The position numbers and the translations under genes are program-made. This document shows positions 1-64,000 of a DNA stretch of 64,000 bases, one piece after another (position 1 is the stretch's first letter; the number at the start of each line of letters is the position of its first letter). This DNA is from Pelomyxa schiedti (Eukaryota; Protista; Evosea), in NCBI GenBank assembly GCA_020536535.1, contig JAHLWZ010000676.1, positions 113,316-177,315 on the forward strand, in the 5' to 3' direction. Under the pieces are notes generated by a model. That model did not search any database. It saw nothing but the letters and a program-made list of their open reading frames with translations, and had not been told where the DNA came from.

Positions 1-613
1 GTGGGGAAGGTCTTTCTGAACCCAGTTTAGGGCGCTTGGCCTTGTCTGTAGGCGTGGTGGTGTCACCTTCAGCAGCACAGAGCCCCCTCTTGCGCAGCAC
101 ACTCCCATCACCATCATCACTACTGCTGCTAATGTCTTCATCACCAATCGTGTGGGTACTGTGGTTTGCTTTTCCCTTGCTCTTGCCCTTGCTTCTGATA
201 GCATCGCCAGCACCGCCGGTCTCGTACTTCCTCCCCCCTCCATTTCCCTTTCTGGTACCCTTATCGCATGTTTCTTCACGATGTACGTTGCGATGGTGCA
301 GGTTTCCAGTTTCGAGTTTGCTTTCAATCTCGTCATCGTAATCGTCGCTGCTGTCGGTGTCGTGCTTGTTGGAGGCGGGGATCTTCTTTGCGGTGGCCCT
401 GCCCCTTTTGTAGTATGTGGCTACTACTTTCTTCCCGCGGTGCCGCGTGCCTGTTTTCGCCCTGGCCGGTGGTGTTTTGCGCTTCGATGTATTTTCTTCC
501 CAGTCGCTATCTTTGCTGTCGTCGCTGTCGCTGTGGTTGTTGCTGTCGGACGCGCTAGATCGCCCCATCCGGACACGATTTGTTAATTGGGTGATCTGGA
601 GCTGTGAAGTCAT
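1..613 (-). CDS. Hypothetical charged low-complexity protein, 5' part (runs off window start)
   Basis: Stop-free minus-strand frame from ATG 613 (or 568) to position 1: MTSQLQITQLTNRVRMGRSSASDSNNHSDSDDSKDSDWEENTSKRKTPPARAKTGTRHRGKK...; absent from the ORF track because it has no stop in the window. Confidence 0.6.
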   Translation of the reverse strand, partial: MTSQLQITQLTNRVRMGRSSASDSNNHSDSDDSKDSDWEENTSKRKTPPARAKTGTRHRGKKVVATYYKRGRATAKKIPASNKHDTDSSDDYDDEIESKLETGNLHHRNVHREETCDKGTRKGNGGGRKYETGGAGDAIRSKGKSKGKANHSTHTIGDEDISSSSDDGDGSVLRKRGLCAAEGDTTTPTDKAKRPKLGSERPSP

Positions 614-731
614 CAACAATCAAACTGTCACGTCTTTCTGTGGCAGGTGATGGGAGTTGCCTGCGTGTGTGGGACGCCTTGTGGGGCGCCATTATTGAGA
701 TTTTTTCTCCCAACGCATAGTGCCAGATCCA

Positions 732-1988
732 ATGGCTACACCTGAGAGCGGAGTCGACAGTGCGACAGCGGTGGCACAGCAAAACAGAATACGAGCTCTC
801 TTTTTCACGTTTATAGACTACATCAGTTCGATCTTGGACAGTTCGACTCAAAGAAATCCACCAAACAACGTTGGGCCTGTTCTGGAAGAGAGAGTGGATG
901 AAAGAGGCTGTAGGAGTGAGGCGATATGCGACTCGCTGTTAGGCAGTTGGATGTTTGTTTATTCTCCGTCAGAACTTCAAGTAGTTCCCCATCCCATTGA
1001 GTAAATACGCACTAGTTTTTACTTCGATCCAGTTTATACAAGATACAAAAAATAGCATTCAAACTCAGTTATGTGAGTTGCGAGCAGTCAAAACTTCTGC
1101 TAGTAAGTCACTGTTCGCTCAGGAGTCTTTGAGATTATTCAAGTTACTTTCTTCTGAGGTAAACATCTCAATAAATTACCTGAATTCTGAGTTCAAATTT
1201 ATAGGATCAGAGGAGACTCAATGTAGAAGAATTGGATAGTGCTGCTCGTTCCAAAATACTTTCCGATGTTGTCAATATGCACTCGACAATCTGGCTGGAC
1301 TACATATTAGGCACTCTTATCCCAGAGGAACGGAAGAAAGAATTTCTGGAGCACTACCAGGAGCATAAATATGAACGAGGTACATTTTGTGGATGGAATT
1401 GGGATTGACTTCTATAGGAGTGGTTGGTGGAATGAAAGAGCTTGCTTGGCGGGCTTCACAAACCAAGGGGCTGAAACCGCGTGTTGTATCAGAAATGGTG
1501 TGGAGTATTTTTATGTCTCTCCGCTGCAGGTAGAATCGAGAGTTACCCAAATGCTACCAATTCAATTACCCTAGTTTACGAATCTTCTTGAATCGGGAGC
1601 TCTCTGACGCAGAACTCCATGGGCTATCCTGTCAAGTTGTTTCCTGCATTGATTCCTTGATCCATATGTGGTTGGAAACCGTAAAGAATAGTGCCAGGGG
1701 CAGGTTGAATGCTGGACGCCTACAGATATTGTGGAAACAACAACAGGTGAAAGAATTTATTTGCATTGCCGCATAACAAAGAAATCGTAGGAAGAAAAGG
1801 AAAAGCATACTAGAGAGTTGGCACAGGCTGGGAATCTGGCACACTTTGAGGGCATCCACGTTGTTGTACAAGCCCATGAAAGGTGCACTATGACCAAGGA
1901 GGAGATTGGCCAACTTGGTGACAAATTGAAGTTCAGGCTTATTGAGGATTACCACCCTTTTACACCCAAAGCACACCAAGGAACTTAA
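732..1988 (+). CDS. Hypothetical multi-exon protein
   Basis: ATG 732 (MATPESG...); exon frames joined by short GT-AG introns; last exon EEKEKHTRELAQAG...KAHQGT* ends 1988. No family recognised. Confidence 0.55.
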
Positions 1989-2101
1989 TTGCTTGTCCAA
2001 TTCGAAACAAAAAAAAAAAAAATATGTATCATTGTGTAAACAACTCTTATATTATTATCAAGTTTGGATTCCTAATTACTTCAAAGTTCACAAGTCCGTC
2101 A

Positions 2102-3175
2102 CTATTCACCTGTAGGTGTGTAAGAAGTAATCACAGCAGTCACATGCAACACACACATCAAAAGGTCCCCAACGTTCCGCCGGTTGTCCATTTCCGTCTT
2201 CTTCATGCACTGCCATCTTAGAAATATGGAACGTCTCCACTGACCCATCTGATGGAAAGGGTTTAGCATGATTAATGGGGAGGGGAGTGGTTGTGTACCT
2301 TTGCTTTTCCATACAAGCGGATTGAATATATGGCATTGGGAGCAACCAATCCTAGTACGCTTTGCTGGTAACCAAGAATCCGAACTTCGGGTATACCACA
2401 CGAAAGCCTCCACACCCTTGCAATTGTCACTGTTCCTCACGCAGATTTTCATGACAGCTGCTGGGCCTTGCGCCGCTTTGGCAGTAGAACCACATGGGCC
2501 AGTACCTTCCACTGCAGTGCTTACAGCCACGCTTACAGCCGCCTCCGCCCCTCCTCCCACCAATACTACGCTCTCTGCCGCACCCCCACAAGAATACAGC
2601 TTGCCATTGCCATTGCCATTGCCAGTCCCAGTCCCGTTGCCGTTGTCGTTGTCGTTGTCGTTGTCACTGTCATTGCCGCCCAGTCCAACCACAACAGCGC
2701 CACCCGAAGAAGATGCCGCGACACTAGTCGAGCCCGGGCCAGCCACAGCCACACCAACAGCAGACCCAGCGGGAGCGTCTATCACCACACCCACCGCAGG
2801 CACGCTGGTGCTCCCCCCTTCCCCGCCGCCCCCGCCGATCCCCACTCCCACTCCCGCCGCCGCCGCCGCTCCCTCCCCTTCCTCAGCGCCCGCCGCCTCC
2901 ACCGCGACTTGGACGCCTCCCCCTGTCGTCCGCTGTTCCTTGGTAGGAGGAGGAGGAGGGGGGCTGGTGGTCACCGAGACAGAGCCAGAACCGACCACTA
3001 CTGTGACGCCGCCAACGTCGACTACGACGCCGTCCTGTCCCACAATGACGCCGCCGTTGCCACTGCCCCTTGTTGTCGACGACGCGGCGTTCACCGTCAC
3101 CTTTGTGCTAGCCATCATCATCAGCCCTGCCTGAATCAACACGCACACGACAATTACGTCCGGGGTCCAACGCAT
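2102..3175 (-). CDS. Hypothetical protein: Gly/Ala/Val-rich N-half, Cys-containing globular C-terminal domain
   Basis: 357-aa ORF; C-terminal ~115 aa are complex (IGCSQCH...NPFHQMGQW...RWQC). Start uncertain: the hydrophobic N-terminus could be a signal peptide or intron read-through. Confidence 0.6.
   Translation of the reverse strand: MRWTPDVIVVCVLIQAGLMMMASTKVTVNAASSTTRGSGNGGVIVGQDGVVVDVGGVTVVVGSGSVSVTTSPPPPPPTKEQRTTGGGVQVAVEAAGAEEGEGAAAAAGVGVGIGGGGGEGGSTSVPAVGVVIDAPAGSAVGVAVAGPGSTSVAASSSGGAVVVGLGGNDSDNDNDNDNGNGTGTGNGNGNGKLYSCGGAAESVVLVGGGAEAAVSVAVSTAVEGTGPCGSTAKAAQGPAAVMKICVRNSDNCKGVEAFVWYTRSSDSWLPAKRTRIGCSQCHIFNPLVWKSKGTQPLPSPLIMLNPFHQMGQWRRSIFLRWQCMKKTEMDNRRNVGDLLMCVLHVTAVITSYTPTGE
2601..2675. 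repeat. Coding hexamer microsatellite (TTGCCA)n/(TTGTCG)n
   Basis: Visible tandem hexamers encoding NG and DN dipeptide runs on the minus strand. Confidence 0.8.
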
Positions 3176-3378
3176 TCCTTCTCAGAGATCTTTGTTTGTT
3201 CGTGTCCGACATCGTTGGCACCATCGCCTTGTTCCCATGGGAACGGCACCACAATTTTGTTTTTCGTTTTTAACTTTTCAATCAATCACCCAGTAAAAGA
3301 GACATTTAAGGAAAAAATACAAAATTTTCTCTCACAATTGGTCTGGTGTAGTTTATTATGCAAAGGAGATGTACGTTT

Positions 3379-4164
3379 TTACATGACGGAGCAACGTTTC
3401 CTCTTCTTTCCTTTTAGTACGTTAGGGGTGAATAGGCAAGGCATCAAGAAAGAATACCCTTGTTGAAGAGCACTGCCTTGATGGCTTCGTCAAAAACGAG
3501 CTTAAGGTTATCTCCGGACTTGGCGGAACACTCGATGTACTTGAGAGCCTTGATTCTTTGTGCCACTTCATTGCCTTGATCATAAGTGACAATGGTTTGT
3601 CCCATTGTCTTCAGCTTTGCAATGGCATCGGGGTCATTCCTGCCGTCCACCTTTGTTCCAATCAGAATGTATGGAACTCCATCAGCTGGATTGGACACTT
3701 TAGTGTTATTGAAGAGTAAAAAATAGAATGTACCTGGGCTGAAATGGATGATTTCTGGGTGCCATTTGGCAATTACGTTTTCCAGAGATACCGGATTCGT
3801 TATGGCAAAGCAGATAAGGAATACATTGGTGTTAGAGTAACTGAGTGGCCTCAATCGATCATATTCCTCCTGTCCAGCAGTATCCCACAATGTCAGCTCA
3901 ATGTTTCGATTACCAGCTGTAAGAGTAACAACTGTACCGAGGGAAAAAAAAGGTCAACTCCTAGCCAAGGTACAACGGAAAAAGAAAAAAAAAACAAGCA
4001 AAAAACTAAACAAATAGCTCACCGTAGTTATCAAAAACAGTAGGGACATAGGTCTTTGGGAACTCGTGATTCGCGTAAGTGATCAGCAGGCACGTCTTCC
4101 CCACGGCACCATCTCCAACCACTACCAACTTGATAGACTGAGTGCCAGGTGTTGGTTCGGTCAT
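3379..4164 (-). CDS. Rac/Rho-family small GTPase
   Basis: [65 protein letters not shown]; last exon KKRKRCSVM* gives a polybasic CAAX tail; GT-AG introns. Confidence 0.95.
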
Positions 4165-4377
4165 GTTTGTTTGTTGTTTGATGACGGTTTTTGTTTGTTG
4201 TTGTTGTTTTATTTGTTTTTGTGTGTGGAAAAGGGTCTTTTAAATTGATCAAACGTGCTCGATGAAGAATTTCGCGTGAATGTTTGCCGAGGAAGAAAAG
4301 ATTTTATCTGATTGGTTTTATTTTGAAAAGAGATCAAGCAGCAGTTGCCGATGTATCTGGGGTTTGTTTTTTGTGCC

Positions 4378-5995
4378 TCAGTGTGCTCTACGTACCTTCT
4401 TGGTTGTTGTTGCCTTGGGCTTTTCTGCATCCGATGAAGAACTAGAGGATTCATCACCGGAGGAATGTTCTGAGGATTCAGACGACGAGGATGACTCCTC
4501 GTCACTAGACTCAGAGGAGGATTCAGAGGATGATTTTGGGTGTTTCCTCTTTACAGTGTGTTTCTTGGTTGTGGCGGTTTTGCTTGTCTTGGGCTTCGTT
4601 GTAGGTTTCTTTTTCTTGCCCCTGGCCGATTTGGTAGCGGCCTTTGCTTTTGCATTTGCGCGTGTTTGTTCTTCTGAAATTGGTTCTGGACACTTGCTAG
4701 AATGCAGGGAATAAAGAAGGTCAATCTCAGCTCTGTACGCGGCATCAACCGGCGTAGTGCTTCCTGATTTCTTGGGCGGGGGTGTTTCTAGTATCAGCGG
4801 TAAATGTCTCATTCTGGGATCGTTCATTATGCACCAGAAAGGTACAAGGCCCATCATCCCCTTGCCAATATTTGCGTGCCTGTCGGACTTGCTTCCGCAT
4901 TTCGTTGCACAGTCATTAATGTGAACAGCTTTGAGATACTAGGTTTTTGTGGGGGAAAAAACTGGTGGTATTGACGCACTTGAAGCCCAATTTCATTATC
5001 AATGGCTTGCATCATTTCCTCATAACCTTCTTTTGAGCGAATATCAAAGCCTCAAGGACTAATGGTGAGATTTTCAAGTTAAGATAAACATATAAACCTG
5101 CAGCAAAGGCGTGGCACGTATCAAGACACATTCCAACTCGACTTTTATCTGTTACGCCATTTATCATTAAATGTAATTGCCCAAAACGTGATCCAACGGA
5201 ATGTCCTTGCCCTGCACTGTTCTCCAGTAATATAGTAGTTATTACAGGAGCAACGGGCTGTGGGCTAGGGGGCGTAGAATGTGAACTTGCAGTTGTTGTA
5301 TTGGATGGTGCAGTGGTGTTAGTTTCGGGTACTTTAGTGCCTACGAAATTAGATGAAAAACAGGATAGGACATAGGTTCAACTGTTGGGAATCACTTGAT
5401 GAAGATGCGACAACAACATCTGCAGTTTTTGCTATTGCCTCATTAATAGCTGCAGAAATCTTATTGCAGGCTGCGGAATCACCAATACTCTTTGTGTCAC
5501 TCCCAGGATGCACCACAATGTAAGGTATTCCTAAAATACAGCACCTATAGCCAGAAAAAGCAAATTAGTACACTGCACTGCTAACCATAAATTCATTGTA
5601 ATTTCATAAAGGGGGCTTCAACCGCGTCCCATAATTAACAGCCGTTGCTACAACCTGCGGAGCTCGTCAGACAGACAAGCCACGCTCTTTTCGCGAGTGC
5701 TCTCGTCGCCAGAGCAAAAGTTCGACAGGTACGAACCATGCGCGGCCACGGCCGTAGCCTCCACGCCCGCGCCTCGCCGCGCCGACGCGAACCTCGCGGC
5801 CTCGTCGGGGCCGATGGGCCGCGGCGCCGCCCACGAGCGGCCGTTGCGCACGAAGAGCGCCACGGCCCTCGCGCCCTTGCGCGCCGCGCGGCCGAACACC
5901 GCAGACATGTCGCCCCCTGACGAGTTGGTGTGCGCACCGACCCACCAGTCGTTCCGCGACACCGTGGCAGAGGAGGCCGCAGCGGATGCACTCAT
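4378..5995 (-). CDS. AP endonuclease family 2 (endonuclease IV/Apn1-like)
   Basis: Motifs [56 protein letters not shown] carry the expected Zn ligands; Lys-rich and Ser/Glu-rich tail. Confidence 0.93.
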
Positions 5996-6262
5996 GGTGA
6001 TGGATATGGCTGGTGTCACAGCCTATCTTCAGTTCCCGGAATCAGCAGCTTGTGGTGATATGGCTGGTTCCACGAACCCTACGCTGCTCCCGGGGTATTA
6101 TTATTAATAATACGCAGTGAACCATCCCGGAGCCCAAATTTTGAGGGCTGTTCTTCTCAAGAAGAAATCCCTTTCGGCTCTCATTACCTTAATCACATAC
6201 GAAGGGAACAAGCAATTTTTTAAACGAAAGAAAGAAAAGGAAAAAAAAACCCCAACCAAAGA

Positions 6263-6837
6263 ATGAGCACTACGCCCAAGCGCAAACTGCTGTTCATCAT
6301 CTTCAACGACAACGAGTGCACCGCCAAGCACGCGTTGTGGTGGGCGCAGGACCTTACGTCCCGAGGCCACGTAGTGAGGGTCATATTCGAGGGCCCAGGC
6401 ACCCGCCTCGTCGACAATCCAGCAATGGACGCCGACATCAAACAAGCCCTCGCTAGCCACCTCGTCGTGGGCGCCTGCAAGGTACCGTACAAGTTCAACC
6501 AACTTTTTTTTTTCCCCCTTAGTTCTAAATGCACAATGCCATGCTACTGGTGGCGTGATAAAATTAGTAAGAACGTAAAAGCCAATCGCCAACAAACAAA
6601 CGCCCATATTGGCAATATCCTATCACGACTCAGCATAGTAACTAATATAACAACCAACACACACAGGCAGCATCTGGAGCGATGGGATGCGGCGGGCCGA
6701 CCGCCGTCTGCCCAGGAGGAGTTCCCCCTCTGCACCAAAAGTGCAACGAGCTGGGCGTAACACTGCTGAGTGACTTGAGGGGACATGCCAACGTGGGGCC
6801 ATTTGTGGACGAGGGATTTGAGATGGTTACATTCTGA
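6263..6837 (+). CDS. DsrE/DsrF-like small protein (bacterial-type), 2 exons
   Basis: Exon 1 6263-6481, GT-AG intron 6482-6666, exon 2 6667-6837: KLLFIIFNDNECTAKHALWWAQDLTSRGHVVRVIFEGPGTRL...VVGACK|AASGAMGC...LLSDLRGHANVGPFVDEGFEMVTF*; matches the DsrE-like pattern as I recall it. Confidence 0.75.
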
Positions 6838-7014
6838 GTGAGGCCTGTGTCTACTTAGACGGACTGCGGCCGTTTGAATTCAATCCCCGCTGTAATTTGC
6901 TCGGAAGATTGTGGTGTGCAGAACCCCAATGAACCAACCCATAATAAACGTGGCTTTGCCGGTTCTACAACAAGTTTTTTGGAGCCGATCTTTCTCCGAA
7001 AAAGAAACCGCAGG

Positions 7015-10000
7015 ATGGGAGGGTCGTCGGTTTTTTTCCTGTTCGCGTGCGTGGGGATTGTGGGCATTGTGGGTCACGAGACTATTTTTTTGTATGGCCA
7101 AATAGACAACTCCTATGCAGGTGGTTTTCCTTTTTTTTTTGGGTTTTTTCCCTTATGGCTGCCTTGTAGAGTTTAGCACCAAGGTGGCCAATGATTGGAT
7201 TCCACTTTACCCCAGCAGTTTTTCTGGAGGGTTTTCTGTCAATCCACAAAATGCAATTACAAAGGATGTATTCCCTGGCTTTCAAGCAGGCCCTTCTGAT
7301 TGTGTGTTTCTACTGGGTGTGACAATATTAATCCTCTGCATTCCATTTAAGTGTGGGCAAACAGTCAGCAGTATCCACTCCTGCTCTCCTTTACCATAAG
7401 TTCATCTATCTGGAATGTTGTTTCTTCCTCTTTTGCTTTTTCTGCTGCAGTTCTTGGTGTTTCAACTGGTATGCACTACTGGTTGTAGATAAAGCATCTC
7501 AATTTTCAATGTGTTGGCAGGCACTGGAGGAACAGTAGCTGTGTATGTGAACTCAGAAAAAGCCGCACAACAGTCTTATGCAAGGGGTTCCAACGAAGAT
7601 ATTCTCAACACATTCTCTGGCTCTGTTGTGATGTACTTGAGTTTCACTCTCGACAAATCTTTATTTGTTCTGGGTTCCAATACAATAGAACTTGTTATCT
7701 CCTTGGTATTTTCCTCTGTCCTTTTGGTGAATATAAGTGAAGTCAGGGAGCTTGGAATATATACGACTATCTACTGCTGGAAGGTCTAGTTGGTGATAAT
7801 ATTGAGGTTTTTGGGCAATTTTCCTTCAAGTGTAATGCTATACCTAGGTTTTGTATCTCAGTGCAAAAAGCCTCCCATTCCTGGCAAATGTTGGTGGTGT
7901 AGCGGAAAGTGTTGTCCAGTTCAGTGGCACTGCCGTAGGTACATCAGAAGTGTGCACATTAGCATCAGTAATCTTATCTGGTGATACATACACCACAAAA
8001 TCAAATATCACGGGAGGCACATTTACCATTAATGTCAATGTAGTATGCCACGTTTTCCTCCAGGGCACTCACTTTCACTTTAGGTGCCAGAACAATCTCA
8101 GCCCAATTCTGTACTTGTGACTCTGACAGACTGTGATTCGAATATGCTCTTTCCATCCTTTTCCGCAACTGTGGAGCCAGTTCGACATCTTACTGTAATG
8201 TTAATACCGCATTCCCACCTTGATATTGGGTATGCTGACTTGCAGGTTTACCTACACTTGTTCCTCGGATACTATTAAACTTCCGCACAAGCCTAATGTT
8301 ATTATCTCTCAAAAAACATATCTGGAGCATGCTCTTTCTCTGATAGAAGAAACTACATCTAGCCCTTCTCCTATGACTTGGGTTGCTGAAGCTTCTTGGC
8401 CAGAGTGGCTTCTCATGGTGGGTATTTTTTTAAAAAAATCAAAAAAAACAAGTTCAGAAAACAATCAACATTTTTAAGAATGACTTTGGGCCATATGATG
8501 AGTATGGAGCTGCTTTATCAGAGGCCACCCTCACGAAAGACCTCCCAACACAATTCTGGGTTGACATTCCCTGTATGCCTGAAGCTTGAAATGCATGCCT
8601 CTCAAAAACCTCAGATATGAAAAATGTAGCAGGTTATGCTGCTCTTACAACCTCAGCACATTGTGATGATGACAGAGAAAATAATCGACGGCTAGTTGAT
8701 GGTTCCCGCATGGAATGGAGTAGCTATGCCTCTGCTAGCTCTTCCTGGGCGGAACTTTCATTTGATACTCCCCTGACTCAACTGAAATACATTGCCATAA
8801 GAGGTGGAGATGTTACTGTCAATTCAGTCACAGTGTCAATCAACAGTGGACAGGCAAATTACACTGTTGCCACATTACCGGGTGATTTCTTTTTTTCTCC
8901 TTCACCAAAGTTATTTAAATTGACTCTTAGACCACACTGCCAGAGCGTTATTGTCATTCACCACCTTTCCTTCCCCAATCTCCAACATTCGACTTGATAC
9001 TTTCAAGACATTTGGTGATATACAATTCGACTTAACTGAACTGGAAGTTTGGGTTCCCTTCTCACCACAGGACACTCGCACATCCCTTGAATCAGCGTTC
9101 CAATCAGGGCGCTGTGACAGTTCCGCATTATTGATGAACTTTTTGACGGGGTGCCCGCCTACTGAGTGGATGATAAGACAATTAATCAGAAGCATTTCTG
9201 CCTTATCGGAGCTTGGAAAAACTACACCAACGACTGCACTAATAACTGATGTACCTGGCTTCTCGTGGGTTGTACCAGGTATGCTCCTATTATTTGGTGC
9301 AGTTTAACGTATCAGCCTTCCAGATATCCTTTCCGAAGCTGGGGTAAAATATTTTTCACTCAAATTTTGTAACAAGACTAGGTAAAATACTTTTACCCAG
9401 CCTTGAATCTATACCACGCTAATAATGGCCTCTATAATATGCCTCAAGCCTTTTGGTGGGAAGGTTGTAGTTTTCCATTACTATTTTTCTTATTTCTTTA
9501 AGGTCCATCTGGGGGCAGAGTTCTTGTATTCCACTCCTTTGATAATTACAACGAAGGCTGGGAGATGGGATGGACTCGATCAGTGGAACTTGTTGAAGAA
9601 AATGCCCCAAGTTCACAATTTCCAAAACACAAAAACAATTCACGCTTCCTAGGCTGGTTAGAAAGTCTAGATGCAGAAGAATATAGCTTTACTGTTGCTG
9701 CACTGAGGACATTGGGTGATATAACTGACGATGGCCCTGTGGCAATGTATCCATTGGATTGTTTGTTTACCTTCTCAGTTTCTCAGGTATCTACCAGATG
9801 TTGTCTCTGAATGGAATGAGAAATGGCTCTGGCCACATGCAGTCATAGCAACCCCAACGGAATTTTTTGATGTTTTGACCAGTGATGAAGCTACCAAATA
9901 CTTACCCGTGCTTCAAGGAGACTGGACAGGGTTGGGATTTTTATCCCCTGTTGATACTTATTCTTCAAAGGTATTGGGAGGATGGTGTGGGGTCATCTGC

Positions 10001-12163
10001 TCAAGAAACTCTACTTGCACGTGAAGTTCACCACTCCCTATTATTATCCTTGGCATTTGGTGCAATCCAACAGGAACTAGATTTAACCAAGAATACTACC
10101 CAATGGGATTCGTTGATGCTTTGGGCAGAAGAAGGTTTTAAAGATGTCTCTTCTCATTGATTGCTAAAATGGATTTTACTATACAGGACTGCACCTGTAC
10201 TACGAACATACATGGGGAGCCGATATTTCGACAAGTCAACCATATGGTAAGACAAAAAGCTCTCAATTCGCTGACAATACCAAAAAAAAAAAAAAAAATC
10301 AAACAAGATCCATACACGACAGACCAGTGGCTCTTCAAATCACAACCACTCTACAACTCTGTTGCTTATTGTGCACAACTGTCACCCCTTCTCACCCCAC
10401 TGGCTATCGAATTTTCACCTGTCACAACACCTTCCCGTACTACTTTAGCAGTCCTTAATCCAAGTGGGTTTGATAAGAGTGGTATTGTGCAGATAAGTTG
10501 GCTTAATTGCGACCCTTCTTGCACTGTATTCACATCCCCTGGCTCATCTACTGTGACACCCTCATTTACTACAACTGTCGATGGTGAGGAAGTTTTGAAT
10601 TTTTGGGCAGATAATGTTCCGTCTGTTGGAATAAGCTATTTTGAAGTAGAAACAAGCTCAGCAAAGAAACTTTACACAGAAAAGGTTGTTTATTTTTTAC
10701 TCTTTCACACTTTTTGAATGTAATAGGTGGTAACTGAACAATCATATGACACTTTGTATTACACCCTAAAAGTGGAGTCCAATGGCAAAATTAGCAGCAT
10801 TTTTGACAAGCAATTGCAACAAGAGATCGTTGAATCATCTGTTTACTCTATGAACCAATTCATTTATGTTCCTGGTAAGCACCACTCCTTTTTTCATTTT
10901 TATTCACGTACACTTCAAAATAGGTACTGACAATAGCGACCAACGAACCTTTTCCTCGGCAGTGATTACACAAACCGAAAATGATATATACGTAGAAGTG
11001 ACAATATCTTCACAGCTCTCTCCCTGGTTCTCGTCGGTTGTACAAAAAATACGCCTCTACAAAACAACCAAGTTGATTGAATTTGAAAATACGGTACTGT
11101 TTTTACATAAACTCCAAACTAAACTCCCAAGATGGAAAAACTGGATACGATATCCAAAGAAGCTCTTTATTTTGCTTTCCCATTTAATGTTGATGGCGGT
11201 GAAATGAGGTTGGAAATGACTGGTGGTGTAATGTCAGTGGAGAGAGACCAGTTATCAGGAGCCTGCAGAGACTGGATGGCAATACAGGTGATATAAACAG
11301 AGAAATAAAGAATAAAATCCTGAGAGTCTCACATCACAGGATTCAATTGGAGTAGTTTCCTCTCCATTCTCAGTGTTACTGTCATCGCCTGATACCCCAC
11401 TTTTTGTAATAGGAAAAATCAAGTGCGTACTGACTTATACCTCCCTCTCGTTAAAGCACTTTTACAGTGTCCTAACATGGCAGACCGAACTTGATATATC
11501 CAACACAACGCTATTTGCATACACCGAAAATAATTACTGGGTATAAATGTGTACTTGTTTAGGAGCCACTAACACCTGTTACCTAACAGGATACAAACTA
11601 CAAAGCCTCACAAGGAGGAGTTATCACATTCAGATATGCTATTACTAGTATGTCTGGGAGGGCCACTGACACTGATATTGTCACATTTGGACAGGTAATT
11701 CCAAATTTCAATAGTAACCAAAAAAAGAAACGAGGCACGCCAAATCAATAACTTTATCCCATAACAGAGTTATGCCCTGCCAATGCTCGGGCTTACACTT
11801 CCCAAGATAAGCACATCCACCAGCACCGATTCATCAATTTCCTTCCTCAGCGTTGTGTACTCATCAGCCACAACGACACTGTATCCCCACGCCAGGATTC
11901 TATCAGTTCTTCCGTCAGATTCCACTGACAACGGATTCTTGGTCCGGATACAGGAAACAATTGGCACAGACGCAATGGTGTATCTGAACCTATCTCAAAC
12001 TGCATTCGGGAAAGGATACCCGTCCGCACAGCAAGTGGACTTACTTGAGAAAAATGGGGTTTCTCTTAGTGTCTCGACTGATCAAAAAACAGGCAACTAT
12101 CTAGTCAAACTCTGGCTTGGACCCTATTCCCTCTCAACAATCCTCATCTCCTTCCCCAAATAA
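7015..12163 (+). CDS. Secreted GH38-family glycoside hydrolase, bacterial-type architecture, many exons
   Basis: Signal-like N-terminus; IPHSHLDIGYADLQ Zn motif; nucleophile region LITDVPGFSW; YWEDG, LYYEHTWG, DQLSGACRDW, ENNYWDTNYKASQGG. Confidence 0.85.
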
Positions 12164-12334
12164 ACCTAAAAACAAGCGCAGTCAATGGCCATGACACCAC
12201 TCCCCTGCGCTATAAACCCGCACAAAGGTTCATTCATTTTTTTTTTCACCGATGGTGCACTTCGCCAATAGTGGCAATGTGCAGGTTCGTCCGTTCCATC
12301 GAAAAAAGAAACGAACTTTTTTTCGAACGAAACC

Positions 12335-15300
12335 ATGGGTTGGGATACGAGGGGGTGTCGCCTCGCCTTGTCGATATTGTTCGCCGTTGTTCTGTGTATG
12401 CGTTGTGGCAGTTCCATTGTGACGCCTCATCATCGCCACGAGAGGGGGGACGGTCGTGATCACAGGGTACTACTGACATTGACACCATCGAAACCCACCA
12501 CGAAATATTTGCTTGCTGTTGTTCCTAACATAACTGTGGGTGTCATGTTATAGACTCAAGGGAACCGAGGGCTAGTGGACGAGTTCATTCACGTTCATAT
12601 CATACCTCACAGCCATTGTGATGTTGGGTGTGTTTTTTTTTCTGCATACACATTATGCGCGGCTTTTGGTATCTAACTTTCCCCTCCCCCATTTCATGCA
12701 GATGGCTAGAACCTGTCCAGGTTTTTTTCTCCAAAGTATTTTCTTTATCTAAATGGTTGGATGATACAGGAATACTATGACACAGAAGTAGTAAAAATCC
12801 TCAACAATATTGTGGACCAGTTGTCCACTGATACCTCAAAACGTTTTATATGGGCTGAAACAGCATTCCTCAAGATGCACTGGGACAATCCCAACACTAC
12901 CCAAGATTGGCGAGATTCTTTTTTGTCCCTGTTAAGGACAAAGCAAATTGAAGTTTTTCACTTTTACTATTGGATTCACCTCACTTTTTTCCTAGATTGT
13001 ACTTGGTGGAGTGGTAATGAATGATGAAGCTATTGTTCATTTGGAATCCTGTGTAGGCATGTGATGATTTCCCAATATATTGTTTCCAATGCAGCAAATC
13101 TGATAGATCAAATGACTGATGGACACACATGGATATCGGAGCACCTTGGTAAACGCTCTTTCACTCCCACCTCTTACAAATTCGTACAGGTGATGATGTT
13201 CTTCCTACTATTGGTATTTTGTAGAGTATTGGCCTTTTCAAACAGGTAATAGGGTGGCACATTGACACCTTTGGCTCGTCATCTGTAACACCCACATTGT
13301 GGTCCTGGTGCAACTTTCGGGCATTCTATATAAATAGGTTTGTGGTCATGAAGAAATATGTCTCCTCCTTCCACCAAATAGAATTCCAATTGAAACTCAG
13401 GAGAGCTTCTTCTCTTCACAAGGTTCCTTGCACTTTTGTTCACCTATCGTTAATTCGTTCAGGATTGGAATTTTATTGGCAGGGTTCTCCTTCACTGAAA
13501 GAACAGACATCCATCTGGACTCATGACTTGGATCATTATTTCTGCTCTCCACCAAATTGTATCAAAATCTTCCTTGTTAGAAGTATGTTTAGTTGATTTA
13601 CTTTACAGGTAACTGGGAATGGTCTGTCCGATACAACCATTTTCGATGAATTACCTTTAAACTAGGGGTGACCCGCCAGTTACTTCTGATAATATAAATT
13701 CCATAGCAAGCTCTCTTTCTGACGAGTGTCATTCCCGCATGAGCCTGTTCCAGGTGTGAGAGTATCAATCAGTATGTAGCCCTGATAACTTGCCAGGGAA
13801 ATCAATTGCTAGTTCCATTTGGTTGTACATGAGCAAAATACTGTTGGGTAATTGAAATCCAAGGTTGTGATTTTGAGTTCCAGAATACAGTTAATTTCGA
13901 TAACATGGACATACTGATGGCATACATCAATGAAAACTCTGAAAGGGTACTCTTGTGAGTATGTTGCTCTACTTATAAATCTAGTTTCGGATGGACATGA
14001 GATACTCAACCTTGAGTGAGGTGACGGACGGTATTTTGAGCCAAGTATTGACTTATCCAACCTGGACTGGTTCCTTCCACTTTCTTTTTTTCCAAAAATT
14101 ACACAAATATGTGAATGAATGCAGATGACTTCTTCTCTTATGATGACAGTCCTGGGAGATACTGGACAGGGTTCTTTACGACATGGTAGCATGAGCTTTT
14201 GAATAATATCTCATTTATACAGGCCCAATCTTAAGAGCTATGTCCGCTCTCGAATGTCATATCTTCGGACTGCTGATTTGCTTTACACCTTGTCGAAAGA
14301 GAGATCAGAATGGCAGACAGTAACCTTTGATCCGTTTACTGAAATGTAGTTTTTGCGGCAAGAAACTCGTACTGATCAGAGTTTAGATGCACATTGCGGG
14401 ATGCCCTTGACATCACTCAACATCACGACTCTATTACAGGCATCTTTTTCTACATGCACACTTTGAGTTAAATGCATTCACAGGGACAAGTCCTCCAGAT
14501 ACAAACAAAGACTGTAGTTATCTTTTTAATTTTTTTCCCGCTCAACAACAAAAGACATGGACAAGCTTCATACAGGAACACAGGCCGTAGTGCCTGTGAT
14601 TGAAACGGGCTTGAGCATTTTACTTAAAAAAACGTACAGTTCCCCGTTAGTTGACCTTTCGTTCGATCCTTCAGTATTATATTATTCACTAGGCAAAAAT
14701 TTGACGACTGCTGGTAGCTTCCCGTTACTCTCCATCCACTAACAGTAATAGTTGTTATTACTAACACTCTTGGTTGGGGGAGAAGTGAATTGGTTGGAGG
14801 GTTCCCAGTCCCATCTGCCCAAATTGAAGTCATTGATGGTGAAGAAAATTCTGTGGAAATGGACGTTCTTTCAACTGCAAAGCAGTAAAAATCCTTGAGT
14901 ACTTTCAACTTTCAATAGCTCATGGACCAATTAGAAGCCAGCTGTTCTTTAAAGTTGATATTCCCCCAGTGGGTTCAAAGGTTTACTTCGTTCGGCCAGC
15001 CACTGAGGCCCCTTACATGGACAGCCCTAAAGCCTCTCTTCAAATCGAAAATGAGTACTTTTTGATTACTTTCTCTGAAACTTCGGGCCGCATTTCTTCG
15101 TATGTTCATGCCACATGTTCCGAGATTTCCTTTTAACAAAAAGAAAATAGTATTTATAATAAAAAAGAAAAAACAACTTTTTCTGTTGATCAGAATATGA
15201 TGTCATATACTGCAATGTACCTTACTGATTCCTACATCTTCAACACAACTGAACCTGCTGTACCCATCACCAATAATCCTATTAAACTTGACATCCAAGT

Positions 15301-16484
15301 GGGCACGAACATGCAACGTGCTTCACAAGTCTTTTCCGATTATGCAAAGCAGGTAGAAAGCCCGTCGGGGAAACAATTATTTGGACTTAAACCGAAACCA
15401 GGAAATCTTGTTGTACAACGGAGAGCCAACAATCGAATTCATCATCACCGCTGGCCCCATACCAATGAATGTTGAGCTCATTACCAGATTCACTACGGAG
15501 ATGCAAACCAGTGGAGGAATCACAACTGATGAGTACTTTCCTCTGAACTTTTCTTTTTTCCTTAATAATTGGCCAAGGTATGGAATGGAGATGCACCCCC
15601 GTGTGTATGATAGCACTAAAGGAATAGGTGGAAATGTGTTCCCCATGGTTACCAGTGCCTATGTGATTTTCTTATTCGTTTTTCTTCTATTGAGAGAAAT
15701 GAATAGATTACCGACTCCTCCAAAGAGCTGGCTCTGGTTTCGGAGCACTCACACGGAGTCTCATCCCAATTTGATGGTTTAAAACCCTCCACAATTAAAA
15801 GAATAAACAGCATATTCACTTTGCACCAGGTACCCTTGAGGTATTTCTTGTTCGACGGTGCAATACGCCAACAATAACAGGAATATCCCCAGACGATACA
15901 ACAGTACTAAATACCAACCCACAAAACAAACAACAAGAAACGTTACATCCAGGTCACTACACATCACCTGTGGGCTATTATTGGATCAAATGACTTCGTG
16001 GAAAGCCAGAGACCTGCTGTAGCTATTTCCAAGAACAACAATGTACCAATCCCCAAGTTACACTGTCACCCTGATTTGCCGTTTTCTGCAGATGACAAAG
16101 CTGTTCGCATCAATAAATTCTGTATCAGACTGGAACAGTCAAAATCTGAATTCATTATCCGGAGTGGCCCAAGACCTCCCACCACAGGTAAATGAACAGA
16201 AACATACCACAATCGTTCCCAATAACCCTGGTGAGGTGCACCTGTTGTCTATGAAAAGAAAAGGGCCACAGCACAGTGAGACTATAGTCCGCTTGCAACA
16301 CATATACGAGGCCAATGCTCCCTCTCCATACAATCAAGCAGTGTCTGTTGACTTGGGATCCTTCTTTGGTTCACAAATGGGAAACTGCACTGAAACCTCG
16401 CTTACAACAACTACTGATACGGGATATGTGAGCTCAGTAACACTAAACCCTGTGGAGATCCACACCCTTCTATGTGATAGGTGA
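12335..16484 (+). CDS. Lysosomal-type alpha-mannosidase (GH38), many exons
   Basis: Signal peptide; HIIPHSHCDVG-WL, KRFIWAETAF, GGVVMNDEA, GWHIDTFG, PFGCDF, YWTGFFT, QHHDSITGTS, VRLQHIYE, LNPVEIHT. Confidence 0.92.
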
Positions 16485-16533
16485 TTTTGGAGGGAATGAA
16501 GTAAATTTTTTTTTTTCCCTCTGCTTGACAGTT

Positions 16534-18840
16534 CTATGACTTGGAGTGTGTGGTCGTGGTGCAATGTGAATAGAAGTCATCTAGGAGTTGTTGCAGTGCT
16601 ATTTTGAATGAGACAGAATAGGACAAGGGGAGAAAGGTACATGCATCAATGGAATGACCTCCAGGTTGATTAGACTCCGATTCACTGGCACTAGTAGGAT
16701 TGTCACTGTCAGTTGTGCTGTCCTCCGAATCATCATAGGGAGTGTTTGAGTCTTGCATAAGGCTGAGAATAAGTTTTTCCATATCCTCAAAAACTTCAGG
16801 TGTATGTTTGCCTTAGGCGGGTTAGGACAGTAAGAATGGTTGTGAAACACCTTCAGGTGTTGTGCCTGTATCACAGCTTGATGCCCTTGGCTGTGAAAGT
16901 GTAAAAAAAGTGGAGGTCTCTTCAGATTTACCTTGCCAAGTAAAGGTGACCTCTCCGTTGAATTATGTTCCAATACTAATGTAGGGGAGCCAGTATTAGA
17001 CATTGGAAGTGTTCGTGGTGGTATTTTTGGTGGAGTTGACATCTTTACAGAGGAAGGTGAATTTGGAATAGTTGGTAGGGGTCTGATTTTTTTCTTTGTA
17101 CTTGGGGGTGCAGGTCGAGGAGGAAGAACCGGGGGTGTTGGTGGAAGTGGAGTTGGAGGGTGTTTTTCGTGAGTAGAAATGGGTCGTTTATCTGTACGTT
17201 GTGCACCTAGAATCAAAGTGTTCTCTTCAGAAGAAACCTGAAATCCAAAAACTTTACAAGGTAAAGGAAGGAAGCAATTGCCTACATTGGTGGACTGGCA
17301 AGAAAGTGTTTCATCCTGCGGAGATTCACAAGATGTACTTGCACTTGCTGGGGGTGTGAATGTAGAACATGAATGTGAAGTAGACATTTCATTCACATTA
17401 GTTGATAGTGTTTGACCAGTCAGAGCTCGTAACTTATCCAAAAAAGTGTATCTCTTCTGTTGAATTTAAATCTACTAGTAGAGCGTTGTCTTGTGGACGT
17501 ACCAGAGGAGTTTGAAGTTTTGAGGGGTCACTGTATCTTCTTTTCATTTCTACTGGAGGGGATGGAGAGTGGCTAGGCAGTTTGAAAATTGGAGAAGCTG
17601 CATTCGTGTTAAGGTTTGAAGATGACGGTGGGGGAATCCTGGGAGTAGGTGGAGCTTCTGGACAAGGCAGAGGGGTTGTAACAGAACGCGAAGTGGATGG
17701 CGAAGCCGAGGGAGAGTTAGAACTGCTGGTCAACTTCTCTTTGGCGTGTTCTAAAACAGTATCGTGGACTTGAAAATGGCAAGTCATCACAAATATTTCA
17801 AAGATACTTCTTGGTACCTGCAATTCTGGACAAAGATTCGAAGAGACCGACTACATTAGCACATTGGAGCCTCCTAGCAAGCTGAGGTGGTGTTACGCCC
17901 TCGTTGTTTCGAAGTTCCATGTCCGCGCCATGTGCAATTAATGTTGCAACCACACTCAGGTTCTGAATGCGCACGGCAAGATGAAGAGCTGCCAAATGTC
18001 ATTTCAGGAATGGTGCAAAAGTGACAACCTGTATCCCCGCATTCGTTCTTCTGATTTACATCGATTTGCCTTGTCTTACAAAGCTCGTTTAGTAATAGGT
18101 AATGTCCAAGAAGAGTCGCCTTCGTAATTTGCCTGAGGAACAAACGATTTGGTTATTTGGTACTAACCTCGTGTAAAAGAGTACCCCCGTGGGGGAGTTG
18201 TATATTAACATTGGCACCTTTACTGATGAGGAGTTTCAAACAGTCTAATTTGCCATTTCTGACAGCCAGCATAACCTCCATACAGTTGGAACAAGTCAAA
18301 CTTCACTTACATACTGGCAGTACACCCTTTGAATCAGGAATATCAGTCTTGGCTCCACAATACAATAAACAAGCGAGGACTTCCTCCCTTGAGTGAGAGA
18401 TCGCTAAATGAAGCGGCGTCAGACCAGGAGACGACGGTTCGATTGTCTGGGCGCAACATCACTTTAAATTGAATATCAAGTTGGGAGCCGATCCCTGAAA
18501 ACCTGGCAGTTAATTTCTGCCCCAGACATTTGAAGTCTCAAAACACATTCAGCATGTCCTTTCTCAGCAGCATAGTGAATAGCAGTCTTCCCGCTGAAGA
18601 GTATGAGAAGAAATGCCAACACCACATTCCACTGTGAACCTGGGATAGTAACAGTCGATTACATCACACGGTGCGTACTTTTTCAGTGCCGCTGCGAGAG
18701 AGCGAGATTTCCCGTGCTTCGACTGGTGGACGATCGCCTTCAATGCCTAGAAGAAGAAACAGTGAGTCTTGGGTTCGACAGACGTGCTTCGCAAAGGAAA
18801 ACCGCGGTACCTTTGTCGAGTTAATATCCGGGTGTTGCAT
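16534..18840 (-). CDS. Ankyrin-repeat protein with Pro/Ser-rich C-terminal region
   Basis: TPLHLAI, GANVN...GTLLHEA, DTALHLAV..HGAD..NNEGVTP repeats across exons, followed by PPTPPVLPPRPAPP segments. Start codon tentative. Confidence 0.8.
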
Positions 18841-18945
18841 CCAGATCCCAGTTATTTTGTAATTATGATTAAATTGCGGCTTGGCACCTTCTCCGGGATC
18901 TGCAATCACGAAAATTCAAACAACACCAACGAAAACACCGATTCG

Positions 18946-21900
18946 ATGAAGCTCGGCACACTAAGAAAAAAGAACACAAGTGCCGGTGCGTTGTGACAAC
19001 CTCCATAAAACAAATAAAATCGAGACAGTTAACTGACCCCACCTTGTTACAGCGCCTCCAGCGGCAACGAGATCTGAGAGACCTCTTCCTCCAAAACCCC
19101 AAAACAACACAGTATTAAGCGCCTCTGCACCTCTGTCATCTGTGCCGGTTGACGTACACACAACTACAACTACACATCCAGTACTCGTACTCCCCACTCT
19201 TCCCCCACGCCCGAATGTATCTGCAGATCTTAGTCAAAACGAGCACTCCAGCTCGGCACAAGCACAAACGAGACCCATTGTCTCGACTAACACTAACTCT
19301 CAATCCAGTCCTCAGACCACCACGACTACCATTCCACACGAAAAGCCTGCTGTAGTAACCCCTACTGGGGCTCAAATAGAAGCCAATTCATCACAAAATA
19401 CTCCCCCACCTACTGCAGTATCCCCTGCTGCAACGCCGTCGAACTCCACTTCCCCTTCACTCCCTTTATCCACGTCCACGTCCACTTCTGCTTCCACTTC
19501 CACTTCCACGACTTCTCTACCACCTTCCCCTACAGCTTCCCCCTCTCCGTCGGCATCAGCCTCACAAACTTCTCCCACTCATACTCCAAGACTTCGTCTT
19601 TTTAGGAAATCCACACGGCACATCTCTTCACCGATTTCAGTTCCAACAAGTACCACTACTGCAGAGAGTTCTACTGGCGATAAAGGGCAGCATTCCTATC
19701 CAGTTCCAAGTAAAGATTCCCTTCAAGACTACCCTGTGATGAGTTAGTTAATCTTATGTGCAGCGTCTTCCCATTTAAGAAGTGCCTCTGAAAATGTCAC
19801 TGTAGCAAAACCACTAGATTCTGCACGTCAGAATTCTCCACTTACTGTGTCCTCTCCTTTGTGTGCTTCGCGGCCTCGTCTTGGATCTCTCCGTGAAGAT
19901 AGCAAACTTCCTGGGGCTCCCAATTCTGATGTGGATCAAGCACCCAATTGTGATAACTGCAAGGAAAAACCTGCAAATGTCTTTTGCACGATTTGTGGGG
20001 GTTTTATTTGCCATGAATGTGATTCCGTTTGTCATGCTGCGCCGCTATTGCAGAAACATAAGCGAGTGTGGCTCGCCCTCCACTTGAAAGGCGCAGTCTG
20101 ACTGCTTCATAGGTTCCTGTCAATCAAGTCCCTAAGCATAAATATCTGTGTAAAGAACATCCCTTGCATAACCTGGAATTCTTTTGTCGCTCTGACCAGA
20201 GTCTTGTGTGTGCTCAATGCTTTGTTTCTGGGTACTTCATTTTTGTGGTGTCAACTACTCACTATGGAATATTCAGCACCCATAAAGGTCACACAATCTG
20301 TGATGTTGAAGAAGTTGCCGTGGAATTCAGAGGGAGCATCTCCAATCTCTTGAACCAAGCACAAATCGTTCAAGACTCACTTGAGGCCCATCACAGAACT
20401 CTTTCTGAAGTGTGTCTCAATTCGGAAAAAATCCATACCAAAGACGTGGACTGCATTCATGTTTATTCATACCTCTTCAAAATCACTCTTACATGAACAA
20501 GAAATACTTCAGCCATTTACAGGAAGAACTTTCAAAGAGGGAAGAATATCTAGTCGCCCAGCTACTAACGAAATCACCTATTGAAGACCTGCAACAACAA
20601 ACTACTCAAACTTCATTAATGAATGCTGGCGTGCAATCTGTTTTACGGGAGGGAAGAGCTACACTTCGCGAATGCGATACTACATTGCTCTGGGACAAAG
20701 ATGCTCTAATAAAGAAGTTGAAGAAAGTGGCTGAGATACAAATCCCTTCAGTCTCATCAACAAGTCCACCTCTTACCTCTAAATATGTACCCTAAGTTAT
20801 GCTTCAGAGGTACCTGTAATATCACTACCAGTATGTGAGGATGTTATTTCGTCCCTGGGTAACATCAAAATGTGCAGCTACAAGCTTGACTTGGGGGTTG
20901 GAGCAGACGGGACCCTGGTGAGTATTTTCCTTATCCCAACAGTTGTTAAGAAAATTGAAGATCGTTGATAAAGAGGTAACTCTCGAAGCCGGAAAGTGGC
21001 ATGAATATGTTGCAATTACAGTGAAGAAAGGTGGTTTACTTACAGCAAATGCATGGGATGGCCGTTGTGGTGGAAGACTACAACTTCGGGTTCGTGGTAC
21101 TATCAAAATTGAACAAGGAGGGCATATTACTATGTCTGGAAAAGGATATTCTGGGGGTAAAGCCATTTCTGAGTCAAATTCTGGTTTCGCTTCACAGGTT
21201 TATTTGAATTTGGCCTTTCTACATATAACTTGTTCCAGGGTGAATCTCCGGGTGGTCTAGGAGAAAGATCGGGAAAAGAAAACCAAGGAGGTGGAGGTGG
21301 AGGTTCCGCCACACCCTTGGATGGGAGCACTGGTGGTGGCGGAGGGGGGAATGCTTCTATGGGAGAAGACTCTAAACTTCCAGCTTCCCTGAAAGTGGGA
21401 ATAATTCCGAATCCCAGACCAGCGCCCGCGCCTGCAACGAACACTGGTACCTTTCCGCACCTGAAAGATTCGTGTAATGTTTTTCTTGGATAGGCCAAGA
21501 ATTAGCCGTAGGATGTGGCGGAACTACTTATTGCAGTAGATCGACTTCGCAGCTATCCATGGGGTCTGGTGGGGGTGCAGGACATCCATTTTTCAGTTCT
21601 TATGGTGAGACCACTCACTTGATAAAAATAAGATTAAAGATCAACAAAGATAGTAGTGGAATTTCTGAGTTGACCTCAACACCACGGCCAGTAAAACATC
21701 GACTGAGTACCATGTTCCTCATCAATGAGCTCTCTGGGAACTTAGAAGAAACTAACATATCCACTCCACCTGGGACTCAGGAAGTGACCAAAGACCCTTC
21801 ACCAGACAACAGTGTTACCACAGGAGGAACAGGGGGAAGAGGTGGCGGAATAATCCAAATATGTGCACAAGCTGTAGAAAATCATGGAACCATTTGCTGT

Positions 21901-22219
21901 AACGGCGAATGTGGTCATTCTGCCACAGAACAAACTCTTGGCTCTGGTGGGGGAGGTGGAGCAGGAGGTGACATCCAAATACAAGCAGAGGTTTCTTTCT
22001 TACCCCTTTTCCATATTACTAAGTCCCTTTTAGGAAATAGTGAATGATGGTGTCATCCAGTGTAAAGGAGGGCCTGGTGGGAAGGCAGGGAATACAGATT
22101 GTTTCATGTGCTCGACTGGAGGTGCCGGAGGATGTGGACAAATTGTTTTGGAGTATGGGACACAAACCGGCACAGGGACAACCGAACCAGATAACTTTAC
22201 ATATTACACAGGCCTTTAA
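18946..22219 (+). CDS. Tandem B-box zinc finger + coiled coil + C-terminal glycine-rich repeat domain protein
   Basis: CDNC..FCTICGGFICHECDSVCH..HKR and CKEH..FFCRSDQSLVCAQC..HKGH; helical segment; then GGRLQLRVRG, GKGYSGG, GSGGGAG, GGRGGGIIQI, GGGGGAGG repeats; stop 22219. Confidence 0.85.
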
Positions 22220-22360
22220 ACACGTGTTTAATTAAACAACTCTGAGTGTTTGTATTTCTATCCCAAAGAACTTTTTTTTAACAACGTCTTGGAAAAGAAC
22301 ATAAAGACGGTGTAAAGCAAAACTTTTTTTTTTTTTTTCAAGTTAGACAATGAAAGGGGC

Positions 22361-24210
22361 CTATGCAGAACAAGCTGTGGAGTAGTTGGGGAACCCAGGG
22401 AGTGTCTCCATTCCAAAGAGAGCCAGTTTGGACAGGAAGTAGTCCATCCTCAGGCCGGCGTCCTTGATGTTAACCAACTGCTGAAGAGCAGACAGCACAG
22501 TGGTGCTAAGTACGAGGTGATCATCGAACCAGTCTGGGAATCTGAATCTCTGAGGATCAACAAGTCAGTTCACAGAAATACGGAAAACACGAAACAAAAA
22601 AAAACAAATGTCAGAAGTACCATCTCCGATGTCCAGAGGCTCATCTCCTGCCACATGACAGGGATGACGCTGTAAGTCTGCTGGGCATTGGGAGCGTGTC
22701 CGATCTCCCAGAAGTGCTGAAGGGTGTGGATTCCGGTGTTGCACATCGTGGCGTTGTAGATGGCGGCGTAGACGTCCTCGGGCTGGTCCTGGATCTTGAC
22801 CATGTTGGTTCCGACCGAGTCGGAGCAGTACCAGTGAGAGACACGGTCTCCGAGCGCGTGCAAGTAGACTCCGTACTTCACAATGGCCTCGGGCACTTGG
22901 TTGCCATCAGACATGATGGAGTACCTATTCGGGGAGAGGACATCAGATATGGATAATGGGAAGGCGAGGAAAAGAGGAGGGGTGGAGAGAAGAAGTAGAT
23001 GATGGGGGAATATTGGATTGGAGCGATTTGGGATTGTCAAGGATGTATATGAGATAGAATGAAAGGACATACTCTGGGAATGTTTCGAGCCACTGGGGGA
23101 TTTGGTTGACAGTGAATGTGTCGTGGAGGTTCATTTCTCCGAGGTTGTTGATCACATCGACGACGGTTCGCACATTCGCTACCATGGTTGGATTGTTGAG
23201 GAAGATATTCGCCATGGTAAGTCGGTTGACTGTCAGGTTTCCGGTCAAGAACATTGCAAGTGTGGAGTTGACATAGCCATTCTGTGGGCAGTTGGGGCCG
23301 CTGAAGACATTTTCTGTGTGTGGATTCATGATTAGCTTGTGTTTGGGACACTTGGATATCTATGATCCCCGAGAAAGGAGAAGGACTTACGTTGGTGGGG
23401 AATAGTGATTCCAAAGAGACAACCTTGGTGGTGCTGTTGATAGTGGCCGTGGTTTGACTCTGAGATATTCAGTTAGAATCGTTGATGAATCAAGTGGAAA
23501 GACTCACCACCGGGGGCAGGGGCGAAGGCCCAATCCCTCCATGATGCAACAAAGCCCTCATTGACGTGGTCAAACACGTTGGGGTTCAGGCCGTTTCCGT
23601 AATGTCCCTCAAATGTAAGAGGCATGTGGTGCTGGTAACCAGATGTGCTCATGTTCAAACGGCGCATTCCAAACATTGGAGGGCTCTATGGATAACTCTG
23701 AGTTTATACAGTACACATGACATTCTCAAAATGAAACTCACCCTGAGATTGGCTGGAAGCCCATTGCCACAGGCGTCACAGGGAATAAATTGAGGAAGGT
23801 CAGTGGCACTGGAATAAATGGCAAGCTGATAGCTATTTTTCAGAGGAACACCGTTAGCCACTTGGAGAAAGGAGGAAAAAAGCAACATACGCGTATTCGG
23901 CCTTCATTCCGAGAGCCTGTGCCATCATGTACGAGGCCAGATAGTGAATTGTCCCAACACAACAACTAGGAGGAAACATAGCCGCTTGAGAAACAGCCTA
24001 ATTCAAGTAAGAAAGAGAAGAAAGAGAGACACAAGAAAAACCCTAACATACACGAAGGCAAGGAACAGTTCTCATTCCAGGTTTGCAACCAGCATCAAAA
24101 GCGAGTTGATAGAGGTTCCTGTAGCCGCCTCCTGGAAGCATGCAGATATCCTCCATGAAGGCAAAGGACGAGGCACAAAAGAGGCCTAGTAACAAAAGAG
24201 CCTTGTTCAT
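22361..24210 (-). CDS. Secreted putative metal-dependent hydrolase, family uncertain
   Basis: Signal peptide MNKALLLLGLFCASSFA; HYLASYMMAQALG; GVYLHALGDRVSHWYC; HTLQHFWEIGH; multiple GT-AG introns. Confidence 0.7.
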
Positions 24211-24605
24211 TTCCTTCTTGCTTGTTGGTGGGCTTGATTTACTTTTTGTTTAAATTTAACCAATTTTTGAGGGGCCTTAAAAAGCTAGGGGGGAAGAACA
24301 GCAAGAAAAACGGAAGAATTCGTGCGCAGAAGCGACCTCAGAGACCGGAGCGCCTGCCCCGTTTGGTGTTCCGATTTTGTCACCCGGCGCTTTCGCTGTG
24401 CCGCCTTCCGCAAAAGGCTCCAGATCGGACGTCCAATCTGCAAAAATTTCTTTTTGAGGAAAAGGTCGGGGGCTTTTTTTAGGAGTTTTTACACCTATCG
24501 TAACGATCTGGCTAGTTTTTGGTCTGGGCTCGGTTTTGGTTGCAATTACAACATTACTGGGAGCCCTATTCTTACTTAGTTAATCGGCATGATGTGGAGG
24601 GCATC

Positions 24606-25548
24606 TCACGCGTTTCTTTGTTTCATTTGAGTGGTGATAGCGGACCATAACTCAGACACGCCCGTTCCATCTTTTGCACTGCAAGTCCTGATTGCGTTTT
24701 GGGTTAGATACGACAGGGAGGAATAAGAGGCATACAGTGGTTCTATGCCTATTTTGTGACAAAGCTTGATTTCAAGTGGAAAGTAAGTGGTTAGGCATAA
24801 TTCCGGTGTTTTCTTGGCACATACTTCTACAATGTCCTCAGGTACTGTAGAGGAGAGATCTTGTTTGTTTCCAACAACCAAGAACATTGGCTGTGCTGGG
24901 CTAAGGCTTGTGAGTCTCAAGTGTGGTGTGATCATTCCTATTACCACCGGCAATCATAAATATCCTTTTGCAGACAGGAGGCGGGAACGGGATCGGCAAG
25001 ATCGTAGACTTGTAAAATTAGGTCAGCGTTGAGAGTGGCCTCATCACGGTAGTCAATATCTGTTAGAGGTGAAAATGTGTTAAAAGGAAGGTGCTTGGGA
25101 GTACCCCATGTCCTATCTTTGTTACCCTAATTGGTGAGACCCTGGAAAGGAAGATGTATCATTGACAACCTGTTTGTTCGAACTGAAATCTCAAGTTAGG
25201 AGGAAAAAGATAATGTGCAGTACCCTAGTTTTCCATACCAAATAAAGAGTCACATCACCAAAGGTTCTTTCAAACTAAACTACTGAGTGATACTCACGTG
25301 AACAAGTAGGCAAAAAATAAATACCCCTGCGGCCGTTCTCGTTGGGTGCTCAACATAAAACGTATCATCCTATGGAAATGTCATCAACCCATGTGGCTTA
25401 CAGGAGACACAAGGTACCCAAAATCGGTCCAGCAGCGAGGTCTTCCCAACATTACAGTCTGTGCGACCCAGGATCAGCAATACACTTGAGTTACCTCGAG
25501 CTACACACCACCCCTGAGCAGTACACGGTACCGAGTCACCGCCGACAT
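24606..25548 (-). CDS. Divergent Ras-superfamily GTPase-like protein
   Basis: G1 GDCNVGKTS (after splicing), ADLILQVYDL, G4 VGNKQD, G5 CSAK; no recognisable DxxG G3 and no CAAX. Confidence 0.75.
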
Positions 25549-25640
25549 GTTGGCCGGCCAACCAACAACCCAAATATGTAAACAACAGCCCTTAGGGGCT
25601 GCTATTTCTTCTCATTAAAAAACGAACTTTCTCGTTACAG

Positions 25641-26090
25641 TTACAACAGGGCTCGGGCCACTTCGGGAGGGAAGCAGTCGGCGTTCTTTTTCGCGCATGG
25701 CAGGCAGAACCTCTTTGTGTAGTACAGAGAGCACTTGACACACACCGACGCGCCGCACAGGCCGCACACGCCGCCGAGGCACAGGACCCCGCAGCAGTTC
25801 CTCTCGTCCGGCGATGCGAATGGGTCCCTGATCATGTACACGTCCTCGAGGAATATCACGCTGCTGTTTTCTGCCGCCGAGTTGCTGCCTCTGTGCTGCT
25901 GCTGCGACGACGGCGGCCTGTGTCTGCCTCGTGATGGTGATTGAGTCGTCCAGTTGGCGTTTTTCCCGAAGCAGTCGTAGGCGAATGGCTCCCCACAAAT
26001 GCGGCACGAAAAAGACTGTTTGTGTTTCGAAGTTGGTGGTGTTGGTGTTGTTGTAGTTGTTGCTGTTGCATCGGGACTGCTGCTCATCAT
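25641..26090 (-). CDS. CDPF1: Cysteine-rich DPF motif domain-containing protein
   Basis: Intronless; FSCRICG..YDCFG, IFLEDVYMIRDPF, LGGVCGLCGASVC..CSLYYTKRFCLPC. Confidence 0.88.
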   Translation of the reverse strand: MMSSSPDATATTTTTPTPPTSKHKQSFSCRICGEPFAYDCFGKNANWTTQSPSRGRHRPPSSQQQHRGSNSAAENSSVIFLEDVYMIRDPFASPDERNCCGVLCLGGVCGLCGASVCVKCSLYYTKRFCLPCAKKNADCFPPEVARALL

Positions 26091-26355
26091 TGTGTGGTAG
26101 CAAATTAAAAATGGAATTTTACTTTTCTCTTAGGAGGATAAATAGAGCAAATCCAAGGCCACGACGAGAGCAAAGGAAAGGGCTTTGATGCTGAGGGAGA
26201 GGTGATGTCTGGGACATATGTTGTTGTGTGCGAGGATGGTGGACAGGGCTAGTGATATTTGACTGCTGGTAAGCCGGAAGAGCCTTTTTTTTTTTGGTGT
26301 TAAAAAGGGAATGCATGGGAGTTGGTTTTTTTTTTTAGGAAGGAAGAAGGAATAC

Positions 26356-29350
26356 TTACCGAATGCAACAAGAGAGCATTTTGTTTTGCTGTAGTGAAAC
26401 TGGTATTTTTGTGAAGGAGATGGTTACTAAATTGTCCGAGGGAGAAAAGATCACTTGCATACCACATAAGGCACTAATCTTTTCGTTGAGACCTTCTACC
26501 GAGGGAATCGCCTCCCTTATAAAGAGGTGAGTAACAGGAGGGACTTTAAAAAAAGATGTTACCATGGGAAGAGCATCTCGTCCAGTTCAATTGAGTAATC
26601 CGCTATTGGAGGACAGCGGTGCAACGAATTAATAAGGTTGGTGAGAGTGCCCACAATATCACTGACAGACTGTACAATGGCCAGGTGTTCAGGATTTGAG
26701 AGAGCGGTACTGTAGAAAACTGTACTCTCCTAGATAAATGTTAGGCATGCATGAGAAACGAATGGAAAAAAGAGACCTGTAGCAAATTCATTCCAGAGGA
26801 TAAAATTTCCTCCTCCTCCTGCAAGAATATTAGAGACTCAGTCGTGGTCGAGTGGAACTATACTTTATGACTCAAGTCGGGACCAGACTGTGAATAAATT
26901 GATGCCAGAACAGTGTCTTTTAGCTCTTCTAGATGCTGTGCCAGGAGTTGCATTACTTGTGAATCTTTAGGTAGCCTAGATTTGACATTTGTAAAAATAG
27001 ATTACAGTTGAGATCATGCATACCCTTGAACATGTGTGGATATCAAGGCTCTTACACATACACCAACGCCAAAATTGGAATTCGATATCATAATGCTAGC
27101 ATCCGGGAGTTTTGTATTAAATGCAATGCAAGTGATAAGTTCATAAAACTGCACAGAAAAGTTAGCTGTCGTAGGTAGGAACTTATTTCATGAAGACACT
27201 TTCAGAGTCTGTTTCAAAAGGTCAACGTCAGAACCAGGGCCAACTCCCAAGTTGCATACAGAAGTAACAAAATCTGTTGTGAAAATTAGGTTGAAAGAAT
27301 GACGTGAGGCAAACTTTTCATCGAGTCGTACACTTCCGGTACTCCTCTACGGAAATTGCATGCATAGGACCAATAAGATGCTCCAATAGTGGAGACATAA
27401 GGGAGAACTAAGACAGTTGCATCCCCTGATAAAATCTGGATGCATGACATAAGTTCTTGTTTTGGGTGGTAAATAGAGTACAATTCCGTTGAGTTTGGTT
27501 CCGATGTTTTTTAAACGCTCTTGCAAAGTGAGAACGGAGTCAGCTATTGGGCCTTTTTTCCCAACGAGGTCAAGAAGCCCCTGGATGGACAAAGATTAAG
27601 GGTAAGTTTTTCCTCATCTTATTGTTACTTGAACAGCTCTATTCGTTTCAGCAAATGCCGCTGAGAAGAGTTTGAACTTAAACTGGCCACCCATGAATCC
27701 ACTAGTTGAATTGACCCACCTTTTTTTGTTTGTGTTAATGTCACGTGATCCTTTTTAGAAAAGTACTTGATTACTGCACTGGAATATTCGTGAAATGACT
27801 TCGCTTCGGTATCTAAAAAAATGTGAGCAATGCAAAAAAATAACTGTGTCCCAAGACCTATTGGTATGAGCGGTGTCACTTGGATTTGACAGGCATCAAA
27901 CTTTGCAGTGTCCACAGATGCAACATCTAGAAAAGGTCAAATAAAAAAAAAGAGTTGTTGGTTGTTACCTGGCTCGAACCATGATCTGAATTGTGTAATT
28001 AGAAGTGCCGCTAATTCTTTTTCCACTTCTTTTTTCTTATTTGCAATTTCGTCTTCCATGGGTCCTTGCTGATCTACTACTTCTACTGGAAGTGGGTCCC
28101 AGTACTCCAGGAGTTTCCATACAGTCTGGGTGAAAATAAGGATGCAAAAAGTTGGATATAGGCATGCCTCTTCTAATTTCAATCTCGTGTTTAACACTCG
28201 CATTCTGTCTTCAACGTCACTGCGGTATGCAGCTCTTAATGTGCCTATTGCGATCAGTATTGTGATAGCGACTATGAACAGGCATAAAACGTGGATTGCA
28301 TACTGCTGGCTGCGATAGAAGCGGCTGTAACCACAGTTACCCTGTCAATTGTGGCACTTGGTTTCGTTGGTGTTGCAGTAGAAGTGGCAGCTGGGGTGTT
28401 TAGACTTACATTTGATTGGGTAGGTGTTTGGGATGATGGTGTGGTGGTTGCAGTAGTGCTAGAAGCGGGAGCAGGTGTTGGGGTGGATGCAGGAGTTGTT
28501 GACGTTGAAGGTGAGGGTGTTGGTGACGTAGTGGATGTAGGGGTTGGAGAAGCTGGAGAAGTAGCAACTAAAGGTTTGGTGGAACCATAATAACCTAATT
28601 ATAGGTTACTTGAACTTGAACAAAAAGAAGAGAGAAAGCATCATAACTTGCTTTGGGTCTGCTTTCTGTAAAAGAGAAAATGTGAGTACACAATTGTTTA
28701 TATTGTTTTGGTGCCTTTGAATTGTTGAACGAATCTTTTATCCATTGATGCAACCAAGGAGTTGGCAGTTTGGCCAGATGCATTTTCTAGGTCCACCCTG
28801 GCACCCGACTTGGATAGGAACAGTGCCACGGCCTCTTGTTTGTTGTGAAGGGCAACATGTAGAGGCTGGTTTTTTTTTTTTTTTTTCATAAACCAAAAGC
28901 AAGAATAACTTATGCTCTCCCCAAATTGGGATCATACTGTTTCGCCACCAGGGGATTTGAAGGTGATATCCAAGTTTGCACCGCGACCAAACAGAAGTTC
29001 AGCAATTGCAACATGACCATACTCAGCTAGTTAACAAAATGTTACCACAAGAAAATAAGTCCAAGGAAAATCATTGGGGGAAAAAAACAACTGGCAAAGC
29101 CAAGCAATAACAAAAACTAACAAACCTGCCCAATGCAATGGAGTCTTCCTCTCTGCATGAAGAGAAATAAAATTCAAGAGTTACAAAATGAGGTCTCAAA
29201 AAAAAAGGGGGGGAAGCAGTTACCTTCGTCAAATTCGTTTACGTTCACGTTCCCTTTCTCCAGAAGTTTTTTTAGTTTCTTGGCGTCGCCTTTGGCCGAG
29301 TACTCCCATAATGGCCCCTTGAACTTCTTCTTCTTATCTATCGTCGCCAT
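26356..29350 (-). CDS. N-terminal ankyrin repeats + Thr/Pro linker + uncharacterised helical C-terminal region
   Basis: MATIDKKKFKGPLWEYSAKGD..VNVNEFDE-RKTPLHWA, GHVAIAELLFGRGANLD, PLHVALHNKQEAVALFL; TP-rich linker about 28320-28590; many downstream exons. 3' end approximate. Confidence 0.7.
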
Positions 29351-29551
29351 CCCCCGCTCAACGCTAGTGATTTCGGACTTTTGTTTTTAGCCTTTTTTCC
29401 CCGGCTCAATGAGTTCCACACCCAATCAATCGTTTCGCGAAAAGGGGAAAAATTAAAAAAAAAAGTGGCTGTATGATTATTGTCTTTCGAAAAGACAATA
29501 AGGGTGTTACTCTGGGACTGAATGATGGGACGTTTCTTCTGGGCAAGTATG

Positions 29552-33393
<3,842 letters not shown>

Positions 33394-33518
33394 CTACTGC
33401 GCCACGAAAACGAAAACAAAACCCCAATCAAAAACTGCAAAGGGGGGAAAAAGAGGAAGAAGAAGAAAAAAAAACCTTTGAACAATCGACGAGCCACCAT
33501 CACACATACAGCAGCACC

Positions 33519-34336
33519 ATGGAGCGCATGCCATTCCTGGGGTTCACATTGGCTCCCGAGGTGAAGCGGGGGCTCCTGATCCTTACCCGCTGCGAGACCC
33601 GGCAACTGCGGCCTGTCCTCGAGCTCGTGGCGGCCACGCTGCACACGGGGGCGCCGCCGCGGCCCGAGCAGATGGCGGGCGCGGCGGAGCGCGGGGGCGG
33701 CATGCCCCTCGCCGAGGTGGAGGCGCTGTTCACGGGCGCCATGGGCGTCGTCAGGACCGCCGTGTTCGCCAAGACGTCGGTCGAGCACTTCAAGCTGGAC
33801 CTAGCTGAGTACAAGATTCCGAACCAGCACATTGCTGATTTGGCTGCCGTGTATAACAAGAGGTTTCCTTTTTTTTTTTTTTTTTTTTTTGTTATTATTA
33901 TTTATGCTTGGTTGGTTTTTATTTTTTTTTTTAAACTACCCTATGTGTGGAATTTTAATTCAAAATTAACTCTTCCCTAATGACAAACAAAGCCGTGCTG
34001 TTGTTCATGAGGGAGCAATTGCAAATAGAGTGAGGTACCCTGCCCTTGTTGACCTCAAATGGAGAGTGGATGTAACAATATCAACAAGTTCAATGTCCAG
34101 GTCTCTTGCCCCTTATGTGGTATGCATATCAGCCAAAATTTCCCGCATGGTCGTGGTTTTATTTATTAACCCACTGTAACAAGTTGATGGAAATGACAAC
34201 AAGTGATGGCAGAATAAAGACATTTGAGGTTCCACATGACAAATTCCATGAGCTCCGCTATAATGTTGCCCGCGTTTTGAAAGAAATGCAAGACCTCGAG
34301 CAGCTACAAATCCTCAAGATATCTGATAAGAGCTAA
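33519..34336 (+). CDS. COMMD5: COMM domain-containing protein 5
   Basis: FLG..APEV N-terminus; PALVDLKWRVDVTISTSSMSRSLAPYV-LMEMTTSDG..FEVPHDKFHELRYNVARVLKEM; two introns. Confidence 0.88.
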
Positions 34337-34544
34337 AAAAAAAAACCATGGTCGCAAGATCATGTATATTCTAAGATACATTCTGTCGTCTTGTCCTGTT
34401 GACGAACAAGTGTAGTTCTGAAACTCCAGGAAAACTTTGCTTGTTGCAACCAAACTGGATTCGGGAACCGCCACTTAAGTTTCCTGAGAACATCACCCTC
34501 GAAATGGGGCCGTTCGGAGAACCAACCGAAATAAAAATAAATTA

Positions 34545-37500
34545 ATGTCAACGGGTGGCATCGAAACCCGGCGCTCGTCGACGGGCTCGGCCCCCAAGCC
34601 TGCCGAGGTTCTCGTCGACGATCGCGAGGAATGGATCTCGCGGACAGTCGCCTACTCGTTGTTCGTGAGTCGCCAACAGGCCAGCGAGGCGCGCAGGGAA
34701 CTGCTGTCAAGTCCGCGCTCGCCCCTGCTCAATTTCATGAACGACGCCGACTCCAATCTGCTGATTGCCAACAGATCGGCCTCAGGCCCGACGCCGACCT
34801 CAATAACTCTGAGCAACGACCTCGGCGGGCTGATTGGGACGTTGGTGCCACAGTCCCAATCTGGTTCACAGAAGCCGCCTGCATCTGCATCTGCTGTCTC
34901 AAAGATTGTGATCCTCATGAAGCCTAAACAAGTGCTTCTCACAGATCAGAATATTTCCACTGCAGTCAGTGTGTGCACTTTGCCAATTTCAAGTGCCATC
35001 AGGTCACTTTCATCATTGGTGTCTGATGTATTTGCTCCACTGCTTCTCAGGTGCAACAAACATATCCACCTTAGCCATAACTTTTTCTTTTGGAAAATAT
35101 AGCTTTCTGGGTTTTTCTTTTATGGGAAGTATTTATCAATAGTTTTCGTTCTCCAATTAGGTTTTTTTCCTCACTTTACTAAACACTTTATGCAGGACAG
35201 GGTCTGAGCTTACAGTGACCCTGCAGCCACTTCTTGCACAACTTCAGTACGGGCTGTCACAAAGTGATGGAAGTGATGAAAACGATATTTCTCATATCCA
35301 CACAATTTTTGACGAAGTGGCTTTCTGGGAGAAACTTTCACAAACCCAGAACACAGTTTGTGGATTTTATTTCTTTGATTTCTTTACAACTTTGGGAACT
35401 ATAGAAAACCTCTGAACGAGCGTATATATTCTATTCAGAATTGAAGACAATTTCAAGTTCATTGATGTCAATCAAGTTAGTAGTGTAACTCTACCTCACA
35501 AGATCTTAATTTCACAAGACAAAAACCTGTGCATGAAGTGGTATCCTTGCTAGACTCTATTCAGGACACACTTGACAAAATCTGGTCTCCTTTTTTAGCT
35601 TCTGCCCTCAGGTGTGACTTTTTTTTTTTAGGAAATTGAATCAAGTCCCCTGCATTGATGAAGCAAGGATGTTACATATAATGCTCTTAATTGGAGTTGA
35701 ACTGACCAATTTTCTGAAGCACAAGCTTCCTCCTTCACATTTATGGAATAACACATATTCCATGGTATCCCTCCATAAATTAGTGTGATTACTCCCACTA
35801 CACAGACCCGAGACCACATTCAGAAGAGTCTACTTTTACTAAATAAATGGTCAAATGTTACTGATTCTTTGACAACAATTCTGTGGCCTGGATTTCCTCC
35901 TCATAAGTACCACCCCCTTCACAGAGAAATCACTCATCACCCACTTCACAGATGGGTGGGTAAAAAATTTGAGGATAGTAGCATGGTGCAATTTCGAGCC
36001 AGATTGGAAGAGGTGTGAATTTTTCCAAAATCCTGTGTTAATCGGTTTCAGATTTTAGATCTGAGAACGATGGTGGAACACATTCAAGGGCTACTGACAC
36101 ACACAGTGCCCCAAAATCCCTTCCAACATTTTTTGTCAATTGACTGTACTTTCCACTTCAATTCATACTCCACCACTTTGTGGCAGGTGAGGGTCCGAAT
36201 TTGAATTACAGTACATTAAAGTTCTCAAGGCTGTGGTGGCACACTTTTTTCAAGAGATTGAAACGTCTCAAATCAATGCTGCTCACACACTTAGGCTGCG
36301 ATTTGCTTTATTAGCCCAGCAACCTCATCAGCTGGTTAAAGAATACACAAAGTACAAAGACCTAATTGCAATTCCAACAATCTCCAAACAACTAAGTGTG
36401 TGAGTGTACTTCACTATTACACCTTTAAAAATACACTAAGCTCAAGAACGTGAAACACTCTTTGTTCAATTGCAAGGAATTATTTCTTCTACGATGACTG
36501 AATTTGACCAAGTATCAAAAGACTTCTTGGTATCCCAGAGAATTGGAGACTTTCTCCCTCTGAGTTCCGTTAGGATGGAAGAAGTAGTATTGGAGTACTT
36601 TGTGGGCCTGGTAGCATTCCCGAAATTGTTTCCCTCATTGTGTGGGTCCAAAGGCTTATCAATAAGGCATGCTATTTGTCAGACCTTTTTTGCTTATTTC
36701 TGTTCAGGTAACTGGTTGTATAGCAACTGGTGATGCAATTGTTGGGGACATGAAAGGCCTACATAGTGGGTTCTCCAGTAATGCATCACACCTTCTTAAA
36801 GCACTGAAGACTTTTCAGCGTGACAGGTTCACTGAGTGGTGCCAGGTCCCCAGAAAAACCTCAAATGATGACACTCACTAATTAAGGAATTAACTGGCCT
36901 ACTATCCTATGACTCTCAAGCACTCCTGATAAATTCTAGTGCCCAGCTCATAGAAATCGAAAATGGAGTGGCAGTTGTAAAGTTCCACAGTAGACTCATT
37001 TCTATGATTCGTGAGGTAAACATTGCCCATGTAATGATCCCTCAAATGAAGCTTGCAGGCTCGGCAATTAAGTGCTATTGGCTTCCAAGTGCCCACTGCA
37101 ATTAAGAAGGCTGCTGAAGATGCTCTGCGATATTATAGATATCCTTCTTATACATGAAATCCAATGCACAAAATCTTTCCTTAACATTTCTACGCATGGA
37201 ATTGTACTGAATCAACTGGGGACTTTTTACAACACACTTCGCACTCAAGTTTTAAAAAGCCTAAAAGGGATACTTCTTAATTTTGAAGTACCATTTGATG
37301 AACTTATTCAACACCCTCAAGGTCATTGTTACTTGCCCTCTATCTACAATAACCAGCCCTATAGCCTCTACAAAAAATTTAACATGGAAGAACTCTGTTG
37401 ATGTTGAAATTTATATTGATAAACTTCAAAGAGCTGCTGACCAGGTTTTTTAAAGCACCTTCTTCTGTTTCTAATGTAAATGAAGATTATTAGTGAGAAC

Positions 37501-40500
37501 CGCAAATTAACAAAGATTCACCAAGGCATTGCAGAGCAAGTGGCTGTATTAATGGATACAAGCATACTGACAGATTCCCTGAAGTGGGACTCCACTGTTC
37601 ATCACATTAGGGGAGTGATTGACCAAATTGAAAGAAAAGGGTACTTTTTTCTGTTATGGTACCTACTCATTTGTGTCCAGTTATCCAAATGTTCAAGCCT
37701 GGAGATATCACTGGGACCACCAATTGTACAAAGCACTGGAGCTGCAATATAAACAAGGACTGCTTAAGTTGACAGATACTGTATCCAACATATCATGCGA
37801 ACTTATTCTAAAGCAACAAATTCTTCAGTTCAGGTATTTTCCTTGTTGTTCTATTCTCAATTGAAACACTCAACAGGCCCCCTTTTGAAGAGCTGCGAGC
37901 TTCATATTACAATTTAATTGGGAAGTACATACAGTATCCACTACACTTCATTGGAGTTAGCCAGTCCACAACTAGCCCCCCTGAAAATAATATCTTCAAG
38001 GTAATTAATGCATTACCTTTGTCATCCTTAATGCTTTGAAGACCATGATTCAGAGGAATGAAAAAAGCCTTGTGGGCGTTTACAAGAAAGCTGAGGAAAT
38101 TTTTCAGCAAATACATTCTTCTAAGGACATTTTTACTGAGTGGGTTACTCTGGCATCAATACCAAATGTCGACTCTTTTGTTGCCCAAGAAATGAGTGAA
38201 ATTGAGGACTGGGAGGTTTGTAAGGATTGTCATTCTCCAGTCTGACCTTACCACAGTATAACTTCCGAATGATTAAAAAAAAAGGACGGCAAATGGACAA
38301 ACTTCCAAGTTCACTTACTGTGGCATGTGTGCGAATTTCCTTTGGTCCAGTCAAAGCAGCTATAGAACACCTTCTTCAGGCCCTTACTGAAGCTTTACTG
38401 AAGTCACTACAGGCATCAATTTTGGAAAATGTACACCAAATAGAATCTTTCCTAGTCTCTTCGCTAGGAGATCTGAGGTACCCTCTTTCAAAGTAAATAG
38501 CATCTGAGAATTTCTTAGAGAAACTCCTCTATCTCCAGAGAAGATGGCTGAATCCAATGAAATTTGTGCTCGAATAAGAGATGCCATACCACTTCATGAA
38601 AAACTTTTTCAGAAAATCGAATTGAAGAACAAGTACCAACTGATGTTTTGGCAATCTAATGGTTAAAAAAAATTTTCAGACTCCTACGCACAGTTTCAGG
38701 CCAAGGGATACCCAAGATTACAACAATCCGAACTCAATGGGCAGAGCTGGATTCTGCCCTTGGGAATCACAAGCAATTGATGGAATCCCGCATGTCTTCC
38801 ATGAAAGAAGAACTTGATTCCCGTTTCCTCAACTTGCTTGAACAAGTGAAAGCATTTGCCCTAGATTGGGTACTAAAAAATAGATACACAGTAAAAATTA
38901 ATAGAAACCAAGGAAAAATTGAAGCCCAACCAAGATGTCATACGTGATGTGCAAGCTGCAGCTGTAGCAATTGACACAATGTCTCATCTCAGAGACAAGT
39001 TCAACACACTCAAGCAGGAAGCCATTCAGCTCACCAAAGAGAGTACACAAGTTGGACTTCCAGCTCGAGACTTTCATTCTCTTGATGACCTGGAGCAAAA
39101 TATATGTGATGTATGTAGCTGCACTTTCTCATCACGACTCAGGTATGTGTAGCATGAGGCATCTTGGGATCTATACAGAACATTCCTCGAAAAGAAAAAG
39201 GAATTTGGTTCTCATCTATGGTTTTCCTTTCGATCCAGGATTGGCGAGTTTGATGACTTCCTCACATCATTCTTGGATACTGTGAAAGTTTGACATGTTA
39301 GCTCTTTAGCCAAACTTATTGAACTTGAACAGAAAAGTTTGCAACAAAGAAATCGAGATTCAGTAACGACGTTTCTACTGAATGAAATAAACACCTTGCA
39401 AGATTTTTCTAGATTACTTCTGTACTACTTCCATGAACAATACAACGCTTTCTCCAATTAATAGTCAATAAGCCCACTGAGAGGAGATGTCTTTACAAAT
39501 GAACACTGGAAAGCTTTGTTTGGACTCTTGAGCATAAGAGTTTCCTCTCCTGAGGCACTTCTTTTTTCGAACTTCCTTGAAGCTGTTGATGCTATTGTAA
39601 CCAAGTCCCCTTTGATAATTGCAGTACCCATCCCCTTCAAAAAACTGTGTTACAGTCTAATAATTTCAACCCAGCTTAGTCAACGAGCACAAGGGGAAGT
39701 GCAAATACGGGAAGCAATGGAAGAGTTGAAAGCCTGGGGAGCCACTGCAGTAATTTTTCTCATCACCCAATCTTATAACACTGCTAGGTGTTCTCAATGT
39801 ACAAGCATGAAGATTCTTTAGGAAGGGTTATCTACTTGATAAAAGAATGGACAGATTTACTTGTAAATATTGGTGACCATCAGTCCACACTGGCCTCTGT
39901 AAAAGATACTGAATACTTTGCCCCTTTTATGGATCAGGCTGCTCAGTGGGATATTGATCTTGCAGCATTGGATCTCTGCATTCATTCTCTCAATCATATA
40001 CAAAGAAAATGGGTAAAAAACAAAAAGTATGAGAGAAATGTAACTTCCACAGGTTTATTTGGAACCTATTTTTTCACGAGGTGCTCTTCCTCACGAGTTG
40101 CAGCGGTTCAAATCAATTGACTCTCACTTCACTGATATTATGTCTGACCTGCAACAGAACTCTAGGGTACTTATTGGTCTACTTCTGAATCTCATGCTAT
40201 TTAGGTTATGCGACTTATTGAGATACCAGGCATTAAAGAAACATTGCAAAGTTTAGAAGAACAATTGGAAAGGTTGGGCATCATAACCAGGCATTTTTCA
40301 AACCTTTGGCAGATGCCAAACTTCTCTTGCAAAATATCTAGAAGAAAAGCGCCTTAAGTTTCCACGTTTTTATTTCCTGGGGGATGATGATCTGTTAGAA
40401 ATACTTGGACAATCTAAAGATCCTGCTGTCATTCAGTCACACTTGAAAAAGCTTTTCCAGGGTCTTCACAATGCAAGTGCTAATCTGATAGTACTGTTTT

Positions 40501-43500
40501 ATAATTTCTGAAACGAAAAAGGTGGAATTTTCAGAGGATAAAAAAAAAATCTTGTCAATGAAGAGTGCAGAAGGTGAGAGAGTCACACTCCTGCAACCCA
40601 TCGAAGTAACTGAAAACGTTGAACTGTGGTTGTTTACGTTGTCACAGCAAATGAAAGTAACTCTCAAAGGTATTTGTATTTTACTCTCCACTTCCTCCTT
40701 ACTCTACAAATAGAGCTGCTTTTGCAAGTACTATCAGGATTTGATCTTCGAACCTGCCCTCTAAAATATATACCAAGTCAAATAATTGGTCTTGCAAATT
40801 GCATCATGTTTACCAGGCAATGCCACAATGCTATGTCTGGACAGAAGGGAAACAGAATGTAAGCCAAAGACTTATCTTTAAATCACTTTGGTTTCCCAAT
40901 TTTGTTTAGTACATTTCCTGTTCTAATGGCTGAGTTGGATCAGCTTCTGCAAAAGTATACACTGGAAGACACTGTGAAAAACAGGCTTGAAGGGTTAAAG
41001 ATCAAAGCAATTATTCTAGATATTATCCATCACAGAGATGTCGTAGAACAGTTACAAACAGCGAAGGCACGAACTAACTCCTTGAAAGAGATACAATGTC
41101 AATACTAAAATTACTTCTTTCTAGTCAGTATCACTTACCCACTGGGTTTGGTTGAAGCAGCTTCGCTACTATCTAGAAGAACGTAACTGTGTTGTCTGTA
41201 TGGGGGAAGGCTCCTTTGATTACACATGGGAGTATCAAGGGAATCCACAAAAATTGGTCTACACACCACTTACAGACAAATGCTACTTGACCCTCACCCA
41301 GGTATCAGTCAGGAAAATACATGAAAAATAACTTCTAACACAGGGAATAATGCGAGGATTTGGTGGTAATCCATATGGTCCAGCAGGTTACCTACCCTAT
41401 TATTTGAAACACCAAAACGCTTAAACGATGTAGGAACAGGGAAAACAGAATCAGTAAAAGCACTGGGACAGGTTCTCAGAAGTTTTTGTATTTCTAATTA
41501 ACATTTGTAGACCCTCGGCAGACAAGTTGTTGTCTTCAACTGTTCAGAAGGCATTGACTACAAAAGCATGGGCAGAATGTTCACAGGCTTGGTTAGGTGT
41601 GGTGCTTGGGGTTGTTTTGATGAATTCAACCGGCTTGACTTGGTGGTTTTGTCTGCTGTATCACAGCAAATTCAAGTAATCCTGCTCGTCTTTTACATTA
41701 ACTCACACCAAATAGGTAATTCAAAGCGCCTTGAAGAGTAGACTTCCCAAGGTGCAGCTCTTAGAAAATTTGATTGATGTTGACCCTTCTGCTGGTACAT
41801 ATCCTTATTTCATGCTACATTTCACCTTGATCTCTTTAGGTATTTTTGTTACCATGAACCCAGCTGGAGCTAAGTACGGGGGCCGGAGTATATTACCTGA
41901 CAATCTTAAACAATTGTTTCGCCCAGTTGCAATGAGTACACCTGATTTATCCCTTATTGCTGAAGTACAAATGTTCTGGAATGCTAAATGAATACTGATG
42001 GTATTTGAGGTTATCCTGCTGTCTGAGGGTTTCTCGTTTGGGAAAGTTCTGGGTTCTAAAGTGGTCACCCTGTTTAATCTGGCAACACAACTACTTTCCC
42101 CTCAGCATCATTATGACTGGGGACTTCGAGCTTTAAAGTCCATTTTGACAACAGCGGGTTTGACTATTCAGGTAGGCACCTCTTAGTACAAATACAATGT
42201 CCCAACCCCCACAGGCAATTAAGAAAGCTGAGAAAGAGAAGAAGATCCCTAAAGATGATGCACCATTTGTTGTTGGAAGGGATATGGAAGAACGTGTTCT
42301 CTTGCATGCACTAAAGTCCACAATCAACTCCAAGTTGATTGCCAGAGATGTGGAAACCTTCCATTTTCTTGTACGTGATGTTTTCCTCTCAGGAGGTGAC
42401 AATTTAGAGCCTGAGGTAAACAAACTTTTATGTTTAAGTTCAGCAACACTTAAAGGGTGGTGAATTGGGGCACTTCACTGCAAATGTACGGAAACATTTA
42501 AAAGCAGCCAATTTAATGGAGAACCCAAAGCAAATTGCTAAAATACAACAAGTAGCTATTCCCACAATAATCACTGAATATTTAAGTGGTACCCAGCTGT
42601 GGGAAAATCTTAATTCCAGAATGGGTGTAGTGATTGTTGGACCTTCAGGTACTGGGAAGACAACACTATGGAAGATTTTAAGGTAGCCATTCATGTCATT
42701 CTTCTTCTTTCTAAAACGTGGATAGACTTGCTTGGCAGGAGACATGGAACACCACAATAAAAATTACCACCCTTAATGCCAAGGCAATGCCCCCTTCCGC
42801 TGTTGTAGGTCTGCTACATCCTGACACCAGGGAATGGCACGACGGTGTTCTTACTGCTGCAGCCAGAATGGTAATTCGGCACATTGGTTTGGAAGAACCT
42901 AACAAACTGTCAGGTTTCCAAAGAAAGTAATGATGTACGCAACATTATCTTATGTGACAGTGATATTGATCCCTTATGGATCGAGTCACTGAATAGTGTG
43001 CTGGATGATAACAGGCACTGCCTTACACATTATATTCCTTTCCTGTCTCATGTTTCTCCAGGCTATTAACTCTTCCAAATGGCGAGAGGATCCAATTTCA
43101 ATCGAATGTTAACTTTCTTTTTGAAACACATTCTTTGAAATATGCCTCTCCTGCAACTGTAACAAGGATGGGGATGATTTTTATGGACGAGACAGATGTC
43201 GACATCAAGGTAACCACTAGGGCCTTTTAGTTTTAACCAACTGTAGGAAATTGTTTCATCATGGAGTTTGACCAAACTTCCTGATGAAACTCGGGAAAAG
43301 ACCATGGAGTGGGTCAACACATACTTTTATAGGGCACTAGATTATGTTCGACAGGTTGTTGCTTCAATGCATGTGGCCTTAGCTTATATTTTCCCCAAAT
43401 TAGTTCCCCCTTGTGGTAGAAACTACGTTAGTGGGATTAGTAAAAACTGGCTTAATCTTCATTGAGAACACAAAAAACAAGGTACAATCAAGTTATCTTT

Positions 43501-46500
43501 AATTCAATCTGAGTTTAGTAAGGGTGAATTTTTACTTGGGCTCATGAGAGGGCTTGGAAGTAACTTAGCTCTTGATAAAAGGGCACAGTTTGGGTGCATA
43601 GTTCTGGCGTGGGGGAATCTATCCCCCATTGATAGAAATGCTCCTTGGGAATGTGTTGTTGATCCAAGCACTGGCTCCATTAATGTTCACTTTTTTTTTT
43701 TAAACAAACCACCATTCACGCAAACGCAGCCTTATTCTGCTAAAATGCAAGACTTTACAGTCCGTGACCTGCAGACCTCTCCTATTGTGCACACTGCATC
43801 ATCACAGGCACTGTGTGACTCGTTAATGGTATGCTTGAAAGCATCCACGCCTTTGATTCTTGTGGGACCAGTTGCCTGTGGCAAGAGTACCATCCTCCAG
43901 TTTGTTCTCGGTCTTCATTTTTTTGTGATCACATCCAATAGAAACTGTTTCTCCCAGATGAAATCGACTACAGTGGCCACTCTTGCCTGCAATGCTCATA
44001 CCATGTCATCGGATATCATTCAAAAAATGAACCAAGTCTGTGTAATTCAGAGTTCTTCTTTGGGAAGAGTGTACAGGTTCAGGTCATTATTTCTTAGCCA
44101 AAAATTAACAAAAAAGATAGGCCCAAGGACACTGAACGACTTGTGCTTTGGATAAAAGATATAAATTTACCTAAACCAGATAACTATGAGACAGTGCAAT
44201 TGGTTTACCACCGCACTTAGCCAACAACCTTATTTGTTGTGCAGATCTCTTTTTTGCAACAACTTATCTCGTACAATGGATTCTATGATCAAGACAATGA
44301 ACACTTTACCCTTGACCGCATTCAACTTGGTCTTTCCAATTACAATTTCGTTACTGCTAATAAGTGTACGGGCAGTGTGTACAATGGCCCCCATTACTGC
44401 TGGTAGACATCCTGTTTCAACTAGATTCACAGCCAACACTGCCATCTTTTTCATGGACTACCCAAAGAAAGATCATCTCCTTCAAGTAATTGTCATATTC
44501 CATGTTCGGCCACTCTGATTCATACCCAGATATCGACTGCTTATCTTGCACCTGTAATGGGTACTTCACCTGATGTATTATGGAGACAACCAGGAAATAT
44601 TCAAAAGCTCGCCTCCACAATGCTTTCCGTTTTTAGTGAGGTTCCATGACTCTTTGTGATTCATCATAAATTCATATAGACCCAACGTCAACTGGTACAA
44701 GAGCAACAATCCCGATCACGTGTACCTCCACACTATATTTTTACGCCCAGAGATCTCACCAACTGGATCCTTGGTCTTTTGCGCTATCAGAATGAAGCTG
44801 GGACTTTTTTTGAGGTTTCGTTGCTCCTCTCTGACAATGTTGCTCACTCGGCAAGGTGTTTAAATATGAGGCGTATTGCATCTTTGCAAGCAGGCTTGTT
44901 GCTGAAGTTCATAAAGCAGCGTTTAACAGTATCATCTCCACTGTCTTAAAACGTGATTGGCAAACCACTGTTGAGTTAAAAGAGTTGTATTTTACTTCTT
45001 GGGCAGCCACTGGTATTCAGGTGACTATTTCACTCCTTTTTTAACACAGCCAGAAACTCTTGGAAAAACAAAGAAGCTGGCAAAGACAACCCAAGAGAAT
45101 CTGCATTCCCATGTTTCTCATGCAGTGGCATCCTATTCTAGGGATATTTCTCCTCTAGAAATAACATTATTCCCCGATGTTCTTACTCACCTTGCCTCTG
45201 TTGATAGGTTTTTACTTGCTTCTTTGCCTCACTAATCTTAAGCAGAGTTCTGTCCACCCCTGGTGGTTCTCTTTTACTTGTTGGTAACACTGGAGTTGGA
45301 CGTGGCACTGCAGTGGCTCTCTCAGCCTACATGCACCGCATGCAAGTTTTCTGTCCTAACACAACACATCACTACAACATGAAGGCTTTCTCTTCTGATT
45401 TGAAAAATGCATGACCCATCTCAGCAGGAAAAATATATCTAATTATAACACTAGGCTCTGCAAGTTGCAGGAGTTGATGGAAATCCAGTTGTGTTTATTC
45501 TTGAAGATCACCATATGCATGTGGATTCAAATTTTATAGAATGCATTAACAGTTTGCTTTCTGGAGGTGAGGTATGAAACAACATGTTTTCAATGATTCA
45601 GAAGCAAATAACACCCAACCAGGTCACAGGACTCTATTCCCCATCCGAGATTGAAAACATTCAGCTCACACTACAAGACCAGATTGGTGGTGCAGGGTTT
45701 TTTGGTGGGGTCCACCAATTCTTTTTAAGCAGATTGAGGGCCAATCTTCATGTGGTTGTTATCATGAATCCTCGAAACAGTGACTTCCTTATCAGGTTTT
45801 CTTATCCCAAATGGGTCGACAATAATCTTCTGTAGATGTCAAACGAACCCGTCACTATACAGTAGATGTTCCATTCAGTGGTGGGATAAGTGGCCTGCAG
45901 AAGTAATGTCATACCTCCCATCAGTGATCTTAAATGGAGTGTTGGACTCAAAGAAGTAGAAACCAATCGTCGGTTTTATCCCAATAATATTGTACCAGGA
46001 TTTCAGAGTTGATAGACCAAATTCTGCAAATCCAAACAACGATAGAGGTCCGAGGATCAAGTCCACGTACATTCCTCTCACTGGTTGAAGCCTTCAAGAA
46101 GGTAAAATCACTGCATGTTCCTTTCTTAGAGTGTAGATATACACAGCAAAAAGCGAACAATCACGCCAAGAGCTTCTAAACCTAAGAGGAGGATTGGCAA
46201 AGCTTGCTGAAGCCTCGGGGACTGTTGAAACTCTCACAAGAGATGCCAAAACGAAACAAGACAAGCTCACCCACTCTAGAAAACAAGCAGACAATGTATT
46301 TTTTTTCTGAAATAAGTGGAACATACCTCAATCGCTTCAGATCATGAAACAAATAGAGGACAAAATGAAATCGGCTGCTGCATCACAACATACAATGCAC
46401 CAACTAACAGAATCCTTGGCTGTGGATCGCGCAGATGCGTCTCAAAAAAGAGATGCCATTGCTGCACAGCTCAGTAAAATACAACCGATACTTGATAATG

Positions 46501-49500
46501 CACGCTCTTCTGTGAACTCAATATCAAAGAGAACGATTGAAGATTTACGTGCCTTTCGAGCTGTTGCGTATGTTAGGCTCCAACTTAAACCCCTTGATAA
46601 CCCTGGTGTAGACCAACAATTATGGACATCATGGAAGGAGTGGTTCTGCTACTGGGAGGGAAAGAGATATCCTGGAATGCATTTAAAGTGTTTCTTGGGC
46701 AACCAGAAGTTCTTAACAAGATTGTTAACTTTGATCCTGCCAATGCATGCCTACTCAATGAGTTTTATTTTTAAAAAAATAAGAAGTGCTCAGGTAAAAC
46801 TTGACAACCGACTGGCTGTAGAAAGAATTTTGGAAGAAAGGAAATCATCTTTTGAGTCAAAGAATGCACTACACGCTAGTAGTCTAGCATTACCACTTGC
46901 TGAAGTGAGTCCCTTTTACATTTTAAATGCTCCCTACTTACTTCTTTGTAGTGGGTAAAAGCAGTAGTAACTTATTCAGCTGTCAAACACAAAATTGCCC
47001 CCCTTGAAGCCGAGCTCGCCCAAGCAAACAAACGGCTAGATACTACAGAAAATCGGTTTAAGGCACTCGAAGTGGACATTCAAAGAGTATCCCCATTTCT
47101 TGGAAGCTGCCTTTCCAACTGTGCATAGTTGAATCAAGAGATAGAGAATATTCGAATGCAACATCAGGAAATTACACAAGAAGCCATGAGATTTCAGCTA
47201 GCACTGGAAGAAACTGAGAAGGCATGCACAATAATGTAAGTGAGTTAACTCATGAATACAAGGTTTTGGGGAGGTCAAGCTCTCTGGTAGAGCAATTGAA
47301 GGTTGAAGCGTCGCGGTGGTCTGCTCGGGAGCATTCGTTGTTGGCTATGTCCCAATCCCTTCCTACAGCTTCTCTTTTAGCTGCAGCTTTTGTAACGTAC
47401 ATGGGATGTGTACCAGAGGACATACGAGCAGAACTGGTGGCACGGTGGAAAGAGTATGATATAACCTGCACCTCTACACAACTCAATACCTTTGAGGATT
47501 ACTGGGTATCAATCATGGTCGTTTACTCAGTTCATGGGTACTGAGACTGACCTGGTCAAAATGAGGAATAATGGGCTACCTTCTGATGACCTGTCTGCTG
47601 AGAATGCCTTGATTACTCAGTGGTCTCCATTGTGTGTTCGAAAAGTTGCGGAAAGTATTAACACCTCCCAAACAAAGAGTTCCTTTCATTATTGACCCTT
47701 CAAGTACTTCTATTGGATGGCTTGGGAAACATCTTGGTGAAAAAGTGGAAATAATGACCCAAGACGACCCAAGATTTGTTCACAAGTTAGAGTTGGCACT
47801 GCGTTTTGGTAGAACCCTACTGATACAGGTTTGTGTCATTTCCTTTTTTGACAGTGATCACTTCTTTTTTTCTTAGGAAGTTGACAACGTGCACCCTATA
47901 CTGATTCCAATTCTAAGGAAGCATTTAATGCGACAGGGCCCACAACTTACAGTGCAAATAGGTTCTTTGAAATTGGAAAACAATTGCTTATGTGTGGCTA
48001 CAGGTGAGAAATTAGTAAATTATTCAGAAGAGTTTAAGATGTTCCTGGCCACCCGCCACCCTCAACCCGACCTTCCTCCTGATGTTAGGCCTCTTGTCTG
48101 TGAGGTAGAAACCCAAGCCCACAAAAAAGAAAAACACTCATCTCCACTTGTAGGTAAATTTTACTGTGACCAAGTCTGGTCTAGAAAATCAACTTCTTGG
48201 AGTAGTTCTACTCCATGAAATGCCAGATTTAGAACAGAAAAGGGTACAAGCCTTGGTTTCTGAGGAGAAAAACAAGATGCAATTAGCTTCCTTGGAAAAC
48301 CAAGTACGCTAGCCTTGTATTAATTGGTTGCTGATGAAGTTAGCTTCTTTCAGAGTTGGCTAAAGCCAAAGGAGACATACTGGAAAGCCAAGAACTTATA
48401 ACTACCCTAAAAAATACAAAATCGATGTCCGTTGAAATTGAGGAAGCACTGTCTCTTGCACACAATACACAGGTTCACTTCACTCCATCTCTTCCATAAG
48501 CTAGGATGAAAACTCCCGAAAAAAAAAAAAAAGGCAACTCTAGAAAAAGAACGGAATGGTTTCAGACCCATTGCCAAAGCTGGTAGTGATTTGTTTTTTG
48601 CATTGGCGGATCTCTGCAAGGCATGAGTCTTGTACTACAAGCCCAAGTAACTATTTCCTCAGATTAACCATATGTACCGCTTTTCTTTGGGCTGCTTCTT
48701 GCCTCTTTTCCGTCGTGCACTTGCGTCAGCCTCTGGAAACCCATCTGATACAAGGAATCACATAGATCTCGTTGTCTCGTCACTGGAAAAGATTGTCTTT
48801 GAATATGTGTGCAGATCCTTGTTCAAAGCTGATAGACTTGTTTTTGCTATGCATTTAGTACATGCCACCAAGTCACACTTTTTCCAACCCAAGGTGAGGC
48901 CTTCTTCATTTTCCCTGGTCCAATGACAAAACAAAGGAATGGGAGTATTTCATAGGACAGATATCAGAAACTAGTTCTCGAAGTGACAGCTTTCCCTCTT
49001 GGGCACCCAAAGATCGGCGTAATGCTTTTACAGAATTGGAGGTATGTTGTGGTGCTCATGTCCGTACTAAGAGCGCCACAGGCTTTATTTCCCAGAGTTA
49101 CACAATCTTTGCAACTGAGTCAAACAGAAGTTTGGGCAAGTTGGGCAGTGTCAAGCACATGTGAAGTTGACTGGCCACCAAGGATAAAATCTAAATCCAC
49201 AGCATTTCAGAGACTCCTACTTATAAAGGCTTTAAGACCTGACAGACTAGAAAGCGCTAGTAAGCCTTTCCACTCTCCCCAGATATTTATCTGAGGATTT
49301 CCAGTGAGCAGCTTTTGCAGTGAAGCTCTTGGTCTTAGCACACTTCAACCATCTGCACTGAACCTGCAACGTGTGTTTAGAGATGGGGAAACAGAAGCAA
49401 CCACCCCAATTTTACTCATTACAACCCCTGGGGCTGACCCTTCTCACGACGTTGAGGTGCTCGCAGAAGAAATTTTGGGAAGCGATTCAGCTCATGCAGA

Positions 49501-51571
49501 TACACCAACTCTGCTGGCTCTCGCCGTAGGGCAAGTTCAGCAAGAGCAAATTCTCGAGGCCCTCCACACAGCACGAACTCGTGGTTCATGGCTTTTATTG
49601 AAGAATGTCCACCTGGCAGTTGCTTGGTTACACTCTATTGATGCAATTCTCGCTGAAGCTTCTCTTCCCCACGAAAATTTCAGGTTAGATGATTGCCTTT
49701 AAACCTGGAAGCTTATGTTCTTCCTTTTTCCCCTTGACAGGTTGTGGCTGACAAGTGAGTCCCACGAAAAAATTTCTCCTATTTTACTGCAGTCCAGCTT
49801 GAAAATTACATACGAGTCTCCTCCAGGAAAGCCATCATATTACATTATCATTTTTTAAATGCCCTCAGGTGTAAAGAAGAACCTAGAGAGAACTTACGCA
49901 GGCTGGTCAGCAGACTACATATCCAAGGGATCTGTACTTTATTCACAGTCTTTGTTCGTGCTTGCCTGGTATCTCTGTTTCTTGTGTTCTAGTTCTCTTA
50001 TCGCTCACCCAGGTTTCACGCTCTCCTGCAAGAACGTAGGAATTTTATTCCCCAGGGGTGGACCAAATTCTATGAATTCAACGAGTCTGATCTCAGAGCA
50101 GCTTCTGAGATTATCGAAAAGCTTTTGCAGTCACAAGTACCTCTTTATAGACTGTTGTTGTATAAAAATGACACGTCCCAAAGCAACCAGATTGGGCAGC
50201 AATACATGGACTTCTGGAAAATGCTGTTTATGGTGGTCGTGTAGATAATCCCTATGACTTCCAGGTTTTACAGCTGCTGCTTCGTATGTACTTCAACGCA
50301 GATATTCTTAGCAGTACCCCCAAGAGATCACTCACTTCAAGGGTAGATAGTTTGACACCTTTTTTCATTGTCACATCCCATAGATTGAACTTCCTCGAAG
50401 CAATATTCATAGTGATTATTCTGCACTGATTGCCCGGCTTCCTCCTGTTGATCCTCCACAGCTGTTTGGTCTCCCTCTGAACATTGAGAGATCTGTTCAG
50501 AGAACAAATGGGGCCCGTATCGTATCCCAGTTGCAGCTAATCACTGCAACCTCAGTGCAACACTCTACACAGATGGCTGCAAGTGCTGAATGGCGCACGT
50601 CCCTTGAACCCCATGTAACTTCCTGGAAAAAATTGATGACACAGAACAGTGCACTGTTGATGGAGACTGCTTCTAGTGATAGTATGCAGAAGATCTTTCT
50701 CCAAATCTTACCACAATCCAGGATCCCCTGTAAATGATGATGCGTTGAGATGTTTTATCTACTTGGAGCTTGAAAACGCCAGAAATCTAATCCGTCTTGT
50801 TGACTCTAGTTTATCATCTCTCAATGAATTCATCAATGGAGCAACAGCGTTATCCCAAGAGACATACCAAGTAGGGCAACAGTTGCTTGAAGGGAAACTT
50901 CCAAGTTCCTGGGGCACACATTGGGAGGTTACCACTCACACATTCTTTTCGAGCTCTGATCTTCATCTTTGCAGTGCCCACCTGAAAACCCGCACCTATG
51001 GCTGCGTGAGCTTGTTAGAAAAACCGTCGCCCTGGCTCAACTTCACCAAAGGGACAATCCACTATCTGTGCCAGTCAATATTGGCACCTTCTTCCGGCCA
51101 TCTACCTTCATTGATGCCCTCAGACAACAAACAGCTCGAGCTGGTACTTTTTTTGTTGCTCATGGAATTTTTGTGACACTTCCCACAGGGCGTTGTGCTC
51201 TCGATTCCCTCAAGTTGACATGCACATGGACGTCACTCTCCAGCTCCACAATTTCTTCAAGTGCTCCACCAAGTACCACATCCAACACAGCAATGATAGA
51301 GGGCCTATTGCTCCAAGGTTGCTCATTCGATTCCGGAAAAATAACAGAAGCTCAGCCCACAGCCCCGGAGCTACTCCACATGCCTCTCTGCAACCTCTCA
51401 TGGATTCCACAAGCAGAAGCTCCACCTCCCACCAATACAATAGTGGAGGTTCCGGTGTATCATAACACACAACGGGAGAAGTTAGTCACTGTTCTCCCCA
51501 TGCCCTGTGCACCCCCAAAGGAAAAATGGCTCCTTGCCGGTGTAGCACTTCTTCTCACAGAAGAGTTTTGA
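34545..51571 (+). CDS. DYNC2H1: Cytoplasmic dynein-2 heavy chain (retrograde IFT motor), about 90 introns
   Basis: [17 protein letters not shown]; AAA1 [67 protein letters not shown]; AAA2 GPSGTGKT; AAA3 GPVACGKS; AAA4 GNTGVGR; DALRQQTAR. Estimated spliced length of about 4300 aa fits the family. Confidence 0.95.
37139..37193 (+). other. U12-type (minor spliceosome) AT-AC intron, 55 nt
   Basis: 5' ATATCCTT, branch box TTCCTTAAC at 37177-37185, 3' TTTCTAC; removal gives [14 protein letters not shown] and skips an in-frame TGA. Confidence 0.9.
49827..49868 (+). other. Putative GA-AG intron, 42 nt
   Basis: Removal of GAAAGCC...CTCAG restores the conserved [13 protein letters not shown]; retention introduces an in-frame TAA. 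Confidence 0.7.
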
Positions 51572-51694
51572 TTGATGTTGATACCACCACACAAACCTCA
51601 CCACCTGTAAAAACAACGAAAACCCCAAGCCAAACCACATACTCGTAAATACTACAAGAAAACAAAAGTTCCTTCAACCCTACACAAAACACAG

Positions 51695-53296
51695 ATGTCA
51701 TCAACAGCAACTGCAGCCGAACCTGCAGAATCGAACCAATTGAGCCTCCCAATTGATGACGACGGTAGGTGGCAAAGCGAAGTTTTGGCCAATGTACTGA
51801 GGCCACTGTGTGTTGGCACACCAACATTGGCCAGTCTTGATGCAGCAATGTCAGCACTGCCTTTGTATGACGGAACGAGGAGGAAGCTTGCTGATTGCAC
51901 TTGGATGGTTGATACTGCCGCCTGTATGCCTACAACTATGTAACTCACATTTTTTTTTTTTTTACCTTTTATTCCCAGTTTCTCGCGCGCACTTGTTTTT
52001 AGAAACATAACATAACATACATTTTGGTTCGGTAAACATTACCTGAACTATGTATTTTCACAAGCACACCCCACGGTTTTTGACTGGGCAGGGCTGGAAA
52101 GAGCACTGCCTGCATTGAGGGATTTGGCTCTAGGGATGCCACAGTTGTTCAATGTGGGGGGCCCTGCAAGGCGGCCTCACCTATTGCCGAAGAACACAAA
52201 TGGGCTGGTCACACTTTCCAGAAGGCAAGTGGCTTGCATTATGATACACTCACTACTCGGCACAATGCAAATGAATCCACCTTATTATGGAATATTTTTC
52301 GTGAGGAACTTGTTTAGGTTTCTTTTACCATTTAGTGGCTTGATTGTAGACTTCTAATAATTTCTTCCTCAAGCAAAGGGAAAGACTTTGGAAATGTTTT
52401 GTGTGTCTTGAATTACTTCAAAAGAATTGGACTAGAGGGTTGCCAGCCGGGCTTTGTATTGTTTGAAAGAAGGAACATAGCAGGAGTTCAACCTGGGTGG
52501 GAAACAAGTTCTATGCCACTATGCAATGTAACAATTCAGCCCAAAACCACTATATCTTCTTCTGCAGCACAAGTCCATGTTGACTTTGCCAATGCCCTGA
52601 TTGGCGGAGGTGTCCTAATTGGTGCAAGCTGCCAAGAGGTGTGTCTCCTCCCATATAATTCAACATCACCAACAACTTGCAGGAAATTCTTTTTGCCACG
52701 CATCCGGAAATGATTGTTTCTATTGCCCTTTGTGAAGAACTCTCTCCTGGAGATGCCTTAATAATCCAAGGAGCACTAGAATATTCCCTTTCCACAGGGT
52801 GTGTCAATCAAACAAACAATATTCACTTACATCACATTCGGTTTATTATATCGAATATAGATATGCCTCATCATTCAAATTTACTGGGGATGCCCCTTTC
52901 AGTAACCAACAACAAATACCCATTGTGGCAGCAATTGATGCACTGTTTGCCTACGAAAACGACCAATTTGACTACACCAACAAAGTGAGGGACCTAAACA
53001 AGGCCTATCTTGGATTCCTGGATTCCAAACATGGCACCGTGGCTACCGGCAACTGGGGCTGTGGAGCCTTTGGGTGCAATGTAGAAATCAAACTAATTCA
53101 GCAATGGATGGCTGCTTCACAGTGCGGTGCTTCTTGCTTAGAATACCACACTTTCAGTGATCCAAGGTGTGCTGGATTCATGGATGTGATCGCCAGAATC
53201 AGGGCTTCCCCTAGGCACAAGACTGTTGGGGGCCTGTTTGCTCTGTTACTGCAATTCATTTGTGGTGACAAGAAATTGGTAGATTATCTTTTGTAA
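51695..53296 (+). CDS. PARG: Poly(ADP-ribose) glycohydrolase
   Basis: VDFANALIGGGVLIGASCQE|EILF..HPE catalytic loop, IVAAIDAL, RDLNKAYLGF, VATGNWGCGAFG, IQQWMAAS. Confidence 0.93.
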
Positions 53297-53346
53297 AATT
53301 TTTTCGTTGTTTTGTTGTTTGGGTTTGTGTTTTTAAAACAAACCAA

Positions 53347-54792
53347 TCAGAAGGAGTGTGTGTATGTTTGTAGTTGTGATATGATATTCTGCACAGTTGT
53401 CTGACAACTTCGCAATGTAGTAAGTACTTGCGGCTCAGGTTGGTGGGTGTTTTGCTGGTCATTTTCTTGGGGTTCTTGGGGAGCAGGTGTTTCAAGAATG
53501 TTGACTGCCTGGTCTTTGAGTGCATGTAAGGCTGAATAGGCTTGCTCCAGGTCTTCAAGCTTTTTTTTTGGTATCCATACATGTTCAGTTTCATCAACCA
53601 CTTGCTGAGCATTGGCAGTGTCTATTGCAAGGGTAGTTGACTCAATGGAAACTTCACCCTGAGACTCCACGGATAATTGCTTGTATTTATCTACTGCAGC
53701 AGCCGTTGGAGATTTCCTATGCTTCTTCTTTGCTGATGTGGACGGTGCTTTTTTGGTTGTGGCAGTTGCTTTTGTTTTACTGTGTGTTTTTTTGGTTCGG
53801 GGCTTTTTTTTCGTTGTTGCCTTTGGTTCGGTTGGTGGTTCATCTATTGGTACTTCTTCAGGTGGTGGTTCAATTGCCGCGATTGCGGACATGAGTTCTT
53901 GTATGTTCGTGAGCATTTCCCGGTCTTTGTCTGTCTCCTGTATTTGCTTCTGTTCTTGTTCCTGATCCTGAACATTCTGTTTCTGTTCCTCTTGCTCTTG
54001 CTCTTGGTTCTGATCTTGTTCATGTTCATGTTCCTTTTCCTCCCGCTGTTGTTGCTCAGGTTCTTCCTCCTCCAAGGGATTCTGCTGCTCCGTATCCTGT
54101 GCCCGTTCCTGTTCCTCCTGCTTTTTTTTATGGTGGTGGCGCTTGTGGTGCTTGTGATGGTGCAAGGTCTTCTTCTTTGCCACACTGCCAGGCGCGGGCG
54201 AGGCCGCAGACACACGGGGCCGCTTGGCTGCCCCTGGCTGCGCTACAACACTATCAGCCGTGGTCGTCGTCGTCGCCGTCGCAGTAGCCGCTCCCCCCTC
54301 CCCGTCTCCCTCTCCCTCTCGCTCTCGCTCTCGCTCCCCCTCCCCCTCCCCCTCCCCCCTGGGCCCCTCCCCTTCCTCGTCCCGCTGCCGCTTCCTCTGG
54401 CTCTCCCGCGGCTCTTCCGGCTCCCCGCCCCCATCTCCTTCCCCTTCCCCTTCCCCTTCCTTGTTCCCACAGGCCTCTGGGTGCGCCTCCTCGCCCTCCC
54501 CCTGCGGCTCTGCCTCCGGCTCCTCCGGGGGGGTCGCGTGCTTGTGGTGGTGGCGCTTCATGGTCTGCCGCAGCGACGCCGCGGCGGTCGCGTTGGCGGC
54601 GTTCTTGGTGTCTGCCTCGGTAGGCGCCCGGGGCTCGGCCTCGGGCTCGGCCTCGGGATGGGGGACCGGGGCTGCGCGGTGCTTCTTCTTCTTAGACCGC
54701 GCGGATTTCTTGGTGGTGCTGGATGCGGCGGGGCGGCTCGATGTCGTCGACTTGGCAGTTGTGGATGTCTTAGAGGCCTTCTTCGACGACAT
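53347..54792 (-). CDS. Intronless low-complexity charged protein (K/E/Q/H-rich, probably disordered)
   Basis: 481-aa ORF with basic clusters and a short helical C-terminus. Confidence 0.7.
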   Translation of the reverse strand: MSSKKASKTSTTAKSTTSSRPAASSTTKKSARSKKKKHRAAPVPHPEAEPEAEPRAPTEADTKNAANATAAASLRQTMKRHHHKHATPPEEPEAEPQGEGEEAHPEACGNKEGEGEGEGDGGGEPEEPRESQRKRQRDEEGEGPRGEGEGEGEREREREGEGDGEGGAATATATTTTTADSVVAQPGAAKRPRVSAASPAPGSVAKKKTLHHHKHHKRHHHKKKQEEQERAQDTEQQNPLEEEEPEQQQREEKEHEHEQDQNQEQEQEEQKQNVQDQEQEQKQIQETDKDREMLTNIQELMSAIAAIEPPPEEVPIDEPPTEPKATTKKKPRTKKTHSKTKATATTKKAPSTSAKKKHRKSPTAAAVDKYKQLSVESQGEVSIESTTLAIDTANAQQVVDETEHVWIPKKKLEDLEQAYSALHALKDQAVNILETPAPQEPQENDQQNTHQPEPQVLTTLRSCQTTVQNIISQLQTYTHSF

Positions 54793-55041
54793 GTGATTGG
54801 GCTGGCTGCGCTGTTGTTGTAGTGGTGCTTGCTGGCTGTTGCCTGTTGGCTCTTGTGCTTGTTTATTGGCTTTCTATCTCGTATCTGGTGAGGTTTTGTG
54901 TTTTTACTTTTTTCGGAAACGGAAGAACGGTAAAAATTTGAGGATCGGAATTACCTGGAAGGGTGTCATGGGTGGCAAGAACAAAGGGACAAAGGAGGGA
55001 GAAGATCTCTTTTTTGGTTTATTTCATAATAAAAGAAAAAT

Positions 55042-56095
55042 ATGTTGCCTCGCGCTGTGTTGATTATTGTGGCATCTTTGGATGTGGTTGGTTGTCCTGC
55101 AAATCTCAGTAAACTGAACAATCCAAGATGGGAGGAGCTTTTTATGCATTATTCATGGGCCTGTTTACGGGCTATTTCTCCATTGCTGTTGGAGCATTGT
55201 ACCCCCACCCAATCGAAAGGTAGTTTTTCCCTTTCCTAAGATTCGACAGGTATGTTCTGGTTGGTATTGAATGCTTTATATCTGCTGCTTTTAACGTGAG
55301 GGTTTTGTCCTTTCTGGTATTGGGTTTTCCTCTATTATTGTAATGAATTGATCAAATGTTAAGTACCTGGCCCTTCTTGGCACAGCAAATTTCATTGCGT
55401 TTGTGATTAATATCATCGGTATTGCTCAAACAGACCTGGTTGCAACCAAAAGGGGGTTGGGAGGTGATAAAATCATTGAGGATTTAGTTCCGTGGGATAC
55501 AGAATCCATATCAGCTGCTGTATATTTTGCCATGGGCCTGGGCTTCATGATTCTGTTTTGTGTAAGTTCTCAAAAAGGTAAAACCAAACCTAAGTAATTT
55601 ATCTATAGGTACCTTGTACTGTACTTGCTGTAGTTAACGCCTGTGCTGGAAACAAGAAAAGTGTGCATAATGATACTGAGCTAACGGCTAAATTAAACCA
55701 AGTATAAGCTCCTTGAAAGTATTTCCGGTAATTTAGTGCAGATAACTGTGGATGGACCAGCCACTCTCAACCAACAACATGTCGCTACCGTGGAAGTGCC
55801 CGAAGTTCATGGGTCACCTTCAGACCATAACATAGAGTCTGCAAGCGCCACTAAACTGCCAGCAGAAACTTTCATTTCAGCCGCAGTCGAGCCAGGGCGC
55901 GTTCCAAGTCCCGCTGCAGCTGAAATAACACCACAGCACCCACACATTAACAACCGCACACGGCACCACTCGAAGCACAGGCACCGCTCAGAGCACATCC
56001 ACCTCACCAACAACAGCCAACAACCACCATCGCCCGCTACCTTACAACTCCACGCCATGCTCACCGAAACATCAACCTCATCCGGATCACTGTGA
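55042..56095 (+). CDS. Hypothetical multi-pass membrane protein with polar C-tail
   Basis: Exons encode hydrophobic helices (FYALFMGLFTGYFSIAVGAL, MFWLVLNALYLLLL, FIAFVINIIGI, AAVYFAMGLGFMILFC); final exon ends 56095. Confidence 0.6.
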
Positions 56096-56250
56096 AATGA
56101 AGACTTGAATTGTTCGCACCTTCCCCGAACAATCACTCACAAAACTACAACCACAAAAATCAAAAAGTTGTGCGTGCCTTCTGACCCCTATTCGCAGACT
56201 TTCGCCCACCGCAGCAGCAACAGCAGCCCCCACCACCCCACCCTCCCGCA

Positions 56251-59200
56251 ATGTTGCTCCCCCGAGTCGCCGAGTACCTGGTGTTCGTGGGGGCCTCGGC
56301 CGAGCCCCTCAGGGCCACCATCAGCACCCCCAGGCAGCACCAGCAGTCGTCGGCGTCGGGGCGGGCCCTGCCCCCCTCGGTGCCGCCGCCTCCGACCTCC
56401 CCGGCCCCTGTCCCCAAGTCCATCGCGCTGATCCCGCGCTCCTCGCGGGACGCCATCACCAACCCCCAGCCGCGCCCGGCCACTTCGTCGGCGGCGGCGG
56501 GAGCTACTGCGTCCGGTGTTGCTACTGCAACTGCAACTGCAACTGCAACTGCGAATGCAACCTCGTCATCGAGTGCGAGTGCTACTGCAGCTGCTACCAC
56601 GTCATCGTCTTCGTCGTCGTCATCTGCAACTGCAACTGCGGGGGCAGGGACGAGGACTGCGTCGCTCAATTCGGAGGAGACCGTTGGTGATTCTAAATCG
56701 AAGCCACATCCACCTGAAATGGATAAGGGGCCATTCAAGGTCTGAGTAGTTCTTTATTTTATTAGATAAGGTTCATTTTAAGTGATCTTTATTGAATCAT
56801 TTCAAGGGTGAAGTTATTGACAGGCTCCCAGTTCGTGATCACTCAGACTTCCCGTTACCCCCCAATTTATGGATTGTAGGTCATTATTACATTGAAATTA
56901 ATTGTTGAAAAATACAATTACAGTATCAGATTAACAAATACCCTGCAAATTGCAGCTTTGCTTCCCTCACGGCATTGTCCTGGAGCATTCAGCCAAAGTA
57001 CCAAAGTACTTCATTTTTTCTGGAACCTCTTCCAACGGTGCCAGATTTTATGGCAATGCTCTTACAGTGTGTAACATTACAGTACCTTGATGCTTCCTTA
57101 CATGTCACAGATTTTCCAATCCCACAATTCAGCTCCTGGAGTAGAAAGTTCTCTCTCCTATTTACGCTTATTGACCATAGATTTTCTCTCCTTTATGCAT
57201 TTGCATTATCTCGAGGCACCATTTATTTAGTACAATGGCCCATTTCCTCACTACAATTTTTCAAGTATAGCAAGAGCCCACATATTATATTTTCGAAATA
57301 TAATGTTAGAACCATAGATGTTATCAAGTGGTGAATCTACACCTACATTTTCGTTACTTCAACATATATTTTTTGATATGCCTCTTGTATCGCCAGGTAT
57401 CCTTGGAGCTCACTTCAAATCGTTCCAACTCTTGTAGGTTCAATCATAAACTGTAATTTTATGTCTCCAAACTTCAGTGTCACTTTACCTCCTTGTAATT
57501 ACTTTTCACCTTATCAGGTAGTTATGAAGCACTCTTACAACCCAATTTCCCACATTACCACATAGATGTCATTTAAAACTTTATTTGATTGCCTTGGAAT
57601 CAGATTAGCAATTGACTTAATTGCAAGTATACTAGAAGAACCAAAAGTTTTAATGCTTTCAAAATCGCACAGCTTGCTTACAATTGGTAATGAGGGGGAA
57701 AAAAAAAACAAACCAACTAAAAATTCGAAGTTGCCGAAACTGTCATTTCTCTTCTATACCCATTTTCTTATATTCATGTAATGTTTCTTCCATATCGGAG
57801 CTCTCTAAATGGACCAGGTGTATGCACCGACTCTGGGTTGCTCAATGTGGGACTACTGTCATGCCCCAATGCCCTATTTCATGGGAATACTGACTCTCAA
57901 TCCCAATGACAAAGCCATGTCTGCTCTATTGCAATCAATTTCAGATGTTTGCCTCTTACAAGTGCTCTCTCATTAATCTCTTTTAGCAAAACCAGGTTGT
58001 TGTGTTGGATCTTGACTCTGGGGAAGTGATCTATGGGGAACTGAAATCGACTATGTCCAACACAACAAAACGTGACTTGATTCAAAGTTTACATAACATT
58101 CTACATCCTGAAATGGGCCAGTTAGAAAGTCTGTCTACCCTTGGCTGCTTTGAGCCTAAACTTTTTAAGGCTTCAAAGCTCCCACCGTTGTGAACGAGGA
58201 CATAAATGAGCTTATTAGGACAGTGTTTCTAAACTTCTTTGTATCACTGCTGTGGGAATTCAGATCTTTTTTGCACACAATAAGGTAGTTAGTCAGTAAT
58301 TTATCGTACCTAATTTTTTGAGGAAGAAAATATCCCAAACCAACATTTTTGTTTGACAAAGAGAAATTTTTATTATCCCAAAGCCTAGATAAGCGGGTAT
58401 TTAATTTATTCCACATTCTTTTTCCTGTTAAACTCAATCTCTTCAGCCACTAGTGCAAGTAATTGTAGAAACACAACTATTTAGTCACTTTTTGGACTCC
58501 TATTATTATCATGATAAAAATTTATTTGATTTGGCGGTAAGAACCTACTCCTCTAGTTCTGGTAATTGTTACAGCACTGTAACTTGGAGTAATCAATCCT
58601 TCAACAGTTTTAGATCTACCAAGCCTGCAAAGCGCCATTAAATCCCAAGTTGACACAGAAGTCTCACTGAAGCCCACCATTGCCCTATACCATACTACAA
58701 TTTCTTCTACTGTGCTGCTCAATCCTACTTCTCCGTTGCCTCGCCTATCCCCTGAGTTATTTGAATCACTTTCCCCAACACCTCCAACTCCACAGACAAC
58801 CACAACAAAGCATGTGTATCACATAAATGTATTCTCCTTACTTCAATTTTTTGGCTTATATTCAAAAGGGTGGTACATGTGAAATTACAGGAAGTGATCT
58901 TATTTCAAATGATGCAGACCACCTCGTTTCCTCATTGTTTGAACCGACACATACACTGAAGTATTTTTCTTGATTCCCTTTTTTCAGCACACAACTAACA
59001 TCCCCAGAAACAAAAACATCCCACAGATGTTGTCAACTAATCTCCACAGTGCTTTCTGCTTCTGTAAGTCGTTGGTGGAAACCCTGAAGCAACATAAATT
59101 TTCGCTGTCAAGTGATGCCTTTGAGATCCTATCTCAAATAATTATTGCAATACTCGATGCATGCAACAGCACCTCTGATTTCAGGTTTCACTCAAAAAAC

Positions 59201-60992
59201 TGGGACTGATGAACTTACACTACCAGAGCGGCTGCTGAACTTCTCTCTGTCATTCCGTTGGTTACACGTGAGATCAATTTCACACCCGAGTTTATGAAGG
59301 TACAGTGCTGGAAAGCAAACATTAACTTGACCATTATTCAAACCAGACCCGTGTGAAAAATGAAGCAATATGGAAATCCACAAAGTTCTGGCAATTTTCA
59401 TTAGCATGTACTTGCTTTTTGTCACGGTCATCTCAATGATTTGTTGCAAGATCGAATGAAGTCCCTCAGAAACCCCAACGATATTGGTCAGTGCTTCTTT
59501 GAAAATGATAATCATCTCTCTGAGGAGCAACGTGCATCTGCTGTTGCTTTTGAGCTTAAAGCATTTGACCAAGTTATGGTTGAACAAGGTGACGGTAAAG
59601 ATGAATGCAGGAAAGTACTTACCATTCGTAGTTTCTTATATGGCGGAGCTTGGAGTTCCATGTGAATGGGTTCAAAACTACATCTCATCTCTGGGAGCCA
59701 AGTGCTTTATTCCCGCCAGCACTCAGCAACAGCTAATAGCTTTGCATGAAAACATGTACCGAGCAATTGACAACTTTTTTCTTTTTTTCTAAAAACATAC
59801 AAGGACCAAGTTTGCACAGGTTCTACAAGAAACAGAATACCATGGTACAACTACATCACACTATTGTAATGTCCACCAGCTCGGACCTCCAACTCCCTCC
59901 AGCCCTTCTGGACACCACGCACCAAAGCCAGGCCCCTCACCTTTAGCACAGGCACCCTCGCAACAAGTAGCAAAACCAGTAACACAAAGTAAACCCGTGG
60001 AACAACCAGCCAAAACCTTAGAACAAGTCCGGTATTGCACTTCACAGGAACAAGATGACGAAGAAATACCGCCACCTCCTCCTCCAATAAAAAAACATCC
60101 AAAGAAAGTACAAACACCCAAACCCAAATCTTCATCCAGCTCACTTTCAGACTCCGCCCATAAATCCCATAAAAAACATTCCCACCCACCTAAAACCACT
60201 AGCATTAATAGTAAGCCTGCTTCAAGTTCCCCCTCCAGTAAAGATCTCGACGCCCGCTCAGTAAAATCTACTTCCTCCAGGCATGGAAGCAATCACTCAC
60301 GAACACACACTCCTAAAGGCCGAAACTCCAATCGTTTATCACAACCACCACCAGCATCAACCTCATCACCCAAAACACCTTCTAGAACCAACACCAACAC
60401 CGTTATAGTAAAACCCCCGACCACCACAAAACCCACAACAAGCACCAGCACCAGCACAAAACCACAATCCCAGCAACCAACAACACCACAAGAAACACCT
60501 AAGCCGGAACCCAAAAAGCCCCCCACACAGCGCCGTACTTCCCCCTCCCCTTCCCCCTCACCCCACAAACCAGCATCCAAATCCACATCCAAATCCAAAT
60601 CCAAACCCAAGTCCAAGTCCAAATCCTCCCACTCCTCATCATCTAGTACATCCTCTTCATCCTCCTCAGGATCCACATCCCCAGTCCACCCGTCACCATC
60701 CACTATCAACCAACAACCACCCAGCCCCACCACATACACCCTCATTCCCAGTTCTCCACACTCTGCACGTAGACCAAATGGCCCTGTTGCAGGTCACCAC
60801 AAAACAACAACCTCAGGAACTTCTTCCACTCCTTCAGCTTCTTCTCCTTCAACTTCAAATAGTACACCAAACACAATCACAGATACAAATTCTCCTACAC
60901 AAGGGAGTACCAACAACGCAGCTTTGGTCCCTAATACCACCAAAGCCAATACCAACACTAACAATAGGCAGAGCAACAAGCAATCCTCATGA
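56251..60992 (+). CDS. DENN-domain protein (putative Rab GEF) with Ser/Thr/Pro-rich tail
   Basis: AEYLVFVG; EVIDRLPVRDHSDFPLP..LCFPHG; YGNAL; FKTLFDCLG..ASILEEPKVLMLSKSHSLLT; CPMPYFMGI; LDLD; FDKEKFL; ETQLFSHFL. Confidence 0.88.
56520..56640 (+). repeat. Coding (ACTGCA)n and (TCG/TCA)n microsatellites
   Basis: Encode the ATATAT and poly-Ser runs in DENN exon 1. Confidence 0.8.
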
Positions 60993-61095
60993 GAGGCTTG
61001 TACACATTGTTTTTTGGTTTGTTAATAAACAGACACTACATGAATTTTTGAAAGATTTACTTTTCGTTTGTATGTTTGTTTTAGAGCTGGTGTGT

Positions 61096-63380
61096 CTAGA
61101 GAACCAATAGAATAAGGAGAACACAGTAACAGATCACACTGGTTACCACAATTGGCGTGATGATTGAGGAGGAGCTTGGATGGTTTGGGTAAAGAACTTT
61201 CGGCTCTCCATTTGTAAGCTCAATGTCAAAACAGAGTGAAGTGGATTCACTTGCACAAACATCAACCACTACACAGTCTTCTGGGTCAAAACTGTTGTTT
61301 CGGGTAAGATCTAAAGCCAAAACTGGGGGATTCTACACACAGATTGCATAACTCGGTTCCAAACTGTGTGGGTTTCAGTATTAGGAGGACCAAACATGTG
61401 TTTATTACTTACCTCGTAAGGGTGGTTGGAAACCGTGTACTGAAGGTTGCCTTGGGAAGAACCGCTACAGTGGTGAAGACTTAAAACCCAAATAAAACAA
61501 TGCAGAAAAGTACCCATTTGTTACAGCAATAAGTACTTCACCGCGGGTAAAGGCATAGAAATTAGTCTCTGATGCTCTTTCTACCATGTCCGCATCCCAG
61601 AGCTGTGAGTGGGATTGGATTATTACCGCACGTGAGTTTTACTTACCTGGTTTTCCTTTCTGAAAGAAATGATGGTCTTGATAAACTGATACAACTCTGT
61701 CGAGGTATCGTAGCCTGACCACCACAGCGGTTCTCGACATTCTGGATCAGCGCAGCCATCATATCCTTGCTCCTGTGAAATGTAAGAAAAAAGTAAAAAA
61801 AAGATATCTTGAAAGTACGGATCCATAGTATAGGATGGGGATTCCTTCATTCATAAGAGTGAGGGTCAACGCATTTTTATACAATGTTACATCAGGGTTG
61901 CAGCACAAGAATCTTGAAGGTGAAGTCAGGTAAACATGTAAACTCGGTTCAGCATAACCTCACTTGATCGTGGTTATCTATGAAATTTCCTAGAATAGCG
62001 AGGTTGGAAAAGGTATCTATATACTCCAGAAGCATGTCATGTATCGAAGTCATGGATTCTGCAGAACAAAAGACATCCTGTATTTATGTGATTAACGGAC
62101 TCAGACTTGACCACATATTCACCTCAAGAAGACTTAAGACTTTGAATAGTTATTCTTTAGAGTTTCTTCCTTACCCTTAGTGTAAAAAACATAGGATAGC
62201 TGAGTACACTGTCAAAAGGAGGCTGGTATGAGGCCAGGAAGGCAGGATCTGTATTGTAAACTTCCCCAAATTGGAATACACCAGCTGAAGGGTTGAACTC
62301 CGACCAGAAGGACTTCTCTATCTGTTGCCATCATTTAATTTTTCGCTTTTTATTAATTGAAGTACATGAGGTACAGTATCCACTCGAATTCCATCTGCCC
62401 CAGTAAGTTCTACCAGATATGATATCCAATCAACCAAAGTTTGACGTACATAAGGAATGGACTGATTCAAATCAGGAAGGCCATACAAACGGCAATGTTC
62501 CATCTTTGGATCTATTACTGAAAGTGAGGTAGTAGCTACCACAAACCTGGTATTGGTCATCAAAATCAGCAATCCAACACTCCTACATTGGTTTATTACT
62601 GAATGGGGAATGAATACCAGTTACATACGGAATCACAACCAACACAATCGTGGTAATACACCGTATCATTGAATGGATATATAGTTGTGTAGTTATAGTC
62701 AACAGGGCCTGTAGTAAACAAAGAAACGGAAGAGGGAGGAAACAGAAATGTGAAATGTGTTACATTAGAAAACAGGATGTTAGGGGCTACCTGCATGGTT
62801 GGCTACAACGTCAATCATGACCCACACATCTTTTTCATGGCAAGCCTAGATACTGATTTAAAAGTGGCACGCAAGAAACGATACACCGAGACCTCAATGA
62901 AATCAATCAGATCTTCTTGGGTGCCAAAGAATGGATTCACACTAAACCAGTCCTTCACAAAACATTAGCACCTATCAACAACAGTCGACTTCAATATCAC
63001 GCATCCTGCGCTTAGTTCGCTTAATTCGCTTAATTCTCGTGATTCTACTAAACGTGCACGCGGCCGCGAAAGAGGGAGGAGGAACCAACTTGGGTCCAAA
63101 AACCGTGGTAGCCCAGCGGGGTGTTCTTTACGACAGGGGAGATCCACACGGCGTCGAACCCCATTCCCTTGATGTAGTCGATGTGCTGGGCTATTCCCGC
63201 CCACTTCCCGCCGCAGTACTGCTTGAGGTCGGCGCACGCCGGGGCGCTGCCGTCGCCGGTCGCGAACCGGTCGGTGAGCAGCTGGTATATGGACCTGGAC
63301 CTCCACTCGTCCAACGTGCCGCACATGGCCGCCCCGACGACGATAGACAACCACAACCACAGAGCGGCTCTGACTGCCAT
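61096..63380 (-). CDS. Secreted GH13 alpha-amylase (fungal/Taka-like) with hydrophobic C-terminus
   Basis: Signal peptide; WRSRSIYQLLTDRFA, YCGG, MGFDAVWISP, DVVANH, LPDLNQ, DGIRVDTVPHV, GEV, FIDNHD, GIPILYYG-EQ, REPLW. Confidence 0.93.
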
Positions 63381-63580
63381 TCCCACCCACGTTTTGTGTG
63401 ATTGAACGCGATTCCGAGTTGCCGCCAATTTGAACTGTGAGAACTGCTAAGGGACAGGCACCCAACCTCAGGAATAGAGAAGCCAGAGGGGTTTGAGGAC
63501 GGTGGGTTGACTTCTCTCTGCTTCAGTCCACTCAAACCAACTTTGTGGTTCCAAATTTGGCCCCTTCAATGAAAACCTAG

Positions 63581-64000
<420 letters not shown>

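Follow-up and report, generated by a model that had tools for sequence, protein, structure and literature searches.

U2-type GC-AG introns account for 0.4 to 0.9% of introns in animals and plants (Sheth et al. 2006, PMC1557818). Their donors match the consensus better elsewhere in the site, compensating for the mismatch with U1 at +2, and switching between GT and GC donors is known (PMC1557818). In Eurytemora affinis, GA and GG donors are reported in ~12% of introns, and for one of the pair Oikopleura dioica and E. affinis, read-supported GA-AG has been put at 3.2% of splice sites (PMC7072748, PMC5714493). For Pelomyxa schiedti, the published annotation, which was made with Augustus, PASA, and EVM and may under-call GC-AG, places this class at 1.59% of 149,016 introns (PMC8887013).

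We analyzed a 64,000-nucleotide window of the published P. schiedti assembly (52.4 Mb, 5337 scaffolds), whose coordinates are used throughout, and found that one gene in it, encoding a dynein-2 heavy chain, carries a ~9% share of GC-AG introns. This share is a property of the dynein gene; the genome lies at ~1.6 to 2.7%. As in animals and plants (PMC1557818), the GC donors of P. schiedti are compensated and a GT/GC switch is seen between homologous introns, but both the share in the dynein gene and that in the genome exceed the 0.4 to 0.9% recorded there. The compensating consensus also differs, being mostly GCAUG, with a yeast-like AUG at +3 to +5, in contrast to GCAAGU in animals and plants, and GCAUG is matched by a variant U1 in which position 5 is A. 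P. schiedti resembles O. dioica and E. affinis in its short introns and its use of non-GT donors, among them GA-AG within AG|GAA (CAG|GAAAG in P. schiedti), and is unlike them in that one GA-AG intron was confirmed and genome-wide GC-AG is ~2%. Whereas a lineage-type relaxation of +2 entails G*-AG at ~10% or more, we found 3 to 4 GC-AG introns among 148 in five other genes, next to the published 1.59%.

The gene for the cytoplasmic dynein-2 (IFT dynein) heavy chain lies on the forward strand at 34679 to 51565 and contains ~92 introns with a median length of 43 to 44 nt. A PDB search with its exons identified the product as similar to DYNC2H1, and the Pfam domain DYNC2H1_AAA_dom was detected. 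The introns were placed with a purpose-written spliced protein-to-DNA alignment against five full-length dynein-2 heavy chains, run locally. All five proteins aligned end to end with no stop codons in the spliced gene, leaving ~4200 uninterrupted codons after intron removal and full-length DYNC2H1-type similarity over residues 16 to 4239 of the outgroup reference P0012. RNA contigs from run X1 show that the gene is transcribed and that four GT-AG introns are removed (43355 to 43403, 43482 to 43522, 43685 to 43729, and 44815 to 44855, all on the forward strand); these four junctions served as a control and were reproduced exactly by the alignment. The dynein-2 heavy chain gene is intact and transcribed.

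The earlier note had claimed eight GC-AG introns among roughly 90 in this gene, and the full model bears this out with 8 of 92. All eight begin with GC and end with AG at the coordinates given below, all on the forward strand, and homology needs every one of them. Support was complete (five of five references) for the introns at 41067 to 41124 (58 nt, phase 0, AAG|GCACGA), 43015 to 43061 (47 nt, phase 2, CAG|GCACTG), 45409 to 45454 (46 nt, phase 0, AAT|GCATGA), 46745 to 46793 (49 nt, phase 0, AAT|GCATGC), and 48621 to 48662 (42 nt, phase 0, AAG|GCATGA). Removal of the second of these restores the motif SLNSVLDDN|, and splicing of the last gives DLCK|INHMYRFSL, whereas its retention brings in an in-frame TGA immediately after. 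Four of five references support the intron at 40473 to 40521 (49 nt, phase 0, AAT|GCAAGT), the spliced product of which reads LFQGLHN| at the junction, and the one at 47222 to 47262 (41 nt, phase 0, AAG|GCATGC). The latter competes with a GTAAGT donor 14 nt downstream that would give a phase 2 intron at 47236 to 47273; because the corresponding intron of the paralog is of phase 0, the GC reading is favored. The intron at 36667 to 36707 (41 nt, phase 0, AAG|GCATGC) falls in a weakly conserved region of the protein, agrees with two of five references, and is rated probable. As had been noted, the donors at 40473, 45409, and 46745 follow exonic AAT, and the eight donors, together with a ninth in a mannosidase gene, all begin GCA, with intron lengths of 41 to 58 nt.

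Removing the GC-AG introns recovers both the frame and the conserved protein sequence, which none of the canonical alternatives achieves. Models restricted to GT donors lost ~300 score units per reference and broke motifs such as SLNSVLDDN| or, at 45409 and 48621, read past stop codons. With all donor dinucleotides penalized equally, the consistent non-GT introns comprised 5 GC and 2 GA, and the strictly supported intron set of the gene holds 5 GC and 41 GT donors. At the DNA level, contigs from three libraries, with depths of 29 to 53, show GC at all five donors within 42800 to 48799 (43015, 45409, 46745, 47222, and 48621). The GC-AG introns of the dynein gene are real at the level of DNA and homology. 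That they are single-cell amplification or assembly errors, with T read as C, is hardly credible even for an assembly built from whole-genome-amplified single cells (PMC8887013), since the same three libraries do differ at other positions and the errors would have had to strike +2 in eight introns, mostly in a GCAUG context.

A second dynein-2 gene, on contig G000:C828, has GT-AG introns at the position and phase of all eight GC-AG introns; the counterpart of the intron at 36667 to 36707, for example, lies at C828 5998 to 6039 in concatenated coordinates. Conversely, two GC-AG introns of the paralog correspond to GT-AG introns in the dynein gene of the window. With 3 GC donors in ~92 introns, the sister copy shows a lesser GC-AG excess. 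Since each GC intron position holds a GT-AG intron in the sister copy, the most likely origin of the GC donors would be a T-to-C change at intron +2 after the duplication. The pair offers a clean within-genome case of GT-to-GC donor switching between paralogs, compensated at +3 and +5.

The description of these donors as weak did not hold, as they rank among the best locally. A at +3 is found in 9 of 9 GC donors versus 51% of GT donors (Fisher p = 0.004), and G at +5 in 8 of 9 versus 26% (Fisher p = 0.0003). Beyond the GT itself, the GT donors are almost free of consensus, with A at +3 in 51%, T at +4 in 40%, and G at +5 in 26%, and the intron lengths are narrowly distributed (38 to 57 nt, 5th to 95th percentile). 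Because the GT donors are poor in consensus and the introns uniformly tiny, recognition of the intron as a whole probably contributes.

U1 genes were found with three 5' arms, ACUUACCU, ACAUACCU, and ACGUACCU. Among the 24 readable arms, 8 are standard, with U at position 5, 14 carry A there, and 2 carry G; this position, which faces intron +4, is the only variable one. No change was found at U1 position 7, opposite intron +2, in any of the 24, which have A7 throughout, and the ACAGAGA box of U6 is canonical. As the U1 variation lies at the base facing +4 and not +2, it does not by itself license GC donors. The proposal of an altered donor recognition, through variant U1 or U6 or length-driven intron definition, stands in part: the sparse GT consensus, the narrow range of intron lengths, and the position 5 variants of U1 speak for it, but the unchanged A7 and the canonical U6 do not, and what is supported is that donor recognition in P. 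schiedti is unusual in a general sense. The A5 copies of U1 match donors with U at +4, GCAUG included. Judging from base pairing, GCAUG would pair with the A5 U1 and GCACG with the G5 U1, and tolerance of the GC donors may come about in that their +3 A and +5 G, usually within GCAUG, would let them pair with one type of U1 arm and with the U6 ACAGAGA box. A new splicing mechanism is not shown by this case. A U12-type reading of the dynein GC introns was rejected, as their donors are GCATG, GCAAG, GCACG, or GCACT and they are without an ATCC donor or a TCCTTAAC branch box, in contrast to the U12-type intron of the same gene at 37139 to 37193. We consider it likely that the introns are genuine major-spliceosome (U2-type) GC-AG introns, clustered at the level of the gene.

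The earlier note had regarded the high GC-AG rate as a feature of the lineage and had stated that a genome-wide fraction near 1% would count against it. This claim was not supported: five other genes yielded 3 to 4 GC-AG introns among 148 that are supported by homology (2 to 2.7%; 95% interval, 0.4 to 6.8%; a sample consisting mostly of dynein paralogs), and the published figure is 1.59% (PMC8887013). A related explanation is a lineage-wide relaxation of donor +2, in which GC-AG (and GA-AG) introns would in truth be several times as frequent as 1.59% and the dynein gene would show the real rate. Under this explanation, gene prediction without hints would miss such introns, and the share annotated with Augustus plus PASA and EVM would be too low. 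The two dynein-2 genes together do hold 11 GC donors in 184 introns, well above 1.59% (p = 2e-4). The near absence of consensus in GT donors also agrees with it, as does the GA-AG intron that the dynein gene has where intron position is conserved. We nevertheless consider it unlikely, given that midasin has no GC donor in 35 introns, three other dynein genes have 1 in 35, and all other sampled genes, at 2 to 2.7%, are statistically compatible with 1.59%. Moreover, the strong compensation at +3 and +5 in GC donors would be needless were +2 free, and none of the U1 copies is adapted to C at +2. A codon-usage-based ab initio intron finder that allowed any donor dinucleotide was run over ~200 kb as an estimator of the genome-wide GC share and was rejected. 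With a codon bias of just 0.16 bit per codon to work from, the finder overpredicts; its output included hundreds of antisense "introns", and it wrongly called GC donors within conserved coding regions (C828 20724, C140 16987, and position 13057 of the window, where a GT alternative exists at 13051 to 13094).

It is more doubtful still that the GC and GA donors mark slow introns which limit the output of ciliary-transport dynein or, more broadly, that the constraint on +2 in Archamoebae is far weaker than annotated. If the broader version were true, non-GT donors would be several times more frequent and would be found mainly in genes of low expression.

RNA contigs cover ~12% of the stretch from 42800 to 48799 and reach one of the eight GC introns, 48621 to 48662; the sole contig across it (48559 to 48799 and beyond) is unspliced, at a depth of ~4. 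This result, beside the splicing of four of four covered GT introns, speaks for an explanation in which splicing of the GC segments is inefficient or absent and the copy is throttled by retention or is becoming a pseudogene. The reading frame would be lost if any one of the eight were retained, as seven have lengths indivisible by three and the 42-nt intron has an in-frame TGA, and the window copy has 9 non-GT donors versus 3 in the paralog. We judge poor splicing to be highly improbable, however, because the ~4200 codons are intact once introns are removed, similarity to outgroup dynein-2 proteins equals that of the paralog (scores of 6682 versus 6695 against P0012), and the GC donors bear compensating bases. 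Assembled contigs drop rare forms, so that a single unspliced contig is no proof that splicing is absent.

In addition to the GC-AG introns of the dynein gene, a putative GC-AG intron is located in the mannosidase gene at 14440 to 14483 on the forward strand (44 nt, phase 1, CAG|GCATCT). The gene encodes a GH38 alpha-mannosidase, and the GH38 N-terminal domain was detected in neighboring exons. A PDB search with the 21-residue exon ending HHDSIT returned no matches. The claim that a GC-AG intron splits HHDSITG appears to be right from a reading of the sequence, as there is no in-phase GT donor nearby and the predicted spliced product reads HHDSITG-TSP. Its donor, GCATCT, is ambiguous and could be of U2 or U12 type.

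Gene finders restricted to GT-AG would mis-model the ~4200-residue dynein protein at ten places, namely, the 8 GC-AG introns, 1 GA-AG intron, and 1 AT-AC intron, and a reannotation of P. schiedti should permit all three classes. The GA-AG intron lies at 49827 to 49868 on the forward strand (42 nt, phase 1, CAG|GAAAGCC...CCCTCAG|GT). It is the sole AG-ended cut that gives ESPPG|VKKNLERTY, and its counterpart in the paralog, which agrees in position and phase, is a GT-AG intron (C828 19090 to 19127). A GC call at 49831 was rejected because the GA-AG intron explains it better. Further GC calls from the spliced alignment, at 35074, 37081, and 42176, were backed by no more than two references or were poorly flanked and were also rejected; the call at 37081 is better explained by the AT-AC intron. 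The latter, a U12-type intron read from the sequence at 37139 to 37193 on the forward strand (55 nt), has the 5' end ATATCCTT and the branch box TTCCTTAAC. When it is spliced, the ALRYYR| junction agrees with reference P0012, and U11 and U12 snRNA genes were found in the genome.

The P. schiedti assembly used here (G000) comprises 52,367,397 bases in 5337 contigs, matching the published 52.4 Mb in 5337 scaffolds (PMC8887013); the window corresponds to G000:C676:113316-177315. By sequence, the gene at 34679-51565 on the plus strand of the window is the heavy chain of cytoplasmic (intraflagellar-transport) dynein-2. One exon stretch matches human DYNC2H1 structures in a PDB search, another exon matches the Pfam DYNC2H1_AAA_dom, and the spliced alignment of the whole gene to a full-length dynein-2 protein extends from residue 16 of that protein to residue 4239. 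The similarity of this gene to outgroup dynein-2 (score, 6682) equals that of an intact second dynein-2 heavy chain gene (score, 6695) on contig C828 (G000:C828:66001-96000; L032 to L034), and its model contains no stop codons, so there is no visible decay.

All nine introns called GC-AG in the earlier note, eight in the dynein-2 gene and one in the α-mannosidase gene, begin with GC, end with AG, and measure 41 to 58 nt. For the dynein-2 gene, five full-length dynein-2 proteins obtained by a representative-protein search were aligned to the DNA with our own spliced protein-to-DNA dynamic programme, in which each GT donor costs 12 units and each GC donor 18. The four splice junctions present in RNA contigs (43355-43403, 43482-43522, 43685-43729, and 44815-44855) were all reproduced exactly by the programme. 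The GC-AG introns starting at 40473, 41067, 43015, 45409, 46745, 47222, and 48621 were picked with four or five of the five references, and that at 36667, which lies within a poorly conserved tail, with two. Models restricted to GT donors scored about 300 units lower per reference and broke conserved motifs, with a gapped read-through of the SLNSVLDDN region at 43015 and stop codons read through at 45409 and 48621. In a control for over-fitting, any donor dinucleotide was allowed at the GC penalty; at least three of four references then agreed on seven non-GT introns, five with GC and two with GA, although 15 non-GT dinucleotides were possible.

Comparison with the paralog on C828 points the same way. 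About 60 to 66 of some 90 intron positions (about two-thirds) are common to both genes in the same phase, and at the position of each of the eight dynein GC-AG introns the paralog has a GT-AG intron. The paralog position favors 47222-47262 (phase 0) over the use of a competing GT donor at 47236, which would give phase 2. The alignments and shared positions thus bear out the proposal that the eight introns are needed for the dynein frame and motifs. The paralog has GC-AG introns of its own at 12232-12273, 13879-13918, and probably 5551-5592 (concatenated coordinates), the last two with GT-AG counterparts in the window gene. Since mismatches run in both directions, GT and GC donors appear to have interchanged in each copy after the duplication, and the GC-AG introns of the window gene most likely derive from GT-AG introns.

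Assembly error at the five GC donors within 42800-48799 is ruled out by agreeing contigs of three DNA libraries from the source study (depth, 29 to 53), which differ from this stretch at several single bases but keep GC at all five donors. RNA contigs cover about an eighth of the same stretch and show four GT-AG introns spliced. The GC-AG intron at 48621-48662 is retained in a 284-nt RNA contig (window 48559-48799 and onward) at a depth of about 4, although contigs cannot show that splicing is absent; set against the four spliced GT-AG introns, this may hint at less efficient splicing of the GC intron. The spliced 45-nt intron at 43685-43729 is in frame and free of stops, so open reading frames alone overestimate exon length in this genome.

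The earlier note had described the GC donors as weak, which the donor frequencies contradict. Among 149 GT and 9 GC donors from the two dynein-2 genes, each with at least three references, A at +3 occurs in 9/9 GC donors versus 51% of GT donors (Fisher P = 0.004), and G at +5 in 8/9 versus 26% (Fisher P = 0.0003); elsewhere the GT donors have T at +4 in 40%, T at +6 in 46%, and G at -1 in 60%. Judged against other donors of this genome, the GC donors are therefore strong. Compensation at other donor positions has long been known in GC-AG introns (PMC1557818). At the matching positions, the GT donors of the paralog, among them GTATTCG, GTGTCTT, GTGACAC, and GTTCCTT, do not have the +3 A and +5 G. 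The eight dynein introns appear to be ordinary, compensated U2-type GC-AG introns.

The suggestion of variant U1 or U6 snRNAs held in part. Of 25 U1 matches in the genome, 18 exceed the Rfam threshold and 24 have a readable 5' arm: 8 copies carry the standard arm (ACUUACCU), 14 (4 low scoring) have A at position 5 (ACAUACCU), and 2 have G there (ACGUACCU; L005 at G000:C804:115512-115670 and L024 at G000:C919:35771-35933), one of these scoring over the threshold. Because U1 position 5 lies opposite intron +4, GCAUG fits the A5 arm, GCACG the G5 arm, and GCAAG the standard arm. No readable copy is changed at A7, opposite intron +2, and the ACAGAGA box of U6 is canonical. Variant U1 would thus help explain GCAUG as a good donor without licensing C at +2. 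The G5 arm would also base-pair with a C at intron +4, the base found there in GTAC, one of the most frequent starts among dynein-gene donors. U1 genes occur in divergent pairs about 130 to 300 bp apart on contigs C455, C448, C171, C290, C966, C716, C1082, and C22, mostly with a standard arm adjoining an A5 arm.

A high GC-AG rate across the lineage, with altered donor recognition, had also been proposed, with a genome-wide fraction near 1% named as the refuting outcome. The published annotation gives 149,016 introns, 98.41% GT-AG and 1.59% GC-AG (PMC8887013), which may be an undercount. With the same programme and well-supported introns only, in a small, dynein-rich sample, GC-AG introns numbered 2 or 3 of 78 in the paralog, 1 of 14 and 0 of 14 in the dyneins on C275 and C871, 0 of 7 in that on C140, and 0 of 35 in the midasin AAA ring (C805:52864-62029). 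Together these five genes give 3 or 4 of 148 (2.0 to 2.7%; 95% interval, 0.4 to 6.8%), compatible with 1.59%. With 8 GC-AG introns among 92, the window gene differs both from 1.59% (binomial P = 1.2e-4) and from the other genes (Fisher P of about 0.02 to 0.03); a look-elsewhere effect may account for some of the excess, as the finding was chosen after many windows had been read. The concentration in this gene is real but modest, and neither a high lineage-wide rate nor a GC-adapted spliceosome is supported by the data at hand. What is odd about the lineage is more general: a near-absent donor consensus, introns that are tiny and uniform, and U1 genes with three kinds of 5' arm.

The window gene holds other noncanonical introns. 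A 42-nt GA-AG intron at 49827-49868 (phase 1; CAG/GAAAGCC...CCCTCAG/GT) is needed for the conserved ESPPG/VKKNLERTY; its counterpart in the paralog, identical in position and phase, is a GT-AG intron. At 37139-37193 lies a textbook AT-AC intron of the U12 type, only 55 nt long (ATATCCTT ... TTCCTTAAC ... AC), and its removal yields a junction peptide containing ALRYYR, in agreement with the reference protein. Genes for U11 (G000:C820:10548-10683) and U12 (G000:C475:61363-61517) snRNAs are present. In the mannosidase intron (14440-14483), identified as GC...AG by sequence reading, the donor (GCATCTTT) and a TTAAA some 12 nt before the 3' end are both faintly U12-like, so this may be a GC-AG intron of the U12 type.

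The dynein heavy chain paralog at G000:C275:60001-80000 (L030 and L031) has a 1268-codon open frame and far fewer introns than its relatives, with one good GC-AG intron, CAG/GCAAGTCC, at 11526-11566 (reverse-complemented coordinates). At G000:C794:70744-80423 (L043, L046, L050, L052, L053, and others), intron-free open frames of 2266 and 3865 codons encode midasin-like AAA domains; they stand out in a genome whose genes are otherwise packed with introns and could be of foreign origin or recently acquired.
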